Assembly (NCBI GenBank): GCA_046262635.1
Contig: JBHEMK010000067.1
Coordinates: 8,152-72,151, forward strand
DNA: 64,000 bases
Reading direction: 5' to 3'
Origin: Gaiellaceae bacterium
Lineage (GTDB): Bacteria > Actinomycetota > Thermoleophilia > Gaiellales > Gaiellaceae
The position numbers and the translations under genes were made by a program. The notes beneath the pieces are model-generated. The model ran no database searches. It was not told the DNA's origin and saw nothing but the letters and a program-made list of their open reading frames with translations. Within the stretch, counting starts at the first letter, position 1. Every line of letters begins with the position of its first letter. This document shows positions 1 through 64,000 of this stretch, piece after piece.

Positions 1-641
1 ACTGTCTTCGAGCCCTCCGCGTAGTACGAGCGCAGCCCGACGTTGACAAATCCCCAGGGGAGCTCGAAGGAGAGCTCGACCGTGAGACGGCTGCAGTCGT
101 CGTAGCTGCCGCGGACGGCGTAGATCGTCGCGCCGTAGGCGGCCGTGGCGACGAGTTTCTCGCGCTCCAGATCGAACGGGCAGAAAACGACGGCGTCAAG
201 GCCCTCGACGGCGGCGCGGGCCGCGACAGCGTTCGCGAGGTTGCCGGTCGACGAGCACGAGATCGTCTCGTAGCCGAGCTCCTGCGCCTTCGCGCACGCC
301 ACGGCCACGACGCGATCCTTGAAGGAGTGGGTCGGGTTCGCGGTGTCGAGCTTCAGGTACAGCTCGGCAAGCCCGAGCTCGGCCGCGAGCCGCGGTGCCG
401 GGACGAGGGGAGTCAGGCCCGGTGCGAGCCTCGGCTCGTCCGGCGGCGCGACGGGCAGCAGCGGGGCGTAGCGCCAGAGCGACGGCGGACCGGCCTCGAT
501 GCGCTCGCGCGAGACCGTTCGGCGGAGCTCGTCGAGGTCGTAGACGGGGTCGAGCGGCCCGAAACAGCGCGGGCAGGCGCCGACGCCCTCGAGGGAGAGA
601 TCGTGGCCGCAGCGGCGGCAGGAGAGGTGGGTCGCGGGCAA
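1..641 (-). CDS. ThrC-family PLP enzyme with N-terminal Cys4 zinc ribbon; only the 5' part is present (C-terminus lies left of the window); SAM-riboswitch controlled, MetM-like candidate
   Basis: Own translation of the minus strand from TTG 641 (GGAGG 6 nt upstream): LPATHLSCRRCGH..ACPRCFGPLDPVYDL..LKLDTANPTHSFKDRVVAVA..SCSSTGNLANAVAA. By eye it is roughly half identical to the 23817..25001 paralogue. It is absent from the ORF track because it runs off the edge. Confidence 0.85.
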   Translation of the reverse strand, partial: MPATHLSCRRCGHDLSLEGVGACPRCFGPLDPVYDLDELRRTVSRERIEAGPPSLWRYAPLLPVAPPDEPRLAPGLTPLVPAPRLAAELGLAELYLKLDTANPTHSFKDRVVAVACAKAQELGYETISCSSTGNLANAVAARAAVEGLDAVVFCPFDLEREKLVATAAYGATIYAVRGSYDDCSRLTVELSFELPWGFVNVGLRSYYAEGSKT

Positions 642-663
642 GGATGGCCTCCTTCGGTCGGTC

Positions 664-776
664 TCGCTCTACATCGTCCGAGCGGTACAGCTCGGCCGGC
701 TTGGCACCTTGCGTGGTACGCAGGTTGCCGAGGCGTCAGCGGGCCGGTTCCCTCAGCCTCTCTTGATGCGGAGCGG
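664..776 (-). promoter_or_regulatory. SAM-I (S-box) riboswitch aptamer in the 5' leader of the ThrC-like gene
   Basis: Minus-strand RNA CAUCAAGAGAGGCUGAGGGAACCGGCCCGCUGACGCCUCGGCAACCUGCGUACCACGCAAGGUGCCAAGCCGGCCGAGCUGUACCGCUCGGACGAUG carries the S-box blocks AUCAAGAG, GAGGGA, GGCCC, UGA, GGCAACC and AAGGUGCCAA. P1 closes as GCUCcGCAUC...GAUGuaGAGC. The aptamer ends about 25 nt before the GGAGG/TTG start. Confidence 0.9.
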
Positions 777-799
777 GCACGCCCGCCCTCTGCAGCCGC

Positions 800-807
800 A
801 GTATAAA
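800..807. promoter_or_regulatory. AT-rich patch with overlapping divergent -10-like hexamers (TATACT on minus for the riboswitch transcript, TATAAA on plus for proA)
   Basis: gcaGTATAAAgtaaag is the only AT-rich island in the 641..927 spacer. No good -35 was found on either side. Confidence 0.3.
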
Positions 808-926
808 GTAAAGCGACCATCGCCGCAGGGACGACAGAGAGACTGGTCGCGCTGGTCGAGGGCGAGGCCGAGGCGGCGATCGCCACTCTCCCGCTTCTCG
901 ACGAGCAGGCGATCGAGCAGGGGCTC

Positions 927-2096
927 GTGCTCGCGGCCCGCTTGCTGCGTGAGCGACGCGGGGAACTGCTGGAGGCGAATGAGCTCGACGTCGCCGCGGC
1001 GCGGCGGCGGCTCGATGCGGGGGCGCTTGATCGGCTCCGCCTCGACGACGGGCGACTCGAGGCGATCGCCCTAGGGCTCGAGGCGACGGCGGCGCTCGAG
1101 CCGCTTGAGCGCGAGGCGGGCTCGTGGCGGCTGCCGAACGGCCTCGAGGTCTCAGAACGGCGGGTTCCGATCGGCGTCGTCGGCGCGAACTTCGAGGCCC
1201 GGCCGAACGTCGCCGCGGATGTCGCCGCGCAGGTGCTGAAGAGCGGCAATGCGGTCGTGCTCCGCACCGGCGGCGCCGCTCTCGGCACAGTCACGGCGCT
1301 CGTCGACCGTGCGCTCAGACCCGCCCTCGACGAGACCGGGCTGCCGGGCTCCGCGATCGGGCTCGTCCGCTCTGCGGACCGTGCCGGCGCGGAGGCGCTC
1401 GTCTCGCTCCCGCAGCTGATCCCGCTCGTGATCCTGCGCGGCAGCGGGCCCTCGACGGCGGCCCTTGCCCGCACCGCTGCGCTGAGCGGCGTCAGGACGC
1501 TCGCCCACGCGGAGGGCGGCGGTGTCCTCTACGTCCATTCGGGGGCATCCTTCGAGCGGCTCGTGGCCGTCGCACGCGCGAGCCTCGATCGGCTCGGTGT
1601 CTGCAACAGGCTGAATCTCGTGCTCGCCGACCGGGCGGCGACCGGGCTCACCTCTGCCCTGCTCGATCTCCTCTCGGAGCAGGGCCTCGCGGTGCGGGGC
1701 ACGGAGCGCGCGCTCGCCTGCCGCGGCGTCCTGCCGCTCGACGAGCGGCTTGGCCACGAGTGGGCGAGCGATCCCGAGCGCGTGGCGACCGTCAGCCTCG
1801 ATCTCGTCGACAGCCTCGACGAGGCGGTGCGGATCGCCAACGAGGAGACCGCCGGGCTGGCCGCGGCGATCGTGACCGAGGACGAGCGCGCCGCGCAGCG
1901 GTTCCTCGACGGCTACCGCGGCACCGCCGCGTTCTGGAACGCCACCACCCGCTTCACCGACGGCTTCGAGCTGCTGGGTACTCCGGAGACGGGAGTCAAC
2001 GTCGACCGGGCCCCGGGCCCGCGCGGGCCGGTCACCTACCGGGACCTCTGCCTGCGTCAGTACCGGGTCGTCGGCGACGGCACCCAGCGCAGATGA
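927..2096 (+). CDS. proA: gamma-glutamyl phosphate reductase
   Basis: ORF track 389 aa with RRVPIGVVGANFEARPNV, catalytic-Cys context GVCNRLNLVL and NATTRFTDG. It has an ATGA overlap with proB. The conserved N-terminus continues upstream of GTG 927 in the same frame (see finding). Confidence 0.9.
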   Translation: MLAARLLRERRGELLEANELDVAAARRRLDAGALDRLRLDDGRLEAIALGLEATAALEPLEREAGSWRLPNGLEVSERRVPIGVVGANFEARPNVAADVAAQVLKSGNAVVLRTGGAALGTVTALVDRALRPALDETGLPGSAIGLVRSADRAGAEALVSLPQLIPLVILRGSGPSTAALARTAALSGVRTLAHAEGGGVLYVHSGASFERLVAVARASLDRLGVCNRLNLVLADRAATGLTSALLDLLSEQGLAVRGTERALACRGVLPLDERLGHEWASDPERVATVSLDLVDSLDEAVRIANEETAGLAAAIVTEDERAAQRFLDGYRGTAAFWNATTRFTDGFELLGTPETGVNVDRAPGPRGPVTYRDLCLRQYRVVGDGTQRR

Positions 2097-3205
2097 TCGT
2101 CGTCGTCAAGCTCGGCTCGACGCTCGTGGCCGACGCGAACGGGCGCGTCCGGCGCTCGCTGCTGACCGCCCGCGCCGCGGAGATCGGGCAGCTCGCGCGC
2201 GGAGGCGAGCGCGTCTGCGTCGTCTCGTCCGGCGCGATCGCGCTCGGGCTCCCTCGGCTTCGTCTCGCGCGGCGGCCACGGTCGACGCCGCGGCTCCAGG
2301 CCGCCTCCGCGCTCGGGCAGGTCCGCCTGCAGCAGGCGTGGGACTCCGCGCTCCGGGCCGAGAGGCTCGAGGCGGCGCAGATCCTGCTCTCGGCCGCCGA
2401 CCTCGCCGAGCGCTCCAGCTACGTCAACCTCCGCAACGTCTTCGAGGCGCTCCTGCGCGCGGGCGTCGTGCCGGTCGTGAACGAGAACGACGCGACTGCG
2501 ACGGATGAGATCACCTTCGGCGACAACGATGCACTCGCCGCGCAGGTTGCGGTCTTGACGCGGGCGCGGCTTCTCGTCCTCCTGACCGAGGTCGACGGCG
2601 TCTACACGGCCCACCCCGCCGCGCCGGGAGCGACGCCGCTCCCGGACGGCGACGCGGCGGCTGGGGCGCTCGTCGGCCCCGGCAGCGCGCTTGGGCGCGG
2701 GGGGATGGCGAGCAAGATCGCCGCCGCCCGGCTCGCAGCCGCCGCCGGAATCCCGACGGTGATCGCCTCCGGACGCGGTCCTGACGTCTTAGGCGCGCTC
2801 GTCGCGGGGGAGCGCCGGGGGACGCGGTTCGCAGCCCGCCCGGCGACCGGTGCGAGCGCGTTCAGGCTCTGGCTCCGCTATGCGAAGCCGGCCGCGGGTC
2901 GGATCGTCGTCGACGAGGGGGCCCGCAGCGCCCTGCTCGCCCACGGGCGCAGCCTGCTCGCAGTCGGTGTCGTCCGCTGCGAGGGGCCGTTCGTCCCAGG
3001 CGACGCGGTTGAGCTGGTCGCGCAGGACGGCACCGTCTTTGCGAAGGGGATCGCGAGCGCGGGCGCTGCGGAACTGCCGGACCGCCCCCGCGGCCTGGAG
3101 GTTGTCCACCGCGACCGGCTCGTCCTCCTCGACCCGGGGACCGGTGCGTCCCCTGGAGACGCGGGCGTGCAACCCGCTCAGGCTCGCAGTCTACGGGCCA
3201 CGTGA
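2093..3205 (+). CDS. proB: glutamate 5-kinase with C-terminal PUA domain
   Basis: ATG 2093 lies inside the artefactually long ORF 1124..3205. Motifs: [43 protein letters not shown]. Length is 370 aa. Confidence 0.9.
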
Positions 3206-4942
3206 GCCGCCGGCGCCTGGGGCGACGCGATCTCCGACCGGCGCGGGTGGGCGGGTGATGGCGCCGTCTGAGGCGGAGGAGACGAGCGCCGCGTACTTGC
3301 CGAGCACGCCCGCGCGATAGCGCGCCGGCGGCGGCCTCCACTCCGCGAGCCGTCGCTCCAGCTCGCCCTCCGGCACCTCGACGCGCAGCTCCCTGCCCTC
3401 GACGTCGATCGCGACGGTGTCGCCTTCCTCGACCGCCGCGAGCGGCCCGCGGCGCGCCGCCTCGGGTGCGATGTGGCCGACCATCAACCCGTGCGTGGCA
3501 CCGGAGAAGCGGCCGTCCGTGACGAGCGCGACCGCATCGCCGAGGCCCGCCCCGACGAGCGCGCCGGTCACGTGGAGCATCTCGCGCATCCCGGGCCCGC
3601 CGGCCGGCCCCTCGTAGCGGATCACGATCACGTCGCCGGGCTCGATCGAGCCCGCGGTGACGGCGGCGAAGCACTCCTCCTCGGAGTCGAAGACCCGCGC
3701 CGGGCCGCGATGGAGGAGCCGCTCGTGGCCGACGAGCTTGACGACGGAGCCCTCCGGCGCGAGGTTGCCGCGGAGGATGGCCAGGCCTCCCGTCGCCTTC
3801 AGCGGCCGTCCGGCCGGCCTGATCACCTCCTGACCGGGCGTCTCCCGTGCCGCGGCGGCGATTCCGCCGAGAGTGCGGCCGTCGACGTTGAGCGTGCCCT
3901 CGTGGACGAGGCCCGCCTCCACGAGCTCCCGTGCGACGAGCGCGAGCCCGCCGGCGCGATGGAGGTCGGTGGCGACGAAGCGGCCGGCCGGCTTGAGGTC
4001 GGCGAGGACCGGCGTCCGCGAGGCGATCTCGTCGAAGTCGTCGAGCTCGAGCGCGATGTCGAGCTCGCGCGCGATCGCGAGCAGGTGCAGGACGCCGTTC
4101 GTCGAGCCGCCGGTCGCGACGATCGCCGTGATCGCATTCTCGATCGCCTCGCGCGTGAGGATCGCGGAGGTGCGGACGTCGTCGCGGACGAGATCGAGCA
4201 CGATCCGGCCCGCCTGCTCGGCCGCGCCCGCCTTCGCCGGGTCGAGCGCCGGCACGTCGTTCAGTCCAGCCGGGCTGACTCCGAGAAACTCGAGCGCGGT
4301 GGACATCGTGTTCGCGGTGAACTGTCCGCCGCAGGCGCCGGCGCCGGGGCAGGCGACCCCCTCCAGCTCGTGCACGTCCTCGGCGCTCATCGTCCCGGCC
4401 GCGTGCGCACCCACCGCCTCGAAGACGTCCTGGATCGTCACGTTGCGGCCGCGGAAGCGGCCGGGGGCGATCGAGCCGCTGTAGAGAACGAGTGCGGGCA
4501 GGTCCAGGCGCGCGAGGGCCATCACGGCGGCGGGAATCGTCTTGTCGCAGCCGACGAGGCAGACGAGCCCGTCGAACAGATGGCCGCGCGCGACGAGCTC
4601 GATCGAGTCTGCGATCACCTCGCGCGAGACGAGCGAGGCGCGCATCCCGTCGCTGCCCATCGAGACGCCGTCCGAGACCGCGATCGTGTTGAACTCCATC
4701 GGCGTGCCCCCGGCAGCGCGGATGCCGCGCTTCACGTCCTGCGCGAGCCTACGCTGGTTCAGGTTGCACGGCATCGTCTCGATCCACGTCGTCGCCACAC
4801 CGACGAGCGGGCGCGCGAGGTCGTCGTCGGAGAAGCCGGTGCCCTTCAGCATCGCCCGGGCCGCGGCGCGCCCGACGCCGTCGGTGAGCGCCGCGCTGAC
4901 GCGCTTGGCGGGATCGGACGGGCGGTCGTACGGGTCGCTCAT
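3191..4942 (-). CDS. ilvD: dihydroxy-acid dehydratase
   Basis: 583 aa with [26 protein letters not shown] and GGPGMREML. It has an ATGA overlap with the thrB stop. Its 3' end overlaps the proB 3' end by 15 nt (convergent). Confidence 0.95.
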
Positions 4943-5754
4943 AGCGGGCCGGCTCCTTTTGACGAGATCGCGAGAGGGCGGACGTTGGCTCCGGGAAAGC
5001 GCTCGGCGAGCTCGGCGGCGCAGGCCTCCGAGGCGCCGGGCCTGGCCCAGACGATCACCGTCGGGCCGGAGCCCGAGAGCGTCGCGGCGACCGCGTCGGC
5101 GGGGAGCGGGTCGCGCACAGCGGTGAGCACCGGCGCGTTCGCCGCGCGGTACGGCTCGTGCAGGCGGTCGTCGGCCGCGGCGGCGAAGAGCTCGGTCGAG
5201 CCGCCCGCGAGGCCGGCGCCGAGCAGCGCGGCGCGAGCGACCGTGTGGGCCGCGTCGGCAAACGGCACCTGCTCCGGCAGCGCCGCGCGCGCGGCCCGCG
5301 TTTCCACCAGCCCGGGCGGGACCACTGCGACCGGCTCCGCCGGGGCGCCGTCGGCGATGCGGGCGATCCGCCCGGCCCAGGTCAGGCAGACGCCGCCGGT
5401 CAGCGCGGCCGCAAGGTTGTCCGGATGCCCTTCGAGGTCGAGCCCGAGCCCGAGCAGCTCCTCCGCGTGGGCGTCGCGGCCGGAGGCAATCGCGCCGGCG
5501 ATGAGACCGAGGGCGATCGTGGCTGCGCTCGAGCCGAGGCCGCGCTGGCGTGGGATCCGGTCGGTGAAGGCGAAGCTTCGGTGACCGACCGCCGCGAGCC
5601 GCGCGAACGCCTGCACGGCGAGGTGATCGGGGTCGGCACCGCCGCCGTCCTCCCGGACCTCGAGCTCGTTCCAGAGGTCGAGCGCCGCCGCCGCGCAGTC
5701 GAAGCCCGGACCGAGGTTCGCAGTCGTCGCCGGCGCGTGCACGCGGATCGTCAC
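4939..5754 (-). CDS. thrB: homoserine kinase
   Basis: GTG 5754 (GTGA overlap with the thrC stop) inside long ORF 4939..6546. Motifs: [15 protein letters not shown] and the GHMP motif [14 protein letters not shown]. Confidence 0.9.
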
Positions 5755-6689
5755 GCCCCCCGCTCCGCCAGCAGGTCGACCGCCGCGGGATCCTTCAGCC
5801 CATGGCCGGTGAGCACGCACACCACACGCTCGCCGAGCGCCGCCGCCCCGCGCGCCAGGCCCGCGATCGGCGCCGCCGAGGCAGGCTCGCAGAAGAGGCC
5901 TTCCTCGCGCGCGAGCGAGCGCCAGGCGGCCGCGATTTCGTCGTCGCTGACCGAGATCACCGAGCCGCCCGAGCGGGCGACCGCCACATCGACCTCGCGT
6001 CGGTGGACGGGAACCGCGATCCGGATCGCCGAGGCGACTGTCTCTGGGCGGGTCTGAGCCTCGACCGGATGCAGGCGCGGAAGCGAGCCGGTCTCGAGAA
6101 AGCCCTTCGCGTAGGCGGCCGTGTTGCCGCCGCCGCCGTAGGGGAGGGCGAGCACGTCCGGCGCCCCGCCGAGTTGCTCGATGATCTCGAACGCAGCCGT
6201 CTTCTGGCCCTCGAGCCGGTTCGGGTTGGTCGAATTGACGAACGTGAAGTGCTCCGCCTCGGCCAGCTCGAGGGCGGCAGAGAACGCGTCCTCGAACGAG
6301 CCACGGATCTCGAGCAGCCGCGCGCCGGCGGCACGCACCTGAACGAGCTTCGAGGCGGCCACGGCGCCGGCCGGGTAGGCGACGATCGCCTCGATGCCGG
6401 CCCGGGCGGCGTAGGCGGCGGCCGACGCCGCGGTGTTGCCGGTCGAGGCGCAGACGACGCCCCGCGCGCCCTCCTCGAGCGCCTTCGCGACCGCGACGGC
6501 CATGCCGCGGTCCTTGAACGAGCCGGTCGGATTCGCGCCCTCCCACTTCAGCCAGATCTCGACGCCGAGCCGAGCCGAGATGCGCCCGGCGCGCACGAGC
6601 GGGGTCGAGCCCTCGCCGAGCGTGACGAGCGGTGTCTTCTGCGAGACCGGCAGCGAGTCGCGGTAGCGCTCGAGCAGGGGGACGTGCAC
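5751..6689 (-). CDS. thrC: threonine synthase (short canonical form)
   Basis: 312 aa with [17 protein letters not shown] (PLP Lys) and [14 protein letters not shown]. It sits in a hom-thrC-thrB arrangement. Confidence 0.9.
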
Positions 6690-6691
6690 CG

Positions 6692-7981
6692 TCAGATCCC
6701 TCGCTCGGCGATCACGCGGAGGGAATCGGGGCGGTGGCGCACCTCGGCCAGCTGCTCGATCGCGTCGAGCGCAGCCTCCATGCGTCCCGCCGGGGCCGCG
6801 TGCGTCACGAGGTCGAGGCCCGCGCTGCCGTCTAGGAGGCTCTGGGTCAGGCTGGCGATCGAGACGCCCTCCTCGGCGAAGCGCTCGGCCACCTGTGCGA
6901 GCACGCCGGGGCGGTCTGCGACCTCGATGTGGATGTAGAACGGCGAGGCGAGCTCGCCCGGCGGCAGCCGGTCGAGTGTGCGCCAGCAGGCGTCGTTCTG
7001 GAGGAAGCCGGTTCCGGTTGTGCCGAGGACGCTGACCATGTCGGCGACGACGGCGGAGGCGGTCTCCGTCCCGCCCGCGCCCGGGCCCTCGAGCGTGATC
7101 TCCCGGATCGCGTCGCCCTGGAGCATCACGGCGTTGAACGGGCCCACGACGGAGGCAAGCGGGTGGTGCCGGTCGACGAGCGCCGGCCCGACGCGGACGT
7201 CGACGGCGCCGTTGACGAGCGTCGCCGCGCCGACGAGGCGCACGACGGCGCCGAGCCCGCGCGCAGCGGCCATGTGCTCGGCCCTGAGACCCTCGATCCC
7301 TTGATAGGTGACATCGTCGAGCTCGGCGCGCGCGCCGAAGGCGACTGTCGCGAGGATCGCCATCTTGGCGGCCGCGTCGGCGCCGGAGACGTCATCGGTC
7401 GGGTCTGCCTCCGCGTAACCGAGCAGCTGCGCCTCCGCGAGTGCGTCCTCGTAGCCTGCGCCGTCCTCCATCCGGGTGAGGATGAAGTTCGTCGTCCCGT
7501 TGACGATCCCGAGCACCCGGTGCACGTTGGTCACGACGAGCGACTCGCGCAGGACCTTGATCACCGGGATCGCCCCGCAGACCGACGCCTCGAAGCGCAG
7601 CTGGACGCCTCCGGCCGACGCCGCCTCGAAGAGATCGGCGCTGCGCCGTGCGAGCAGCTGCTTGTTCGCCGAGACGACCGGCTTCCCCGCGCGCAGCAGG
7701 TCGAGGACGTAGCCGCCCGTCGGGTCGGTGCCGCCCATCACCTCCGCCACGAGCGCGATCGACGGATCCTCGAGGATCGACGCGAAGTCGCTCGTGAGGA
7801 CGCCGTCGGCGGGCTGGAAGGCGCGCTCTTTCGCGAGATCGCGCACGAGCGCCCGCACGACGCGGAGGCGGTGACCGGTGGCGCGCTCGATCTCCTCGGC
7901 GCCGTCGATCAGGAGACGGTTGACGGCCGCGCCGACCGTGCCGTAGCCGAGCAGCGCGACCGGAACGTCAACCGACGCCAT
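6692..7981 (-). CDS. hom: homoserine dehydrogenase
   Basis: ATG 7981 (MASVDVPVALLGYGTVGAAV Rossmann start) inside ORF 6692..8323. It has a C-terminal ACT-like part. Length is 429 aa. Confidence 0.9.
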   Translation of the reverse strand: MASVDVPVALLGYGTVGAAVNRLLIDGAEEIERATGHRLRVVRALVRDLAKERAFQPADGVLTSDFASILEDPSIALVAEVMGGTDPTGGYVLDLLRAGKPVVSANKQLLARRSADLFEAASAGGVQLRFEASVCGAIPVIKVLRESLVVTNVHRVLGIVNGTTNFILTRMEDGAGYEDALAEAQLLGYAEADPTDDVSGADAAAKMAILATVAFGARAELDDVTYQGIEGLRAEHMAAARGLGAVVRLVGAATLVNGAVDVRVGPALVDRHHPLASVVGPFNAVMLQGDAIREITLEGPGAGGTETASAVVADMVSVLGTTGTGFLQNDACWRTLDRLPPGELASPFYIHIEVADRPGVLAQVAERFAEEGVSIASLTQSLLDGSAGLDLVTHAAPAGRMEAALDAIEQLAEVRHRPDSLRVIAERGI

Positions 7982-7983
7982 GC

Positions 7984-8994
7984 TCAGCCGACGCCATGCG
8001 CCTCCGCGCCGAGGAGCCCTTCTTTGCCGGCGAGGGCGCGGAGCTCGACACCGACCTGCTCGAGCTGGCCGCCCGCATTCTGCCGCCGCAGCTCCTCGAA
8101 GCGCGGCCGCCCCGCCTCGTCGTCCTCGAACAGCTCGCGCGCGAACGCGCCGCTGCGGATCTCCTCGAGCAGCTTCGTCATGTTCTCGCGCACATGATCG
8201 TCGACGATGCGAGGCCCGCGCGAGAGGTCCCCGTACTCGGCGACGTCGGAGATCGAGTAGCGCATGTACTCGAAACCGCCCTCGTAGATCAGGTCGACGA
8301 TCAGCTTCAGCTCGTTCAGGCACTCGTAGTAGGCGATCTCGGGCTGGTAGCCGGCCTCGACGAGTGTCTCGAAGCCGGCCTTGATCAGGGCCGTGACACC
8401 GCCGCAGAGGACCGCCTGCTCGCCGAAGAGGTCGCTCTCGGTCTCCTCCGCAAAGGTCGTCTCGAGCATGCCGACGCGGCCGCAGCCGATCCCGGTGCCG
8501 TAGGCGAGCGCGAGCTCGAGCGCGCGCCCGCTCGCATCCTGGTGGACAGCGACGAGCCCGGGCGTGCCGGCACCGCTCTTGAACAGCTCCCGGACGCGGT
8601 GGCCCGGGGCCTTCGGCGCCACCATGACGACGTCGTGCGCGGCGGCCGGCGTGATCCGGCCGAAGTGGATGTTGAGCCCATGGGCAAAGAGCAGTGCTGC
8701 GTCGGGCTCGAGGTTGGGCTCGATCTCCTGCTCGTAGACGCCCTTCTGCAGGTGGTCCGGAACGAGAATCGCCACGACCTGGGCCCCGCGGGTCGCCTCG
8801 GCGACGGTGCGGACCGCGAGGCCCGCGTCGTCGGCCGCCTCGCGGGAGCGACTCTCCGGCCGCAGGCCGACCTCGACCTCGACGCCCGAGTCCCGCAGGT
8901 TGAGTGCGTGCGCGTGGCCCTGGCTGCCGTAGCCGACGACCGCGACCTTTCCTGAGAGCAGGTCGAGATTGCCTTCGCGGTGGATCGTGGCCAT
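7984..8994 (-). CDS. ilvC: ketol-acid reductoisomerase
   Basis: 336 aa with [28 protein letters not shown] lies upstream. Confidence 0.95.
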
Positions 8995-9013
8995 TTGGAG
9001 CTCCTTTCGATGC

Positions 9014-9532
9014 TCAGCGCAGCACGAGCTGGCTGCGGCGGACGCTGGTGGGGGAGGAGGAGGCGCGGCGGAGGCCGATGCGCCCTGTGCGGACGAGCTC
9101 CTTCACGCCGTGCGGGCGGACGAGCTCCTCGAAGGAGTCGATCTCCTCGGGGGTCCCGGCGAGCTCGAAGACGATCGCGTCGGGGCCGAGGTCGGCGATG
9201 CGTGCGCTGAAGACGTCAGCGAGCGCCATCAGCTCGGTTCGCCGCGTGGGCGGGGCGGAGACCTTGATCAGGGCGAGCTCACGCTCGATCGACTCGCCCG
9301 CGGCGAGCTGGGTGATGCGCAGCACGTTCACGAGCTTGTGCATCTGCTTCTCGATCTGCTCGAGCGAGCGGTCGTCGCAGTCGACCTGGAGGGTGATCCG
9401 GGAGATGTCCGCGCGCTCGGTCGGCCCGACCGCGAGGCTCTCGATGTTGAATCCGCGCCGGGCGAACATGTTCGAGATCCGGGCGAGCGCACCGGGCTTG
9501 TTCTCGACGAGCACGGAGAGCGTGTGCTTCAC
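9014..9532 (-). CDS. ilvN: acetolactate synthase small (regulatory) subunit
   Basis: 172 aa with the ACT domain [31 protein letters not shown]. Confidence 0.95.
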
Positions 9533-9686
9533 GTGCGTGGCCGCCTTGCGCTCCTGCGCCCTGGACGGGCGCTCGGCCAGAGGCCGAGGCCGCCGATACG
9601 GGCTGAGCCCCCCGGCGCCCGGACTGCGCCGGACGTACCGCGCGGCGGCGGCTCCGACGACGAGCGCCGGCGGGTCGTGACGAGGC

Positions 9687-11405
9687 TCACGTCGAGACCA
9701 CCTCGCTCTCGCCCGGATACTCGACCAGGTCGAGCGCAGCGGCGCCCGCGGGAATCATCGGGAAGCAGTGCTCATGGGCATCGACGCGGCAGTCGACGAC
9801 GGCGGTCCGGCCGCACCCGATCGCCTCACCGAGCGTCTCCTCGAGGTCGTCCTCCCGGTCGACGACGAAGCCGCGCGCACCGTAGGCCTCGGCGAGGGCG
9901 GCGTAGTCCGGCAGGTGGTGCGTGAGCTCGATCTGGGAAAAGCGCTCCTCGAAGAACATGTCCTGCCACTGACGAACCATACCGAGGTGGCCGTTGTTGA
10001 CGATCACGACGACGATGGGGAGGTGCTCGAGCACCGAGGTCGCGAGCTCCTGCTGGGTCATCTGGAAGCAGCCGTCGCCGTCGACGCAGATCACCGTCGC
10101 GTCGGGGCGGGCAGCCTTGGCGCCGATCGCGGCCGGGAGGCCGTAGCCCATGGTCCCGAGGCCGCCCGAGGTGATGAACGAGCGCGGCCGGTCGCAGAGC
10201 AGGTACTGCATCGCCCACATCTGGTGCTGGCCGACCCCGGTCGTCCAGATCACGTCGTCTCGGCCGGCGGTCAGCGCCTGCAGCGTCTCCAGCACCGGCT
10301 GCGGCTTCATCGGGCCGCCGCCACCGCCGTAGCGCAGCGGGAACTCCTCGCGCCACCGGCGGATCTGGGCGAGCCATGGCTCGGTGGCGTCCGGCCGGTG
10401 CACCTCGCGGAGCTCGCGGGCGAGGTCGGCCAGCACGGGCTTCAGCGGCCCGACGACGGGAACGTCCGCGTGGCGGAGTTTGTCGATCTCGGCGGAGTCG
10501 ACATCGAGGTGGATCACCGTCGCGCCAGCCGCGAAGGACGCGAGCTTACCCGTGACCCGGTCGTCGAAGCGTGCGCCGACGGCCACGAGCACGTCACACT
10601 TGTTGATCGCGTAGTTCGACCACTTCGGGCCGTGCATCCCCGGCCAGCCGAAGTGCAGCTCGTGCGTCTCGGGGAAGCCGCTCTTGGCCATCAGGGTCGT
10701 CACCACGGGCAGGCGCCCGCTCTCGGCGAGCTCGAGTAGCTCGGGACACGCATCGGCGTTCAGCACACCGCCGCCGACGTAGAGAACCGGGCGCTCGGCC
10801 GAGGCGATCCGCTTCGCCGCCTCGCGGATCTGGCGGGGGTGCCCTCGCCGCGGCGGTCGCCAGCCGGGCAGGTCGACGGTGTCCGGATACCCGAAATCGA
10901 GCTCGGCCTCCTGCACGTCGCGCGGGATGTCGACGAGGACCGGTCCGCAACGGCCGGTGCTCGCAACGTGGAAGGCGGCCTTCATGATGTGGGGCAGGTC
11001 GGCGACGTCCTTCACGAGCCACGAGTGCTTGACGACCGGGATGGTGATCCCGGTGATGTCGCACTCCTGGAACGCATCCGTGCCGATCAGGTGCGAGCGA
11101 ACCTGGCCGGTGATGCAGACGAGCGGCGTCGAATCCATCCACGCGTCGGCGATCGGGGTGACGAGGTTCGTCGCTCCGGGGCCGGAGGTGGCGAGCGCGA
11201 CCCCGATGTTGCCGGAGGCGCGCGCGTAGCCCTCGGCCATGTGGCCGGCTCCCTGCTCGTGGCGGGCGAGCACGTGCCGGACGGTCGTGCCGCGGGCGAA
11301 GGCGTCGTAGGTCGGCAGGATCGCCCCGCCCGGAAGACCGAAGACGACGTCGACGTCCTCCGCCTCGAGCGAGCGAAGGACGGCGTCGGCCCCGTTCATC
11401 CTCAT
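9687..11405 (-). CDS. ilvB: acetolactate synthase large subunit (TPP enzyme)
   Basis: ATG 11405 (GGGAGG upstream, ATGA overlap with the upstream gene) inside ORF 9687..11690. Motifs: MRMNGADAVLRSLEAEDVDVVFGLPGG, GGLGTMGYGLPAAIGAK, VDGDGCFQM. Confidence 0.95.
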   Translation of the reverse strand: MRMNGADAVLRSLEAEDVDVVFGLPGGAILPTYDAFARGTTVRHVLARHEQGAGHMAEGYARASGNIGVALATSGPGATNLVTPIADAWMDSTPLVCITGQVRSHLIGTDAFQECDITGITIPVVKHSWLVKDVADLPHIMKAAFHVASTGRCGPVLVDIPRDVQEAELDFGYPDTVDLPGWRPPRRGHPRQIREAAKRIASAERPVLYVGGGVLNADACPELLELAESGRLPVVTTLMAKSGFPETHELHFGWPGMHGPKWSNYAINKCDVLVAVGARFDDRVTGKLASFAAGATVIHLDVDSAEIDKLRHADVPVVGPLKPVLADLARELREVHRPDATEPWLAQIRRWREEFPLRYGGGGGPMKPQPVLETLQALTAGRDDVIWTTGVGQHQMWAMQYLLCDRPRSFITSGGLGTMGYGLPAAIGAKAARPDATVICVDGDGCFQMTQQELATSVLEHLPIVVVIVNNGHLGMVRQWQDMFFEERFSQIELTHHLPDYAALAEAYGARGFVVDREDDLEETLGEAIGCGRTAVVDCRVDAHEHCFPMIPAGAAALDLVEYPGESEVVST

Positions 11406-12298
11406 ACGGCCTCCCGGTGGAACTCGGCGTTCGACCAGGCGAGCGGAAGCTGCGCCAGCACCGTGTCGGCGTGACCTCGGGTCGACGGCGGTTTCGCGCG
11501 CGCGTGCACTTGGCCGACCGCCGAGGAGAGCGTCGCGGCGGCGCGGCGCTCGCCGAGCCCCTCGCCGACCATCAGCGCGGCCGCAAGCAGCATCGAGCTC
11601 GGGTCGGCGACGCCCTGGCCGGCGATGTCGTCGGCGGCTCCGTGCGTTGCGCCGAAGACGCTCGGGCCGCCCGGGGCCAGGCGGCCCCACGCGGCGGTCC
11701 GGTTCTGCGCGAGGCAGGCGGCCAGGTCGCCCGCGGTCGTCGCCAGCTCGGGCGAAACGACGAGGACGTCGAATCGATGCGGCGCGAAGACGAGCGCACG
11801 CACCGCCTCGGCGGTTCGGAGCCGCTCCACGTCGAGCCCGTCGTGACGCGCCTCGAGCGCCGCCGCGCGGCCGTTGTCGACGTCCACGAGCGAGATCCGC
11901 GCGCGGCTCTCCCGCGCGAGGTCGAAGCTCCGCTCCAGCGTCCAGTCCCAGGCGTCGGCCCTGAGCGGTGCTACCACCGAGAGCTCCGCGGACCGGTCGA
12001 AGCGAACGCGGACGATGGAGGCGCGAAGGTCGAGCTCCTCCTCGAGCGTCTCGAGCTGGGCGCCGTCCTCCGAGGCGACGAGCACTGCGTCGGCGCCGAG
12101 GACCGCTCGCCGGGACGAGCTGGGGAACGGGTGGCCGAACCGCATGATTGCGTCGGCACCGAACGGTACGTGCAGCTCGTCGACGGCGAAGCCGTGCAGC
12201 CGCGAGGCGGCGCCGACTGCCCGGCTCGCCTGAGCCATCACCTCCGGGCCGATGCCGTGCCGGGAGAGGCAGGCGACGGTGTAAACGGTGCGTCTCAC
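11402..12298 (-). CDS. isopropylmalate/isocitrate dehydrogenase-fold protein, short (298 aa) and apparently lacking the catalytic residues
   Basis: GTG 12298 (GTGA overlap with the leuA stop) inside ORF 11402..13021. It retains RHGIGPEV and GATHGAADDIAGQGVADPSSMLLAAALM. DKANV is replaced by DVDNG and GDILSD by GDLAAC. No VRExTEGxY block is visible. Confidence 0.75.
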   Translation of the reverse strand: MRRTVYTVACLSRHGIGPEVMAQASRAVGAASRLHGFAVDELHVPFGADAIMRFGHPFPSSSRRAVLGADAVLVASEDGAQLETLEEELDLRASIVRVRFDRSAELSVVAPLRADAWDWTLERSFDLARESRARISLVDVDNGRAAALEARHDGLDVERLRTAEAVRALVFAPHRFDVLVVSPELATTAGDLAACLAQNRTAAWGRLAPGGPSVFGATHGAADDIAGQGVADPSSMLLAAALMVGEGLGERRAAATLSSAVGQVHARAKPPSTRGHADTVLAQLPLAWSNAEFHREAV

Positions 12299-13440
12299 GC
12301 GGTCACCTCGGCGAAGAGCTCGTGCAGGCCAATGGGGCGACCCGTGTCGGCCAGCGCCTTGAACCGGCGAAACGCCGCCGTCAGCTCCTCGTGGCTGAGC
12401 TCGATTCCGGCCTCGTTGCAGGCGCGGGCGAACGCGTGCCGGCCAGAGTGCTTGCCGAGCGGCAGCGTCATCGTGACACCGAGCTCCCCGGGATCCATGA
12501 TCTGGTACGTCGAGAGATCCTTGAGCAGCCCGTCCTGGTGGATGCCGGCCTCGTGCGCGAAGGCGTTGGCGCCGACGATCGCTTTGTTGCGCGGCACGGC
12601 GTAGCCGCTCAGCCGCTCGACGATCCGCGAGGCTGCGCCGATCTGCGACGCGTCGATCCCCGTCTCGGCGCGCAGGGCCGTGCGCCGCACCCGAAGCGCC
12701 ATCACGATCTCCTCGAGCGCGGCGTTGCCCGCCCGCTCGCCGATGCCGTTGATCGTGCACTCGATCTGACCGACGCCCGCCTCGATCGCCGCGAGCGAGT
12801 TCGCAACCGCGAGACCGAGGTCGTCGTGGCAGTGCGCCGAGAGCGTCACACCGGCGAGCTCGGGGCAGAGCCGGCGGACCTCGTTGAGGAAGCCGACGTA
12901 CTCCACCGGCAGCGCGTAGCCGACCGTGTCGGGCAGATTGACCACCGTTGCGCCCGCCCGGACGGCTGCACGGCAAACCCTCGCGACGAAGGCCGGATCG
13001 GAGCGGGTGGCGTCCTCGCACGAGAACTCGACTTCAGCCACGCGCGCCACCGCGGCGGCGACCGAGCGGGAGGCTTGCTCCACCACCTCGTCGGGCTCGA
13101 GCTGCAGCTTCTTCTCCATGTGCACCGGGCTCGTTGCGATGAAGAGGTGGATCCGCGACCGGTGGGCGTCGGCCAGCGCCTCGGCTCCGGCGGCGATGTC
13201 TTCCGGCCGCGTTCGGCAGAGGCTGGCGACGGTCGCGCGCCCGGCGGTGCGTGCGACGGCTCGCACGCCCTCGAAGTCGCCGGGCGAGGACACGGCGAAT
13301 CCGGCCTCGATCACGTCGACTCCGAGACGCTCGAGCTGCTCCGCGATCTCGGCCTTCTCGTGCGGGAGCAGCGCGATTCCCGGCGATTGCTCGCCGTCGC
13401 GAAGCGTCGTATCGAAGATGGCGATCCTGCGCGAACTCAC
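12295..13440 (-). CDS. leuA: 2-isopropylmalate synthase family enzyme, short form without the C-terminal LeuA-dimer/regulatory domain
   Basis: 381 aa with IFDTTLRDGEQSPG, HCHDDLGLAVANSLAA and GIGERAGNAALEE. AAGGAGG lies 5 nt before GTG 13440. Confidence 0.9.
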   Translation of the reverse strand: MSSRRIAIFDTTLRDGEQSPGIALLPHEKAEIAEQLERLGVDVIEAGFAVSSPGDFEGVRAVARTAGRATVASLCRTRPEDIAAGAEALADAHRSRIHLFIATSPVHMEKKLQLEPDEVVEQASRSVAAAVARVAEVEFSCEDATRSDPAFVARVCRAAVRAGATVVNLPDTVGYALPVEYVGFLNEVRRLCPELAGVTLSAHCHDDLGLAVANSLAAIEAGVGQIECTINGIGERAGNAALEEIVMALRVRRTALRAETGIDASQIGAASRIVERLSGYAVPRNKAIVGANAFAHEAGIHQDGLLKDLSTYQIMDPGELGVTMTLPLGKHSGRHAFARACNEAGIELSHEELTAAFRRFKALADTGRPIGLHELFAEVTA

Positions 13441-13526
13441 TGAATCCTCCTTGCGTCCCGAGTGCGGGCGGACGGGTGGCGGCGACGGTGGGGTGTGCGC
13501 CTTTCAGCGCGTGTTCGCGTCTCCCC

Positions 13527-13616
13527 CTAGCGGGGGAGAATCGAGAGGATAAGCGCGATCGACCCGGACACGGAGGTCCGGGCGGAGAGCGAGCCGCGGT
13601 TCGAGCCTGTCCTCAT
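13527..13616 (-). CDS. candidate 29-codon Ile/Leu-rich leader peptide of the leu-ilv-thr operon
   Basis: Own translation: ATG 13616 .. TAG 13527 gives MRTGSNRGSLSARTSVSGSIALILSILPR. There are 3 Ile and 3 Leu codons in the last 10, including the rare AT-ending ATT and CTT. The stop sits in the loop of hairpin TCTCCCCC-GCTA-GGGGGAGA. Confidence 0.45.
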   Translation of the reverse strand: MRTGSNRGSLSARTSVSGSIALILSILPR

Positions 13617-13625
13617 CGTGCCGCC

Positions 13626-13654
13626 AGTGTGGCTGAGGGCTTGCACCTTGTCAA
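13626..13654 (-). promoter_or_regulatory. candidate promoter of the leu-ilv-thr operon (TTGACA - 17 nt - CACACT)
   Basis: Minus strand cTTGACAaggtgcaagccctcagcCACACTggcggcacgATG. The -10 ends 9 nt before the leader-peptide ATG, which implies a leaderless or near-leaderless small ORF. Confidence 0.35.
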
Positions 13655-13707
13655 GTCGCTGCCAACGCGACAGATGCCCGACGCCACCCGGGATCGGCCG
13701 GCCTCGT

Positions 13708-13737
13708 TTGACAGCGGCGGTCGTGGGGCGCGATAGT
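13708..13737 (+). promoter_or_regulatory. candidate promoter of the sugar ABC cluster (TTGACA - 18 nt - GATAGT)
   Basis: cgtTTGACAgcggcggtcgtggggcgcGATAGTccctgcgGTG. The -10 ends 7 nt before GTG 13745, so the mRNA is probably leaderless. Confidence 0.35.
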
Positions 13738-13744
13738 CCCTGCG

Positions 13745-14499
<755 letters not shown>

Positions 14500-14503
<4 letters not shown>

Positions 14504-15495
14504 CACGGCCGACGATGACAGACGTCGCCGAGGTGGCCGGCGTCAGCCTGAAGACGGTCTCGCGGGTCGTGAACGGCGAGCCGCGCGTCACGCCCGCGAC
14601 GGCCGAGCGGGTCCGGGGGGCGATCGCCCGGCTCGGCTACCGCCGCAACGAGGCCGCGCGGTCGCTCCGGCAGGGCCGCGTCTCGCGCACGCTCGGGCTC
14701 GTGATCGAGGATGTCGCGAATCCGTTCTACTCGGCGATCACCCGAGGGGTCGAGGAGGAGACGCGGGCCCACGGCTTCCTCGTCATCGCGGGCTCCTCGG
14801 ACGAGGATCCCGAGCGGGAGCGTGCGCTGCTCCAGCTCCTCTGCGAGCGCCGCGTCGACGGCCTGCTCGTCGTTCCGGCCGGGGGGGACCACCGCTACCT
14901 TCTGAGCGACCTCGAGCACGGTACTCCTGCCGTCTTCATCGACCGTCCAGCCGGCCGGATCGACGCCGACGTGATCCTGCTCGACAACGTCGGCGGCGCG
15001 CGGAGCGCGGTCGCGCACCTGCTCGCCCACGGGCACCGGCGGATCGCGATCGTCGCTGACACGCCGACGATCGCGACGGCGGAGGAGCGCTACCAGGGCT
15101 ATCTCGAGGCTCTCGACGCGGTCGGGATCGCGACCGATCCGGGGCTCGTCCGCCTCGGCTCGCACGACAGCGAGGGCGCCGAGGCCGCAGTCCTCGAGCT
15201 GCTCGACCTGCCGGAGCCTCCGACTGCGATCTTCACCGGCAACAATCGCGTCACCCTCGGCGCCCTCCGTGCGCTGGGCGGGGGCGTCGGCGTCGCCCTG
15301 GTCGGTTTCGACGACCTGGAGCTTGCCGAGTACGTGATGCCGCCGCTGACGGTGATCTCCTACGACGCGTCCGAGCTCGGGCGCCGCGCCGCCCGCCTGC
15401 TCTGGCAGCGCCTCTCGGGTGACCGTCGGCCGCCGCAGCGCATCATCCTGCCCACGACGCTCGTTGCGCGCGGCTCCGGAGAGATCGCCGCGTGA
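14500..15495 (+). CDS. LacI-family transcriptional regulator
   Basis: 331 aa with HTH MTDVAEVAGVSLKTVSRVVNG plus a periplasmic-binding-like sugar domain. It has a GTGA overlap with the ATPase gene. Confidence 0.9.
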
Positions 15496-16493
15496 TCCCC
15501 CTGCGCTTGCCGCCGAACCAGCTTCAGCGCTTCTACCGCGGTGGTGAGGCGATCGCCCGGTTCCGCGGGACCGAGCCGGTCGGCGAGTACGCGCCGGAGG
15601 ACTGGGTCGGATCGACGACCACGAGCTTCGGCGAGCCCGAGGCCGGGTTGTCCCGCCTCGAGGACGGCGTCACGGTGAGGGCTGCGGTCGCCGCCGGCCC
15701 GGAGGAGCTGCTCGGGCCCGGGCGAACGGAGACCGGGCTGCTCGTGAAGCTGCTTGATGCAGGCGAGCGCCTGCCCGTGCACTGCCACCCGGACCGCTCC
15801 TTTGCCGCACGACACCTCGGCTCGAGCCACGGCAAGACGGAAGCCTGGGTGATCGTCGAGGCTCGGGGCAAGCGGCCGGTCGTCGCGCTCGGCTTCAGCC
15901 GGCCGGTGGACGCGGGCACGCTCGCCGGGTGGGTCGAGCGGCAGGACGTGGAGGCCCTGCTCGGCTCGCTGAACGAGCTGCCCGTGGCCGCGGGCGACGC
16001 CATCTTCGTCCCGGCGGGGGTGCCGCATGCGATCGGCGAGGGAATCCTGCTCGTCGAGCTGCAGGAGCCGTCCGACCTGTCCGTCTTGCTCGAGTGGGAG
16101 GGATTTGCGGTCGACGGGCGAGCGGCGGGCCACCTCGGGCTCGGCTTCGAGACCGCGCTCGCGGCCGTCGACCGGTCGGCGTGGACCTGCGAGCGGCTCA
16201 CCCCGCTGCTCCGCTCGACTGCGGGCGGTGGCGAGCGGATTCCGCTGCTGCCGCCCGCGGCAGCGCCGTTCTTCGGGGGTGAGCGGCTCCGGCCGGCGCC
16301 CCGGCTCGAGCTCGAGCCGTCGTTCTCGATCGTCGTCGTGCTCTCGGGCTCGGGGCGCATCGATTGCGCTGACGGCGGGCTCGACCTCGCTGGCGGGCAG
16401 ACCCTGCTCGTTCCTTACGGGGCCGGGCGGTGCACGCTCACCGGCGCACTGGACGCGATCCGCTGCCTGCCGCCCGACCGAGCCGGTGGCTGA
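15492..16493 (+). CDS. manA: class I mannose-6-phosphate isomerase (cupin)
   Basis: 333 aa with LLVKLLDAGERLPVHCHP, KTEAWVIV, AGDAIFVPAGVPHAIG and ELQEPSD. Confidence 0.85.
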   Translation: MIPLRLPPNQLQRFYRGGEAIARFRGTEPVGEYAPEDWVGSTTTSFGEPEAGLSRLEDGVTVRAAVAAGPEELLGPGRTETGLLVKLLDAGERLPVHCHPDRSFAARHLGSSHGKTEAWVIVEARGKRPVVALGFSRPVDAGTLAGWVERQDVEALLGSLNELPVAAGDAIFVPAGVPHAIGEGILLVELQEPSDLSVLLEWEGFAVDGRAAGHLGLGFETALAAVDRSAWTCERLTPLLRSTAGGGERIPLLPPAAAPFFGGERLRPAPRLELEPSFSIVVVLSGSGRIDCADGGLDLAGGQTLLVPYGAGRCTLTGALDAIRCLPPDRAGG

Positions 16494-17535
16494 GACTCCG
16501 ACGGGCCTCGGCACCCCCCAGCCGCAGGAGCGTGCGGCCCGGCTCGCGTTCCTCGTTCTGACCCGGTTCTGGATCCTCTTCTTTCTGATCGGTCTCATCC
16601 TCTACTTCTCGGTCGCAACGCCCGGCCACGCCTTCTTCCAGGCGGCGAACTTCAAGAACATCGCGCTCGATACCTCCGAGGTGATCCTGCTCGCGATCGG
16701 GGAGACGTTCATCATCGTCACCGCGGGTATCGATCTTTCCGTCGGGGGCATCCTCGTCTTCTCCGGCGTCGCGGGTGGCCTCGTGATGCTGAAGCTCTCG
16801 GGGACCCACGCCCAGACGTCGAACCTCCAGTACCCGCACGACGTGCGTGGGATCCTGATCGGCGGCCTCGTGACGTTGCTTGCCGGCTCGGGCTGGGGCT
16901 TCCTCAACGGCGTCCTCGTGACGCGGCTGAAGCTGCCCCCGTTCATCGTCACCCTGGGCACGCTCGGGATGGCCTTCGGGGCCGCCGACCTGCTGACCGG
17001 CGGCACGAACCTCTCGTCGGTGCCGACGCGGTTCCAGGATCGCTTCGGAAACGGCACCGTCCTCGGGATCTACGTGCCCGTACTGCTCGCGGCCTTCATC
17101 GTCCTCGTCGCCTATGTCACCCTCCGCCTGACCCGCTTCGGCCTGTATACCGCGGCGATCGGCTCGAACGAGGACGGCGCGCGACGCGCCGGCGTCAACG
17201 TCGACTGGCACCTGATCAAGGTCTACACCCTTACCGGATTTCTCTGCGGCGTCGCCGGGCTGATCGACCTCGCCCGGTTTGGGACCGAGAACCTGTCGGC
17301 GCACAACACGGACAACCTGAACGCGATTGCGGCCGTCGTGATCGGGGGGACAAGCCTCTTCGGGGGTGTCGGCACCATTCTCGGCACGGTCGTCGGCGCG
17401 TTCATCCCGACCGTCCTCCAGAACGGCTTCGTCATCAACGGGATCGATCCGTTCTGGCAGGAAGTCCTGGTCGGGGCAACCATCATCGTCGCCGTCTACA
17501 TCGACCAGGTGCGTCGGCGGCGATGGAGCACGTAG
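16486..17535 (+). CDS. sugar ABC transporter permease (ribose/xylose-type, BPD_transp_2)
   Basis: GTG 16486 (8-nt overlap with manA) inside ORF 16027..17535. The protein is multi-TM with TAGIDLSVGG and VIGGTSLFGG. Confidence 0.85.
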   Translation: MAETPTGLGTPQPQERAARLAFLVLTRFWILFFLIGLILYFSVATPGHAFFQAANFKNIALDTSEVILLAIGETFIIVTAGIDLSVGGILVFSGVAGGLVMLKLSGTHAQTSNLQYPHDVRGILIGGLVTLLAGSGWGFLNGVLVTRLKLPPFIVTLGTLGMAFGAADLLTGGTNLSSVPTRFQDRFGNGTVLGIYVPVLLAAFIVLVAYVTLRLTRFGLYTAAIGSNEDGARRAGVNVDWHLIKVYTLTGFLCGVAGLIDLARFGTENLSAHNTDNLNAIAAVVIGGTSLFGGVGTILGTVVGAFIPTVLQNGFVINGIDPFWQEVLVGATIIVAVYIDQVRRRRWST

Positions 17536-17555
17536 GAGACGAAAGGAGCAGAGCG

Positions 17556-18542
17556 ATGAGCAGAGGGCGCATACGGTTGGCGCTCGCGGGAGTCCTTCTG
17601 GCCACGGCCGCGATCGCGGCGGTCGGCGGGACGGCGAGCCAGAAGGCGAAGGCGGCCCCGAGGAAGACGCTGACCTTCTACCTGATCCCGGGCATCTCGA
17701 CGGATGCCTTCTACACGACCATGCACAAGGGCGCGGCCGCCGAGGCGGCGAAGCTCGGCGTCAAGCTCGTCTTCCAGGGCGCGCCGAATGCCTTCAGCGC
17801 GCCGACGCAGATCCCGTTCCTGAACGGGGCGATCGCCCGCCATCCGGACGCGATCCTGATCGCGCCCACTGACAAGACTGCGTTGATCGCACCGATCCAG
17901 AAGGCGATCTCGGCGGGGATTCCGGTCGCGACCGTGGATACGTTCATCACGAAGCGGATCGCGTTCACGAACATCTCCTCCGACAACATCGCAGGCGGCA
18001 AGTCGGCGGCGGACGCGCTCGCGCGGGCGATCGGCAAGAAGGGCACGGTCGCCGGCATCAGCGTCCAACCGGGCATCTCGACGACCGACCAGCGCAAGCA
18101 GGGCTTCGAGCGGGAGCTGAAGAAGTATCCGAACATCAAGTACGTCGGGACGCAGTTCGATAACGACGACCAGACCAAGGCGGCGCAGATCATGTCGGCC
18201 CTGCTGACCCGTTACCCGAACCTCTCCGGCGTCTTCGCGATGAACGTCATCTCCGGCAACGGCGTGACGACGGCGACGAAGCAGGCCGGCAAGTCGGGCA
18301 AGGTCAAGCTCGTCGAGTTTGACGCGGAGCCGAACCAGGTCGGGGCTCTGAAGTCGGGCACGATCGACGCGCTCGTCGCCCAGGACCCGTTCGACATCGG
18401 GAAGCTGGGCGTCGACCTCGCCTACAAGTACGCCACGGGCAAGAGGGCCGGGATCAAAAAGCACTACGGCACGGGCTCCGCGATCATCACGAAGGCGAAC
18501 GTCAGCGCGCCCGCGATCAAGAAGTTCCTCTACACGAAGTGA
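17556..18542 (+). CDS. sugar ABC transporter substrate-binding protein
   Basis: ATG 17556 is preceded by AAAGGAG (second Met of ORF 17523..18542). The signal peptide is MSRGRIRLALAGVLLATAAIAA. The fold is ribose-binding-protein-like. Confidence 0.9.
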   Translation: MSRGRIRLALAGVLLATAAIAAVGGTASQKAKAAPRKTLTFYLIPGISTDAFYTTMHKGAAAEAAKLGVKLVFQGAPNAFSAPTQIPFLNGAIARHPDAILIAPTDKTALIAPIQKAISAGIPVATVDTFITKRIAFTNISSDNIAGGKSAADALARAIGKKGTVAGISVQPGISTTDQRKQGFERELKKYPNIKYVGTQFDNDDQTKAAQIMSALLTRYPNLSGVFAMNVISGNGVTTATKQAGKSGKVKLVEFDAEPNQVGALKSGTIDALVAQDPFDIGKLGVDLAYKYATGKRAGIKKHYGTGSAIITKANVSAPAIKKFLYTK

Positions 18543-18550
18543 CCCGACAG

Positions 18551-18584
18551 ACCGAGGGGGTGGGCCCGGGCCCGCCCCCTCGGT
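18551..18584 (+). terminator. strong GC hairpin after the binding-protein gene
   Basis: ACCGAGGGGG-tgggcccgggcccg-CCCCCTCGGT has a 10-bp perfect stem, 9 nt after the stop. There is no U tract. Confidence 0.55.
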
Positions 18585-18811
18585 CCGAGCGATAACCCCC
18601 CTCGCCAGCGCCTGGGTCCGGTCCGACGACGGCCGAGGAGGTGCTGCGCGTCCGCGCAAGGCGGGCGCGGACCAGGGGTCGGCGCCGGATCCTCCCGGCC
18701 GCCGCGGCGCGAACGGGTGTCGACCGAGCGGTCGACCGCGCGGGCCGCGTCGGCCGGTGGCTCGACTCGCTTTAGAAAGGACAGATATCTTTCCCCAAGC
18801 CGGATCCGGCC

Positions 18812-18840
18812 TTGCTCCGTCCGGCCAGAGCCTCTATGCT
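18812..18840 (+). promoter_or_regulatory. candidate gltB promoter (TTGCTC - 17 nt - TATGCT)
   Basis: ccTTGCTCcgtccggccagagcctcTATGCTgagg. An AT-rich inverted repeat GAAAG-N9-CTTTC at 18775..18793 lies just upstream. Confidence 0.35.
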
Positions 18841-18907
18841 GAGGTGGTGGACTGCGTGCGCACAGCCCTGATTTCACCCTTGCTCGGCGTCGCGCGCGCG
18901 GACGCGC

Positions 18908-18947
18908 GCTAGCCGGCGGCCTCCCCTCCCCGCCCTCGCCGGCTAGC
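18908..18947 (+). promoter_or_regulatory. 5'-UTR hairpin with C-rich loop upstream of gltB; copy 1 of a repeated palindromic element
   Basis: GCTAGCCGGCG-gcctcccctccccgccct-CGCCGGCTAGC has an 11-bp perfect stem. It is preceded by ACGCGCG. Confidence 0.45.
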
Positions 18948-18973
18948 TGCTATTCCCCGGGCGGGCCCCTCGA

Positions 18974-21900
18974 TTGAAAGGTGTGCCGGTGCCGCGTCCT
19001 TCGGCGCTCGACATCGCGACCGGCGAGCGTGATGCCTGTGGCATCGGCTTCGTCGCCCGGCTCTCGGGTGAGCCCTCGCATGACGTCCTCGCCTCGCTTC
19101 TCGAGGCCCTCCGTCGCGTGCGCCACCGTGGAGCCGTGGCGGCCGACCACCGCTCGGGCGACGGTGCCGGCGTGCTCCTCCCCCTGCCGCGGGCGCTCCA
19201 GCCCGAGCCGGGCGCCGGGCTCGCGATGGTCTTTCTGCGCGGGCCGGGCGGCCGGCTCGCGGTCGAGGAGGCGTGTGGCGCCGAGGGAATCGCCGTTCGC
19301 AGCTGGCGGGTGGTTCCCACCGACCCCGACGCGCTCGGCCCCGGCGCCCGGTCGTCGGCGCCGCTGATCGCCCAGGCGGTGCTCGAGCCGCCGCCCGATG
19401 CCCGCGACGGCGGCGAGCTGGCGGCGTTCCTCGCGCGCAAGCGGCTCGACGGCGGGGACGCGGTCTACGCCGCCTCGCTGTCGTTTCGCACCGTCGTCTA
19501 CAAGGCGCTCTGCGCCGCGGACCAGCTCGACGCGTTCTACGCCGACCTGCGCGATCCGGCGGTGGAGGTCGCTTTCGGGGTCTTCCACCAACGCTTCTCG
19601 ACGAACACCGAACCCTCGTGGGAGCGCGCCCAGCCCTTCCGACTGCTGTGCCACAACGGCGAGATCAACGCGATCCGCGGCAACGTCAACTGGATGCGTG
19701 CACGAGCCGGCTCGCTCGGTTGGGACACCGAGCTCGGCGGCCCCGTCCTCGACGAGTCGAGCTCCGACTCGGGGATGCTCGACAACGCGCTGGAGCTGCT
19801 CGTGCGCGGAGGCCGCGACGTGCACCACGCCCTCGCGATGCTCGTGCCCCCGGCCTGGCAGGAGGACGCCGAGCTCGACCGCCCGGTCCGCGACTTCTAC
19901 CGGTTCCACGCCGGCCTCGTCGAGCCCTGGGACGGCCCGGCCGGAATCGTCTTCACCGACGGCCGGGTCGTCGGCGCGGCGCTCGACCGTAACGGACTGC
20001 GCCCGCTCCGGTATGCCGTCGGGGGCGGGCTTGTCTGCTGCGCGTCCGAGGCCGGCGTCTTCGACTTCCCCGAGGGGACGACCGTGCGCCGCGGGCGACT
20101 CGGTCCCGGCGAGATGCTCGTCGTCGACCCGGAGGGGGGCCTCCAGCACGACCAAGAGATCAAGGCGCGCCTCGCCGCCGCCTCCCCGTACGGGCGCTGG
20201 CTCTCGGAGTGGCGGCGAGCGGCGTCGACGGGGCAGCCCGTCCCTCCGCCCGACGAGGATCTCGCCGGTCGCCACGTCCTCTTCGGCTACACGCGTGAGG
20301 AGCTGTCCGTGATCGTCCGCCCCTCGGCCGCCCGCGGGCACGAACCGACCTCCTCGATGGGCGACGACACCGCTCTGCCGCTGCTCGCCGGTCGGGCGCG
20401 GCCGCTCTACAGCTATTTCCGCCAGCGCTTCGCGCAGGTGACGAACCCGGCGATCGATCACATCCGCGAGCGCTTCGTGATGTCGCTCGGCACGCTGCTC
20501 GGCGCGCGCGCGCCGCTGCTCGTCGAGGCTCCGGAGGACGCGGCGGGGATTGAGCTGGAGAGCTTTTTCCTCTTCCCGTCCGCGCTCCAGGAGCTCGCGG
20601 TCGTCCGCCTCGATGCGACCTTCGATCCCTCGGAGGGACTCGCCGGCGCCTGCGCCCGGCTTGGCTCCGCGGCAGAGGCGGCCGTGCGGGAAGGGCACGG
20701 GATGCTCCTCCTCTCCGATGCCGGGGCCTCTCCGGGGCGGCCGCCCGTGCCGATGCTGCTCGCGACCTCCACCGTGCACCACCGGCTCGTTCGAGCCGGC
20801 ATGCGGACGCTCGCGACGCTGGTCGTGGAGAGCGACGAGCCGCGCGAGGTGCACCACTTTGCCTGCCTGCTCGGCTTCGGAGCCGAGGCGATCTCGCCTC
20901 GGCTCGCGCTCCAGACCGTCGCCGCCCTGGCCGAGGCGGACCGGATCGGCGGCGACCGGCCCTCGCCCGCCGCGGCGCAGCTGCGCTTCAGGCAGTCGGT
21001 CGAGGACGGCGTCCTCAAGGTGATGTCGAAGATGGGCATCTCCGACGTCGCGAGCTACTGCGGAGCGCAGATCTTCGACGCCCTCGGTCTCGACCGGGCG
21101 CTCGTCCAGTCCGCATTCCCGGGGACGCCGTCGGGAGTCGGCGGGATCGGGCTGGCCGAGCTCGAGGCAGAGACCGTCGCCCGGGCGGGCGCGGGCGCCG
21201 GGGCGAAGCCGAGGCTCGAGAACCCCGGCTACGTGAAGTTCCGCAAGGGCGGCGAGCCGCACGCAACGACCCCGGAGGTCGTCGACGCGCTCCAGGCGGC
21301 CGTCGGCACCAGCGACCTCGCGGCCGCGCATGCGCTGCGCCGGGCCGTGACGGCGGACGGCGGCTCGGCCGCCTATGCCCGCTTCGCCGCGCTCGTCAAC
21401 GGGCGCGAGCCGATGGAGCTCCGCGACCTGCTCGAGTTGAGCCCGGCGGAGCGCCCTGTTTCCCTCGACGAGGTCGAGCCGGCGGAGTCCCTCGTCAAGC
21501 GGTTCTCGAGCGGCGGCATGTCGCACGGCGCCCTGTCGGCGGAGGCGCACGAGACGATCGCGATCGCCTTCAACAACCTCGGCGGCCGCTCAAACTGCGG
21601 CGAGGGAGGGGAGGATCCCGCCCGCTACCGCACCGACCGGAACTCGCGCATCAAGCAGATCGCCTCCGGGCGCTTCGGGGTCACGGCCGCGTACGCCGCC
21701 TTCGCCTCGGAGCTCCAGATCAAGATCGCCCAGGGCTCGAAGCCGGGCGAGGGGGGCCAGTTGCCCGGCCACAAGGTCAGTCCCGAGATCGCGCGCCTGC
21801 GCCACACCCGGCCCGGGATCGCCCTGATCTCTCCGCCGCCCCACCACGACATCTACTCGATCGAGGATCTCGCGCAGCTGATCTTCGACCTGAAGCAGGT

Positions 21901-23359
21901 CAACCCCGCCGCGGACGTCTCAGTCAAGCTCGTCGCCGAGGCCGGCGTCGGCCTCGTCGCCGCCGGGGTCGTCAAGGCGCTCGCCGACGTCGTCCACATC
22001 GCCGGCGCCGACGGCGGCACGGGCGCGAGCCCGCTCTCCTCGATCAAACACGCGGGCGGCCCGTGGGAGCTCGGCCTCGTCGAGGCACAGCGGGCGCTCG
22101 TCGAGAACGGCCTGCGCGGACGGGCGCGGCTCCGCGTCGACGGCGGGATCAAGACTGGGCGCGACGTCGTCGTCGCTGCCCTCCTCGGCGCCGACGAGGT
22201 CAGCTTCGGCACCGCGCTCCTCCTCGCCGAAGGCTGTCTGATGGTCCGCTCCTGCCACGTCGACACCTGTCCGGTCGGGATCGCGACGCAGCGGCCGGAG
22301 CTGCGGGCCAAGTTCGGCGGGACGCCGGCGATGATCGAGAACTACCTGCTCCTCGTCGCGGAGGAGGTCAGGCGCCACCTCGCCGCGCTCGGCCTGCGCA
22401 CGTTCGACGAGGCGGTCGGCCGCAGCGACCTGCTGCGCCGCCGAGGCCCGGGCGGCGGGCGCTCGAGCCTGCTGGAGCTCGACGCGCTGGTCGTGCCGCC
22501 CGCGGGCGGCGACCTCCGCTACGCGGGCCAAGCCACTCCGGTGGCCTCGGGAGGCGAGCTGGGCGAGCGGGTCGCAGCCGACCCGCGGCGCCGCGAGCCG
22601 AGCTACCGGATCCACAACCGCGATCGTGCCGTCGGCGCCCGCCTCGCGGGCGAGCTCGCCCGCGTCGGCGGGCGTAGCGGCGCACTTCGCCGCTACCACT
22701 TCCAGGGCACCGCGGGCCAGAGCTTCGGGGCGTTCCTTCCCGACGGCGTCGAGTTCGTCCTCGACGGCGACGCGAACGACTACGTCGGCAAGAGCCTGAG
22801 CGGCGGCCGGATCGTCATCCGCCCGCCGGCCGGCGACGCGGGCGACCCCTGCCTCGCCGGCAACACGCTGCTCTACGGGGCCACCGGAGGCGATCTCTAC
22901 TGCGCGGGCTCGGCCGGCGAGCGCTTCGCCGTCCGCAACTCGGGCGCGACCGCGGTCGTCGAGGGGGTGGGCTCGAACGCCTGCGAGTACATGACAAGCG
23001 GGACGGTGGTCGTCCTCGGGCCGATCGGCCGCAATCTCGCGGCCGGCATGACCGGCGGCGAGGTCTTCGTCCACGACCCGCACGGTCTGCTGCCGCTGCG
23101 GCTCAACGGCCAGCTCGTGACCGCGGAGAGGCCGGACGCCGAGGCCGCCGACCGGCTCGAGGCCCTGCTCGAGCGGCACCGGGGCCACACGGGCTCGGCG
23201 CGGGCCGCCGGGCTGCTCCTCGCCTGGCCGCGAGCGGCGGACGAGTTCCGGCTGGTTCGGCCCCGGGCCGAGGTGGGGCGAATCGAGGCGGAGGCCGAGG
23301 GAACCGAGCAGACGGAGCCCGCCGCCGACCGGGACGGCTTGGGCGTCCCGGCTGCGTAG
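18974..23359 (+). CDS. gltB: glutamate synthase large subunit
   Basis: 1461 aa with the Ntn-amidotransferase Cys in GERDACGIGFVA, a central FMN/Fe-S domain, and the C-terminal GXGXG domain YVGKSLSGGRIVI. The start is ambiguous (TTG 18974, or GTG 18983/18989 with GAAAGG). Confidence 0.95.
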   Translation: MKGVPVPRPSALDIATGERDACGIGFVARLSGEPSHDVLASLLEALRRVRHRGAVAADHRSGDGAGVLLPLPRALQPEPGAGLAMVFLRGPGGRLAVEEACGAEGIAVRSWRVVPTDPDALGPGARSSAPLIAQAVLEPPPDARDGGELAAFLARKRLDGGDAVYAASLSFRTVVYKALCAADQLDAFYADLRDPAVEVAFGVFHQRFSTNTEPSWERAQPFRLLCHNGEINAIRGNVNWMRARAGSLGWDTELGGPVLDESSSDSGMLDNALELLVRGGRDVHHALAMLVPPAWQEDAELDRPVRDFYRFHAGLVEPWDGPAGIVFTDGRVVGAALDRNGLRPLRYAVGGGLVCCASEAGVFDFPEGTTVRRGRLGPGEMLVVDPEGGLQHDQEIKARLAAASPYGRWLSEWRRAASTGQPVPPPDEDLAGRHVLFGYTREELSVIVRPSAARGHEPTSSMGDDTALPLLAGRARPLYSYFRQRFAQVTNPAIDHIRERFVMSLGTLLGARAPLLVEAPEDAAGIELESFFLFPSALQELAVVRLDATFDPSEGLAGACARLGSAAEAAVREGHGMLLLSDAGASPGRPPVPMLLATSTVHHRLVRAGMRTLATLVVESDEPREVHHFACLLGFGAEAISPRLALQTVAALAEADRIGGDRPSPAAAQLRFRQSVEDGVLKVMSKMGISDVASYCGAQIFDALGLDRALVQSAFPGTPSGVGGIGLAELEAETVARAGAGAGAKPRLENPGYVKFRKGGEPHATTPEVVDALQAAVGTSDLAAAHALRRAVTADGGSAAYARFAALVNGREPMELRDLLELSPAERPVSLDEVEPAESLVKRFSSGGMSHGALSAEAHETIAIAFNNLGGRSNCGEGGEDPARYRTDRNSRIKQIASGRFGVTAAYAAFASELQIKIAQGSKPGEGGQLPGHKVSPEIARLRHTRPGIALISPPPHHDIYSIEDLAQLIFDLKQVNPAADVSVKLVAEAGVGLVAAGVVKALADVVHIAGADGGTGASPLSSIKHAGGPWELGLVEAQRALVENGLRGRARLRVDGGIKTGRDVVVAALLGADEVSFGTALLLAEGCLMVRSCHVDTCPVGIATQRPELRAKFGGTPAMIENYLLLVAEEVRRHLAALGLRTFDEAVGRSDLLRRRGPGGGRSSLLELDALVVPPAGGDLRYAGQATPVASGGELGERVAADPRRREPSYRIHNRDRAVGARLAGELARVGGRSGALRRYHFQGTAGQSFGAFLPDGVEFVLDGDANDYVGKSLSGGRIVIRPPAGDAGDPCLAGNTLLYGATGGDLYCAGSAGERFAVRNSGATAVVEGVGSNACEYMTSGTVVVLGPIGRNLAAGMTGGEVFVHDPHGLLPLRLNGQLVTAERPDAEAADRLEALLERHRGHTGSARAAGLLLAWPRAADEFRLVRPRAEVGRIEAEAEGTEQTEPAADRDGLGVPAA

Positions 23360-23466
23360 ATCGCCTCACGCGACGACGCGGTCGAAGGCCCGTGAGCGGA
23401 TAGTCTCCCTGCGGCGCGCGGCCCGCTGTGGCTGGGGATTCGAGGGCCGCGGCTAGACTCCCGCAG

Positions 23467-23820
23467 ATGACGGCACACACACTCGAGAGCACCGACGAGA
23501 GGCGCGATGCGGTCGCCGCGTCCGCGGACATCATCGGTGCGAAGTGGACCGCGCTCCTGATTTACGACCTCGCCGCAGGCACGAGGCGGTTCCGCGAGCT
23601 CGAGCAGTCGTGCTCGGGGATCAGCAGCCGGACGCTGGCCGAGCGCCTGCGCGCGCTCGAGCGGACCGGCATCGTCCGCCGTCGCAGCTACCCCGAGTCG
23701 CCGCCGCGGGTCGAGTACGAGCTGACCGAAAAAGGGCAGGACCTCCTGCCGATCATCGACGCGATGACCGCATTCGGGCGCTCGTGGGCAGCGATCTCCG
23801 CGGCGCCGCTCGCCCGCTAG
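23467..23820 (+). CDS. HxlR-family winged-helix transcriptional regulator
   Basis: IIGAKWTALLIYDLAAGTRRFRELEQSCSGISSRTLAERLRALERTGIVRRRSYPESPPRVEYELTEKG. Either ATG 23467 or GTG 23428 is a possible start. Confidence 0.85.
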   Translation: MTAHTLESTDERRDAVAASADIIGAKWTALLIYDLAAGTRRFRELEQSCSGISSRTLAERLRALERTGIVRRRSYPESPPRVEYELTEKGQDLLPIIDAMTAFGRSWAAISAAPLAR

Positions 23821-25001
23821 ACCCCGAGCGCTGCGAGCAGCGTGTCGACGTCCGGGCCGATCTCCTCGGCCGCGAGCACGTCCTGGTCGCCGTAGGGCTC
23901 GAGTGCGCTGCCGGTGAGGACCAGCACCACCTGCTCGCCGTTCGCGATCGCGCCTGTCCGGACGAGCTCGAGCAGCGCACCGACGGCGACGCCGCCGGCC
24001 GAGTCGGCGGGCACACCGGCCAGCTCGGCCAGGAACCCCGTATGCGCTGCGATCTGCTCCTCGGCCACGGCGTGGATCGCGCCGCCCGACATGCGCGCCG
24101 CCCCGACGGCCAGCTCCCCGTACGCCGGATCGCCGATCGCCAGGGAGCGCGCCTCCGTGTCCGGGCGCACCCGCGACGGCTGGCGGTCCTCCGCCCACGC
24201 GGCCGCGAGCGGCGGGCACCCGCTCGCCTGCGCGCCGTAGAGCCGCGGTGAGGCCCCGTCAGCGGCCCCGAGGGTGACGAGCTCGTTGAAGCCCTGGGCG
24301 AGCTTGGCGAAGAGGGTGCCTGACGCTACCGGCAGTACGACGGCATCCGGCAGGCCGCCGAGCTGCTCGGCGAGCTCAAACGCGATCGTCTTTGCACCCT
24401 CTGCGGCCATCGCATGCAGGTTGCCCCCGACGAACCCCCAGGGGAACAGCCCTTCCAGCTCGCGCTCGAGTTTGCAGCAGTCGTCGAAGCTGCCGGTGAC
24501 GCCGAAGACCCGGGCCCCATAGGTCTGCACCGGCACGAGCGGCAGGTCCTCGCTCGGGCAGAGGACGACCGCCTCGAGCCCGGCCGCGGCGCAGCGGGCG
24601 GCGACCGCCTCCGCGAGATTCCCGGTGGAAGCGCAGCAGACGGTCTCGAAGCCGAACGCCTCGGCCGCGGCGACCGCCGTCGCGGCGAGCCGGTCCTTGA
24701 ACGAGTGGGTGGGATTCGCGCCCTCGAGCTTGAGCAGGAGCTCGACCCCGAGGATCTGGGAGAGCCGAGGGGCTGGCACGAGCGGGGTCATTCCGGGCGA
24801 GCTGGACTCTGCCGGTACGTGCGGCAGCAGATCGGCGTAGCGCCACATCGACTGCGGCGACGAGCCGTTCCCGGGCACGAGCCGCGCCCCCGAGAGGTCG
24901 TAGTCGACGTCGAGCGGGCCGTGACAGGCCGTGCAGGCCGCACGGGGTGCCAGGGCCTGGGTCCGCTCGCAGAGCCGACAGCGGAGAACCGCCGCTCTCA
25001 T
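23817..25001 (-). CDS. ThrC-family PLP enzyme with N-terminal Cys4 zinc ribbon (second long-form paralogue)
   Basis: 394 aa with CRLCERTQ..CTACHGPLDVDYDL, LKLEGANPTHSFKDR and CASTGNLAEAVAA. GGAGGCGGAG lies before the ATG. Its 3' end overlaps the HxlR gene by 4 nt. Confidence 0.9.
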   Translation of the reverse strand: MRAAVLRCRLCERTQALAPRAACTACHGPLDVDYDLSGARLVPGNGSSPQSMWRYADLLPHVPAESSSPGMTPLVPAPRLSQILGVELLLKLEGANPTHSFKDRLAATAVAAAEAFGFETVCCASTGNLAEAVAARCAAAGLEAVVLCPSEDLPLVPVQTYGARVFGVTGSFDDCCKLERELEGLFPWGFVGGNLHAMAAEGAKTIAFELAEQLGGLPDAVVLPVASGTLFAKLAQGFNELVTLGAADGASPRLYGAQASGCPPLAAAWAEDRQPSRVRPDTEARSLAIGDPAYGELAVGAARMSGGAIHAVAEEQIAAHTGFLAELAGVPADSAGGVAVGALLELVRTGAIANGEQVVLVLTGSALEPYGDQDVLAAEEIGPDVDTLLAALGV

Positions 25002-25022
25002 CTCTCCGCCTCCGGTGAAGCT

Positions 25023-25058
25023 GCTAGTCGGTGGGGCGGAGAGCCGGCTAGCGCGCGT
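25023..25058 (-). promoter_or_regulatory. 5'-UTR hairpin with C-rich loop upstream of the ThrC paralogue; copy 2 of the repeated palindromic element
   Basis: Minus strand ACGCGCGCTAGCCGG-ctctccgcccca-CCGaCTAGC. Loop CTCTCCGCC is the exact complement of the RBS stretch GGCGGAGAG just before the ATG. Confidence 0.4.
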
Positions 25059-25112
25059 GCGGGCGCACGATCACGAGAATCTCGAGCTCAAACATGATCG
25101 TCGCGCCCACCA

Positions 25113-25568
25113 TTGGTCAGAGGGTACTGGACCTGCCTGCACCGCGCAACGCGACGACCCTCGCCGGTGTTCAGGAGCGCGGCCGCGATGCCGGCGATCG
25201 AGGCATCTTCGGCAGCCGCACCTCCTCGTCGCCGGCCCGAACAGCTATCTCGACCTGAACGAGCTGCGCTCGCGCGGTCTCGCGTGGTCGGAGCTGCTCG
25301 CGGGCCGGGTCGGCGAGGCCGTCCGCGTCGGTGTCCCGCACGGCGACGGGGTCCTGATCATCCACCACGTGTTCCGTCCCGACGCAAGCCTGCAGATCCT
25401 CGAGGTCGGAGCGCTACACGCACATCTCCGCCGCGGCGCTGCGCCGCGAGCTGGCCCTCGTGCGCGACCGGCGGCTACGCCCTCGAGCGGGAGGAGGCGG
25501 TGCTCGGCGAGGGGGCGATCGGCGTCGCGGCCCGCGCGAGCGAGTGCTTCGGCGCACGCCCGAGGTAA
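25113..25568 (+). pseudogene. decayed IclR-family regulator (effector-domain remnants in at least two frames, no intact HTH)
   Basis: Frame 1: ELLAGRVGEAVRVGVPHGDGVLIIHHVFRPDASLQILEVGA. Other frames: AALRRELALVRDR and GYALEREEAVLGEGAIGVAA. No continuous ORF joins them. Confidence 0.5.
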
Positions 25569-25637
25569 CCGTGGCTGCCGCCGTGATCGAGGCCCTCGCG
25601 GGATCTCGCGCGGCCTCGGCGCCCCCCGCTGGCCCGG

Positions 25638-26846
25638 CTAGCGTCCGATCCGGTCGCGGGCGGCAGCGAGCGCGGCCCGGACCCCGCCGGGACCGGGCGC
25701 GCGGCGAGCCGCAGGGGCCGGCGGCTCGAAGGTCCCCGCGCGCACGTCGGCCGCCACGCGCTCGTGCGCGTCGCGGAACGGCACGCCTTCGAGCACGAGC
25801 GCCTCGGCCGCATCGGTCGCCCCGAGCAGCGGGTCGGCCGTGGCCGCGGCGAGGGCGTCGCGGTCGAAGTCGATGCCGGCGACGAGCACCGCCAGCGCCC
25901 CGAGGGCTCCGCGCACGTCGCGCCGCGCGGCGAAGACCGGCTCCTTGTCTTCCTGCAGGTCGCGGTTGTAGGCGAGCGGCAGTCCCTTCAGCGTCGCGAG
26001 CAGTCCCGTCAGGCGGCCGACCGCGGTGCCCCCCTTCCCCCGGACGAGCTCGGCGACGTCCGGATTGAGCTTCTGCGGCATCATGGACGAGCCGCTCGAC
26101 GCCTCCTCGGGAAGGTGGGCGAAGCCGAACTCGGTGGTCACCCAGAGGCAGAGCTCCTCGCCGATCCGCGACAGGTGCGAATGGAGCACGGCGCAGGCGT
26201 AGAGGTAGTCGAGCGCGAAGTCGCGATCGGCGACGGCGTCGAGTGAGTTGCGCATCTGCTCCGGCGGCGCCGCGAGCGGCAGCGTCGAGCCGGCCAGCGC
26301 GCCGGCGCCGAGCGGCGACGGCCGCGCCTGGGCGGCGGCGAACCCGAAGCGCGTCTCGTCGCGCTCGAGCATCTCGATCCAGGCGAGCAGGTGGTGCCCG
26401 ACCGTGACCGGCTGGGCGCGCTGGAGGTGCGTGTAGCCCGGCATCGGCGTGCCGGCTTCCGCCTCGGCCCGCTCGAGGACGACTCGCGCGAAGGAGTGAA
26501 TCGCCTCGACCGCCTCCCCGCAGGCATCCTCGACGTAGAGGCGCAGCGCCGCGGCCACCTGATCGTTGCGAGAGCGGCCAGCGTGGATCTTCCGTCCGAT
26601 CCCGCCGAGCTGGCGCTCGATCGCCGAATGCACGTCCTCGTCGGCTCGATCGACCGCGGCGATCGCCGCCAGCAGCGTCTGGGCCTCGGCGAGCTCCTCG
26701 TCTGTGAGGATCCCGGCGGCGGCGAGCCGCCGCGCGTGCAGCGCGGTCGCCCGGAGGTCGTACGGCAGTAGCTCGGCGTCCTCGACCCGGAGGAAGTTCC
26801 AGACCTCGGGCGCGAGCTGCGCGCCGACCCGGCCGGCCCAGAGCAT
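25638..26846 (-). CDS. argH: argininosuccinate lyase
   Basis: ATG 26846 inside ORF 25638..27605. Motifs: MLWAGRV, GRSRNDQV and the fumarate-lyase signature GSSMMPQKLNPD. Length is 402 aa. Confidence 0.9.
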   Translation of the reverse strand: MLWAGRVGAQLAPEVWNFLRVEDAELLPYDLRATALHARRLAAAGILTDEELAEAQTLLAAIAAVDRADEDVHSAIERQLGGIGRKIHAGRSRNDQVAAALRLYVEDACGEAVEAIHSFARVVLERAEAEAGTPMPGYTHLQRAQPVTVGHHLLAWIEMLERDETRFGFAAAQARPSPLGAGALAGSTLPLAAPPEQMRNSLDAVADRDFALDYLYACAVLHSHLSRIGEELCLWVTTEFGFAHLPEEASSGSSMMPQKLNPDVAELVRGKGGTAVGRLTGLLATLKGLPLAYNRDLQEDKEPVFAARRDVRGALGALAVLVAGIDFDRDALAAATADPLLGATDAAEALVLEGVPFRDAHERVAADVRAGTFEPPAPAARRAPGPGGVRAALAAARDRIGR

Positions 26847-28048
26847 CAAACCGCTGCGGCCTTTCGCTCCCGTGCGGCCACGAGCACGGTCTCGAGCGCG
26901 GTGATCGCGATCAGTCCCTCCGCCGCCCGGTGGGGAAACGTCTCGCCCGTCGCGTACGAGGCGAGCGTCTCGGCATAGAGCGCATACTCCGACCGCCGCC
27001 CCGCGACCGTGGCAAGACCTGCGTGCAGGAGGAGGCGCACCTCGCCGGTGACGAGCTCCTGGGTCTTCGCGAAGAAGGCGTCGTAGGCCTCCCGGACCGG
27101 CGAGAACCAGAAGCCGTCGTAGACGAGCTTGGCCCACTTCGGCTCGAGCTCGCGTTTCGCGGCGGCCTCGCCCGTGGTCAGGATCAGATCCTCGAGTGCC
27201 GAGTGCGCGGTGATCAGTCCGATCGCCGCCGGGGCCTCGTAGAGCTCGCGGCTCTTGATCCCGACCGCGCGGTTCTCGATCATGTCGATCCGCCCGATCC
27301 CGTACGGTCCCGCCAGCCCGTTCAGGGCGGTGATCAACGCGTGCAGCGGCAGCTCCTCCCCGTCGAGCGAGACGGGTCTGCCCTCCTCGAAGCCGACGAC
27401 GACCTCGAGCGGCGCGGGCGCAACCGACGGCGACGCCGTCAGCACGAACGCATCCTCGGGCGGCGCCGCCCACGGGTCCTCGAGCACGCCCGCCTCGATC
27501 GCCCGGCCGAAGAGGTTGTCGTCGATCGAGTAGGGCGAGCCCTGGGTTGCCTCGACGGGGATGCCGCGGGACTCGGCGTAGGCGATCTCCTCGTCCCGCG
27601 TCCACACGGTGTCGCGCAGCGGCGCGATCACCTTCACGCCCGGAAACTTCGCCTTGAACGCGAGCTCGAACCGGAGCTGGTCGTTCCCTTTGCCGGTACA
27701 GCCGTGGGCGACCGCCTCCGCGCCGAGCTCGAGCCCGAGCGCCGCGACGGCCTCGGCGATCACCGGACGCGAGAGTGCGGAGATCAGCGGGTACTTGCCC
27801 TCGTAGAGCGCGTTCGCGGCGAGGGACTTCGCCACCTGCTCGTTGGCGAAGGCCTCCTTGCGGTCGAGCAGGATCACGTCATCGGCGCCGGCCGCCTGCC
27901 CGCGTGCGCAGGCGGGCTGGAAGTCGGCGGTCTGGCCCACGTCCACGATCACGGCGACGATCTCGTCGTAGCCGTAGTCCTCCTTCAGCCAGCTGATCAT
28001 GCAGCTCGTGTCGAGGCCGCCCGAGTAGGCGAGCACGGCGGTCTTCAT
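26846..28048 (-). CDS. argG: argininosuccinate synthase
   Basis: 400 aa with VLAYSGGLDTS. The stop overlaps the argH ATG by 1 nt. Confidence 0.95.
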   Translation of the reverse strand: MKTAVLAYSGGLDTSCMISWLKEDYGYDEIVAVIVDVGQTADFQPACARGQAAGADDVILLDRKEAFANEQVAKSLAANALYEGKYPLISALSRPVIAEAVAALGLELGAEAVAHGCTGKGNDQLRFELAFKAKFPGVKVIAPLRDTVWTRDEEIAYAESRGIPVEATQGSPYSIDDNLFGRAIEAGVLEDPWAAPPEDAFVLTASPSVAPAPLEVVVGFEEGRPVSLDGEELPLHALITALNGLAGPYGIGRIDMIENRAVGIKSRELYEAPAAIGLITAHSALEDLILTTGEAAAKRELEPKWAKLVYDGFWFSPVREAYDAFFAKTQELVTGEVRLLLHAGLATVAGRRSEYALYAETLASYATGETFPHRAAEGLIAITALETVLVAARERKAAAV

Positions 28049-28512
28049 CAGGTGTCTCCTTCCAGGTGGTGTCGAAACTGCTCGGCGAGTTCAGCGCCCG
28101 AGAGGCCGTCGCGGGCCGCGACGAAGACCGTGTTCTCGCCGGCGATCGTTCCGGCGACCTCTGCCGCGCCGGCGCGGTCGATCGCCTCCGCGAGCGGACT
28201 CGCGAAGCCTGCCGGGGCCGTCAGGACGAGCAGGTTTCCGGCCGGCTCGAGCGTCAGGACCCAGCGCCGCAGCGCGGCCGCGAGCTCGCCCAGCCGGTCG
28301 AGGTCGTCGGCGCCAGGCAGTGCGTAGACGAGCCGCCCCTCGGCGTTGCGGACCTTGACGAGCCCGAGCTGCGCGATGTCGCGCGAGACCGTCGTCTGCA
28401 CCGCGGGAAATCCAGCCTCGCGGAGCGCGCTGGCGACCTCGTGCTGCGTCGCGAGGTCGTGCTCGCGGACGAGCCTCAGGATCGCCCCCTGGCGCTCGAA
28501 CTTCGTCCTCAT
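28048..28512 (-). CDS. argR: arginine repressor
   Basis: ATG 28512 (ATGA overlap with the argD stop). Sequence: MRTKFERQGAILRLVREHDLATQHEVASALREAGFPAVQTTVSRDIAQLGLVKV. Length is 154 aa. Confidence 0.9.
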   Translation of the reverse strand: MRTKFERQGAILRLVREHDLATQHEVASALREAGFPAVQTTVSRDIAQLGLVKVRNAEGRLVYALPGADDLDRLGELAAALRRWVLTLEPAGNLLVLTAPAGFASPLAEAIDRAGAAEVAGTIAGENTVFVAARDGLSGAELAEQFRHHLEGDT

Positions 28513-29627
28513 CGTAGGACCGCGCCCAGCGTCTCGATCGCGAGCCGGAGCTCGGGAGCCGAGATCGTCAGCGGCGGGGTCAGCCGCAGCACACGCTCGC
28601 CGGCGGTGCACACGAGCAGGCCCCGCTGGCGGCACGCGTCGACGATCTCGGCTGCCGGACACCCAACGTCGAGGGCGAGCAGCAGGCCGCGGCCTCGGAC
28701 GGCGGGGAAGACGTCTCGCACCTGCGCCTCCCGGGCGCACACGTCGGCGAGCAGCTCGTCGGTGAGCGTGTCGGAGACGGCGCAGGCGGCCGCGCAGGCG
28801 ACCGGGTTGCCGCCGAAGGTGCTCGCGTGGTCCCCGGGCTCGAGCCCCTGCGGGGCCTCGTCGGCGACGAGCAGGCAGCCGATCGGTAGCCCGTTCGCGA
28901 GACCCTTCGCGAGCGTCACGGCGTCCGGGCGGACGCCCAGCTGCTCGAAGGCGAAGAAGCTGCCGGTGCGCCCTGCGCCGGTCTGCACCTCGTCGAGCAC
29001 GAGCAGCGCCCCGCGCTCGTCGGCGAGCCGTCGCGCGGCGGCGAGGAAGCCGGGTTCGGCCGGATGGACGCCGCCCTCGCCCTGGATCGGCTCGACGAGG
29101 ATCGCAGCCGTCTGCTCGCCCACGGCTGCAGCGAGCGACGCCTCGTCGTTCAGCCGGGCAAATGCGACGCCGGGCACGAGCGGCCCGAACGAGGCCCGCT
29201 TCGCCGGCTGCCCGGTCACCGACAGCGCGCCGAGCGTCCGGCCGTGGAACGACTGCTCGAGCGCGACGATCCCAGGGCGCCCCGTCGCCTTGCGCGCCCA
29301 CTTGATCGCCGCCTCGACCGCCTCCGCGCCCGAGTTGCAGAAGAAGGCCCGTGCGCCGCCGAAGCGCTCCGAGAGCCGGCCGGCGAGTGCCTGCATCGGC
29401 TCCGTCCAGTAGAGGTTCGAGGCGTGCCAGAGCGCCCGGAGCTGCGCCTCCGCCGCCGCGAGCGGGGCGGGGTGGCCGTGCCCGAGCCCGACGACCGCGA
29501 TCCCGGCGGCGAGGTCGAGATAGCGGTTGCCGCCGGCGTCCTCGACCCAGCAGCCGTCGCCGCGGACGAGTGTGACGTCCTGCCGCGCGTAGGTCGGCAG
29601 GACGGCTCGAGCCGGAAGCGCGCTCAA
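28509..29627 (-). CDS. argD: acetylornithine aminotransferase
   Basis: TTG 29627 (TTGA overlap with the argB stop) inside ORF 28509..30056. Motifs: LPTYARQDVTLVRGDG, LDEVQTGAGRTG, TLAKGLANG, STFGGNP. Confidence 0.9.
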   Translation of the reverse strand: MSALPARAVLPTYARQDVTLVRGDGCWVEDAGGNRYLDLAAGIAVVGLGHGHPAPLAAAEAQLRALWHASNLYWTEPMQALAGRLSERFGGARAFFCNSGAEAVEAAIKWARKATGRPGIVALEQSFHGRTLGALSVTGQPAKRASFGPLVPGVAFARLNDEASLAAAVGEQTAAILVEPIQGEGGVHPAEPGFLAAARRLADERGALLVLDEVQTGAGRTGSFFAFEQLGVRPDAVTLAKGLANGLPIGCLLVADEAPQGLEPGDHASTFGGNPVACAAACAVSDTLTDELLADVCAREAQVRDVFPAVRGRGLLLALDVGCPAAEIVDACRQRGLLVCTAGERVLRLTPPLTISAPELRLAIETLGAVLR

Positions 29628-30292
29628 GCCGTCACCGCCGTCGCACCGATCTCCGTCCGCACGCCGAGCCGGGCCGCGGAGACGGCTGCCCGCAGCTTCG
29701 GCAGGATGCCGCCTTCGAACTCGCCGGCGGCGAGCAGATCGTTTGCCTCGCCGGCGGCGATCGTGGCGACGACCGCGCCACCGCGGAGCAGCCCGGGGAC
29801 ATCGGTCAGGAACCAGAGCCGGTCGGCCTCGAGCCCGACGGCGAGCGCGGCCGCCATCTCGTCCGCGTTGACGTTCAGCGGGCCGGCGGCAAGGGGAGCG
29901 ATCACCGGAATCCCGCCCTCGGCAAGGACGTCGAGCACCGCCTGCGGCGCGCTCGGCAGCGGCTCCCCCACGAGCCCGAGCTCCGGCAGCCACTCGGCCG
30001 GCAGGCCGATCTCGTCCCCCATCAGCCCGGCTGCGCCTGGGCCGATCGCCTCGCACAGCGCCGCGTTGACCGCTGCGAACGACTCACGCACCGCCGCGAG
30101 CGCGGCGGAGGTCGTCACGCGCCGGCCGTCGACGAACCGCACGGGCAGACCGCGCCGCTCCAGCTCGGCCGAGATCTGGGGGCCGGCGCCGTGGACGACG
30201 CAGACCTCGTAGCCGTTCGCGAGGTGATGGAAGACGGCCTCGGACGCGGACTGCGCTGCCGCCCCGCCCACCTTGACCAGGATCCGGCTCAC
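29624..30292 (-). CDS. argB: acetylglutamate kinase (compact, 222 aa)
   Basis: ILVKVGGAA, CVVHGAGPQ, NVNADEMAAALA. It has a GTGA overlap with the argJ stop. Confidence 0.85.
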   Translation of the reverse strand: MSRILVKVGGAAAQSASEAVFHHLANGYEVCVVHGAGPQISAELERRGLPVRFVDGRRVTTSAALAAVRESFAAVNAALCEAIGPGAAGLMGDEIGLPAEWLPELGLVGEPLPSAPQAVLDVLAEGGIPVIAPLAAGPLNVNADEMAAALAVGLEADRLWFLTDVPGLLRGGAVVATIAAGEANDLLAAGEFEGGILPKLRAAVSAARLGVRTEIGATAVTA

Positions 30293-31413
30293 GTGTGGTA
30301 GTCCGCATTGATCCGGACGTAGTCGTAGGAGAGGTCACTCGTCAGGTAGCTCGCGCAGCCGTCGCCGAGCCCGAGGTCGAGCTCGATCGTGCAGTTCGCG
30401 CCGGAGACGTCGGGCTCCACCTCCTGCACCACCCCGCCGGAGACGACCGTCGCTCCGGCGTAGCGAAGCGTCAGCCGGTCGGGCTCGAGCTGCGCGTAGC
30501 CGCCGTTGAACGGCGCCGATCCCGCCGCGGCGAGGACACGGCCCCAGTTGGCGTCGTGGCCGAAGAGCGCGGTCTTGACCAGTGGCGAGGTGGCGATCCT
30601 CCGCGCGATCGCCCGGGCCTCCGGCCCCGTCGCCGCGCCTTCGACCCGGATCTCCGCCAGCACGGTCGCGCCTTCTCCGTCGGCGACGATCTGCGAGGCC
30701 AGGTCGGTGCACGCCCGCCGCAGCGCGAGCACGAACGCGGCATCCGAGGCTGGGCTCCGCTCGAGGCCGCTTGCGCCGTTCGCGAGCAGGACGACGGCGT
30801 CATTCGTCGAGCACTCGCCGTCGACCGAGATCGAGTTGAAGGACACCTCGACGGCGGGCCGGAGGAAGTCGAGCGCCTCGCCGGGTGCGAGCGGGTAATC
30901 CGTGGTCAGGACGGCGAGCATCGTGGCGAGGTGCGGATGGATCATCCCGGAGCCTTTCGCCATCCCACCGACCGTGAAGCCCGGCCCCCTCGAGACGGCC
31001 AGCTTCGTCCGCGTGTCAGTCGTGAGGATGGCTTCGGCCGCGTCCGCGCCCCCGCCCGGCGAGAGCGCCCGAACGGCCGCGGCGAGCCCGGCCAGCACCC
31101 GCTGGAGCGGCAGCGGCTCGCCGATCACGCCCGTCGAGAGGACGAGCACCTCGGCCGGCGCCAGCATCAGCAGACCGGCTGCCCCGGCGGCGGTGGTGCG
31201 CGCGTCACGCTCCCCGCGCGCGCCGGTGGCCGCGTTCGCGACCCCTGAATTGATCACGACGGCCTGCGGCTCGGCCAGCCCGAGATGCTCCCGGGAGACG
31301 GTCACCGGCGCCGCCTGCAGCCGGTTGACGGTGAACATGGCGGCGCCCGTTGCCCGGACGCAGGAGCGGACGACGGCCAGGTCGGCCCGTGCGCGCCGGA
31401 TGCCGCAGTGCAC
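30289..31413 (-). CDS. argJ: bifunctional ornithine acetyltransferase / N-acetylglutamate synthase
   Basis: 374 aa from GTG 31413, with the autoprocessing site context GMIHPHLATMLAVLTTD. The conserved N-terminal SVTAPQGFVASG lies upstream in frame, so the true start may be CTG 31452 (see finding). Confidence 0.9.
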   Translation of the reverse strand: MHCGIRRARADLAVVRSCVRATGAAMFTVNRLQAAPVTVSREHLGLAEPQAVVINSGVANAATGARGERDARTTAAGAAGLLMLAPAEVLVLSTGVIGEPLPLQRVLAGLAAAVRALSPGGGADAAEAILTTDTRTKLAVSRGPGFTVGGMAKGSGMIHPHLATMLAVLTTDYPLAPGEALDFLRPAVEVSFNSISVDGECSTNDAVVLLANGASGLERSPASDAAFVLALRRACTDLASQIVADGEGATVLAEIRVEGAATGPEARAIARRIATSPLVKTALFGHDANWGRVLAAAGSAPFNGGYAQLEPDRLTLRYAGATVVSGGVVQEVEPDVSGANCTIELDLGLGDGCASYLTSDLSYDYVRINADYHT

Positions 31414-31448
31414 GCCGCTCGCGACGAAGCCTTGCGGGGCCGTGACGC

Positions 31449-32438
31449 TCAGACCGGCACCCCCGCGAGCCGGAGCCCGAGCGTCGGCTCCAGGCCGAGT
31501 GCGAGGTTGGCGTTCTGCACCGCCTGGCCTGCAGCGCCCTTCCCGAGGTTGTCGAGCGCGCAGACGACGATCGCGTGACCGGTGGCCCGGTCCTCGAAGA
31601 GCGCCACCTCGGCGGCATCGGTCTGCTGGACTCGGCCCAGCTCCGGCGTCACTCCCTGGGGCAGCAGCCGGACGACGGCGCTGCCCGCGTAGGCCTCCTC
31701 GAGCCGCCCGCGGAGGCCGTCCTCGGTCGGCCGGGCGTAGCAGGTCGCGACGAGGCCCCGGCGCACGGGGAGGAGGTGGGGGACGAGGCAGACGGGAAAG
31801 CCAAGCGCCCCGCGGATCTCCGGCGCGTGCTGGTGCGTACCGACCCGGTAGGGTGCGAGGTTTTCCAGCACGAACCCCGCGTGCGAGCTGGCCTTCGGCT
31901 CGCGGCCGGCGCCCGAGACGCCCGACTTGGCGTCGACCACGACGCTGCGGGGATCGAGGAACCCGGCGACGGGCGCGAGCGCGAGCAGCGCGGCGGTCGC
32001 GTAGCAGCCGGGGTTCGCGATCAGTCGCCCTGCAGGCGGGAAGAGCTCGGGCAGGCCGTAGCTCCAGGCAGCGAGTGAATCCGGACGGGGGTGCTCGAAG
32101 CCATACCAGGTCGGGTAGAGGGCGCGGTCGGCCAGCCGGTGTGCGCCGGAGAGGTCGACGAGGATCGAATCGTGCGGCGGGTCGAGGGAGGCGGCGCGCT
32201 CGTGCGGGAGGCAGGCAAAGACGACGTCGGCCCCCGCCGCGAGGGCGATCGTGTTCGGGACGAAGGGCGGCAGCTGCCCGTCCAGGCGCAGGTCGAGCGC
32301 CGCGGCGGGCTCACCGGCGAGCGAGTCGGAGCCGAGCGCAAGGAGCTCGAGCTCTGGGTGGGCGAGCACACGGTCCAGCACCTCCTGGCCCGCGTACCCG
32401 GACGCGCCGACGATGGAGACGCTGACTGCCATCGTCAT
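31449..32438 (-). CDS. argC: N-acetyl-gamma-glutamyl-phosphate reductase
   Basis: ATG 32438 inside ORF 31449..33467. Motifs: MTMAVSVSIVGASGYAGQE and the catalytic Cys in IANPGCYATA. Length is 329 aa. Confidence 0.9.
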   Translation of the reverse strand: MTMAVSVSIVGASGYAGQEVLDRVLAHPELELLALGSDSLAGEPAAALDLRLDGQLPPFVPNTIALAAGADVVFACLPHERAASLDPPHDSILVDLSGAHRLADRALYPTWYGFEHPRPDSLAAWSYGLPELFPPAGRLIANPGCYATAALLALAPVAGFLDPRSVVVDAKSGVSGAGREPKASSHAGFVLENLAPYRVGTHQHAPEIRGALGFPVCLVPHLLPVRRGLVATCYARPTEDGLRGRLEEAYAGSAVVRLLPQGVTPELGRVQQTDAAEVALFEDRATGHAIVVCALDNLGKGAAGQAVQNANLALGLEPTLGLRLAGVPV

Positions 32439-32478
32439 ATTATGCACACACACGCTTATCATGCGTAACGCGCCAAAA
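32436..32478 (-). promoter_or_regulatory. candidate ArgR operator (ARG-box-like half sites) in the AT-rich argC upstream region
   Basis: Minus strand gcgTTACGCATGATAAGCGTGtgTGTGCATAATATG. TGTGCATAATA matches the TnTGCATwwww half-consensus. ACGCATgatAAGCGT is an imperfect palindrome. Confidence 0.35.
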
Positions 32479-32818
32479 CCTGCGGCTGTCGGCCACCTCG
32501 GTATAGCCCGTTCAGCGGGGCGCTTCGTGTCCGGGCTTGACGACGAAGCGGTCCCCCGGCCGCGGACCTGTTCGGAGGGCGGGCCGGCACCGACGCGCCC
32601 GGCCCCGGGACGGGCTGCGCGCACTCGCAGAAGATCTTGTTGCACGACTCGGGCGCGGATTCGAGCTCTCGGAGCACCTCGCGGATCCGGTGGTAGCACC
32701 TCGCGGAAGCGCGAGCGCCGCTCGTGCCTCGTGCGGACGCTGAACCTCCCACTCGGGGACCGTCCAGCAGGCTGAGACCGGTCTGTCTGATCGCGCCGGG
32801 TCGCGCGAGACTCCGTGC

Positions 32819-33401
32819 GTGACAGAGACTGCGGTCCCGGTTGAGCTCGGCGAATCGGCTGCCCGCCAGGGCATTCTTGCGAGCGCCTACGAGCTCTTCT
32901 CGCGCCGTGGCATCCGGGGCGTCGGCGTCGGCGAGGTGGTCGAGCGTGCGGTCCGTCGCCAAGGCGACGCTCTACCGACACTTCCGCACGAAAGACGATC
33001 TCGTCCTCGCCTTCCTTGAACAGCGCGAGCAGCTCTGGACCCTGGAGTTCGTCGAGGCGGAAGCCGGGCGGCGCGGGTCCGTCCGGAGGAGCAGCTGCTC
33101 GCGATCTTCGACGTCTTCGACGAGGGTTGCGCCGGAGCGACTCCGAGGCGTGCTCCTTCATCAACGTCCTGCTCGAACTGGGCGCCGAACATCCCGCCGG
33201 CCTGGCGTGCATCGCCCACCTCGAGAACATCCGCTCGGTCGTGCGCCGCCTCGCAGAGGAGGCGGGGCTCCGGGACGGCGAGTCGTTCGCCCGCTCCTGG
33301 CACATCCTGATGAAGGGCTCGATCGTCGCGGCCGCGGACGGCGACCGCGACGCGGCGCGCGAAGTCGATGGGCCACGCCCTGGATCGAGCACCATCGCTA
33401 G
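32819..33401 (+). pseudogene. TetR-family regulator disrupted by about three frameshifts
   Basis: The TetR-like reading hops frames: ILASAYELFSRRGIRGVGVGEVVERA, then VAKATLYRHFRTKDDLVLAFLEQREQLW, then PEEQLLAIFDVFDEG, then SDSEACSFINVLLELGAEHPAG..SWHILMKGSIVAAADGD. Confidence 0.6.
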
Positions 33402-33513
33402 CTCGAGCGAAGCGGCCGAACCACCCCGGGTCTCTCGCTCGCGCCGGGCGAGCAGCTCCGCGTGCATCGTGCGATCGGGCCGGTCCCGAGGACGCCGGTC
33501 CGGATCGGGTCGT

Positions 33514-35334
33514 TCACCAGCCGACGCGCTGGCGCCGTTTGCCCGCCTCGAGCTCCGTGCGCGCGGCGCGCACCTCGGGCCGGTCGCTCACCTCGGGCAC
33601 CCCGACCTCCCAGAAGGCGCCTCCCGGCGTCCAGACCTGCTCCGCGGTCTCGATCGCGATCACCGTCGTCCGGTCGGCCGCCCGCGCGCGTTCGAGGGCC
33701 TCTCCGAGCTCCTCGATCCCGCCGACCGCCTCTGCGCGACAGCCGAGCGATGTGGCGTGTGCGACCCAGTCCACACGCGGGGCGCCGCCGAGCATGTTGT
33801 TGTAGGAGGCGCCGCCCTGCGCGAGCTGGAGCCGCTCGATCACGGCATAGCCACCGTTGTCGCAGAGGACGACGACGATCTTGTGGCCCGAGAGCACGGA
33901 GCTGTACAGCTCTGAGTTCAGCATCAGGTACGAGCCGTCGCCGACGAAGCAGATCACCTCGCCCGCGCTGCGGGCCATGCGCGCGCCCCACGAACCGGCG
34001 AGCTCGTAGCCCATGCACGAATAGCCGTACTCGCAGTCGAAGGTGGCGATCCCGAGCGAGCGCCAGTTGACGTTCAGCTCGCCGGGAAGGCCGCCGGCCG
34101 CAGCGACCACATAGTCGTCCGGCCCCGCGAGCGCGTTGACGGCACCGATCACCTGCGCATAGGTGGCCGGATCTTCGCCGCCCGGCGCCGTCGTCCGCTC
34201 GACGAAGGAACGGAACACGTGGGCCTCCTCCCGCCACGCCTGGTTCTCGGCCCGCCAGCCGCCGAGCGCCTCGCCCAGCTCGAGCAGCCCCTCGCGTGCG
34301 TCCGCCACGAGCGAAAGGGCGCGGTGTTTGGCCGCGTCGAAACGGGCTGCATTCAGCCCGATCAGTCGCAGGTCCTCGTCGCCGAAGACGGTCCAGGATC
34401 CGGTGGTGAAGTCCTGCAGGCGTGTGCCCACGGCGAGGACGACGTCGGCTGCCGCCGCGAGGCGGTTCGCTTGGTCGGCCCCGGTGACGCCGATCGGGCC
34501 GACGTAGCAGGGGTGGTCGAACCGGAGGCACGACTTGCCCGCGACGGTCTCGACCACCGGCAGCCCGTGCGCCTCCGCGAAGCGCGCCAGCTCCTCCTCG
34601 GCGAGCGAGTAGTGGACGCCGCCGCCGGCGACGACGAGCGGGCGGCGGGCCGAGCGCAGCGCGGACGCCGCCTCCCGGAGCGCAAGCCGGTCGGGCCGCC
34701 CGCGGCGGAGCACGTGCACGCGCGGCTCGAACAACCGCTCGGGGAAGTCCCACGCCTGCGCCTGCACGTCCTGCGGCAGGCCGATGAACGCCGGGCCGCA
34801 GTCGGCCGGGTCGAGCATCGTCTGCACCGCGAGCGGGAGCGCCTGTGCCACCTGCTCGGGCCGGACGATCCGGTCCCAGAAGCGGCTGACCGGGCGGAAG
34901 GCGTCGTTCACCGTGGTCGCTGGCGCGTCGAAGTGCTCGACCTGCTGCAGCACCGGGTCGGGGATGCGGCTCGCGAAGACGTCGCCACAGAGGAGCAGGA
35001 CGGGCAACCGGTTCGCGTGCGCGACGCCGGCGGCCGTCACGAGGTTGGTTGCACCCGGGCCGATCGACGTGGTCACGGCCATGATCTGGCGGCGGCGCAT
35101 CGCCTTTGCGAAGGCGACCGCCGCGTGGCCCATGCCCTGCTCGCTCTGGCCACGGAAGACGGGCAGTTGCCCGCGTGCCTGCTCGAGCGCCTGCCCGAGG
35201 CCGACGACGTTCCCGTGGCCAAAGATCGCGAAGACGCCGGGGAAGAGCGGCGCCTCCTCGCCGGCGACCACCGTCCGCTGCGCAACGAGGTAGCGGACGA
35301 TCGCCTGCGCGGTCGTGAGCCTGACGGTCTGCAT
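33514..35334 (-). CDS. iolD: 3D-(3,5/4)-trihydroxycyclohexane-1,2-dione acylhydrolase (TPP enzyme)
   Basis: ATG 35334 (GGGGAGGAG upstream) inside ORF 33514..35607. Motifs: MQTVRLTTAQAIVRYL, GDGSYLMLNSE and the typical C-terminus AFWEVGVPEVS. Length is 606 aa. Confidence 0.9.
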   Translation of the reverse strand: MQTVRLTTAQAIVRYLVAQRTVVAGEEAPLFPGVFAIFGHGNVVGLGQALEQARGQLPVFRGQSEQGMGHAAVAFAKAMRRRQIMAVTTSIGPGATNLVTAAGVAHANRLPVLLLCGDVFASRIPDPVLQQVEHFDAPATTVNDAFRPVSRFWDRIVRPEQVAQALPLAVQTMLDPADCGPAFIGLPQDVQAQAWDFPERLFEPRVHVLRRGRPDRLALREAASALRSARRPLVVAGGGVHYSLAEEELARFAEAHGLPVVETVAGKSCLRFDHPCYVGPIGVTGADQANRLAAAADVVLAVGTRLQDFTTGSWTVFGDEDLRLIGLNAARFDAAKHRALSLVADAREGLLELGEALGGWRAENQAWREEAHVFRSFVERTTAPGGEDPATYAQVIGAVNALAGPDDYVVAAAGGLPGELNVNWRSLGIATFDCEYGYSCMGYELAGSWGARMARSAGEVICFVGDGSYLMLNSELYSSVLSGHKIVVVLCDNGGYAVIERLQLAQGGASYNNMLGGAPRVDWVAHATSLGCRAEAVGGIEELGEALERARAADRTTVIAIETAEQVWTPGGAFWEVGVPEVSDRPEVRAARTELEAGKRRQRVGW

Positions 35335-35338
35335 CGCT

Positions 35339-36511
35339 TCACTCCTCCCCGAGCGGGACGACGTGCTCCCAATGGCCGGACTCCCACGAACGAACGAGGG
35401 CATCCTGCACGCCCACGTAGGCGAGCGCCGCGTCGAGGCCGGGCTCGTGCGGCTCGCCGCGCGCGATCGCCTGCAGGAACTCGAAGTCCTCGATCGCGAC
35501 GAGATCCTCGAAGCCGATCGTGTTCGCACTGCCCGGGACGAAGTTGCCGTGGGAGGGGAAGCGCTCGCCGCCGAAGACGGTGACGTAGCCGGTGTGCGGC
35601 TCGCCACCCGTGAGGTACAGCTGCAGCTCGTTCAGCCGCTCGAGGTTCCACGAGAGCGCCCCCTCGGTGCCGTAGACGTCGAACGCCATCTGGCTCTCCG
35701 GTCCGACGAGCGTGCGCGCCGACTCGAACGTCCCGCGCGCGCCCGACTCGAAAACGGCGAGCGCGCCGGCGTAGTCCTCGTTCGTCACCCGACCGGTCGG
35801 GTCCCCGGGCGAGCCGCGGCTGTAGTGCGTGCCCTCGCCGGCCGGAAGCGGCCGCTCGCGGATGAAGGTCTCAGCCGTCCCGACGACGCGCGCGATCGGC
35901 CCGAGCAGCATGTGCGCGAGATCGATCGCGTGGCTCAGGAGGTCGGTCGAGACGCCGTGGCCGCCCTGCTCGAGCCGGAACCGCCACGAGAGGACGCCGA
36001 GGGGGTCGGAGCCGTACATCGAGAAGAAGCGGCCGCGGTAGTTCGTGATCGTGCCCAGCCGCCCGGCGACGATCAGCGAGCGGGCGTAGCGGACGAGCGG
36101 CGCGAAGCGGTAGTTGTAGCCGACGCCGGAGATCACGCCAGCGCGCCGCACCGCGCGCTCAGCCCGCACGGTCTGGGCGGGCGTCCCGCCGACCGGCTTC
36201 TCGCAGAAGACGTGCTTCCCCCTCGCGGCCGCCGCCTCGACGATCGCGAGGTGGAGCATGTTCGGGGCGGTCACGACGACCGCCTCCACGTCCGGGTGGT
36301 CGACGACGCGCTGCCAGTCCGGCGTCGACTCACGGAAGCCGAAGGACTCCACCGCGTCCCGGGCGCGGGCGGCGACCGTGTCGCTGCAGACCACGAGCTC
36401 GGGGTCTGCTGCGCGATCGGGGAAGAGCATCGGGATCCGCCGGTAGGAGCGGCTGTGTGCCTGGCCCATCCAGCCGAAGCCGACAACGCCGATGCCGATC
36501 CGCTCCCTCAC
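35339..36511 (-). CDS. Gfo/Idh/MocA-family NAD(P) oxidoreductase, probable inositol dehydrogenase
   Basis: 390 aa with IGIGVVGFGWMGQAHS and the EKP motif in HVFCEKPVG. It sits inside the iol operon and has a GTGA overlap with the iolB stop. Confidence 0.85.
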   Translation of the reverse strand: MRERIGIGVVGFGWMGQAHSRSYRRIPMLFPDRAADPELVVCSDTVAARARDAVESFGFRESTPDWQRVVDHPDVEAVVVTAPNMLHLAIVEAAAARGKHVFCEKPVGGTPAQTVRAERAVRRAGVISGVGYNYRFAPLVRYARSLIVAGRLGTITNYRGRFFSMYGSDPLGVLSWRFRLEQGGHGVSTDLLSHAIDLAHMLLGPIARVVGTAETFIRERPLPAGEGTHYSRGSPGDPTGRVTNEDYAGALAVFESGARGTFESARTLVGPESQMAFDVYGTEGALSWNLERLNELQLYLTGGEPHTGYVTVFGGERFPSHGNFVPGSANTIGFEDLVAIEDFEFLQAIARGEPHEPGLDAALAYVGVQDALVRSWESGHWEHVVPLGEE

Positions 36512-37362
36512 GCTGAGGTCATCGGGCAGCGGGGGTCGACCGGCCAGTCGCGCCAGGCCTCGCGGATCCAGGCGTGGTCAGGGTCGTCGGCGAAGGCCAA
36601 CGCTCGCTCGCCCGGCCCGGCGAGGACGTTCAGGTAGTAGAGCGGATACCCAGGGGCGGCGACGCTGGGGCCGTGGTAGCCGCGCGGGATCAGAAAGGCG
36701 TCGCCGTCGCGCACCTCGACGGTGGCGTCGACCAACCCGTCGGCGGTGTACGTGCGGTGGAGGCCAAAGCCGTCGGCGCTGAACGCGGTCGAGCCGGCAC
36801 GGCCGACGCGGAAGTAGTAGATCTCCTCGAGCTCGACCGGTGAGCCCTCCGTGTCGTCGTGCTTGTGAGGCGGGTACGAGGACCAGTTGCCGGCCGGGGT
36901 CAGCAGCTCGACGCAGATCAGCCGTTCGGCTCCCGGAAAGGCCTCCGGGGTCATGAAGTTGTTCACCTGCCGCGTCGCCGGGCCCGCGCCACGGATCTCG
37001 ATCGGGACCGCCGTGGCGGGGACGTGGGCGGGCTCGAGCCTGCGCGACGCGCGCGCGGAGGCGACCGCGAGCTCGCACCCGCCCGCGCTCGAGAGCCGCA
37101 ACTGGGCGCCGACCGGCACGTACGCCCAGTCGCTGACGCGCGCGAAGACGCTCTCTCGGCCCGAGAGCTCGAAGCGGGTGCCGGCGACCTCGACGGCGGC
37201 GGAGCCCGCGAGCGGCAGCACGGCGAGCTCCACGCCCGCCGTCACAAGCTCGCGCGAGCCGCCTGGATCGAGGCGCACGACGCGCAGGCCCGTGTACGAC
37301 CAGCCCGCCCGCTCCGGTGTGATCTCGAGCGGGTTCTCACGGACGAGCAGCGTGTCAGGCAC
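36508..37362 (-). CDS. iolB: 5-deoxy-glucuronate isomerase (cupin)
   Basis: GTG 37362 (8-nt overlap with iolC) inside ORF 36508..37443. Motifs: NWSSYPPHKHD and EEIYYF. Length is 284 aa. Confidence 0.85.
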   Translation of the reverse strand: MPDTLLVRENPLEITPERAGWSYTGLRVVRLDPGGSRELVTAGVELAVLPLAGSAAVEVAGTRFELSGRESVFARVSDWAYVPVGAQLRLSSAGGCELAVASARASRRLEPAHVPATAVPIEIRGAGPATRQVNNFMTPEAFPGAERLICVELLTPAGNWSSYPPHKHDDTEGSPVELEEIYYFRVGRAGSTAFSADGFGLHRTYTADGLVDATVEVRDGDAFLIPRGYHGPSVAAPGYPLYYLNVLAGPGERALAFADDPDHAWIREAWRDWPVDPRCPMTSA

Positions 37363-38305
37363 GGCTCTCCTGCACCAGCTTGAGCACCTCATGCTCCGCG
37401 GGCATGGCGTCCGCGCAGAGGAGCCGTGAGGCCACGATCGCACCCGCGGCGCTCGCGAACTCGACCGCCCGTCCCGGCGGCCAATCCGAGAGCAGGCCGT
37501 GGCAGAGCGCCCCGCCGAACGCGTCGCCGGCGCCGAGTCCGCAGGCGACCTCGACGGGCCGCGGGGGCACGAGCGTTCGGCGGCCGGGCGTCGCGACGAG
37601 CACGCCCTCGCCGCCGAGCTTCACCACGGCGAGCTCGAGTCCGTGGGAGAGCAGCGCGTCGGCCGCGGCCTCCGGATCGTCCGTCCCGACGGCGATCTCG
37701 CACTCGGTCCGATTGCCGACCGCGGCGGTGGCCAGACCGACCTGAGCAGCGATCGTCCGCCGCGCCTCCTGCTCGCTCTCCCAGAAGACGCGCCGGTAAT
37801 CGAGATCGATGATCGTGTGCCGGCGCCGCCCCCGCTGTTCGAGGAGCCAGACCGCCGTCGCGCGGGAGGGCTCGCGGGCAAACGCGGACGCGGTGAGCCA
37901 GAGGATCGGCACCTCGCGCACCAGCTCCGCCTCGACGTCGTCGGCGCGAATCTGCATGTCCGGCGCCGCGGGCTCGCGGTAGAAGAGGAGGCGCGGCTCC
38001 TCCGGCGGGTCGAGTGCCGCGAAGGCGAGCGGCGTCCGCAGCGTCGGGTGGACGCCGACGAAGCGCGTGTCGACGCCGAAGCCCGCGAGCGCCCCGCAGG
38101 CGTAGCCGCCGAACTCGTCGTCTCCGACGGCGGTGAAGACGGCGCTCCGGCGTCCGAGCCGTGCCGCGGCGACGGCGACGTTCGTCGGGCTGCCTCCGAC
38201 TGACTTGGCGAAGCTCCGCACCTCCGCGAGCCCGACACCGGACTGCTCCGCGTAGAGGTCGACGCTGATCCTGCCGACCGTGAGCAGCTCGAGCTCTCCG
38301 GTCAT
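37355..38305 (-). CDS. iolC: 5-dehydro-2-deoxygluconokinase (PfkB family)
   Basis: 316 aa with [12 protein letters not shown] and [10 protein letters not shown]. It has an ATGA-type overlap with the ATPase stop. Confidence 0.85.
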
Positions 38306-39087
38306 GCCTTGACGCCGAGCCCCTCCAACTCGTGGCTCAGCTCCTCGAGCTCAGCGCCGCCCGCCATCTGGCGGACGAGCTCGTCGCGCGTGATCTCGCT
38401 CTTGGCGTAGGTGCCGATCGTCCGGCCCCGGTTGAGGATCACGAACCGGTCGCCCACCGGGTAGGCGTGATGCGGGTTGTGCGAGATGAAGATTACCCCG
38501 ACGCCGCGGTCGCGGGCCTGAACGATGTAGCGCAGCACGACGCCGGCCTGCTTGACCCCGAGGGCCGAGGTTGGCTCGTCGAGGATCAGCACCCGGGCGC
38601 CGAAGTAGACGGCGCGCGCGATTGCGACCGCCTGGCGCTCCCCGCCCGAGAGCGTTCCGACGGGCTGATCCGGGTCGCGGATGTCGATGCCCATCTCGCG
38701 CAAGTGCGAGCGCACCTCGCGCCTGCAGTGGCGGGTGTCGACGCGACGTGTCGGACCGCGACCCCTGGTCGGCTCCTCGCCGAGGAAGAAGTTGCGCCAG
38801 ATCGACATCAGCGGCACCATCGCGAGGTCCTGGTAGACCGTCGCGATCCCGCGGGCCCGCGCCTCGCGCGGCGAGTGGAAGTTCACCTCCTCGCCGTCGA
38901 TCAGGTACCGGCCCTCGTCCTGGGGGTGGAAGCCGGAGAGCAGCTTGATCAGCGTCGACTTGCCTGCGCCGTTGTCGCCGAGAATGCAGAGAACCTCGCC
39001 GGAGTCGAGACTGCCGGAGACGTCCTTCAGCGCGATCACGTTCCCGAAGTACTTGCCGATCCGGTCGACTTCGAGCAGGTGTGCCAT
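38302..39087 (-). CDS. sugar/inositol ABC transporter ATP-binding protein (single NBD)
   Basis: ATG 39087 inside ORF 38302..40158. Motifs: [23 protein letters not shown]. Length is 261 aa. Confidence 0.9.
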
Positions 39088-40148
39088 CAGTGTCTTCCGG
39101 ATGCCTCGGCCCGGCGGCGGATCGCGGTGTTGAGCAGGACGGCGAGTAGGAGGATCACGCCGAGGAAGAGGAAGCTCCAATCGCTGTCCCAGCCCGAGTA
39201 GGGGATGCCGATCTCGGCCATCGCGATGATCAGCGCCCCGAGCGAGCCGCCGATCGCCGAGCCGAAGCCCCCCGTCAGGAGGCAGCCTCCCACGACGGCC
39301 GCGATGATGTAGTAGAACTCGCGCCCCACGCCCTGCCCCGCCTGGATCGAGCGCAAGTTGACGGCCGTCATGACGCCGAGGAGCGAGGCCACGATCGAGG
39401 TCGTGATGAAGAGCCCGATTTTCGTCCGCGTGACGGGAACGCCGACCGCGCGCGCGGCCGCCGCGTCGCCGCCGACGGCGAAGATCCAGTTCCCGACGCG
39501 CGTGCGCGTGAGCACCCAGGTCGCGATCGCAAGCTCGCCGAGCCACCAGAAGACGCGCACCTGGTAGTCGTGCGGCGACCAGACGGTGGCGGCGAGGAGC
39601 CTGCGCGCCCAACCGTAGCCGTGCGCGCGGTCGATGTCGGAGACGTAGACCGCGCCCGTGATCGCGAGCGTTCCACCGAGATTCAGGCCCTGCAGGACGA
39701 AGAAGGTCGCCAGGGTGACGATGAACGAGGGCAGCCGCGTCTTCGTCACGAGCGCGCCGTTGACGAGGCCGATCGTCGCGCCGAACAGGAGCACGAGCAC
39801 GATCGCCGGCAAGATACTCAGGTGGACGCGCGTGACGAGCAGCCCGAGCAGGAGCCCCGAACTGCCGACCATGACCCCCGCCGAGAGGTCGAACTCGCCG
39901 CCGATCATGAGCAGCGAGACGACGACGGCCATCATCCCGAGATTCGAGGCCTCGTCGCTCCAGCGGGCGAAGCCGTCGAGGTTCGCGAAGCCGCTCGCCG
40001 TCGACGTGAAGAGGATGAACACGGCGACGACGCCCACCATCGCGCCGATCTCGGGTCGCTGGAAGAAGCGGGCGAGCAGACCAACGTGTGCGAGGCGCTC
40101 GTCCTCGGGATGCGGGCTGGTCTGTGGAAGTCCGGCGGCGACGCCCAT
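39087..40148 (-). CDS. sugar/inositol ABC transporter permease
   Basis: 353 aa, multi-TM, with GGEFDLSAG and the ribose/xylose permease pattern. Confidence 0.9.
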
Positions 40149-40203
40149 GGTGGCCCATTGGGTCGGGCCGGGCGGAGCCGGCGGCCCCGCCCGGCTCGGC
40201 GTC

Positions 40204-41217
40204 CTAGCGGGTGCCCTTTGCGGTCAGGGCCTTCACCTTGGCGGCATTCGACTTCTCCACGAACCCCGGCCCGGTGAGTACGGGCTGGCCCCCACCAACC
40301 GTGTTCAGGTTGGTGTTGAAGAGGTAGAGGAAGACGACCGGCAGGTATCCCTGCAGGTACTGCTGCTGGTCGATCGCGAACAGCATGGTCCCCTTCTGGA
40401 TCGCGTTGATCACGTCGCTCGAGAGGTCGAAGGTCGCGAGTTTCGCCTTCGAGTGCGCCCCCGCGATCGCCTGCTGGGCGGCGGTCGCGATCTGCGGGTT
40501 GAGGGTGAGGACGGCGTCGATCCCGCGGTCGGCCGTCAGCTTCGACTGGATCTGCTGCGTCGTCGCGCTGACATCGGAGAGGCCCGTGACCTGGAGCCTC
40601 GCGGCGTTGCCGAAGCCGGCCTTCGCCCCCGAGTAGCGCTGCTCGAGCCCGATGTTGGCCTGTTCGTGGATCACGACCAGGAGCTTCTTCAGACCGGCTC
40701 CCTTCAGCTTCCGGCCCGCGCCCTTCCCGGCCACCGACTCGTCCTGGCCGACGTGGGTGATCGCGCCGAGCGACTTGAACTGGTTCTCTCCCGAGTTGAG
40801 CGTGATGACCGGGATGTGCGCGGCCCGCGCGCGGTTGAGTGCGTCCTTCATCGCCGAAGGACTCGGGAGCGAGGTCGCGATCCCCTTGACCTTCTGGGAC
40901 ACTGCTGCCTGGATCAGCTGCGCCTGTTTCTGCGGGTCGTTCCTGCCTTCGCTGTAGAGGACCTTGATGCCGAGGTCGGAGCCCGCGGCGGACGCGCCCT
41001 TGTGGGCGACCGACCAGAACGCGTCTCCGGCGCCGTGCGTAATCACGGCGATCTTCAGCGAGCGCGGCCCGCGGGCGCCCCGCTCGACGGCAGCGCTCGC
41101 GGCGAGGGGCGCGCCCAGGAACGCCGCCCCGGCGGTGGCAAGGCCGCCCTTGATCAGGACTTCGCGCCGGTTCAGCGCGGTCTCGGGACGCGGTTCGGCC
41201 TGGTCAGGCTCGTTCAT
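40204..41217 (-). CDS. sugar/inositol ABC substrate-binding protein with Tat-type signal
   Basis: ATG 41217 comes after GAAGGAAGGTGGG. The signal is NRREVLIKGGLATAGAAFLGAPLAASA. The fold is periplasmic-binding. Confidence 0.9.
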   Translation of the reverse strand: MNEPDQAEPRPETALNRREVLIKGGLATAGAAFLGAPLAASAAVERGARGPRSLKIAVITHGAGDAFWSVAHKGASAAGSDLGIKVLYSEGRNDPQKQAQLIQAAVSQKVKGIATSLPSPSAMKDALNRARAAHIPVITLNSGENQFKSLGAITHVGQDESVAGKGAGRKLKGAGLKKLLVVIHEQANIGLEQRYSGAKAGFGNAARLQVTGLSDVSATTQQIQSKLTADRGIDAVLTLNPQIATAAQQAIAGAHSKAKLATFDLSSDVINAIQKGTMLFAIDQQQYLQGYLPVVFLYLFNTNLNTVGGGQPVLTGPGFVEKSNAAKVKALTAKGTR

Positions 41218-41309
41218 TTCCCACCTTCCTTCGTCGGAATCCACTGGGCGGCGACTCGGGCTTCCGCTGGCGCAGCAGCACCTCCCTCTGGCGTTTCCTT
41301 CGCTTACAA

Positions 41310-41340
41310 TTGGAGCGCTCTAAACGTTAGAGCGCTCTAA
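41310..41340. promoter_or_regulatory. two tandem 14-bp palindromic operators TTgGAGCGCTCTAA / TTAGAGCGCTCTAA
   Basis: The second copy is a perfect palindrome and the first has one mismatch. They are 3 nt apart, in the 155-bp divergent spacer between the iol transporter operon and the LacI gene. Confidence 0.6.
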
Positions 41341-41372
41341 CAACGGCGGGATTATCGGATCCTTTCGGGCGA

Positions 41373-42392
41373 ATGTCAAGGACGCAGGCGACACAGGCGA
41401 GAATGGAGGATGTGGCCCGCGCGGCCGGCGTCTCCCGCGCGCTCGTCTCCCTCGTCATGCGCGACAGCCCGAAGGTGAGCCCGAGGTCGCGCGAGAAGGT
41501 CCTGGCCGCAGCCGCGAGGCTCAAGTACCGACCGAATGCGATCGCCCGCCAGCTCGCCAGCCGGCGCACGCGCACGATCGGCGTGCTCCTGAACGAGCTG
41601 CACAACCCCTTCTACGCGGGAATCATGGACGGCGTGGACACGCTCGCAGCGGAGCTCGACTACCGGATCGTGATCGGGACGGCTGGCCGGCGGCCGCGGG
41701 GGGAGGAGGCGACGGTGGACGCGTTCCTCGAGATGCGAACCGACGGGCTGATCCTCGTCGGCCCGAGGCTGCCCGCGCGGGGGATCGAGGCGGCAGCGGC
41801 CGTGGTTCCGGTCGTCGTCGTCGGTCGGCCCGTCCGCTCGCCCCGCGTCGACACGATCGTGAACGACGAGCGGGCGGGGGCACTGCTCGTCGTCCGCCAC
41901 CTCGCCGAGCTCGGCCACCGCCACATCCTCCACATCGACGGCGGCCGCGGCGCCGGCGCCTCGGCGCGGCGCTCGGGCTACGAGTATGCGATGCGGCGGT
42001 TCGGGTTCGAGCGGGACATCCGCGTCCTCGCCGGCGACTACACGGACGCCGCCGGGGCGCGCGCCGCCTCGCGGCTGCTCGCCGACGGCGACCTCCCGAC
42101 CGCGATCTTCGCGGCGAACGATCTCGTCGCCGCCGGGGCGATCGACCGGCTTGAGGATGGCGGCCTCACGATCCCGGAGGACGTCTCGCTCGTCGGCTAC
42201 GACAACACGTTCCTCGCGGGGCTCCACCACGTCTCCCTCACAACGGTGAACCAGCCGTGTGCAGAGATGGGCCGGCTCGCGATGCAGGGACTCGTCGACC
42301 GGATCGACGGCGGGCGGACGACGGCCGTGAACCACCGTCTGCTGCCGGAGCTCGTCGTGCGCAGGACGACGGGCCGCCCGCGCGCAGCCTGA
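41373..42392 (+). CDS. LacI-family transcriptional regulator (probable iol repressor)
   Basis: 339 aa with HTH MEDVARAAGVSRALVSLVMRDSPKVS plus a sugar-binding domain. Confidence 0.9.
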   Translation: MSRTQATQARMEDVARAAGVSRALVSLVMRDSPKVSPRSREKVLAAAARLKYRPNAIARQLASRRTRTIGVLLNELHNPFYAGIMDGVDTLAAELDYRIVIGTAGRRPRGEEATVDAFLEMRTDGLILVGPRLPARGIEAAAAVVPVVVVGRPVRSPRVDTIVNDERAGALLVVRHLAELGHRHILHIDGGRGAGASARRSGYEYAMRRFGFERDIRVLAGDYTDAAGARAASRLLADGDLPTAIFAANDLVAAGAIDRLEDGGLTIPEDVSLVGYDNTFLAGLHHVSLTTVNQPCAEMGRLAMQGLVDRIDGGRTTAVNHRLLPELVVRRTTGRPRAA

Positions 42393-42400
42393 AGATCCGG

Positions 42401-42432
42401 GCGGGTGGGCCGGCGCGACAGCCGGCCCACCC
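42401..42432. terminator. bidirectional terminator hairpin between convergent genes
   Basis: CGGGTGGGCCGGC-gcgaca-GCCGGCCCACCCG has a 13-bp perfect stem. Confidence 0.65.
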
Positions 42433-42440
42433 GGCGGGCA

Positions 42441-42692
42441 CTACGGCACGGTCGGGAACTGACCGGCGTCTTCCTGTGCCTCCCGCTGTGCACTCTCGCC
42501 GGCCTCGTGGGACGCGTTCTCGTTCGGCGTGAACTTCCCACCCGGTGCGCTACTCGAGCCGTTGGTCGACGTGGTCGAGGTTCCGGTGGCGGCGCTACCG
42601 CTCGCCGAGCTCAGGACCGTCGCGCCGAGAGCCCCGCCCGCGAGCGAGCCGGCGAGCACCATGGCGACGATCCACCTCTTTGCAATGTTCAT
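42441..42692 (-). CDS. small secreted/membrane-anchored hypothetical protein (83 aa)
   Basis: ATG 42692 inside ORF 42441..43193. It has an N-terminal hydrophobic segment (MNIAKRWIVAMVLAGSLAGGALGA), an S/T/G-rich linker and an acidic tail (HEAGESAQREAQEDAG). Confidence 0.55.
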   Translation of the reverse strand: MNIAKRWIVAMVLAGSLAGGALGATVLSSASGSAATGTSTTSTNGSSSAPGGKFTPNENASHEAGESAQREAQEDAGQFPTVP

Positions 42693-42783
42693 CTCGTTTC
42701 TTTCGTGTGTCGTTGTCACTCGTGCCAGCGTCGCGCTGCGGCCTCGGAGTTGGCTGGGACTCGGCTGAGAGTTCGGTGTCAAG

Positions 42784-43281
42784 ATGAGTGGCGCAATGAG
42801 AGCCGTACGAGCGATCGCCGCCCTCGTCTGCGCGGCTGCTCTGTCGGTTGCGCCGGGAGCGGCGCAGGCGCGAGCGGGCGCCGGTCGCGCCTGCCGAGCC
42901 GACGTGCACCTGGGCGTGCTGCCGGTCTGGGCCCGCGCTGGATTCTCCGACCCGCAGCCGCGCCTGCCGCACGTGCTCGGCCGATCGGGCAAGATCGCCG
43001 CCCTCGTCTTCGGGTACCCACTGCTCTCGCCGCCGTCCCCGACGCGAAACAACAAGATCCTCTGGGTCGCGCGAGCCTCCGTGCGGCCGCTGTCCGCTCT
43101 GCGGATCAGCGCGCAGAGGATGATCGGACGGCGCAGACTCGGTCGGCCCATCACGCGGGCGGTGCAGGGAGGGCCGGGCCCGTCGATCGTCAATCTGCCG
43201 ACGCCCGGGTGCTGGCGGCTGCGGCTGCGCTGGTCGGGACGCTCCGACAGCCTCGATCTCCGGTACGCGCGGCGGAGCTGA
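42784..43281 (+). CDS. secreted hypothetical protein
   Basis: 165 aa with the signal peptide MRAVRAIAALVCAAALSVAPGAAQA. I recognise no family. Confidence 0.5.
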   Translation: MSGAMRAVRAIAALVCAAALSVAPGAAQARAGAGRACRADVHLGVLPVWARAGFSDPQPRLPHVLGRSGKIAALVFGYPLLSPPSPTRNNKILWVARASVRPLSALRISAQRMIGRRRLGRPITRAVQGGPGPSIVNLPTPGCWRLRLRWSGRSDSLDLRYARRS

Positions 43282-43397
43282 GCAACACGGCCGCCGCGGC
43301 CGCCGCGACCTCCGAGCTAGCCGATCGCGCGCGACTTGGGGTCCACTGGCGATCAATTCGGATCCAATCCAGTCCAGAATCGTCCCCTAGACGCCTG

Positions 43398-43426
43398 TTG
43401 ACAGCCCAGTGCGGTCATTCTAGGAT
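43398..43426 (+). promoter_or_regulatory. candidate aceA-operon promoter (TTGACA - 17 nt - TAGGAT)
   Basis: ctgTTGACAgcccagtgcggtcattcTAGGATccg. It is overlapped by the hairpin AGGATCC-N8-GGATCCT. Confidence 0.4.
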
Positions 43427-43466
43427 CCGAAGACAAGGATCCTGGACTCCAGAAAGGACAAGTCGG

Positions 43467-43628
43467 ATGTCGAGCACGCTGGTGAGCCCGCCCCTCGTTG
43501 AGGTCCACAAGTCGCCTGCTGCCGCGCCGTTGAATTTCGAGCAGCGCCCGCCCTCTGCCCCCTGCCGGGCCGAGACCGCCCAGTGCACGTGCCCGGAGTT
43601 TTGCGAGCGGGATCACGACAATGACTAG
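43467..43628 (+). CDS. 53-codon Cys-rich small ORF overlapping the aceA start
   Basis: GAAAGGA lies 7 nt before the ATG. Product: [53 protein letters not shown]. Third-position GC (about 85%) is well above second-position GC (about 55%). The stop lies 5 nt after the aceA ATG. Confidence 0.5.
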
Positions 43629-44922
43629 GGACGAGCGGATCGCGCTCGAGTCCGAGGAGCTCGGGGACCGGTGGGCAACGGATCCCCGCTGGCGCGGGAC
43701 CCGGCGCACGTACGGGCCGGAAGCCGTCGTCCGGCTCCGTGGCTCGGTCGTGCCGGAGCAGACCCTCGCCCGCCGCGGGGCGGAGCGGCTCTGGACGCTG
43801 CTCCGCGGCCCGGAGCACGTGGCCGCCCTCGGCGCGCTCTCGGGCGGCCAGGCGGTCCAGATGATTCGTGCGGGCTTGGAGGCGATCTACCTCTCGGGCT
43901 GGCAGGTCGCCGCGGACGCGAATGTCGGCGGCCACACGTATCCGGACCAGAGCCTGTACCCGGCAAACAGCGCGCCCGCGCTTGTCCGGCGCCTCAACAA
44001 CGCGCTGCTGCGTGCAGATCAGATCGACTGGTCGGAAGGCCGGAACGGCACGGACTGGCTGGCGCCGATCGTCGCCGATGCCGAGGCGGGTTTCGGCGGG
44101 CCGCTGAACGCCTATGAGCTGATGAAGTCGATGATCGAGGCAGGCGCAGCCGGCGTCCACTTCGAGGACCAGCTCGCCTCGGAGAAGAAGTGCGGCCATC
44201 TGGGCGGGAAGGTGCTCGTCCCCACCAGTCAGTTCCTGCGGACGCTGATGGCGGCGCGGCTCGCCGCGGACGTGCTCGACGTTCCGACCGTTCTGGTGGC
44301 GAGGACCGATGCCCTCAGCGCGAGACTGCTCACGAGCGACATCGACGAGGCGGACGCAATGTTCTCGACCGGCGAGCGGACGCCGGAGGGCTTCTTCCGG
44401 GTGAGGGACGGCCTCGACGCGGCGATCGCGCGGTCGCTTGCCTACGCTCCCTACGCCGACGTCCTCTGGTTCGAGACTTCGACGCCTGATCTCGGCGAGG
44501 CGCGCGCGTTCGCCCAAGCGATCCACGAGCGCTTCCGCGGCAAGCTCCTCGCGTACAACTGCTCACCGTCGTTCAACTGGAAACAGGCCTTGGCAGACGA
44601 CGAGATCGCACGCTTCCAGGACGAGCTCGCCGCGCTCGGCTACCGCTTCCAGTTCATCACGCTGGCGGGCTTCCACTCGCTGAACGCGGGGATGTTCGAA
44701 CTGGCCCGCGGCTACGCCGCCGAGGGCATGAGCGCCTATGTTCGCCTGCAGGAGCGGGAGTTCGAGCTGGAGGTCGACGGCTATACCGCCACCCGCCACC
44801 AGCGCGAGGTCGGGGCAGGGTACTTCGATCAGGTGATGGCGACGCTGAGCGGCGGCCAGTCGTCGACGCTCGCCCTCAGCGGCTCGACCGAGGAGGCGCA
44901 GTTCGAGGCGGCAGAGGTGTGA
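43621..44922 (+). CDS. aceA: isocitrate lyase
   Basis: 433 aa with the signature [10 protein letters not shown]. Confidence 0.95.
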
Positions 44923-44932
44923 GCGCGGCCGG

Positions 44933-45670
44933 ATGAGCCTCGACAGCACGAAGGCAGACGACATCGCACTGGTGATCGAGGAGGCGATCGTCTCCGGGGA
45001 GATCGCGCCCGGGAGCATCCTCCGCCAGGAGCAGCTGTCCGAGCAGTTCAAGGTCTCGCGGACGCCGATCCGCGAGGCGCTCCGCCGGCTGGCCGCACTG
45101 GGCCTCGTCGACTTCCACCCGAACCGCGGCGTCAGCGTCAGAACCGTCTCGCGCCAGGAGCTGCACGAGGCATTTCTCGTCCGCGCCGAGCTCGAGAGTC
45201 TCGCGACCGCGCTCGCCGCCGACCGCATGACCGCGGACGATCTCGCCGACCTGAGGAGTGCGCAGGAGCGCTTCTCGCGCTTGAGCCAGGAGCTGCGTTC
45301 GCGCGAGCCGGGTGAGGAGCGGCGTTCGGTCATGGGCGACTGGGTACGCGCAAACCACGCCTTCCACGACGTGATCTACCGAGTCGCCGACGCGCCGCTC
45401 GTCGAGCGGCTGGCGAAGAGCGCACGCCGGAACTTCTCGGGGCCTGCGGTCTGGGCGCCGGGCGACCACTCGATCGACGGCCTCTATCTCACGAACGACC
45501 GTCAGCATCAGGCGATCCTCCAGGCGCTGACGGCCGGAAGCGCCGCCGGCGCGCGGACGCTCGCGCGCGAGCACGTCCTCTCGTCCTTCGCGATGCTCGA
45601 GACGATTCTCGAGCAGGTCGGAGCCCAGCCGCGCGACTGGCACCGCACCCGCGCGGAGGTGCACGTCTAG
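44933..45670 (+). CDS. GntR-family (FadR/FCD type) transcriptional regulator
   Basis: 245 aa with SEQFKVSRTPIREALRRLAALGLV plus a C-terminal helical FCD domain. Confidence 0.9.
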   Translation: MSLDSTKADDIALVIEEAIVSGEIAPGSILRQEQLSEQFKVSRTPIREALRRLAALGLVDFHPNRGVSVRTVSRQELHEAFLVRAELESLATALAADRMTADDLADLRSAQERFSRLSQELRSREPGEERRSVMGDWVRANHAFHDVIYRVADAPLVERLAKSARRNFSGPAVWAPGDHSIDGLYLTNDRQHQAILQALTAGSAAGARTLAREHVLSSFAMLETILEQVGAQPRDWHRTRAEVHV

Positions 45671-45679
45671 CCGGACCGG

Positions 45680-47260
45680 TCATGGGTCGGCACGGGCGGC
45701 GGCACGGTCGAGCTCGAGACGGCGGAGCTCGATGCGGCGGATCTTGCCCGTGAGCGTCTTCGGGAGGTCGGGGACGAACTCGAGCTGGCGGGGATAGGCG
45801 TACGCCGAGAGTCGCTTGCGGACGAAGTCCTTGATCTCGGCGGCGAGCTCGTCCGAGGGTAGGTGTCCGTTCGCGAGGACGATGAACGCCTTGACCACGT
45901 TGCCGCGCAGGTCGTCGGGTGAGGCGACCGCCGCGGCCTCGCGGACTGCGGGATGCTCGAGGCAGGCGGACTCGACCTCGAACGGGCCGATCCGGTACCC
46001 GGCGGCGATGATCACGTCGTCCGCCCGGCCCACGTACCAGTAGTAGCCGTCCTCGTCCTTGAGGGCGGCGTCTCTCGTACGAAACCCCTCCCCGCCGAAC
46101 GTCTCCCGGCCCGCCTCCTCGTTCCGCCAGTAGCCGAGCGGATAGTGGGGATTCGAGCGTGCGCGGAGGCAGATCTCGCCCCGCTCGCCGGGCTCGACCG
46201 GCCGGTCATCCTCGTCGAGGATCTGCACGTCCCAGCCCGGCATCGGCTTGCCCATCGACCCGTCGCGTACCTCGACGAACGGATAGTTCGCCACCAGCGG
46301 GTACGACTCGGTGAGCCCGTAGTAGTCGAGCACGGTGACCCCGTACTGGTCGCGAAACCAGCGGATCGCCTCCGGGTTCAGCGGCTCGCCCGCCGAACAG
46401 ACCCTGCGGAAAGCCTGCGGATAGCGCGTCGCAGCGTCATCGATCGCCATCATCGCGCGCATCGCGGTCGGCGTCGTGAACACGTTCGTCACCCGGTGGC
46501 GGCTCAGGAAGTCGAGCTGCTTGTGCGGGTCGAATCCGCCTTCCCGGCGGTAGACGCATTGGACGGCGCCGAGCCGCCACGGGCCGAGCAGGGGCGCGAT
46601 CCCTGCAGCCCAGGCCCATTCGCCCATCCCGTGAAAGCGCTCACCGTCTTCGACCTCGTGGCAGTACACGAATTCCTCGTGGGCCAGGATGTACCGGTGA
46701 GCGTGGACGATCCCCTTCGCCGGGCCGGTGGTGCCCGACGTGTAGTAGAGCTGCGCCGCGTCCTCGGCAGAGGAGGCTGTGCCGATGAAGTCGGTTGGCG
46801 CGCCGCCGAGCGTGTCCGGCCCGAGCACGAGCACCTCCGGTGCCCACGGCCGGTCGAATCGCGGGGCGTTCGCTGCGTCTGTGACGAGGAGCCTCGCCTC
46901 GGAGTCGGCGAGGCGATGCCGGATCCCGTCGTCGCCGTACAGCACCGACATCGAGAGCAGGATCGCGCCGAGCTTCCAGACGCCGAAGAAGGTTGCCGCG
47001 GCCTCCGGGGTCGCCGGCAGGACGACCGCGACCCGGTCTCCAGGCCCGACGCCGCGCGCCGCCAGGGTGTGGGCCGCCTGGTTCGCGAGGTCCTGGAGCT
47101 CCCCCCAGTCGAGCGTCCGTACGGAGCCGTCGAAGCTCTCCCAGATCATCGCCTGCTTGTGCCGCGCATGCTTCTCGCACACGTCCGCGGCGATGTTGTA
47201 GCGCGGCGGCACATCCCAGCGGTGGGCGGCGCACATCTCGTCGTAGCTCGTCCAGCTCAT
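45680..47260 (-). CDS. AMP-forming acyl-CoA synthetase/ligase
   Basis: 526 aa with the AMP-binding motif YTSGTTGPAKG and C-terminal TLTGKIRR. Confidence 0.9.
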   Translation of the reverse strand: MSWTSYDEMCAAHRWDVPPRYNIAADVCEKHARHKQAMIWESFDGSVRTLDWGELQDLANQAAHTLAARGVGPGDRVAVVLPATPEAAATFFGVWKLGAILLSMSVLYGDDGIRHRLADSEARLLVTDAANAPRFDRPWAPEVLVLGPDTLGGAPTDFIGTASSAEDAAQLYYTSGTTGPAKGIVHAHRYILAHEEFVYCHEVEDGERFHGMGEWAWAAGIAPLLGPWRLGAVQCVYRREGGFDPHKQLDFLSRHRVTNVFTTPTAMRAMMAIDDAATRYPQAFRRVCSAGEPLNPEAIRWFRDQYGVTVLDYYGLTESYPLVANYPFVEVRDGSMGKPMPGWDVQILDEDDRPVEPGERGEICLRARSNPHYPLGYWRNEEAGRETFGGEGFRTRDAALKDEDGYYWYVGRADDVIIAAGYRIGPFEVESACLEHPAVREAAAVASPDDLRGNVVKAFIVLANGHLPSDELAAEIKDFVRKRLSAYAYPRQLEFVPDLPKTLTGKIRRIELRRLELDRAAARADP

Positions 47261-47481
47261 CCGGCTACTCCTTCTCGCCCCGCGGGTGTCTTGATGTCAG
47301 CTCGGTTCGCGGCAACGGAGCGACCTTCGGTTCCAGCCGCTCCTCCAAGCCGCGGTGCCGGCCCGCCGGGGCAAGGGGCCGCATTGGTGGCCGAACGGCG
47401 ATTGAGGCCAAGCCCGGCCCCGCGCGTCGAGAGGGGATACCCGTTGCGACCGGCTCGCAGCCGCGGCGTCTCGTCACGGTA

Positions 47482-47934
47482 CTACCACGTCCGCCACCCC
47501 TGCCGCGCGACGAACAGCCCGTGACCACGCTCGTTCCGGCACGTGACTCCGGTGACGCGGGACCAGCACGTGAACACGCCTTGCCGCCAGCGCTTCCCGT
47601 ACGCCAGGGTCACGAAGCGGGGGCGCTGCGTGTCAGGGTTGTAGAGGATTCCCCCGGAGCAGTTGACAGTGCCCCTGCGGGCGGCGTCGAGCAAGAAGCC
47701 GTGCCAGTCGAGTGCGATCGGGGTATCCATGCACCGGGACTCGAGCCTCCTGGCGTAGATCGCCCGGGCGATCGTACAGAGCAGCCGATCGGGCCGGGGG
47801 CCGCCCGGGAGGGACAGACACCTGATGTTCCCCGACGGCGAGCGGAACCCGGGCAGGCGGATCGCCAAGGCCGGGCTCGACGAGGAGAGGGCGAGGGCGA
47901 GGGCCGCGAGCGCGAGCACAAGGCGCCGGTGCAC
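47482..47934 (-). CDS. secreted Cys-containing hypothetical protein
   Basis: 150 aa with the signal peptide MHRRLVLALAALALALSSSSPALA and six Cys in the mature part. Confidence 0.6.
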   Translation of the reverse strand: MHRRLVLALAALALALSSSSPALAIRLPGFRSPSGNIRCLSLPGGPRPDRLLCTIARAIYARRLESRCMDTPIALDWHGFLLDAARRGTVNCSGGILYNPDTQRPRFVTLAYGKRWRQGVFTCWSRVTGVTCRNERGHGLFVARQGWRTW

Positions 47935-48046
47935 GGCCGCAGACTATCTCCTGTCGGCGCGCGGACGAGCGCCGCGATCCCCGCGAACCCACCGCACTCC
48001 CCAGCGCCCGCCGGGTCGACCTGCCCCGCCACTCGGCGGCGCCGCG

Positions 48047-49318
48047 TCAGTTGCCGTTCAGCGAGGACACCGCCTGGAGGAGGCTGAATAGCTCGCGCGT
48101 CCGGGTCTCGCGGGAGAGCCGCTCCCGCCACTCGACCGGAAGTCGCGGGCGATCCAGCGAGCCTGCTCGCCAGCGTCGCACCATCTCGTCCAGCTCGTTC
48201 TTCATCGCGCTGACGTCGTTCGGTGCGACGACGCGGCCGGCTCGAGCGGACTCGACGAGGGCCGCTGCCGTCCCGTCGGGCGGCACGGCCGCCAGAATCG
48301 GCCGCTCCGCCGCGAGGTACTCGAACAGCTTGCCGGACGGCACGTCCTTCCCGCGCGCGCCGATCTCCGGAAGCAGCAACAGAAGCGCTTCACTGTCCCG
48401 CTGCATCGCGAGAGCGCGATGGTGGGGGGCGAATCCGTGCAGCTCGAGCCGATCGCCCAGCCCGAGGGTCTCGGCCCATTCGACGTCCTCGGCGCAAAAG
48501 TCTCCGACGAAGCGGACGACCGCGGCGGGATCGGTCTGAGCGAACGCCTCGAGGAATGCGCGACACGATCGACGTCCGAAAAAGCTGCCCGTGTGGGTGA
48601 TCCGGAACCGGTTGCTCACGGTGTAGTCGAGCTCCTCGAACTCGTCGAAGTCGCAACCGTTGGGAATCGTGGCGATGCGCCCTCTGGCTCCCAGCGCCCT
48701 CATCTCATCACCGATCGAATCGGTCACACCGACGATCGCGTCGGCCCAGCGCGCCACCGCCCGCGCGACCAGAACGTTTCCGTGCTCCTTGACCCGGACC
48801 GCGAGCCTCTCGAAGCGACGGTCCTGCTTCGCGACGATCGAGTCGCGGAGATCGGCGATCCACCGCGCTGACGTCAGCCGCTTGATCGCCGGTCCGATCA
48901 GGTGGACGGACGACGGCGGCGAGCTCGTCACCACGACGTCGATCTTCTCGCGCCGAGCGATCCTGATCGCGCACGGTGCCGCAGTTGCGAGCCAGCTGAC
49001 GTTCTCGTCCGGAATCAGGAGCCGCCGCGGAGTCAGTGCCGCACGCCGGACGAGTCGATCGACACCCGTCCGCCCGTAGAGCTCCTCCGCCGGTCGCATC
49101 CCGCGCGGCCCGACGTAGCGCGCCCGGTGGACAACGACGCCCTTCGGTGGGGCCAGGTCCTCGTCGCGGTGGAGCCAGCGCGGATCATCCGGCGCGAGCA
49201 CGTGGACGTCGACCCCACTGCGCGCGAGATGGTCCGCGAATCTCAGTGAGCGCTGCACGCCGCCCCCACCGGCCGGCGGAAAGTAGAACGAGACGAGAAG
49301 CACCCTCAGCGCCCGCAA
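48047..49318 (-). CDS. GT4-family glycosyltransferase
   Basis: TTG 49318 (or GTG 49303) inside ORF 48047..49570. Motifs: RVLLVSFYFPPAGGGGVQR and the E-x7-E region GKLFEYLAAERPILA. Confidence 0.85.
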   Translation of the reverse strand: MRALRVLLVSFYFPPAGGGGVQRSLRFADHLARSGVDVHVLAPDDPRWLHRDEDLAPPKGVVVHRARYVGPRGMRPAEELYGRTGVDRLVRRAALTPRRLLIPDENVSWLATAAPCAIRIARREKIDVVVTSSPPSSVHLIGPAIKRLTSARWIADLRDSIVAKQDRRFERLAVRVKEHGNVLVARAVARWADAIVGVTDSIGDEMRALGARGRIATIPNGCDFDEFEELDYTVSNRFRITHTGSFFGRRSCRAFLEAFAQTDPAAVVRFVGDFCAEDVEWAETLGLGDRLELHGFAPHHRALAMQRDSEALLLLLPEIGARGKDVPSGKLFEYLAAERPILAAVPPDGTAAALVESARAGRVVAPNDVSAMKNELDEMVRRWRAGSLDRPRLPVEWRERLSRETRTRELFSLLQAVSSLNGN

Positions 49319-49344
49319 GAAGGCCGAGCCTACGAAGGCAGTGT

Positions 49345-49368
49345 TAATCCGACGTTGAGCCCGGATTA
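49345..49368. promoter_or_regulatory. AT-rich inverted repeat TAATCCG-N10-CGGATTA between the membrane-protein stop and the glycosyltransferase start
   Basis: The arms are 7 bp and perfect. It could be a terminator or an operator. Confidence 0.3.
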
Positions 49369-49421
49369 GCTGCGTGTAGCGTCGGCGGCCAGCGGCTGAG
49401 GGCCGTCCCGGCGGGCGCGGA

Positions 49422-51086
49422 TCAGAGCTTCTCCGGGTCAGCGTGGCGAAGCGGTCCGAGTGTGCTCGCCGGGCCGACGACTTCCGTCGCCGGACGGCCC
49501 AGCGGTACACGCGCAAACGCAACCCTTCGCGCTCCCGGCTCCGGCAGCATCGGGCGGCCGGCTGCTGCAAGCACGGCGATTCCGCCGATCAACACGTACG
49601 CAGCCGAATCGTTCACGATGAGCGATGTCAGGACGGAGACGACGGCGACGAGGACGAGGTCGCGCTGCAGCCTCGACCGGGCTGTGCGCAGGACGGCAAA
49701 TGTGGCGATCGCGAAGCCAAGCGCCGCGGGCCCAACGAGGTACCACTGATCGAAGGCGGGCTCGTACGCAAGCGGGATGCGGTTCCGGGCAACTGCGAGT
49801 AGACCGCCGATTCCTCCGGAGAACGCGCTCCGGAGATGGTCGGGCCGGCTCTGATGGAGGTCGTACCGGACGAGCGCGCCGACGACCGCGGCGCTGGCGA
49901 GCAGCGAGACCGCCACCCCGCGGGCTCGAAGCCGGGCGAGGCGCGCGCCGAGGACGGCGAAGCCGACACCGAGCACGACCGCGCCGCCGCCGTCGGAGCC
50001 GAAGTTGTTGTCCGCGACGGTGACGAGTGCGAGCAGGGCGAAGCCGATGTAGCCGACCACGCCGAACCGCCGGGCGGCGAGCACTGCCCCGGCCAGAACC
50101 GGCGCCAGGAGCAGGGTCTCGATCTGGTTGCCGACGCCGTAGAAGCGCGAATTCTGGGTCGGTCCGAGCGGCGCGACGGCGAACCACTCCGGTTCGAACG
50201 CCATCGTTGCAGCACAGCCGAGGAGCAGCAGGACGAAGAGGGCGAGGAGGAGCAGCTCCGACTTCAGGACCCGGGCGAGTGTAAGGCCGCCCGCGGCCGT
50301 GCAAGCTGCAAGCCCCACGAGCATGACGGCGACGTTCGTGATCCCCGCCGCACCCAGGACGATGTTCGTGGCAAGCGCGACCGGCAGAGCCGAGAGCGCC
50401 GCCCTCGGTCGCGCCACTCCGAGCAGGGCGACGACCAGCCCGACGACCAGGAGCGCCGGCAGCTTGAGCGTGTTGTTCGCAGAGATCTGCCGGTCGAGCC
50501 GTCGCACGGCGAGCCCGGCAGATTCTGTGGGCTTCGACGTCAGGCCGCCGCGTGCGCGGCCGAGAGCCGTCGGTGCGATGTCGACCATCGACACCAACCC
50601 CGGGATCCTCGTGGTCGGCGAAACCAGAAGCCCGTGATAGCCGTAGCCGAGCACCGCCATCGGGTACCGGCGATCGTTCAGACCCGGCCGGCCGCGTGGC
50701 GGCAGCGACACGACGATCAGCGGCCGGCGCCTCGGAATGGCGTCCGCAGCGGACGTTGAGATCAGCACGGGGCCGTTCGGCACTCCTCCGAGGCGGGCAT
50801 TCTCGAGCTCGCCGCGAACGAGGGACGCGAGCGCCTGCCGCCGGTTCGTGGTCGGCCCGACCCCGGGTACGAGGAGGCCGACGGCTCCTTCACGCCCGAG
50901 CTGACGCAGCTCGCTGAACGGCAGGCTCGGAACGATCAGAACCTTGATTGGCTGCGGGGGCGGCTCCACGCGCGCGGCCGCGGTGCCTGCCAGCGTCCCG
51001 TAGGCACTCGAAGCGATGATCGCTGTGAGAGCCAGGCGCCAGGTCAGAGGTGGTGATCCTTCACGAACTGTGCTTCTCCTTGCCAA
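49422..51086 (-). CDS. large integral membrane protein with N-terminal extracytoplasmic domain
   Basis: 554 aa from TTG 51086. It has a signal/anchor, then an ectodomain of about 190 aa ending in TTRIPGLVSMVDIAPTALG, then about 9-10 hydrophobic helices. Confidence 0.75.
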   Translation of the reverse strand: MARRSTVREGSPPLTWRLALTAIIASSAYGTLAGTAAARVEPPPQPIKVLIVPSLPFSELRQLGREGAVGLLVPGVGPTTNRRQALASLVRGELENARLGGVPNGPVLISTSAADAIPRRRPLIVVSLPPRGRPGLNDRRYPMAVLGYGYHGLLVSPTTRIPGLVSMVDIAPTALGRARGGLTSKPTESAGLAVRRLDRQISANNTLKLPALLVVGLVVALLGVARPRAALSALPVALATNIVLGAAGITNVAVMLVGLAACTAAGGLTLARVLKSELLLLALFVLLLLGCAATMAFEPEWFAVAPLGPTQNSRFYGVGNQIETLLLAPVLAGAVLAARRFGVVGYIGFALLALVTVADNNFGSDGGGAVVLGVGFAVLGARLARLRARGVAVSLLASAAVVGALVRYDLHQSRPDHLRSAFSGGIGGLLAVARNRIPLAYEPAFDQWYLVGPAALGFAIATFAVLRTARSRLQRDLVLVAVVSVLTSLIVNDSAAYVLIGGIAVLAAAGRPMLPEPGARRVAFARVPLGRPATEVVGPASTLGPLRHADPEKL

Positions 51087-51149
51087 GCGTCGCCAATCCG
51101 AAGGCCGAACAGTCTCACGTATCCGACCGCCGTGCCGACTGCCGTGCCC

Positions 51150-51911
51150 CTAGCGGAGGAACCGACGCAGGAACAGCGCCGCCTGCTTGATACCGATTGT
51201 TCCTTGGCTGTGAGGCCACTCGTGTGAGCCCCGAGGATAAACGAACAGGGCGCTCGGTATATGCGCCCGACGGATCGCACGGTAGAGCGGGAGCGTCTCT
51301 GCGAGCGGAATTGCGTCGGTGCGGCCGGCCGACAGGAGAATCGTCGGTGGAAGTTCGATCGAGCGGGGGGAGCTGTCGCCGAACCCGCCGGTCGAGAATC
51401 CGGCGACCGCGTCAAAGGGACGCAGCCCTTTCAGGCCCTGCGCCGCGGCGAGCGCCACGCCGCCGCCGAGCGACCAGCCGACCACGCCGACCCCGCTCGG
51501 GTCGACGCCCCTGGTGGCTCGCAAAGCCGCGGCCGCATCCCTGGCCGCCCTCACCCAGACGGGAAACGGATCACCCCCTCGCCACCGGGCGCCCCCGCAG
51601 AAGCCTCTGCGTCGCGGCGATGGGGTCGGCCCGAAGTAGTCGACGTCAAGCGTCGAGATACCGTAGTGCGGCAGCTCGCTGACGAGGCGGTGGTCGAAGG
51701 TCGAAAACCCGCCACAGCCGTGCAGGACGACGACTGCACGACCGCCGGCGGAGCTCGCCCGGCAGAGCTCCGCACGTACGATCAGCCCGCTGCTGATGAA
51801 ATCGGCTCGCGAGCACTGGGAGCCGAAGCGCGGAAAAGAGCTGGCGAGCGCGGCTGGCGTGACTGCGGAGACCGCGATCAATGCCATGCCGCAACTGGCC
51901 CGAAGCCTCAT
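51150..51911 (-). CDS. alpha/beta hydrolase (dienelactone-hydrolase-like), secreted
   Basis: Nucleophile elbow GWSLGG. The start is probably Met10 of ORF 51150..51938 (MRLRASCGMALIAVSAV signal). AT-ending codons are noticeably more frequent than in neighbouring genes. Confidence 0.8.
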   Translation of the reverse strand: MRLRASCGMALIAVSAVTPAALASSFPRFGSQCSRADFISSGLIVRAELCRASSAGGRAVVVLHGCGGFSTFDHRLVSELPHYGISTLDVDYFGPTPSPRRRGFCGGARWRGGDPFPVWVRAARDAAAALRATRGVDPSGVGVVGWSLGGGVALAAAQGLKGLRPFDAVAGFSTGGFGDSSPRSIELPPTILLSAGRTDAIPLAETLPLYRAIRRAHIPSALFVYPRGSHEWPHSQGTIGIKQAALFLRRFLR

Positions 51912-52178
51912 GCCGACGAGGGTAGCGACGATCCCCATCGGCAGGGCCCAGGACCGGAACGAGGCCGGAACCGTGGCACCTGAAGCGTCCGACGATCAAG
52001 AGGCGAACCCGCCGCCGTCTCGCCGGGCCGGACCGAGCCGGTCAGCCCGCGACCGGGGCCGATCCTCTGCCTTCCGGCGCGCCGCTCACGGCGTCGCTTG
52101 ACTCGCTCGACTGTCTGGCGACTCCGGTGAGCCTCACCCTCCTCGAGCGTTTCCGCCGCACGCTAAGGTCGCGCTCCG

Positions 52179-53294
52179 ATGGCTCTCCGGACGTCGCCGC
52201 CCTTCCGCGCCGACCACGTCGGATCGCTGCTCCGACCGCCGCAGCTCCTGCGCGCGCGCGAGGACTACGGCGCCGGTCGTATCGAGGCCGAAGAGCTCCG
52301 CCTGATCGAGGACGAGGCGATTCGCCGCGTCGTCCGCAAACAGGAGGAGGTCGGACTGCAGTCCACGACCGACGGCGAGTTCCGCCGAGCTTCCTGGCAC
52401 ATGGACTTCATCTACCAGCTGGACGGCGTTACCAAGGAGGCCGGCGAGATCGCGGTCAAGTTCTACAACGAGAGAGGCGAGCTCGAGTTCACGCCGGCGG
52501 CGCTCCACATCGACGGCACGCTCGGAGTCTCGAAGACGATCTTCGGCGACGCGTTCTCGTTCCTCCAGCAGGTGACCAAGCGCGTCCCGAAGCTGACCAT
52601 CCCCTCGCCGAGCATGGTCCACTACCGCGGCGGCAAGGCGGCGATCGATCCAAGCGTGTACCCGGACCTCGATTCATTCTGGGGCGACCTGACCGCAGCG
52701 TACGCAGAGCAGGTCAGGCGGCTCGGCGAACTCGGCTGCACGTATCTCCAGTTCGACGATACGAGCCTCGCGTACATGAACGACCCGCGTCAGCGCCAGT
52801 ACGTCGCGGCGATCGGCGGCGACCCTGAGCACCAGCATGTGGAGTACATCCACCACATCAACGAAGCGCTGGCCCACCGGCCCGAGGGGATGGCAGTGAC
52901 GACGCACATGTGCCGCGGCAACTTCCGCTCGTCCTGGGCGGCGTCCGGGGGCTATGACTTCGTGGCCGAGGCGCTCTTCAACGAGCTCGAGGTCGATGGC
53001 TTCTTCATGGAGTGGGACGACGCACGCTCGGGCGGTTTCGAGCCGCTGCGACTCCTGCCGAAGGGAAAGCATGTCGTGCTCGGACTCGTGACCACCAAGC
53101 AGGGCGAGCTCGAGTCGAAGGATGAACTGAAGCGGCGCATCGGGGAGGCCGCTCGATACGTCGACCTCGAGCAGCTCTGCCTCTCGCCGCAATGCGGCTT
53201 CTCCTCGACTGTCGAAGGGAACGAGCTCACGCAGGAGCAGCAGTGGGCGAAGCTGCGCCTGATCGTCGAGACCGCGAACGAGGTCTGGGGCTGA
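52179..53294 (+). CDS. cobalamin-independent methionine synthase family protein (MetE C-terminal-domain-only type)
   Basis: 371 aa with PFRADHVGSLLRP, TDGEFRR and zinc-ligand contexts HMCRGN and LSPQCGF. Confidence 0.85.
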   Translation: MALRTSPPFRADHVGSLLRPPQLLRAREDYGAGRIEAEELRLIEDEAIRRVVRKQEEVGLQSTTDGEFRRASWHMDFIYQLDGVTKEAGEIAVKFYNERGELEFTPAALHIDGTLGVSKTIFGDAFSFLQQVTKRVPKLTIPSPSMVHYRGGKAAIDPSVYPDLDSFWGDLTAAYAEQVRRLGELGCTYLQFDDTSLAYMNDPRQRQYVAAIGGDPEHQHVEYIHHINEALAHRPEGMAVTTHMCRGNFRSSWAASGGYDFVAEALFNELEVDGFFMEWDDARSGGFEPLRLLPKGKHVVLGLVTTKQGELESKDELKRRIGEAARYVDLEQLCLSPQCGFSSTVEGNELTQEQQWAKLRLIVETANEVWG

Positions 53295-53510
53295 CGGGCA
53301 GCGGTCAGCGGCGGGGCGTTTCTCCTGGGCTCCCGTTCGGTGTTCCGGCGCCCGCCCGGCCCCAACCACCATGCGAGGATGTCGTCGCGACCACGCAGGG
53401 GCAACGAGCGGTCCTTTGTCGGCACGACCCGCGTCCGCGCCAGGCCTCTACCGTGTGTCGCTCGTTGTCCGTACTCGAGCTGAAGGCCATACCGAAAACG
53501 CCCGCATCTC

Positions 53511-54314
53511 CTAGCGGTGGGGGCGGTAGCCGAGCCGTGCCGAGATGTCGTCGGCTGCCCGCCTGAGCGTCGAGCTCAGCCCAGCCACGAGCGTCTCCAT
53601 CGAGACCATGGAGCTATGGACCGCGAGGTTGATCGCCGCCGCCGCGTTCCCGTCGTGGGCAAGCACAGGCGCCGCGATCGATCGCAGCCCGTACGCGAGC
53701 TCCTCGTTGTTGATTGCGAAACCGGCCTCCCGGACGCGCTTCAGCTCCGCCGCGAACGTGGTCTGCGAGGTGAGGGTGTTCGGCCCGCGGCGGCTGAACT
53801 CGATCTTCGCGAGGCTCGCGAACTGCTCCTCAGCGGGAAGGTATGCGAGCAGTACCTTGCCGAGCGAGGTGCAGTATGCGGGCAGCCTGGCGCCGACGTG
53901 GAGATTCAAGTCGATCTCGCGCTGGCCGGGGCGCGCACTGCGGCAGCGCTCGACGTACACGACGTCGAGCTCGTCAAGGATGGCCATGTTGACCGTGTAG
54001 CCAGTCTCGTCGCTCAACTGCCGGAGATGGGGGGCGGCCAACTCGCGCAACTCCATTGAGTTGATGGCGGAGAAGCCGAGATCGAGCACGCGCGGACCGA
54101 GGCGATACTTCTTCGTCGCTCCGTCCTGGTGGAGGTACCCGAGGGCTCTGAGCGTCGAGACGTAGCGGTGGGTCGTGCTTCTGCTCAGGCCGATGTCGCG
54201 GCCCAGCTCGCTGACGCCGAGGAGGGGTCGACCCGAGCGAAAAGCCGAGAGGATCGCGAGGCCGCGCTCGAGGGATTGCGAGTGGCCAGGGCCGGGCGAA
54301 CGGAGCTCAGACAC
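53511..54314 (-). CDS. IclR-family transcriptional regulator
   Basis: SLERGLAILSAF..LGVSELGRDIGLSRSTTHRYVSTLRALGYL plus an effector domain. GTG 54314 is preferred over the longest start, 54386. Confidence 0.85.
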   Translation of the reverse strand: MSELRSPGPGHSQSLERGLAILSAFRSGRPLLGVSELGRDIGLSRSTTHRYVSTLRALGYLHQDGATKKYRLGPRVLDLGFSAINSMELRELAAPHLRQLSDETGYTVNMAILDELDVVYVERCRSARPGQREIDLNLHVGARLPAYCTSLGKVLLAYLPAEEQFASLAKIEFSRRGPNTLTSQTTFAAELKRVREAGFAINNEELAYGLRSIAAPVLAHDGNAAAAINLAVHSSMVSMETLVAGLSSTLRRAADDISARLGYRPHR

Positions 54315-54418
54315 GTTCCGAATATTAGAACAGCATCTTGACAAGCGGACAAGCACGGACGTAGCGTCGTCCGGCCGCCACACCACCCGGGTAGGTGGCG
54401 AGCCTTCGAGGAGGATCG

Positions 54419-55747
54419 ATGACTGACCAGTCCGGAATGCGGAGAATCTCGAGAGGTGAGCTGCTGAAGCGGGCGGGCGTGGGGGCCGGCGGCATTGCCG
54501 TCTCCGGAGCTTTGGCGGAGCCCAGCTGGGCCCGGCCCGGATCGCACGAGGCGAGCACCACGATCAAGATCGGGTTCGTCAGCCCGATCACGGGCGCGAC
54601 CGCAGGTTTCGGCGAGCCCGATCCGTATGTCCTCTCCCTTGCGCGCACCGCGTTCGCGAAAGGGCTCAGGATAGGTGGGAAGCATTACTCGGTCCAGATC
54701 ATCAACCGCGACAGCCAGTCGGCCCCCGCGCACGCTGCCCAAGTCGCGAACGAGCTCATCCACGGCCAGAACGTCGACCTGATGCTGGCGACGTCAACGC
54801 CCGAGACAGTCAACCCAGTGGCCGACGCCTGCGAAGCGGCGGGCGTTCCGTACATCACGACGGTCGTTCCGTGGGAGGCGTGGTACTTCGGACGGGGAGC
54901 GAAGGACCCGAGCAAGTCGCCGTTCCGCTACGGCTACCACTTCTGTTTCGGCGTCGAGGACTTCTACAAGGCCTACTCGCATCTGTGGCGACAGGTGAAG
55001 ACGAACAAGAAGGTCGGCGTCATGTGGCCGAACGACGCAGACGGCAATGCGATCCGGGCGGCACTTGGGCCGCTGCTGCAGAAGGCCGGCTACACGATCG
55101 TCGATCCGGGCGCCTACCAGGACGGCACGAACGACTACTCCGCCCAGATTGCGAAATTCAAGTCGGAGGGCGTTCAGATCTTCAACACGTTCCCGATCCC
55201 TCCAGACTTCGCGACATTCTGGCGACAGGCAGCTCAGCAGGGCCTGACGAAGCAGGTGAAGATCGCGCAGATCGCCAAGACAGGCCTGTTCCCGTCGCAG
55301 GTGACAGCGCTCGGTTCGCTCGGCTACGGCCTCGCGAGCGCCTGCTACTGGCACCCGACGTGGCCGTACAAGTCCTCCCTCACAGGGGTCCGGTCGAAGC
55401 AGCTCGCGGCCGGCTACACCCGGCGGAGCGGCAAGCAGTGGAATCAGCAGGCGGGACCGAGCCTTGCGCTCTTCGACGTCGCCGCTGCGGCCCTGAAGGC
55501 GAGCGGCAGTCCCAAGAACAAGAACGCGGTGGCGAACGCGATGAAGACGGTCAAGGTGGAGACGCCCGTCGGCGTCCTCGACTGGAGCAAGAAGCGCGCC
55601 GGCGTGCCGTTCAACGTCGTGCCGACGCCGATTCCGGGCGGGCAGTGGCGGAAGGTTCGCGGGAAGTTCAAAGTGGACTTCGTGATCTGCGAGCACTCGG
55701 ACGATCCGAAGATCCCGATCGGCGGGAAGCTCAAGGCGTACAGCTAG
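54419..55747 (+). CDS. Liv-type (branched-chain amino acid family) ABC substrate-binding protein with Tat-type signal
   Basis: ATG 54419 comes after GAGGAGG. The signal is MRRISRGELLKRAGVGAGGIAVSGALA. The fold is Peripla_BP_6-like. Confidence 0.9.
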   Translation: MTDQSGMRRISRGELLKRAGVGAGGIAVSGALAEPSWARPGSHEASTTIKIGFVSPITGATAGFGEPDPYVLSLARTAFAKGLRIGGKHYSVQIINRDSQSAPAHAAQVANELIHGQNVDLMLATSTPETVNPVADACEAAGVPYITTVVPWEAWYFGRGAKDPSKSPFRYGYHFCFGVEDFYKAYSHLWRQVKTNKKVGVMWPNDADGNAIRAALGPLLQKAGYTIVDPGAYQDGTNDYSAQIAKFKSEGVQIFNTFPIPPDFATFWRQAAQQGLTKQVKIAQIAKTGLFPSQVTALGSLGYGLASACYWHPTWPYKSSLTGVRSKQLAAGYTRRSGKQWNQQAGPSLALFDVAAAALKASGSPKNKNAVANAMKTVKVETPVGVLDWSKKRAGVPFNVVPTPIPGGQWRKVRGKFKVDFVICEHSDDPKIPIGGKLKAYS

Positions 55748-55766
55748 GCGGAGCGGGCCCGACGAG

Positions 55767-56492
55767 ATGGAGCCCATCGTCGCCGCCGTCGGGGTGCGCA
55801 GGCGCTTTGGCGCACTCCTCGTGCTCGATGGCGTCGACTTCGCGGTCCGGCCCGGCGAGGCGGTCGGCATCGTCGGCCCGAACGGCGCCGGGAAGACGAC
55901 GTTGCTGAACGTCCTGGCCGGGTCTGTCCGCCCCGACGGGGGGCGAGTCGAGCTGCGCGGGGTCGACGTCACCTCGGTCGGCGCAGCGAAGCGTTGCCGG
56001 CTCGGGATCGGCCGCGCTCACCAGGTGCCGAGGCCGTTCGGAAACATGACGGTCTTCGAGAACGTGCTCGTCGGCGGGGCGACCGGCGGGGGCCGGCGCG
56101 GCAGACAGGCCTACGACCGGTGCATCGATGCCCTCGAGGTCTGCGGGCTGACCGAGCTCGCGAACCGCCGCGCCGAGAGCCTCGGCCTGCTCTCGCGCAA
56201 GCGTCTCGAGCTTGCACGTGCCCTCGCCACCGAGCCGGCCGTCCTGCTCCTCGACGAGATCGGTGCAGGACTCACCGACGCCGAAGCCGACGAGCTGCTC
56301 GCCACGATCACCGAGGTGCGGGGACGGGAGATCGCCGTCGTCTGGATCGAGCACATCGTCCACGTTCTCGTTCGGTCGATCCAGCGGCTCGTCTGCATGG
56401 ATCAGGGGCGGGTGATCGCGGACGGCGCACCGGGCGCCGTGATGCAGGACGCGAAAGTGATCGATGCGTATCTCGGACGGGCCGTTGCGTGA
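55767..56492 (+). CDS. ABC transporter ATP-binding protein (LivG-like)
   Basis: 241 aa with GPNGAGKTT and LLLDEIGAGL. Confidence 0.9.
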   Translation: MEPIVAAVGVRRRFGALLVLDGVDFAVRPGEAVGIVGPNGAGKTTLLNVLAGSVRPDGGRVELRGVDVTSVGAAKRCRLGIGRAHQVPRPFGNMTVFENVLVGGATGGGRRGRQAYDRCIDALEVCGLTELANRRAESLGLLSRKRLELARALATEPAVLLLDEIGAGLTDAEADELLATITEVRGREIAVVWIEHIVHVLVRSIQRLVCMDQGRVIADGAPGAVMQDAKVIDAYLGRAVA

Positions 56493-57205
56493 GCCTGCTT
56501 TTGGTCGAGCGGATCGACGCACGGCACGGTCTGCTGCAGGCTGTGCACGAGGTCTCGCTCGAGCTGGAGGAGGGGGCGACCGTCGCGCTCGTCGGCGCGA
56601 ACGGTGCCGGCAAGACGACGCTGCTCCGGACGATCGCCGGGGCGCACCGGGCCAACGGCGGGCGCATCGTCTTCGCCGGAGTCGATGTCACCCACATCCC
56701 GGCGCACCAGCGTGTGCGCCGGGGGATCGCACTCGTGCCGGAGGGACGGCGGCTGTTCCCGGAGCTGACGGTCGAGGAGAACCTCCGGGTCGCGGGCGGC
56801 GCCGGCCGGTCCGGTCGCTGGAACACCGCCACGGTGCTCGAGGCGTTCCCGCTGCTCCAGCCGCTGCGCAAGCGCCGCGCGGCCAGCCTCTCGGGCGGCG
56901 AGCAGCAGATCACGGCGATCGGCCGTTCGCTGATGACGAACCCGAGCCTGCTGCTTCTCGACGAGGTATCGCTCGGCCTCGCCCCGCTCGTCGTCGAGGA
57001 TGTCTACCGCTCGCTCGAGATGCTGATCGAATCGGGCACGACGATCCTGCTCGTCGAACAGGACCTCGGACGCGCGCTCGCGGTCGCCTCGCGCGTCGTC
57101 TGCATGCTCGAGGGCAGGGTCGTGCTTGAGGGGGCGGCCGGCGACCTCGGTCGCGAGGAGGTCACGAGCGCGTACTTCGGGCTTTCGCAGGGAACGGCCG
57201 CATGA
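56489..57205 (+). CDS. ABC transporter ATP-binding protein (LivF-like)
   Basis: GTG 56489 (GTGA overlap) inside ORF 55994..57205. Motifs: GANGAGKTT, LSGGEQQ, LLLDEVSLGL. Confidence 0.9.
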   Translation: MSLLLVERIDARHGLLQAVHEVSLELEEGATVALVGANGAGKTTLLRTIAGAHRANGGRIVFAGVDVTHIPAHQRVRRGIALVPEGRRLFPELTVEENLRVAGGAGRSGRWNTATVLEAFPLLQPLRKRRAASLSGGEQQITAIGRSLMTNPSLLLLDEVSLGLAPLVVEDVYRSLEMLIESGTTILLVEQDLGRALAVASRVVCMLEGRVVLEGAAGDLGREEVTSAYFGLSQGTAA

Positions 57206-58089
57206 GCTGGATCAACGCGATCGTCCACGGGATCCTGCTCGGCGGCGTGTACGCGCTCCTCGCAACCGGCCTCTCGCTGACGTTCGGCGTGATGCGGATC
57301 ATCAATCTGGCGCACGGCTCATTCGCGCTCGTTGGCGCATACATGGCGTTCCTGCTTGTCGACCATCTCCACGTCTCGGCCTACCTGGCGCTCGTGCCCG
57401 TGCTGCCCGGTGCGCTGGTCGCCGGCTGGGTGCTGCAGCGCACGATGCTCGAGCGGAGCCTGCGCGCGGGCGAGCTCGTGCCGCTGCTGACGACCTTCGG
57501 CCTGCTGATCGTGATCGGCAATCTCCTCCAGTATTTCTTCTCACCCGACGTCCACTCGCTTCCAGCCGGCGCGATCGGCTCGGCGAGCTGGCGGGTCTCG
57601 AGCAGCCTGACGATCCCCTGGTTCGACGTCTTGATCCTCGCAGTCGCGGTCGTCGTGCTCGGCAGCCTGCAGCTCCTGTTGCGGCGGACGCAGTTCGGTC
57701 GCGAGCTGCGGGCGACCGCGGCCGATCCTGACACTGCCGAACTGATGGGCGTCAATGCAAGGGCCGTGTATGCGCGCGCCACTGCAATCGCCGCCGCTAC
57801 GGCCGCTCTCGCGGGCGTGTTCTACGCAATGCGGTCTGCCTTCGACCCGTTCTCCGGCGCGGCGCAGCTGATCTACGCGTTCGAAGCAGTGGTGATCGGC
57901 GGGATCGGATCGCTCTGGGGCACGCTCGTCGGCGGGATCGTGCTCGGGGTCGCTCAGACGATCGGGGCGCAGATCAACGTCCAGTACTTCGCGCTCGGCG
58001 GCCACCTCGTCTTCCTGACCGTGTTGATCCTCCGCGCCGTGCTCCAGGGAGGAGGGCTACGCGTGCTCCCTCGGAGGGCGGAGGCGTGA
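57202..58089 (+). CDS. ABC transporter permease (LivH-like)
   Basis: 295 aa, multi-TM, with an ATGA overlap. Confidence 0.9.
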   Translation: MSWINAIVHGILLGGVYALLATGLSLTFGVMRIINLAHGSFALVGAYMAFLLVDHLHVSAYLALVPVLPGALVAGWVLQRTMLERSLRAGELVPLLTTFGLLIVIGNLLQYFFSPDVHSLPAGAIGSASWRVSSSLTIPWFDVLILAVAVVVLGSLQLLLRRTQFGRELRATAADPDTAELMGVNARAVYARATAIAAATAALAGVFYAMRSAFDPFSGAAQLIYAFEAVVIGGIGSLWGTLVGGIVLGVAQTIGAQINVQYFALGGHLVFLTVLILRAVLQGGGLRVLPRRAEA

Positions 58090-59120
58090 CCGGGCACGCC
58101 GTCGAGGTGCCGAGCGCCGCTTTCCGGGTCGAGCGCTGGACGCGTCTCTCGGCTGCGTTCACGGCCGGGCTCGCGGCGCTCATCGCTCTGCTCGCCTTCG
58201 CGCCGCTCGTGCTCGGCCAGTACGCACTCGACAACCTGATCCAGCTCTACTTCCTCGTGATCCTCGCAATCATGTGGAACGCACTCGCAGGCTACGGCGG
58301 CCTTGTCTCCGTGGGCCAGCAGGCGTTCATAGGCATCGGTGCGTACGCGGTCGTCTTCCTCTCGGTGCAGCACTCGCTGAACCCCTATGCCGCGATGTTG
58401 CTCGCCACGCTGATCGGGGGGGCGATCTCCGTTCCGGTCGCGGCCGTGATGCTGTGGCTGCGCGGCGGAGCGTTCGCGATCGGGATGTGGGTCGTGGCAG
58501 AGGTCTTCGCGATTCTCGTCTCGCTCGACGCCTCGCTCGGCGGCGGTACGGGAACGTCGGCAGTCCTCGCGTTCAACCTGCGCTACACGCCTGACCAGCG
58601 GTTGCGCTACACCTACTGGGCCGCCCTCGCCGCGGCCGGCGTCCTGCTCGTGAGCCTCTTCGTGCTCCTGCGGAGCAGGCTCGGCGCCTCGCTTCAGGCG
58701 ATCCGCGACGACGAGGAAGCGGCGGCCTCGGTCGGCGTGCGCGTCCTGCTGGGCAAGGGACTGCTCTTCGTGCTCGCCGGCGCCGGTTGTACCGCCGCCG
58801 GGACGGTGATCCTGGCCTGGCAGCTCTCGATCCCGCCGCTCGGGCCCGACTCGATCTTCGGCGTCAACTGGTCGGCGAAGATGATCTTCATGGTGCTGGT
58901 AGGCGGCCTCGGGACCTTCGAGGGCCCGATTGTCGGGGCGGTCATCCTCTATCTGCTGCAGACATACGTCTCGAACACGGGCATCTGGTACTACGTGATG
59001 CTCGGTGGGATCGCCATCGCGGTCGCGCTCTTTCTGCCGCGTGGCGTCTGGGGCACCGTGCAGGAGCGCTTCAACCTGCAGCTGCTGCCTGTCGGCTACC
59101 GTCTGAGGAGGGTGCGGTGA
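58086..59120 (+). CDS. ABC transporter permease (LivM-like)
   Basis: 344 aa, multi-TM, with a GTGA overlap. Confidence 0.9.
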   Translation: MTGHAVEVPSAAFRVERWTRLSAAFTAGLAALIALLAFAPLVLGQYALDNLIQLYFLVILAIMWNALAGYGGLVSVGQQAFIGIGAYAVVFLSVQHSLNPYAAMLLATLIGGAISVPVAAVMLWLRGGAFAIGMWVVAEVFAILVSLDASLGGGTGTSAVLAFNLRYTPDQRLRYTYWAALAAAGVLLVSLFVLLRSRLGASLQAIRDDEEAAASVGVRVLLGKGLLFVLAGAGCTAAGTVILAWQLSIPPLGPDSIFGVNWSAKMIFMVLVGGLGTFEGPIVGAVILYLLQTYVSNTGIWYYVMLGGIAIAVALFLPRGVWGTVQERFNLQLLPVGYRLRRVR

Positions 59121-60220
59121 AGATCACGGCGGCCGTCGTCGAGACCAGGGGGGCCCCGTTCGCGCTGCAGGAACTCGAGCTCGGCGAGCTGCGCGAGGAC
59201 GAGGTGCTCGTGAAGGTCGCCGCGTCCGGGATCTGTCACACCGACCTGATCTGCAGGGACCAGTGGTACCCGGTGCCGCTGCCGGCGGTGCTCGGACATG
59301 AGGGCGCTGGCGTCGTCGAGGCCGTCGGCTCCTCGGTGACGCGCGTCGCTCCCGGCGACCGCGTCGCCATGAGCTACGACTCGTGCGGGCACTGTCCGAC
59401 CTGTGCGCGCTCGCTCAGCGCGTACTGCCACGCGTTCTTCGAGCACAATTTCGGCGCCTCGCGTCCCGCCGATGGGTCGAGCGCCCTCTCCCGAGACGGT
59501 AGACGGATCCATGCGCACTTCTTCGGCCAGTCAAGCTTCGCGTCGCACTCGGTCGCGCGTGAGCGGAACATCGTCGGGCTCGCCGACGGAATCCCGCTCG
59601 ACGTCGTCGCACCGTTCGGCTGCGGCATCCAGACCGGTGCGGGTGCGGTGCTCAACGTCCTGCGGCCCCCGCCGGGCAGCAGCGTCGCAATTTTTGGCGC
59701 CGGCGCCGTCGGGTTGTCTGCGGTGATGGCCGCGAAGATCGCGGGCTGCACGCCGATCGTCGCCGTCGATCTCCGCGAGGCTCGGCTCGCGCTCGCCCAG
59801 GAGCTCGGGGCGACAGACCTCCTGGACGCGCGCGAGGACGACCCGGTCGAGGCAATCCCAGGTCTCACTGGCGGCGGAGCCGATTTCAGTCTCGAGGCGA
59901 CCGGGGCCCCGGGCGCCCTTCGCGCCTCAGTCGACTGCCTGGCACCGACCGGCGTCTGCGGCATCGTCGGCGCTCCGGCTTTCGGCACGGAGGTCTCCCT
60001 CGACGTGAACACGATGCTGATCGGCGGCCGCGTGGTGCGTGGGATCGTCGAGGGCGAGAGCGTCCCATCCCAGTTCCTGCCCCGCCTCGTTGAGTTCTGG
60101 CGACGTGGGACGTTCCCCGTCGAACGCATGATCAAGTACTACGACTTCGACCAGATCGACCGGGCGGCTCACGACGCCGAGACCGGAATGACCATCAAGC
60201 CCGTGCTCCGCATGAGCTGA
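59117..60220 (+). CDS. Zn-dependent aryl-alcohol (benzyl-alcohol type) dehydrogenase
   Basis: GTG 59117 (GAGGAGG upstream, GTGA overlap) inside ORF 58787..60220. Motifs: GICHTDL, GHEGAGVV, CGHCPTCARSLSAYC, FGAGAVG. Confidence 0.9.
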   Translation: MKITAAVVETRGAPFALQELELGELREDEVLVKVAASGICHTDLICRDQWYPVPLPAVLGHEGAGVVEAVGSSVTRVAPGDRVAMSYDSCGHCPTCARSLSAYCHAFFEHNFGASRPADGSSALSRDGRRIHAHFFGQSSFASHSVARERNIVGLADGIPLDVVAPFGCGIQTGAGAVLNVLRPPPGSSVAIFGAGAVGLSAVMAAKIAGCTPIVAVDLREARLALAQELGATDLLDAREDDPVEAIPGLTGGGADFSLEATGAPGALRASVDCLAPTGVCGIVGAPAFGTEVSLDVNTMLIGGRVVRGIVEGESVPSQFLPRLVEFWRRGTFPVERMIKYYDFDQIDRAAHDAETGMTIKPVLRMS

Positions 60221-60234
60221 GGAGAGGAGAGAAC

Positions 60235-61707
60235 GTGAGCACAGCGCAGTCAGAGGTCCGGCAGGCGCGGCAGTTCATCGGCGGCGATTGGGTTGACGCG
60301 GCCGCGGGCAAGACGTTCGAGGTCCGCGATCCCTTCACGGGCGACGTCGTCGCCAACGTTCCCGCGGCAACGCGCGAGGACGCAAGGCGCGCCGTCGAGG
60401 CGGCTGCGACCGCCTTCGCCGGTTGGACGAAGACTCCGCCCGCTGCGCGCCAGGGCATCCTGCTGAAGGCTGCCGACGTGCTCGAAAGCCGACAGGACGA
60501 GGTCGTCTCGCTGCTCGCGCGCGAGACCGGGTCGACGTTCGGCTTCGGCATGTTCCAGACGCACTTCGTGCCGAACCTGTTCCGGCAGGCCGCCGCTCTC
60601 GCCTACGCGCCGCTCGGCGAGATCATCCCGTCCGACACGGGCGCTTTCTCGATGGGCGTGCGCCGGGCGGTCGGGGTCGTCGGCGCCATCGCGCCCTGGA
60701 ACGCTGCCCTGATCCTGTCCGCTCGGTCGATCGCGGCACCGCTCGCGCTCGGCAACACCGTCGTCCTGAAGCCGTCCGAACTCTCACCGGTCGTTGGAGG
60801 GCTCTTGTGGGGGGAGGTCTTCGCCGAGGCAGGTTTGCCCCCAGGCGTCCTGAACATCGTCACTCATGCGCCCGGCGACGCGGGCGAGATCGGGGACGAG
60901 CTGATCGAGAACCCGTCCGTTCGGCGCCTGAACTTCACCGGCTCGACGGCGGTGGGCCGCAAGCTCGCCGAGGCCGCCGGGCGCCAGCTGAAGCGGGTGA
61001 CCCTCGAGCTCGGCGGCTCGAACCCACTGATCGTGCTCGCCGACGCCGACCTCGACTATGCGGTCAATGCGACGACGTTCGGAGCCTTTCTGCACCAGGG
61101 GCAGATCTGTATGTCGGCGCGACGGATCATCGTCGAGCGGCCGATTGCCGACGAGTTCATCGCCCGGCTGGCCGCGAAGACGAACGGCCTGAAAACCGGC
61201 GATCCCAAGGATCCCGACACGATCATCGGCCCGGTGATCACCGAGAGTGCGCTCGGGACGATCAAGGACAGAGTGGACGATGCGGTGAAGAAGGGCGCCA
61301 GAGTGATCGCGGGCGGAGAGGCCGTCGGAGCCTGCTTCCGGGCGACGCTGCTCGCAGACGTCCCCGCCGACTCCGAGTTCGCGAAGGTCGAGACCTTCGG
61401 TCCTGTCGCGGCGATCGAGGTCGTCGACAGCACCGACGAGGCTGTCGAGCGGGCGAACGCGACAAGCTACGGTCTCTCGTCGGGGATCATCACCGCGGAC
61501 ACCGACCGCGGCCTCGCGCTCGCACAGCGGATCGACGCGGGCATCGTCCACGTCAACGATCAGCCCGTCGGCGACGAGCCACAGATGCCTTTCGGGGGCG
61601 TCAAGGACAGTGGCTTCGGACGCTTCGGGGGGACGGCCGTGATCGAGGAGTTCACCGAGCTGCGATGGATCACCGTGACCGGCGGGTCGCATCCGTTCCC
61701 GTTCTGA
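60235..61707 (+). CDS. NAD(P)-dependent aromatic aldehyde dehydrogenase
   Basis: 490 aa with ELGGSNP and the catalytic Cys in FLHQGQICMSARR. Confidence 0.9.
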   Translation: MSTAQSEVRQARQFIGGDWVDAAAGKTFEVRDPFTGDVVANVPAATREDARRAVEAAATAFAGWTKTPPAARQGILLKAADVLESRQDEVVSLLARETGSTFGFGMFQTHFVPNLFRQAAALAYAPLGEIIPSDTGAFSMGVRRAVGVVGAIAPWNAALILSARSIAAPLALGNTVVLKPSELSPVVGGLLWGEVFAEAGLPPGVLNIVTHAPGDAGEIGDELIENPSVRRLNFTGSTAVGRKLAEAAGRQLKRVTLELGGSNPLIVLADADLDYAVNATTFGAFLHQGQICMSARRIIVERPIADEFIARLAAKTNGLKTGDPKDPDTIIGPVITESALGTIKDRVDDAVKKGARVIAGGEAVGACFRATLLADVPADSEFAKVETFGPVAAIEVVDSTDEAVERANATSYGLSSGIITADTDRGLALAQRIDAGIVHVNDQPVGDEPQMPFGGVKDSGFGRFGGTAVIEEFTELRWITVTGGSHPFPF

Positions 61708-62526
61708 ATGGCCGAGATTCTGTCATTACACGAGGCGGTCGAGGGCCTCGTTCACGACGGCGACACCGTCGCGCTCGAGGGCTTCACGCACCTGATCCCG
61801 CACGCCGCCGGACACGAGCTGATTCGTCAGGGTCGGCGCGACCTGACGCTCGTGCGGATGACTCCGGACGTCATCTACGACCAGATGATCGGGATGGGCT
61901 GCGCACGCAAGCTCGTTTTCTCGTGGGGCGGGAACCCGGGCGTCGGCTCGCTGCACCGGCTCCGGGATGCGGTCGAGCACCGGTGGCCCGCGCCACTCGA
62001 TCTCGAGGAGCATTCCCACGCCGGGATGGCGGCGGCCTACGGAGCGGGCGCGGCCAACCTTCCCTTCGGCGTGCTGCGCGGCTATGCGGGAACGGATCTT
62101 GCGCAGCGGACCGCGGTGAGGTGGATCGACTGTCCCTTCACCGGCGAGCGGCTCGCCGCGGTCCCCGCCATCCGCCCTGATGTCGGGATCATCCACGCGC
62201 AGCAGGCCGACCGGTTGGGGAACGTCCAGCTCTGGGGGATCGTCGGCGTCCAGAAGGAGACGGTGCTCGCGTCGGCGCGCTCGATCGTCACCGTCGAGGA
62301 GATCGTCGACGAGTTGACGCCGCGGCCCGGTGCCGCGGTCCTGCCCTCCTGGGTGATCACGGCCGTGGCCGTCGCCCCGGGTGGAGCGCACCCTTCGTAT
62401 GCGCACGGCTATTACGATCGGGACAACCCGTTCTATGTGGAGTGGGACCGGATCAGCCGCGACCGCGATCGCTTTGCCGACTGGATGCACCGTCACGTTG
62501 TCGAGGCCGGTGTGACCACAGCGTGA
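61708..62526 (+). CDS. pcaI: CoA-transferase subunit A, probable 3-oxoadipate:succinyl-CoA transferase
   Basis: 272 aa family I CoA-transferase A subunit. The assignment rests on adjacency to pcaHG. Confidence 0.8.
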   Translation: MAEILSLHEAVEGLVHDGDTVALEGFTHLIPHAAGHELIRQGRRDLTLVRMTPDVIYDQMIGMGCARKLVFSWGGNPGVGSLHRLRDAVEHRWPAPLDLEEHSHAGMAAAYGAGAANLPFGVLRGYAGTDLAQRTAVRWIDCPFTGERLAAVPAIRPDVGIIHAQQADRLGNVQLWGIVGVQKETVLASARSIVTVEEIVDELTPRPGAAVLPSWVITAVAVAPGGAHPSYAHGYYDRDNPFYVEWDRISRDRDRFADWMHRHVVEAGVTTA

Positions 62527-63242
62527 GCTGGACCGCCGACGAGATGATGGCCGTTGCCGCGGCGCGACGGCTCGTCAACAGGACGGTCTGCTTCGTCGGC
62601 ATCGGTCTCCCGAGCCGTGCAGCGAATCTCGCGCGCTCGACGCATGCGCCGGATTGCGTGCTGGTCTACGAGAGCGGGACGATCGGCGCCAAGCCGCAGC
62701 ATCTCCCGCTCTCGATCGGCGACGGTGAACTTGCCGAGACCGCCGACGCGGTCGTATCGGTGCCGGAGATCTTCGCGTACTGGCTGCAGGCTGGACGGAT
62801 CGACGTCGGCTTTCTCGGCGCGGCACAGATCGACCGCTTCGGCAACCTGAACAGCACCGTGATCGGTGAGTACGGGCACCCGAAGGTGCGCCTCCCCGGC
62901 GCGGGCGGAGCGCCGGAGATCGCGACCGCCTGCCGCGAGACGTTCGTGATGCTGAGGCAGTCGACACGCACGTTCGTCTCCGAGGTGGACTTCTTGACGA
63001 CGCGCGGGGACGGCGTCACGGCGGTCGTCACCGACCTCGGGGTGCTCGAGCCGGATCCGGAGACGCGCGAGCTGACCCTGACGAGCATTCACCCCGGTGT
63101 CACACGCGATCACACGGTTTCAGCCACCGGCTGGGAGCTTCGGATCGCGGCGGACCTGGAGATGGCTGAGCCGCCGACGGCCGCGGAGCTCACCGCGCTC
63201 CGCGCTCTGGCGGGCGTCTGCGGCGAGGATCGTCGCACGTGA
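62523..63242 (+). CDS. pcaJ: CoA-transferase subunit B, probable 3-oxoadipate:succinyl-CoA transferase
   Basis: GTG 62523 (GTGA overlap) inside ORF 62442..63242. The catalytic Glu context is VLVYESGTIG. Confidence 0.8.
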   Translation: MSWTADEMMAVAAARRLVNRTVCFVGIGLPSRAANLARSTHAPDCVLVYESGTIGAKPQHLPLSIGDGELAETADAVVSVPEIFAYWLQAGRIDVGFLGAAQIDRFGNLNSTVIGEYGHPKVRLPGAGGAPEIATACRETFVMLRQSTRTFVSEVDFLTTRGDGVTAVVTDLGVLEPDPETRELTLTSIHPGVTRDHTVSATGWELRIAADLEMAEPPTAAELTALRALAGVCGEDRRT

Positions 63243-63937
63243 GGACACGGCTCCCCGAGGTCGTCGACGCCGACCGCCCCGACCCGCCGTACGACCATCC
63301 AGCCTACCGCTCGACGCAGCTTCGGGCGCCGAGGAAGCCTCTGCTGCTGCTGCCGGAGTCGCTCTCCGAGACGACGGGGCCGGTCTTCGGCGACGGCGTA
63401 GTCGCTGAGTTCGAGAACGATCTCACACGCCAGCACACGGGCCAGCCGCTCGGTGAGCGGATCATCGTCACCGGCCGCGTCACCGACACCGCGGGCCGTT
63501 CGATCCGCAATGCGCTCGTCGAGGTGTGGCAGGCGAACTCGGCCGGCCGCTACGCCCATCAGATCGACCAGCACGCGGCTCCGCTCGACCCGAACTTCAC
63601 CGGTGCCGGACGAACGCTGACCGACGCCGACGGGTGCTACCTCTTCACGACGATCAAACCCGGCGCCTACCCCTGGCGCAACCACGACAACGCCTGGCGC
63701 CCGGCTCACATCCACTTCTCCCTCTTCGGCCGCGCCTTCACCGACCGGCTCGTCACGCAGATGTACTTTCCCGGCGATCCGCTGTTCGATGCAGACCCGA
63801 TCTTCCAGTCGATCCGCGAGCCGAAGGAGCGGCGGTTGCTCGTGAGCTCCTTGGACTGGGAGACGACGACGCCCGAGTGGGCCCTTGGCTACCGCTTCGA
63901 CATTGTCCTGGGCCGGACCCCACAGGATCCGGGTTGA
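63239..63937 (+). CDS. pcaH: protocatechuate 3,4-dioxygenase beta subunit
   Basis: 232 aa with VEVWQANSAGRYAH, YPWRNHDNAWRPAHIHFS. Confidence 0.9.
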   Translation: MRTRLPEVVDADRPDPPYDHPAYRSTQLRAPRKPLLLLPESLSETTGPVFGDGVVAEFENDLTRQHTGQPLGERIIVTGRVTDTAGRSIRNALVEVWQANSAGRYAHQIDQHAAPLDPNFTGAGRTLTDADGCYLFTTIKPGAYPWRNHDNAWRPAHIHFSLFGRAFTDRLVTQMYFPGDPLFDADPIFQSIREPKERRLLVSSLDWETTTPEWALGYRFDIVLGRTPQDPG

Positions 63938-64000
63938 CGTCGACACCGACTCCGTCGCAGACCGTCGGGCCGTTCTTCTGGTTCGGCCTGTGCGAGCAGC
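63934..64000 (+). CDS. pcaG: protocatechuate 3,4-dioxygenase alpha subunit, 5' end only
   Basis: TTG 63934 (TTGA overlap). Own translation LTSTPTPSQTVGPFFWFGLCEQ matches the PcaG N-terminal TPSQTVGP pattern. It runs off the window. Confidence 0.7.
   Translation, partial: MTSTPTPSQTVGPFFWFGLCEQ

Follow-up and report, generated by a model that had tools for sequence, protein, structure and literature searches.

The window analysed here, a 64,000-nucleotide (64 kb) stretch of Gaiellaceae DNA, begins inside a minus-strand gene (the edge gene) that encodes a threonine-synthase-like protein and carries a SAM-I aptamer in its leader. The question that this locus raises is what an enzyme of the threonine-synthase family would produce under the putative control of SAM, when a canonical thrC is present in the same window. 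The initial annotation argued from SAM control for a role in methionine or homocysteine synthesis and pointed to a Streptomyces system built of MetM and MetO. This parallel was correct, and the system is published. As related in PMC12172450 and GapMind 2026, the work on S. albulus (Hasebe et al., 2024, Appl Environ Microbiol 90:e01247-24) describes the threonine-synthase homologue MetM, which together with the sulfur carrier MetO converts O-phospho-L-homoserine to homocysteine, with Mec and MoeZ as accessory proteins; the metM gene of this species is also said in PMC12172450 to have an upstream SAM riboswitch. A reannotation of S. lividans from 2021 placed RF00162 before a two-gene 'threonine biosynthesis' operon, SLIV_16930-SLIV_16925 (PMC8079986). 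In Streptomyces the combination of SAM-I and a ThrC-like gene had been recorded before, and the window adds a new example from a different actinobacterial class. Since a SAM-I riboswitch before metM had already been described, the phrase 'not a classical met gene', applied to the edge gene in the initial annotation, is out of date. The reading favoured here, to which a probability of roughly 0.72 is assigned, is that the leader of the edge gene would act as a functional SAM-I riboswitch over a MetM-type enzyme making homocysteine from O-phosphohomoserine.

The SAM-I aptamer in the leader of the edge gene

The search against RF00162 (SAM-I) that the initial annotation had proposed was performed with cmscan and returned a full-length match at 668..772 of the minus strand, with 74.7 bits (gathering score 44.4) and an E-value of 1.1e-15. 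The match spans model positions 1-108 of 108, is untruncated, and was the sole match in an Rfam scan of the whole window. The aptamer comprises helices P1-P4, and P1 is extendable by 3 bp (CGC at 775..773 with GCG at 667..665), which gives a helix of 775..765 paired with 675..665; the textbook S-box aptamer initially drawn at 664..776 is the same element together with this extension. The aptamer lies on the same strand as the edge gene and ends 26 nt before its TTG start codon at 641. By each criterion that sequence can test, the element at 668..772 is a member of RF00162.

The conservation of this element was followed in a set of 80 orthologous loci obtained from a scan of species-representative genomes, all of them Gaiellales/Thermoleophilia metagenome bins whose edge-gene products share 74-89% amino-acid identity. 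The aptamer core aligns through 74 orthologous Gaiellales leaders, and RF00162, when rescored in the leaders of three relatives, gave 75.0 (L013), 74.3 (L001), and 70.2 bits (L021). The alignment of 74 leaders through the core, along with the three scores of 70-75 bits, argues that the riboswitch-gene pairing is a stable trait of the Gaiellales lineage.

Sequence features and relationships of the edge gene product

The putative MetM-type gene, delimited from the ORF, Pfam, and tree evidence, occupies 1..641 of the minus strand and runs off the window at position 1. The 213 codons that remain form its 5' part and encode the N-terminal portion, about half, of a protein whose orthologues have approximately 405 aa. 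In agreement with the initial description of a threonine-synthase-family PLP enzyme with a CxxC..CxxC motif and the THSFKDR lysine, the fragment contains an N-terminal four-cysteine zinc ribbon (C8xxC11...C23xxC26) and a ThrC-fold PLP domain (Pfam PALP, 108 bits on the partial sequence) with the Schiff-base lysine in NPTHSFKDRVV. The four cysteines are kept in 76/80 orthologues, and NPTHSFKDR is kept in 78/80.

The genes situated close to the edge gene make the same window a source of both the substrate and a reference protein. A canonical thrC, described earlier as part of hom-thrC-thrB, was indeed found at 5751..6689 (minus strand), where it scores 234.9 bits on TIGR00260 (cutoff 167.1), has no zinc ribbon, and is flanked by hom and a thrB-like GHMP kinase gene. 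The latter, thrB for homoserine kinase, lies at 4939..5750 (minus strand, start approximate) and contains the GHMP_kinases_N and GHMP_kinases_C domains; its top NCBIfam match, TIGR00191, reached 153.5 bits, just under the cutoff of 168.25. The hom gene for homoserine dehydrogenase with an ACT domain is located at 6692..8005 (minus strand, start approximate; Homoserine_dh, NAD_binding_3, ACT). The plus strand carries at 52167..53294 a gene for a short MetE-type methionine synthase of 375 aa (Meth_synt_2; PRK06520, 443 bits against 313), which is a candidate consumer of homocysteine. Most of the window is taken up by a supercluster for amino-acid biosynthesis, with proA/proB, ilvD, thrB-thrC-hom, ilvC/N/B, leuA, gltB, argH/G, and further arg genes.

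The canonical riboswitch-metM-metO arrangement was represented by a stand-in locus of Nonomuraea gerenzanensis (NZ_LT559118, 11.81 Mb; L081), a chromosome filed in the plasmid collection, in which no Streptomyces copy of the MetM-like gene was found. In this locus an RF00162 match of 68.7 bits is followed by a zinc-ribbon ThrC-like gene and, 25 nt after it, by a carrier gene, which encodes a 91-aa ThiS-family protein that ends in GG and has CysO of M. tuberculosis as its best PDB match. The Nonomuraea ThrC-like protein possesses NPTHSFKDRVV and shares 50.7% identity with the Gaiellales orthologue and 50.5% with the window fragment, and its best 120 homologues all come from Streptosporangiales, with a predominance of Nonomuraea and Streptosporangium.

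In a neighbor-joining tree (400 trimmed columns, 100 bootstraps) with the canonical thrC product of the window as the outgroup, the Gaiellales edge type, four Streptosporangiales MetM-like proteins, and a second zinc-ribbon paralogue from the window, named par2, formed one clade with 100% bootstrap. The canonical ThrC, the zinc-ribbon ThrCs of a haloarchaeon, Chlorohelix, and Azospirillum, and a mycobacterial plasmid PLP enzyme remained outside it. Within the clade, the edge type was joined to the MetM-like proteins in 63% of replicates and to par2 in 37%. Within the first 213 residues, 12 positions hold a residue that never varies in the edge type and the MetM-like proteins and that no outgroup has. 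The window protein carries 12/12 of these residues, including the His in NPT-H-SFKDR-VV where ThrCs have Gly...G, and 8 of the 12 are not common to par2. The phylogeny of the ThrC-family proteins suggested in the initial annotation has thus put the edge type with the MetM clade and not with canonical ThrC. Its grouping with riboswitch-plus-carrier genes at 100% and the complete set of clade-specific residues support the proposed role in methionine or homocysteine synthesis. The edge gene is most likely, on this evidence, an orthologue of the riboswitch-linked metM, and it is set beside MetM of S. albulus by description. In all testable features of the MetM family except metO adjacency, its sequence agrees with that family.

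A different answer was suggested by the database matches. The top NCBIfam matches of the edge protein are threonine-synthase models, and its full-length orthologues score 233-235 bits on the thrC model TIGR00260, for which the cutoff is 167.1. All database names of these orthologues are threonine synthase, and the nearest solved structures are threonine synthases as well (6cgq, E 8e-56), with PDB alignments that start near residue 55 and an extra N-terminal ribbon that is absent from the solved ThrCs. These scores and names would fit a true second threonine synthase (ThrC2), in which case the SAM riboswitch would tune the split of O-phosphohomoserine between threonine and methionine. However, TIGR00260 does not discriminate between the two enzymes: NCBIfam is without a MetM model, and the Nonomuraea MetM-like protein passes the thrC model with 270 bits. 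Since this protein is carrier-linked, the label 'threonine synthase' carries no weight. The identity of the edge protein to the canonical ThrC of the window is 37-40%, compared with 50-51% to the riboswitch-plus-carrier-linked group, NPTHSFKDRVV stands where ThrCs have NPTGSFKxRG, and the canonical thrC is already provided by hom-thrC-thrB. A SAM-OFF switch over a threonine synthase would, moreover, push the substrate to methionine at high SAM, which is the opposite of feedback logic. Plant threonine synthase is activated by SAM, and SAM-OFF would be opposite to this regulation as well. MetM is, according to GapMind 2026, often misannotated as threonine synthase. A second threonine synthase is therefore regarded as very unlikely.

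Other chemistry on the ThrC fold was also considered, for instance a cysteate-synthase-like enzyme or an O-phosphoserine-dependent sulfur enzyme. The alignment to the cysteate synthase model TIGR03844 also begins at the N-terminal ribbon, a sign of a common architecture, but the scores of 61-72 bits compare with a cutoff of 324.9, and homocysteine is what both SAM control and the shared clade with metM-metO-type loci suggest; such other chemistry appears extremely unlikely. The cysteate synthase and dehydratase families, when tried as assignments for the edge gene, were all far under their cutoffs.

Position of the carrier gene and of the second paralogue

The initial annotation expected a gene for a small sulfur carrier directly downstream of the edge gene. 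This expectation failed in every relative with downstream sequence, as a ThiS-like ORF was found after the edge-gene orthologue in 0 of the 74 loci that offer 1.5 kb or more of downstream sequence. In the closest relatives, a chorismate mutase gene begins 17 nt after the stop codon and is followed by leuB, and in other relatives the edge-gene orthologue is followed by leuC. A carrier HMM built from 121 carrier sequences detected, among the relatives' loci, ThiS-like ORFs in L013, L015, and L024 only. In these three loci the carrier ORF is situated approximately 9 kb upstream of the edge orthologue, directly before a second zinc-ribbon ThrC-like gene. The best PDB match of the Gaiellales carrier is CysO of M. 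tuberculosis (2.7e-15). Most carrier homologues have residues after GG, which implies trimming of the Mec type.

The window holds the corresponding second gene, the third of the ThrC family that the initial annotation had counted. This paralogue, par2 (23817..25001, minus strand, 394 aa), was assigned to the MetM clade from the tree and homology; it has no riboswitch and is 60% identical to the L013 copy. A gene for an HxlR-family regulator (Pfam HxlR, 104.5 bits) lies just past its 3' end on the opposite strand, at 23428..23820 (plus strand). The same order, namely ThiS, then a PALP protein of 394-396 aa, then HxlR on the opposite strand, was observed on three metagenome contigs with close carrier homologues (L082, L083, and L084), and no riboswitch was found at these par2-type loci. 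Together with L013, L015, and L024, they constitute six other contexts examined in which the carrier is directly upstream of par2. A six-frame search of the entire 64 kb window with the carrier HMM revealed no ThiS-like ORF. The 640-nt slot upstream of par2 (25002..25640) was also considered as the site of a carrier remnant, and this was rejected, as it gave no ThiS HMM match and no Pfam match. Pfam scans of ORFs from the window, a 64 kb portion of the genome, showed no ThiF/MoeZ, JAMM (Mec), or rhodanese gene.

The arrangement of these loci indicates that two MetM-clade members share out the two elements in Gaiellales, with the riboswitch before one of them and the carrier gene beside the other. 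This separation is the sole unusual feature of the present example, and it may be explained in more than one way. One explanation is that the MetM-family enzyme makes homocysteine without a MetO carrier, from free sulfide or another donor, while par2 keeps the thiocarboxylate chemistry or has another role, as a result of subfunctionalisation after duplication. The carrier never adjoins the riboswitch-controlled copy and stands directly upstream of par2 in the six other contexts, the window has par2 yet no ThiS-like ORF in its 64 kb, and the edge type and par2 differ at 8 clade-specific positions, all of which would agree with such a division of labour. Gene distance is nevertheless weak evidence here, since CysO-type carriers can act in trans, and this explanation is judged rather unlikely. 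Work on BexX/CysO of Amycolatopsis (PDB 4n6e) reportedly indicated that CysO-type carriers act in trans and that one carrier with its activating enzyme serves several enzymes. For this reason a separate carrier does not refute the MetM reading.

The locus can also be described in terms of the module as a whole. The metM-metO module of Gaiellales may be split over two paralogues, one with the riboswitch and the other with the carrier and HxlR, and then either the edge enzyme would be a carrier-independent O-phosphohomoserine sulfhydrylase or par2 would have taken up a new sulfur-transfer reaction. This is treated as a minor but real possibility, and the genome of the window would then be the extreme case of the split module, with no carrier found near either copy. 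Par2, which stands beside the carrier in relatives, could also itself be the working MetM.

Ribosome binding site and mode of control

The Shine-Dalgarno sequence GGAGG was read from the sequence at 648..652 (minus strand), with a spacer of 6 nt before the TTG start codon at 641..639, and an A/G-rich GGAG block is kept in the orthologous leaders (alignment of 74). The TTG start coincides with the aligned orthologue starts, which are ATG in 42 cases, GTG in 18, and TTG in 7. The distance of about 25 nt given in the initial annotation between the aptamer and the GGAGG-N6-TTG element holds for the start codon (26 nt) and not for GGAGG, which begins 15 nt after the aptamer end. Upstream of the aptamer, a TATACT hexamer at 800..805 (minus strand) was read from the sequence as the putative -10 element of the leader promoter, and the 74 aligned leaders of the orthologues show a conserved TAnAnT block at the same place. 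Transcription would then start near 790-795. A scan for consensus sigma-70 promoters reported no promoter.

The terminator scan, in line with the earlier statement that no terminator-like element is present there, found nothing between the aptamer and the start codon. The matches that it gave on the minus strand lie ahead of the aptamer (826..812) and within the coding sequence (210..194). The alignment of 74 orthologous leaders also contains a conserved 5' hairpin, GCGGG-CGUG-CCCGC (773..786, minus strand), directly 5' of P1, whose 3' arm (775..773) overlaps the extended P1. Across the 74 orthologues, 82.8% of cells pair in this hairpin, compared with 46-67% when the partner is slid, and the extended P1 is 83.4% paired, compared with 21-50% when slid. 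Covariation in the hairpin is weak, and 117 of 500 shuffles attain its covariation score. For the extended P1, 1/500 shuffles attain the paired fraction and 0/500 the covariation score, but the real helix is ahead by very little (83.4% paired, with 83.0% as the mean of the shuffles). Both elements, each about 83% paired, display conservation rather than covariation.

The occlusion of the Shine-Dalgarno sequence and of the start codon was evaluated by equilibrium folding of the 74 leaders with P1 enforced or forbidden, and no consistent shift was obtained. With P1 closed, the accessibility of the Shine-Dalgarno sequence fell in 13 leaders and rose in 24, and for the start codon the leaders were divided 22 vs 21. 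No sequestering helix is evident for the Shine-Dalgarno sequence of the window, which lies 15 nt beyond P1. A model in which the 5' leader acts against the start was also tried, because in the minimum free energy structure of the window the CCCGC immediately behind the start codon is bound by the G-rich strand of the leader (GGGCGGGC). This pairing was rejected, as over 80 orthologues the complementarity was no better than that of random 45-nt coding windows (mean z +0.74; 2.5% in the best 5%).

The sequence of the leader suggests that control is most likely exerted at translation initiation. This is favoured because the 26 nt that separate the aptamer from the start contain no terminator, because unrelated genes located closely downstream in relatives (chorismate mutase, leuB) should escape SAM repression, and because the Shine-Dalgarno sequence of the Nonomuraea locus overlaps the 3' strand of P1. 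In that locus, the Shine-Dalgarno sequence (GAGGGAAGG) overlaps P1 and the aptamer is separated from the ATG by 13 nt, as in a textbook translational switch, whereas the Shine-Dalgarno sequence of the window is placed 15 nt beyond P1. Rho-dependent termination or effects on mRNA decay are possible alternatives. Translational control, as proposed in the initial annotation, is thus plausible with regard to the lacking terminator, but the folding analysis did not reveal the consistent occlusion of the Shine-Dalgarno sequence or start codon that would belong to it.

Comparison with known systems and significance

The reading of the edge gene as a riboswitch-controlled MetM-type gene would have the following consequences for methionine synthesis. 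Plentiful SAM would cause the riboswitch to lower the expression of the MetM-type enzyme, according to an OFF logic. The thrB product would supply O-phospho-L-homoserine, and MetM would swap its phosphate for sulfur taken from a protein thiocarboxylate of the CysO/MetO type, which would yield homocysteine and bypass the acyl-homoserine routes to methionine. The homocysteine could be methylated by a MetE-type enzyme. The sulfur donor would be encoded outside the window; its gene is found beside par2 in relatives.

A closely similar locus by description is metM-metO of S. albulus, which, as far as it is described in PMC12172450 and GapMind 2026, shares the SAM riboswitch before a threonine-synthase homologue, the thrB-derived O-phosphohomoserine, and the annotation 'threonine synthase'. 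The two differ in their neighbourhood: metO accompanies metM in Streptomyces according to the same sources, whereas downstream of the Gaiellales gene come chorismate mutase and leuB in some genomes and leuC in others, with the carrier placed beside the paralogue. The hosts differ as well, with Gaiellales (Thermoleophilia) here and Streptomyces for the described metM-metO. The RF00162-SLIV_16930-SLIV_16925 region of S. lividans (PMC8079986) was grouped with the Nonomuraea locus as a close known arrangement. The CysM-CysO-Mec system of M. tuberculosis (PDB 3dwg) also combines a PLP enzyme with an O-phospho amino acid and a CysO-type thiocarboxylate; however, CysM has a CysK fold, uses O-phosphoserine, forms cysteine, and is without riboswitch control. 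Canonical threonine synthases (TIGR00260; PDB 6cgq, 2zsj, 1uim, and 2d1f) share the fold, the SFKDR core of the lysine motif, and the substrate with the edge protein. They differ from it in the absence of the N-terminal four-Cys ribbon, in TGSFKDRG instead of THSFKDRV, in the hom-thrC-thrB context, in the absence of a SAM riboswitch, and in a sequence identity of 37-40%.

The understanding of SAM-I riboswitches or of the MetM pathway is unchanged by this example. The riboswitch/carrier split between paralogues offers a natural test of whether MetM strictly needs a dedicated carrier. Methionine pathways look incomplete in many uncultured actinobacteria because MetM is annotated as threonine synthase and the NCBIfam thrC model accepts MetM. 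The conserved SAM riboswitch provides a cheap and independent flag that tells MetM-type genes from true thrC in metagenome bins. Under the favoured reading, the O-phosphohomoserine route to homocysteine would be extended to Gaiellales (Thermoleophilia), an abundant soil lineage that is represented here by an uncultured actinobacterium.

Genomic context of the MetM-clade genes

The two MetM-clade genes of the window are embedded in a supercluster of amino-acid biosynthesis genes, which are densely packed on both strands between 927 and 33600. This region comprises proA, proB, ilvD, thrB, thrC, hom, ilvC, ilvN, ilvB, leuA, gltB, argH, and argG, together with an acetylglutamate-kinase-type gene and a semialdehyde dehydrogenase. 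A similar arrangement was observed in relatives, where MetM-clade genes lie among his, leu, and ilv neighbours (metagenome contigs L082-L084). The genome of Nonomuraea gerenzanensis (L081) served as an unannotated actinomycete genome for comparison. Its record, NZ_LT559118.1, is an 11.85-Mb chromosome that carries only 10 annotated features and is labelled 'plasmid I' in the plasmid collection.

The third ThrC-family gene, par2 (23817..25001, minus strand), encodes a MetM-clade protein of 394 aa with a zinc ribbon and the motif NPTHSFKDRLA, and is adjoined by an HxlR-family regulator gene (23428..23820, plus strand). Six relatives have the gene of a CysO/MetO-type carrier directly upstream of par2. 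No riboswitch accompanies par2, either in the window or in the six relatives with the carrier-par2 pair. The slot 5' of par2 (25002..25640), which is occupied in relatives by a ThiS-like carrier gene, gave zero ThiS HMM matches and zero Pfam matches in the window. On inspection by eye, ORF fragments on the plus strand of this interval resemble pieces of an IclR-type regulator, and may possibly represent a decayed or frameshifted gene.

Carrier C-termini and the methionine synthase candidate

The C-termini were compared in 121 CysO/MetO-type carriers, homologues of the carrier encoded at 454..762 of the relative locus L013 (P0121-P0240). The terminal GG was the very C-terminus in only 14 sequences; a single residue followed it in 57 and longer tails in about 50. 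That most of the sequences extend past GG implies that a Mec-type JAMM protease would routinely trim such carriers prior to thiocarboxylation.

A candidate for the last step after homocysteine is the product of a short cobalamin-independent methionine-synthase-type gene (52167..53294, plus strand; 375 aa; Meth_synt_2; NCBIfam PRK06520 at 443 bits), with no riboswitch found ahead of it.

Architecture and variation of the riboswitch leader

P1 is immediately preceded on its 5' side by a conserved GC hairpin (773..786, minus strand; columns 43-66 of A1, the alignment of 74 orthologous leaders), whose 3' arm overlaps a P1 extension of 3-4 bp (CGCU with the invariant AGCG). Since the 5' arm of the hairpin, GAGCGGG, is near-identical to the post-P1 segment GAGCGAG, the two could compete for one shared partner. 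Just upstream of the leader, overlapping a putative -10 box, a terminator-like GC hairpin followed by TTTACTTTATACT (812..826, minus strand) is conserved between the window and the relative locus L001 (9810..9826, plus strand). This element could be part of the promoter or of the divergent proA side.

The riboswitch (around 9885..9976) has no P4 hairpin in many relatives, namely L021, L029, L034, and a further 35 or so loci; these carry CCCGGACGGAUGUGUCGAGCG in place of CCGGCCGAGC...GCUCGGACGAUG and still reach an RF00162 score of about 70 bits. These P4-less SAM-I variants constitute a natural series, all preceding the same gene, the MetM-type orthologue.

Follow-up and report, generated by a model that had tools for sequence, protein, structure and literature searches.

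Regulation of an active enzyme by a related pseudoenzyme is a familiar theme in eukaryotes, but is rare in the biosynthetic operons of bacteria. Within the Iso_dh superfamily, human IDH3 β/γ and yeast IDH1, which are noncatalytic subunits of eukaryotic NAD-isocitrate dehydrogenase, are catalytically impaired paralogues of the catalytic enzyme that are kept as its regulatory partners. These subunits use the pseudo-active site to bind allosteric ligands and dimerize with the catalytic paralogue. A further system is that of HisZ, which reportedly accompanies the short-form ATP phosphoribosyltransferase HisG-S. Literature searches covering pseudoenzymes of isopropylmalate dehydrogenase (IPMDH), inactive paralogues, and a third subunit of AHAS retrieved no relevant work and no paper on a protein such as the one treated here.

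The window, i.e., the whole stretch of 64,000 nucleotides of a Gaiellaceae bacterium that was analyzed, contains a degenerate gene of the IPMDH fold with the working name X. With LeuB (TIGR00169; Thermus thermophilus IPMDH, PDB 1IPD/1HEX/2Y42), its product has in common the two-domain fold and the N-terminal motif G.GIGPE; the cofactor loops of the two are similar as well. However, it is ~30 to 50 aa shorter; lacks the arm/clasp, Lys185, Tyr139, and Asn187; has Arg104, Arg132, and Asp217 replaced; and carries a new conserved C-terminal tail. Like IDH3 β/γ, whose chains are among its PDB matches, X is a paralogue of a co-existing catalytic enzyme (LeuB) with impaired catalytic residues. IDH3 β/γ and yeast IDH1 are the closest precedent for X within the superfamily. 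In these subunits the clasp is retained, as are most of the residues that bind ligands, whereas X has no clasp and its old site is not conserved; in addition, its gene is coupled to ilvB and not to leuB.

Architecture of the locus

X and its neighbors are listed in Table 1. As originally predicted, X encodes a product of 298 aa on the minus strand, with the motifs RHGIGPEV (residues 13–20), LEEELDLRASIVRV (85–98), DVDNG (139–143), and GATHGAADDIAGQGVADP (216–233), and the GTGA and ATGA overlaps with the upstream and downstream genes are both real. The plus-strand open reading frame at 11417–12604 is an antisense open frame of a type frequent in high-GC DNA.

Table 1. Coordinates of X and of the surrounding genes and overlaps within the window
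Feature	Position	Strand	Evidence
X, degenerate IPMDH-fold gene, 298 aa	11402..12298	-	residue mapping, AF2/Foldseek, conserved family
Short 2-isopropylmalate synthase (short leuA), 381 aa, TIM barrel and HCS_D2 linker, without LeuA_dimer	12295..13440	-	HMGL-like and HCS_D2 matches; NF002086 542 bits
GTGA overlap of the short leuA stop and the GTG start of X	12295..12298	-	GAGG Shine-Dalgarno-like motif ~8 nt upstream
ATGA overlap of the X stop and the ATG start of ilvB	11402..11405	-	GGGAGG motif upstream, within X
ilvB, acetolactate synthase large subunit, 572 aa	9687..11405	-	TIGR00118 759 bits
ilvN, acetolactate synthase small (regulatory) subunit	9014..9532	-	
ilvC, ketol-acid reductoisomerase	7984..8994	-	

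X is a member of the Iso_dh superfamily, as it exceeds the gathering score of Pfam PF00180 (63.7 bits, cutoff 27; the match is split into two stretches) and has the two-domain IPMDH/IDH fold. The LeuB equivalog model TIGR00169 scores it at only 73.1 bits against a cutoff of 353.2, which leaves it outside that equivalog. In the source annotations, proteins of the X type are variously called "3-isopropylmalate dehydrogenase," "isocitrate/isopropylmalate dehydrogenase," or "hypothetical protein."

The earlier description of X as occupying the leuB slot applies only in a loose sense: X does follow a leuA-like gene, but its invariant neighbor is ilvB, which lies immediately downstream in 77 of the 77 loci that have room for it. 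X is preceded by the short LeuA in 69 of 78 loci. X is usually coupled translationally to ilvB. Five long matches that could be taken for natural X–IlvB or LeuA–X fusions (P0154, P0149, P0218, P0266, and P0157) are frameshifted assemblies, as seen from their long Arg/Pro/Ala-rich out-of-frame stretches.

Loss of catalytic and ligand-binding residues

The sites of LeuB, given in T. thermophilus numbering, were mapped onto X by an hhalign profile alignment with the LeuB of the same genome and by a MAFFT alignment of 43 sequences (31 X family members and 12 Iso_dh enzymes). The profile alignment does not recover the catalytic Arg/Lys/Tyr/Asp set, and both alignments bear out the loss of catalytic residues that had been predicted. 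The arginines that bind the substrate carboxylate correspond to E86 (R94), V96 (R104), and A110 (R132). Y139, which forms the catalytic acid/base pair with K185, and N187 are deleted in X and fall into deletions in 31 of 31 members in the MAFFT alignment. K185 is paired with V140 of X by hhalign, whereas the MAFFT alignment places it inside a deletion in X and in 30 of 31 members overall. Among the metal-binding aspartates, D217 corresponds to A163 and D241 to T187, whereas D245 is kept as D191. Hence, the claim that the substrate and metal residues are replaced holds for R94, R104, R132, D217, and D241, but not for D245. The proposed change of GDILSD to GDLAAC was off in register by four residues; in the profile alignment FGDILSD aligns to LATTAGD, so that one of the three metal aspartates is retained.

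Across the family, substitutions affect R104, R132, and D217 in 30 of 31 members each, and R94, D241, and D245 survive in a patchy manner: the R94 position is occupied by E, K, or R, D241 is acidic in 18 and D245 in 17 of the 31. The arm/clasp β-hairpin, through which LeuB builds its dimer and the shared active site in part, is removed by a deletion of 23 to 28 aa in all members. From the loss of these segments and of most ligands we infer that X almost certainly cannot oxidize or decarboxylate 3-isopropylmalate.

Fold and conserved features of X

The AF2 model of X has a pLDDT of 85.8 and matches Thermus IPMDH in Foldseek with a TM score of 0.84 to 0.87 at about 25% identity. In the model, strand 104–111 leads straight to helix 114–130, which indicates that the arm is absent. 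Two further features are conserved in the family, the C-terminal tail LP...EF and the helix motif MLLAA..L.EGLGER. A search of the ESM Atlas for look-alikes of X returned solely the X family itself.

The canonical LeuB and the origin of X

A genome search for a second, full-length leuB retrieves a canonical gene at C67:4207-5190, on the same contig and ~15 kb downstream of X. It contains all motifs and scores 363.5 bits with TIGR00169 (cutoff 353.2). A real LeuB is also present in the other five of five X-bearing genomes checked (six of six including the source genome). Thus, X is not the cell's LeuB. In a phylogenetic tree, the X sequences form a single clade (SH-aLRT 100), which groups with the LeuB of Gaiellaceae.

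X would accordingly have originated as a copy of the Gaiellaceae's own LeuB, from which three segments (the loop bearing Glu87, the Tyr139 loop with the arm/clasp, and the Lys185–Asn187 turn) and most substrate and metal ligands were lost. Herein, the two-domain fold would have been retained and the LP...EF tail and the MLLAA..L.EGLGER motif gained, and 3-isopropylmalate dehydrogenation would be carried out by the canonical LeuB. The copy would then have been held by purifying selection as the cistron directly ahead of ilvB.

Distribution and selection

Of 165 related loci found, 80 were kept, all from Gaiellaceae, Gaiellales, or Thermoleophilia genomes. The relatives of X form more than 120 clusters with 56 to 75% identity, all of ~300 aa, and the reading frame stays intact at this length down to 36% identity. 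The dN/dS ratio of X is 0.12 to 0.32, compared with 0.11 to 0.17 for ilvB, and more than 30 residues are invariant over 40 sequences. Both show selection on the protein itself. The gene had been called intact, and this extends to the level of a conserved family under purifying selection; with its many related loci, low dN/dS, and single clade, X is not a decaying gene.

X is found in 37 of 121 genomes of the family and disappeared on at least four occasions from genomes that retained ilvBNC, with four to six losses inferred from the IlvB tree. X is thus not essential to acetolactate synthase. In 12 genomes that bear ilvB without X, the slot holds nothing related in 10 cases, a C-terminal remnant of X in one, and in one an intact paralogue of the tartrate-dehydrogenase type that lies 380 nt upstream and has no relation to X.

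Link with a truncated LeuA

The short LeuA matches NF002086 at model positions 4 to 377 of 516, and no LeuA_dimer domain (PF08502) was found anywhere in the source genome, which is 80% complete. Among the 121 genomes of the family, all 26 orthologues of the short LeuA lie directly upstream of X, and 23 of these 26 genomes are without any LeuA_dimer domain. Conversely, 11 of the 37 X-bearing genomes have no short LeuA, and the dN/dS values of X there are 0.12 and 0.27. Because purifying selection persists in these genomes, the role of X cannot depend on the short LeuA alone. All inferred losses of X occurred on branches without short LeuA; this association is statistically weak (rough P ~0.03), and an independent-pairs test on the IlvB tree is underpowered, with too few pairs to reach significance. 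A strict anticorrelation, in which X replaces the regulatory domain of LeuA, was rejected since 13 of the 37 X-bearing genomes also have LeuA_dimer; one genome even has full-length leuA, short leuA, and X in tandem. The surviving rule is one-way only: short LeuA is never found without X.

In terms of mechanism, this arrangement would be analogous to HisZ/HisG-S, where a first-step enzyme devoid of its C-terminal regulatory domain is combined with a dead paralogue of another enzyme. The parallel rests on the short LeuA without LeuA_dimer beside X. However, HisZ is known only together with HisG-S, whereas X persists also without short LeuA; the folds are unrelated, and a complex of X would be a candidate by analogy.

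Possible roles of X

The loss of catalytic residues under continued selection makes a noncatalytic helper the most likely role of X. On balance, we lean toward X being a LeuB-derived, lineage-specific pseudoenzyme that would act as a noncatalytic partner in branched-chain amino-acid synthesis. The alternatives originally offered (a pseudoenzyme or a scaffold/regulatory subunit, or a new specificity) are supported as a set by the residue loss, the second leuB, and the purifying selection. As a partner, X would regulate or scaffold enzymes translated from its own mRNA. The leading candidate is the truncated LeuA, whose leucine-binding domain is gone and which does not occur without X; acetolactate synthase comes second. 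A more specific form of this proposal, which we put forward only tentatively, is that X is a trans-acting regulatory subunit made from a dead LeuB. By binding a pathway metabolite or NAD(H), it would subject the truncated LeuA, and possibly also acetolactate synthase, to feedback control or activation.

Alternatively, X may be neofunctionalized, i.e., a remodeled IPMDH scaffold that converts a metabolite of the branched-chain pathway in another reaction by means of family-specific residues and possibly NAD(H) binding. PdxA, PlsX, and Pta belong to the same fold class and do other chemistry. R97, R99, R132, R134, R200, W204, and D153 of X are strongly conserved within the family and not in LeuB, and the arginines and the tryptophan among them could make up a novel site for a ligand or for catalysis. 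Few segments are as well preserved in most members as the cofactor loop HG.A..(I/L)AG.GV.(D/N)P, and the dN/dS ratio is as low as 0.12. However, this loop is degraded in some members (e.g., ARHEPEAAG and ASEPDDVAG), and the old active-site positions vary freely, with E, K, or R in place of R94 and only ~55% acidic residues each at D241 and D245, which looks like relaxed constraint instead of a re-tuned site. Furthermore, the operon has no evident missing pathway step, as LeuB, LeuC, IlvBNCD, and Thr genes were found, and X is repeatedly lost without loss of the operon. A new enzyme is therefore unlikely.

It is decidedly improbable that X forms an IDH3-β/γ-like heterodimer with the catalytic LeuB via the helical dimer interface and thereby tunes leucine synthesis. 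Its descent from the lineage's own LeuB, the retention of LeuB in every X-bearing genome checked, and the precedent of noncatalytic Iso_dh proteins paired with a catalytic paralogue are in line with such a subunit. However, the arm/clasp missing from X makes up half of the family's dimer interface and is retained by IDH3 β/γ; its absence from the predicted structure argues against a canonical dimer interface with the catalytic paralogue. In addition, leuB is 12 to 23 kb away from X and not co-transcribed with it; the tight coupling of X is to ilvB.

There is very little to commend a functionless relic, whose frame would merely carry ribosomes from the leader/leuA into ilvB by translational coupling. 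The stop/start overlaps at both ends, an evolution 1.6 to 1.9 times faster than that of LeuB, and the several losses with a remnant in one genome fit such a relic, but the low dN/dS, the invariant residues, and the frame kept intact do not, and a coupling spacer needs neither 300 codons nor a folded domain (pLDDT 86). Finally, a working short-type 3-isopropylmalate or other β-decarboxylating dehydrogenase, as the Pfam score and some database labels would have it, can practically be dismissed given that the catalytic Lys/Tyr and two of three substrate Arg are gone in at least 30 of 31 members and that a canonical LeuB is present.

Implications for the Gaiellaceae

Calling X proteins "3-isopropylmalate dehydrogenase" is almost certainly an error, and one by which metabolic reconstructions of Gaiellaceae genomes could be misled. 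In this widespread and essentially uncultured family of soil actinobacteria, a dead copy of LeuB has long been fixed at the head of ilvBNC, often beside a LeuA devoid of its leucine sensor. If the missing sensor, or an assembly partner, is X, this would explain how branched-chain amino-acid synthesis is controlled in Gaiellaceae and would add a new case in which a dead paralogue has been recruited for regulation. Should the trans-regulatory proposal be true, X would be the bacterial branched-chain counterpart of HisZ/HisG-S and IDH3 γ, and the entry to leucine and valine synthesis would be regulated in a previously undescribed way.

Fold and catalytic residues of X

X, the degenerate IPMDH-fold gene between the short leuA and ilvB, overlaps its neighbors at both ends, and Shine–Dalgarno-like motifs lie within the genes preceding X and ilvB. 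The Pfam Iso_dh match of its product is weak (63.7 bits) and consists of two separate pieces (residues 8–99 and 164–264), and with the curated LeuB model, it reaches 73 bits (cut-off, 353). Compared with solved structures, the alignment to IPMDH is limited to the N-terminal 95 and the last 115–150 residues, with no counterpart for the middle part of IPMDH. The top Foldseek match of an AlphaFold2 model built from a 40-sequence alignment (pLDDT 85.8, pTM 0.87) is T. thermophilus IPMDH (TM 0.84–0.87 by query, ~25% identity). In this model, only two residues separate the strand 104–111 from the helix 114–130; hence, the arm is absent from X. The least confident internal segment is the cofactor loop, at about residues 218–233.

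Coordinates of X and related elements. C67 is the contig of the window, JBHEMK010000067.1.
Feature	Location	Strand	Description
X	window 11402–12298	minus	298 aa
GTGA overlap	window 12295–12298		GTG start of X shared with the stop of the upstream gene
ATGA overlap	window 11402–11405		stop of X shared with the ATG of the downstream gene
Canonical leuB	C67:4207–5190	same as X	~15 kb downstream of X; LeuB equivalog model
Start region of canonical leuB	L011:5150–5215 (C67)	minus	~3 kb before the window start
Fourth full-length Iso_dh paralogue	L004:1399–2562 (contig C147, same genome)		387 aa
Second short LeuA/homocitrate-synthase-type gene	L013:1420–2595 (contig C109, same genome)		~390 aa, archaeal LEU1 type
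X remnant	L048:2873–2980 (genome G141)		directly upstream of ilvB
Tartrate/D-malate-dehydrogenase-like Iso_dh gene	L052:1599–2621 (X-free genome G221)		intact; 380 nt upstream of ilvB

The original prediction was that X appears to have lost the catalytic residues, and all motif strings cited for it are found in X where they were placed. The residues were mapped by hhalign of a 40-member X-family profile against the canonical LeuB of the same genome, and by a MAFFT alignment that combined 31 family members (36–100% identity) and 12 Iso_dh enzymes, the latter mostly LeuB. The loss is borne out; the proposed pairing of GDILSD with GDLAAC is off by four residues. In the profile alignment, FGDILSD of LeuB pairs with LATTAGD of X, and Asp245 is thus kept. 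Three deletions are common to all family members: ~11 aa carrying the Glu87 loop, 23–28 aa comprising the Tyr139 loop and the arm/clasp, and 6 aa of the KANVLE turn. The remaining positions of the old active site vary freely between members, which looks like relaxed constraint on a dead site.

Equivalents of IPMDH active-site residues (T. thermophilus numbering) in X and in 31 family members.
Residue	Role	X	Family
Tyr139	catalytic	deleted	deleted in 31/31
Lys185	catalytic	V140 (hhalign) or deleted (MAFFT)	deleted in 30/31
Asn187	active-site turn	deleted	deleted in 31/31
Arg104	substrate	V96	replaced in 30/31
Arg132	substrate	A110	replaced in 30/31
Asp217	metal	A163	replaced in 30/31
Arg94	substrate	E86	E 12, K 10, R 5
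Asp241	metal	T187	acidic in 18/31
Asp245	metal	D191	acidic in 17/31

Canonical LeuB and other Iso_dh genes

The assembly GCA_046262635.1 (2.99 Mb, 80.6% complete) contains four full-length Iso_dh genes. The genome search for a second full-length leuB proposed with the original prediction recovered the canonical gene, whose product exceeds the equivalog cut-off (363.5 versus 353.2) and carries every canonical motif. It adjoins a leuC-like aconitase-family gene, and orthologous LeuB proteins (66–78% identity) are encoded in five of five other X-bearing genomes, usually 12–23 kb from X. The LeuB of this cell is a protein other than X. Ahead of the sequence for the conserved VVCLPGDGIGPEV N terminus, the genuine leuB offers no ATG, GTG, or TTG, and the first canonical start would remove the glycine-rich loop; two CTG codons are likely starts, one located 7 nt behind a GAGG motif and the other overlapping, as CTGA, the stop codon of the preceding gene. 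The fourth paralogue is very divergent, reaching 162 bits to Pfam, passing no NCBIfam equivalog, and forming the longest tree branch.

Genomic context and losses of X

The operon order is short leuA, X, ilvB, ilvN, ilvC, hom, thrC, thrB, and ilvD. The short LeuA matches positions 4–377 of 516 of the bacterial LeuA model and lacks the leucine-binding LeuA_dimer domain, which was found nowhere in the 80.6% complete assembly. Among 80 species-level loci, ilvB lies directly downstream of X in all 77 with room, and a short LeuA lies upstream in 69 of 78. In a sample of 121 genomes of the X-bearing family, the Gaiellaceae, an ilvB orthologue occurs in 53, X in 37, and a short-LeuA orthologue in 26. 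X and ilvB are adjacent on one contig in 35 of the 36 genomes having both; the short LeuA abuts X in 26/26, and 23 of these 26 genomes lack any LeuA_dimer. Eleven X-bearing genomes have no short LeuA, 10 of them encoding a conventional LeuA elsewhere; a conventional LeuA is also encoded in 15 of the 17 ilvB-bearing genomes without X.

The second LeuA-type protein of the same genome also lacks a regulatory domain, is 34% identical to the short LeuA of the window, and has orthologues in many Gaiellaceae; citramalate and homocitrate synthase are possible functions. No ilvB orthologue was detected at E ≤ 1e-150 in 68 of the 121 genomes (28 of 63 high-quality ones), and no LeuA_dimer domain in 89; auxotrophy for branched-chain amino acids may affect many Gaiellaceae, with genome incompleteness as a caveat.

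In the IlvB tree, both lineages descending from the deepest split contain X, which was lost at least 4–6 times, every time on a branch without short LeuA. Of the branch length at risk, 59% belongs to branches with short LeuA (rough P ~0.03; the independent-pairs test is underpowered). In G141, the last ~36 codons of X (…ATTREF…) are recognizable and the remainder is not; this element is a decayed X, and the congener G239 keeps an intact one. The Iso_dh gene of G221 was rejected as a family member; its protein has all catalytic motifs and is 39% identical to LeuB.

Distribution, selection, and origin

A search of 5.8 billion proteins gave >120 clusters related to X (56–75% identity, 283–313 aa), the labeled members being from Gaiellaceae or Actinomycetota genomes. 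An exhaustive profile search returned 83 representatives at E ≤ 1e-30, of which the full-length ones (300–317 aa) match continuously. Among GTDB species genomes, X is limited to a single family within its class, where 11 of the 23 genomes sampled have it, versus 0 of 127 in other families. Pattern matching across 185,579 species genomes identified 165 loci, of which 80 were kept; these all come from genomes assigned to Gaiellaceae, Gaiellales, or Thermoleophilia, almost exclusively MAGs. Source annotations vary between "3-isopropylmalate dehydrogenase," "isocitrate/isopropylmalate dehydrogenase," and "hypothetical protein." Apparent X–IlvB and LeuA–X fusions (P0149, P0154, P0157, P0218, P0266) were rejected as frameshifted translations with long Arg/Pro/Ala-rich stretches, probably from error-prone long-read assemblies.

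The dN/dS of X in four pairs is 0.12, 0.27, 0.27, and 0.32 (flanking ilvB, 0.11–0.17), and X diverges about 1.6–1.9 times as much as LeuB between the same genomes. The X genes make up a conserved family and are not decaying remnants. In a maximum-likelihood tree, they form one clade (SH-aLRT 100) on a long stem (1.0 substitutions per site), and this clade is grouped with that of the Gaiellaceae LeuB (support 83). The placement suggests that LeuB was duplicated within this lineage and that one copy was then rapidly remodeled.

Proposed role of X

It is firmly supported that X has the fold of IPMDH but not its catalytic apparatus, derives as a paralogue from the LeuB of its lineage, is maintained by selection, and is tightly tied to the position 5′ of ilvB, and that the LeuB reaction has a canonical leuB of its own at another place on the contig. 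Hence, X is read as a pseudoenzyme. Non-catalytic Iso_dh paralogues are known from eukaryotic NAD-IDH. In the literature, no description was found of a bacterial LeuB-derived non-catalytic Iso_dh paralogue or of an X-type accessory gene before ilvB.

Co-translation with LeuA-short and IlvB, a conserved tail and a helix motif that are family-specific, and the sensor-less LeuA never occurring without X suggest a role through protein contacts. However, X is under selection also where LeuA-short is absent, and ilvBNC can remain after its loss, which speaks against a simple partner model. The main rival is a remodeled enzyme, in which the family-specific arginines and tryptophans would form a new active site. 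As a pseudoenzyme acting by contacts, X would most plausibly provide LeuA-short with a regulatory or stabilizing function in the manner of HisZ/HisG-S, and possibly acetolactate synthase with one of the same kind.

Follow-up and report, generated by a model that had tools for sequence, protein, structure and literature searches.

Upstream of leuA in the DNA analysed here, a window of 64,000 nucleotides from a Gaiellaceae bacterium, lies a small ORF that comparison with related loci identifies as a genuine, conserved leader peptide. It is very likely that this leader is a real sensor of isoleucine, leucine and valine. On balance, we favour the view that it is a branched-chain-amino-acid-sensing leader that controls the initiation of leuA translation and not the termination of transcription. 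Its output route is probably the sequestration of the leuA start by S, an RNA segment that follows the stop codon of the small ORF (Table 1). The leader is assigned to a family, named here the Thermoleophilia ILV leaders, which has two architectures and a predicted 5'-end lock and is absent from Rfam.

Table 1. Positions of the leader elements and of the first two genes, numbered from the first letter of the window
Feature	Position	Strand	Basis or remark
-35 hexamer TTGACA	13649..13654	-	sequence; TTGAC(A) equally spaced in 13 Gaiellaceae loci
-10-like hexamer CACACT	13626..13631	-	9 nt 5' of the uORF ATG (13616); conservation-based
Leader ORF (uORF), 29 codons + TAG, MRTGSNRGSLSARTSVSGSIALILSILPR	13527..13616	-	sequence and conservation; TAG = 13529-13527
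Lock helix, 5' strand, G of ATG + AGGACAGGCTCGA	13601..13614	-	predicted, RNAalifold
Lock helix, 3' strand, within the Ile/Leu codons, includes TCCTC of ATCCTC	13545..13558	-	predicted
In-ORF hairpin CCCGGAC-ctccgt-GTCCGGG	13562..13583	-	arms 13582-13576 / 13569-13563
Regulatory codon run I-A-L-I-L-S-I-L	13536..13559	-	contains rare CTT and ATT codons
P0, 5' strand GATTC, with rare Ile codon ATT	13538..13542	-	RNAalifold
P0, 3' strand GGATC	13423..13427	-	rare AGG Arg codon + ATC, leuA codons 5-6
P1, stop-codon hairpin TCTCCCCC-GCTA-GGGGGAGA	13520..13539	-	arms 13539-13532 / 13527-13520
S, anti-start strand CGCGAAC-A-CGC	13508..13519	-	flush with P1; MFE and RNAalifold consensus
P2 hairpin GCGCT-GAAA-GGCGC	13497..13510	-	covariation
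C-rich linker with small P3 hairpin (13470-13454)	13454..13496	-	P3 just 5' of the SD
leuA Shine-Dalgarno GGAGG	13446..13450	-	sequence
S', leuA GTG + codons 2-4 (GTGAGTTCGCG)	13430..13440	-	pairs with S
leuA, 381 aa, catalytic part only	12295..13440	-	GTG start 13440; NF002086, 542 bits
leuB-like gene, 294 aa, after leuA	~11402-12286	-	Pfam Iso_dh, 64 bits

The leader ORF and its family

The first-pass annotation of this DNA had described a TTGACA-17-CACACT promoter with an ATG 9 nt past the -10 and, between this promoter and leuA, an effectively leaderless small ORF with six Ile or Leu codons among its last ten. The promoter, with its 17 nt spacer on the minus strand, and the ORF are both present, and Ile or Leu does occupy six of the ten final codons. 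The -10 element of the window is weak: CACACT did not pass a generic sigma-70 scan and is recognised by its conservation. In all relatives the uORF starts 8-10 nt from the -10 and an SD is absent, a spacing which agrees with the leaderless character claimed earlier and is consistent with a near-leaderless uORF start. The uORF frame of the window is open from the TAG as far as a TGA that overlaps the leuA GTG; read-through coupling from the uORF to leuA was considered and dropped, as the stop-to-start distance has no conserved phase among relatives. On the opposite strand, a divergent promoter (TTGACA-18-GATAGT, 13708-13745) is separated by 7 nt from the GTG of a gene for a sugar-type ABC ATPase, which is followed by a gene for a LacI-family regulator; the divergent transcript is probably another leaderless one.

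A genome scan with LeuA recovered Gaiellaceae MAGs at 65-73% identity and other Gaiellales and Solirubrobacterales at approximately 55%. A uORF with an I/L/V run, the stop-codon hairpin P1 and the promoter spacing were found together upstream of leuA in 30 of 31 Thermoleophilia loci, the single exception being a homopolymer frameshift in one MAG. Scanning of metagenomes with a pattern made of the stop-codon hairpin and the conserved CACGCG motif then enlarged the family to approximately 90 distinct leaders from related soil actinobacterial sequences. Conservation of an Ile/Leu-rich uORF in orthologous leaders, which had been proposed as a check on the original idea, is thus borne out in both sets. 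The Gaiellaceae uORFs end in ...ILP[LRH]*, with the stop within a CUCCCCC/GGGGGAG hairpin; upstream of them come TTGACA, a -10-like hexamer and a gap of 8-10 nt that lacks an SD. Searches of Rfam 15 gave no match at gathering score for the whole window, and for 13300-13800 at E-values up to 10 they returned noise only (E-values of at least 0.9).

A hydrophobic C-terminus could also belong to a chance ORF, such ORFs being frequent in 71% GC DNA, or to a hydrophobic micro-protein that has nothing to do with regulation. However, frame, stop position and ILV run are all retained and every C-terminal run is hydrophobic, in contrast to a freely varying N-terminal part; moreover, the content of the peptide (Leu-only or ILV) follows the operon and rare codons are enriched. 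We therefore regard an ORF unrelated to regulation as very improbable.

ATT and CTT, which the first-pass annotation had called rare in this GC-rich DNA, are indeed rare, at 2.7% of Ile codons and 2.2% of Leu codons, respectively, in eight genes of the window (71% GC). In the family leaders they make up 32% of Ile codons and 18% of Leu codons, which is an 8- to 12-fold enrichment over the window genes, and the ATT codon of the regulatory run is retained in 87 of 90 leaders. Codons -16 to -5 across the family are 53% Ile, Leu or Val, and codons ending in G are depleted among them, a pattern typical of a codon-sensing leader peptide. The peptide also tracks the operon behind it, Leu-only peptides going with leuA alone and Ile/Leu/Val peptides with leuA-leuB-ilvB. 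The Solirubrobacterales have a full-length leuA standing alone and a leader peptide (MSFRNSLLSLLLLPPRGE) with Leu only; two loci with full-length leuA-leuB-ilvB (L014 and L018) have the leader peptide ...LLLLVGLLPR; and the clade of the window, with a short leuA, a leuB-like gene and ilvB, has mixed Ile/Leu/Val runs. Because the composition of the peptide follows the operon and rare codons are enriched, we argue that the codons are the sensor.

RNA structure of the leader and probable closure of the leuA start

Two hairpins reported in the first-pass annotation, one with a GCTA loop holding the uORF stop codon and one within the ORF, were both found. The first is P1, in which the stop codon extends across the loop onto the first nucleotide, a G, of the 3' arm; it recurs in every Thermoleophilia ortholog and is present in every family member (the hairpin belonged to the metagenome search pattern). 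The stem of the in-ORF hairpin (13582-13563) is kept in the closest relatives (L139, L188, L192 and L194) despite differing loop and peptide, and it may be a pause or timing hairpin. At P2, five pair types occur at the first variable pair, which is canonical in every one of the 90 leaders, compared with a shuffled-partner mean of 44, and this covariation marks P2 as a genuine hairpin. One flank of P2, CACGCG, occurs in 78 of 90 leaders, its ACGCG core being fixed by the search pattern, and the other flank, CGCAnAC, is itself part of that pattern. A conserved linker, ACGCCGACC, and GUGCG come after the P2 region. Mutual information between anchored columns brought out P2 alone; pairing of the P2 3' arm with GUGCG was rejected on account of an inconsistent register and covariation that, judged by hand, was only partial. 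The P0 pairs are invariant in the seven aligned sequences and so carry no covariation evidence; the AGG at leuA codon 5 accounts for 3.3% of Arg codons in the genes of the window. GAUUC:GGAUC (P0) could form a three-way junction with P1 and the helix between S and the leuA start (S:start). One otherwise typical leader (L193) has three tandem CCGGAGCGCTCAAGCGCTTCGGAG copies between P3 and the SD.

To what the leuA start is paired was assessed in 61 leuA-linked leaders, in which S, the segment between P1 and CACGCG, and U, the codon run, were each tested for pairing with the start region (-22 to +16), dinucleotide shuffles of that region serving as the control. S pairs with the start region at z < -2 in 34 of the 61 leaders (S-type) and U pairs with it significantly in 16 (U-type), and the two groups hardly overlap. 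The pairing of S in the window with GTG-A-GTTCGCG reaches -12.4 kcal/mol (z = -2.6). This helix, flush against P1, is part of the MFE fold of the window and also of an independent RNAalifold consensus. It covaries, with unrelated sequence solutions in different leaders (CACGAACAC/GUGUUCGUG, GCGCACUC/GAGUGCGC, AUUUCGCUC/GAGCGAAAU and UCGCGUACC/GGUACGCGA), and within the subfamily of the window the GCGAAC-CAC and GCGA-CUCAC variants of S both pair with GUGAGUUCGCG. Where S' lies relative to the SD and the start codon differs among leaders. The first base of the uORF stop codon lies 10-12 nt 5' of the beginning of the S helix.

An anti-SD role had earlier been proposed for the codons ATC-CTC, on the ground of their complementarity to GAGGAT in the leuA SD region. 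The complementarity is there, as ATCCTC (13550-13545) literally matches GAGGAT (13449-13444), but as an anti-SD arrangement it does not rise above chance and is not kept in the six closest relatives of the window. Pairing of U with the SD/start region in the window has z = +0.4 against shuffles and z = +0.9 against codon permutations, and its pairing with the SD is equalled or exceeded by 82% of codon permutations of the peptide region; for codon-to-SD pairing in the S-type group as a whole, the mean z is +0.4. Pyrimidine-rich Ile/Leu codons complement any purine-rich SD through composition alone. For S-type leaders, a comparison of the codon region with any downstream RNA gave no significant partner.

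It is nonetheless conceivable that the ATCCTC codons pair with the leuA SD, that a stalled ribosome frees the SD directly, and that this pairing coexists with S:start as a pseudoknot. Such a pseudoknot would lie beyond the reach of nested folding, 6-7 bp of complementarity do exist in the window, and this is the design both of the 16 U-type relatives, in which stalling markedly lowers the modelled cost of opening the start (see below), and of the Solirubrobacterales. For the window, direct release of the SD is unlikely: besides the chance-level pairing and its loss in the closest relatives, the 5' end of the uORF already supplies the Ile/Leu codons with a covarying partner. The codon-to-SD idea thus appears, from these comparisons, to be right for the U-type relatives and not for the window. 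In the U-type relatives codon-SD pairing is real and extensive, and in Solirubrobacterales the pairing with the leuA SD and AUG extends over the entire uORF, its own AUG included. In L015-L058 (Solirubrobacterales), the uORF 5' end AUGUCGUUC is a perfect complement of GAACGACAU-G in the start region of leuA, so the two start codons would sequester each other. An ermC-like anti-sequestrator, in which the freed G-rich P1 3' arm and S pair with a downstream CUCC-containing element, was also tried and was significant only in the GCGCACUCAC subfamily.

The partner of the codon run at the uORF 5' end came from an RNAalifold analysis of seven sequences from the subfamily of the window. In the consensus fold, the ATC-CTC codons are paired to the 5' end AUGAGGA of the uORF with compensatory changes, and 11 of the 13 pairs of this lock helix are formed in the window. 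Of 55 leaders compared with shuffles, 22 have lock pairing at z < -2, and across the family cognate codon runs are favoured over non-cognate ones (p = 1.4e-6). Five distinct solutions were seen: AUGACGAC/GUCGUCAU, AUGACCGU/ACGGUCAU, AGGAUGAG/CUCAUCCU, UCGAUGCC/GGCAUCGA and UUGACGAGGA/UCCUCGUC. Taken alone, the lock of the window is not distinctive, as 41% of non-cognate codon runs pair equally well, and we infer its presence there at the level of the family, from the relatives.

Probable translational output and a candidate trigger

Between 13300 and 13800 no terminator-like site was found, and no T-run follows P1, P2 or P3. Antiterminator pairing of the freed P1 3' arm and S with downstream RNA was not a general feature (mean z = -0.29; window z = +0.79). 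A leader that lacks a terminator does not act by classical transcription attenuation, and with an intrinsic terminator absent the output is most likely translational. The original identification of a leader peptide upstream of leuA stands, the peptide being rich in Ile, Leu and Val and conserved. Further indications of a translational output come from several metagenome loci (L101, L121, L129, L173, L089, L119 and L146) in which the leader precedes leuB-like or ilvB-like genes. In these loci a short relay ORF of 7-36 codons begins at the leader-proximal start site, and its stop overlaps the ATG of the next gene (ATGA). Such ATGA-coupled relay ORFs suggest that the step under control is initiation at this start site. 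Some relay ORFs are remnants of the 5' end of leuA.

Transcription could still be the regulated process if P1 were a terminator or pause site without a U-tract that is blocked by a ribosome on its 5' arm, or if Rho acted on the untranslated C-rich leader. P1 is a strong 8-bp GC hairpin with its 5' arm inside the ORF, the 46 nt between 13455 and 13500 contain 26 C and 11 G and are rut-like, and Rho polarity is expected wherever leuA is untranslated. We give transcriptional control only a small chance for four reasons. First, a U-tract is absent after every hairpin. Second, in simple rut-masking a ribosome on the codon run would leave the C-rich stretch uncovered, which gives the wrong sign of regulation. 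Third, the covarying helix targets the start codon rather than a terminator, and the relay ORFs described above indicate initiation. Fourth, the closest tested analogue, the mycobacterial polyCys system, is translational.

To model the effect of translation, a ribosome was represented as an unpaired stretch and the cost of opening -14 to +10 of leuA was computed by equilibrium nested folding, which is blind to pseudoknots and to folding kinetics. For U-type leaders the cost was 15.1 kcal/mol in free RNA, 8.8 kcal/mol with a ribosome on the ILV codons (p = 3e-7) and 12.8 kcal/mol with a ribosome on the stop codon. The corresponding values for S-type leaders were 14.4, 15.0 (not significant) and 12.5 kcal/mol, the last falling to 11.8 kcal/mol with a longer footprint (p about 1e-6 for the effect at the stop codon); in this group only a stop-codon ribosome lowers the modelled cost. 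For the window itself the values were 14.2, 12.9 and 12.1 kcal/mol. The gain in start-site accessibility is almost nil with a ribosome on the Ile/Leu codons and approximately 2 kcal/mol with one at the stop codon. When accessibility of the SD only was considered, the ribosome masks gave mixed results, which were flat for the window. In these models direct masking would leave induction in the subtype of the window unexplained. Since a ribosome on the Ile/Leu codons gains almost nothing, we infer the link from stalling to opening rather than derive it from the folding.

The failure of modelled stalling alone to open the start site would be accommodated if a protein or small ligand bound the core and stabilised S:start, much like a riboswitch or along the lines suggested for the LEU element, with the uORF as an auxiliary. 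A suitable core can be drawn, as S:start closes a three-way junction with P2, P3 and conserved unpaired nucleotides. The motifs flanking P2 (partly or wholly fixed by the collecting pattern), the linker and GUGCG are conserved, and Seliverstov et al. argued in favour of a protein acting on LEU elements (PMC1262725). Against such a factor, the peptide content tracks the operon, rare codons are strongly enriched and a match to an Rfam family is absent, and we consider it quite unlikely to be the controlling agent. A more radical alternative is that the P2/P3 junction is a ligand or protein aptamer for branched-chain metabolism that acts together with the uORF.

Two conserved features have the right sign, namely the 5'-end lock and the placement of S at 10-12 nt past the first base of the stop. 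As these alone give the right sign, we propose, tentatively, a lock-and-relay trigger. In ribosome-free RNA, the leuA start and codons 2-4 pair with S, in a helix flush on P1, and pairing of the codon run with the uORF 5' end would shut the uORF when its codons are free of ribosomes. With charged Ile, Leu and Val tRNAs plentiful, the first ribosome would pass through and depart, after which the 5' end would lock on the codon run, P1 and S:start would form and leuA would stay closed. With these tRNAs scarce, ribosomes would linger on the codon run, so that the uORF 5' end would remain open and loading would continue. Each ribosome reaching the TAG would then open P0 and P1 and press against the neighbouring S:start helix, and 30S subunits would gain access to the leuA start through the disturbed helix. 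Where leuA went untranslated, the ilv genes behind it would additionally be subject to polarity.

This trigger would require leaderless initiation to be slower than transit of the uORF. More speculative still is its strict form, in which the codons lock the start of their own leaderless uORF and never touch the leuA start, slow decoding produces a train of ribosomes and termination does the relaying. Other candidates for the trigger are a weak, pseudoknotted U:SD pairing, lost stacking on P1, Rho polarity and a factor acting on the P2/P3 core. Hungry-codon frameshifting on the C-run was considered too and set aside, as nothing spoke in its favour. The lock-and-relay model does not account for the strict sequence conservation of P1 or for the conserved unpaired flanks of P2.

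Related systems and the leuA operon

Among tested systems the mycobacterial polyCys leaderless sORF comes closest, and among predictions the LEU element. The polyCys sORFs are translational attenuators in which the downstream ribosome-binding site is sequestered (Canestrari et al., bioRxiv 10.1101/834739). Like them, the leader described here is a small actinobacterial ORF, in its case putatively leaderless, that carries end-product codons in a run at its 3' end, with a predicted translational output through a sequestered ribosome-binding site (in the window by S:start, modelled at approximately 14 kcal/mol) and without a terminator. On paper, the U-type relatives would follow the polyCys mechanism exactly. 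The Thermoleophilia leader differs in that it would sense Ile, Leu and Val and not Cys. In the window, moreover, the codon run is not paired with the downstream SD and appears instead to be paired to the 5' end of its own uORF, the anti-start strand lies past the stop codon, and there are a conserved stop-codon hairpin and a P2 core.

The LEU element was described upstream of the long-type leuA of other actinobacterial classes, with a base stem between Leu codons and the SD, by authors who doubted a leader-peptide mechanism for it (Seliverstov et al. 2005, PMC1262725). A conserved internal pseudoknot or an alternative two-helix fold belongs to its description, and Rfam has no model for it. [quoted passage not shown] The base stem in the window, in contrast, is formed by the post-stop segment and the start codon, the two elements being compared here by description only.

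Two further groups of known systems offer partial parallels. In the classical transcription attenuators of trp, leu and ilvGMEDA in enterobacteria and of ilvB in Corynebacterium, control is exerted through a leader peptide. As in these, the short ORF of the window is rich in regulatory codons, rare ones included, its stop codon is flanked by the two arms of the first hairpin and alternative pairings would depend on the position of the ribosome; unlike these, it has no terminator hairpin with U-tract, its regulated structure covers a start codon and its own start is putatively leaderless. Coupling of translation through the unfolding of a long-range helix is known from rpmI-rplT and from MS2 coat-replicase. 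There, as envisaged for the window, a start closed by a distant complementary segment is opened by a ribosome that translates up to that segment, but in the window the place of the upstream ORF is taken by a sensor of 29 codons, and the coupling is a predicted one.

In the window, leuA heads a same-strand run that comprises leuA, a leuB-like gene, ilvB, ilvN, ilvC, hom, a thrB-like gene and ilvD. The LeuA of the window, which matches the 2-isopropylmalate synthase model NF002086, does not carry LeuA_dimer, the allosteric domain for Leu feedback, and neither do those of the 13 closest Gaiellaceae loci (L001-L012 and L046); together these proteins are 379-386 aa in length. The more distant Thermoleophilia LeuA proteins keep LeuA_dimer and are 514-540 aa in length. 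As LeuA in the clade of the window has no allosteric domain, the leader may be the main or sole feedback on leucine synthesis. The 294-aa leuB-like protein is a strongly degenerate member of the isocitrate/isopropylmalate dehydrogenase family, far below the leuB cut-off, and has only 36-62% identity among relatives. The homoserine dehydrogenase and thrB-like genes lie between ilvC and ilvD (4939-8323, minus strand); their ORFs exceed the matched domains in length, so that the true starts probably lie inside them. The same strand carries, at its far end, a SAM riboswitch (RF00162, 74.7 bits, 668-772, minus strand), and the gene that it controls runs off or near the start of the window.

The Gaiellales and Solirubrobacterales are abundant soil actinobacteria that are nearly unstudied, and to our knowledge no regulatory RNA has been described in them. 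The leader reported here would control most of the branched-chain pathway. Its family amounts to a natural experiment, in which either the codon run or the post-stop segment is predicted to hide the same start behind the same peptide among close relatives. The two architectures bear on how the position of a ribosome may be turned into translational control without terminators, a question that has stood for actinobacterial leuA since the LEU element was proposed in 2005.
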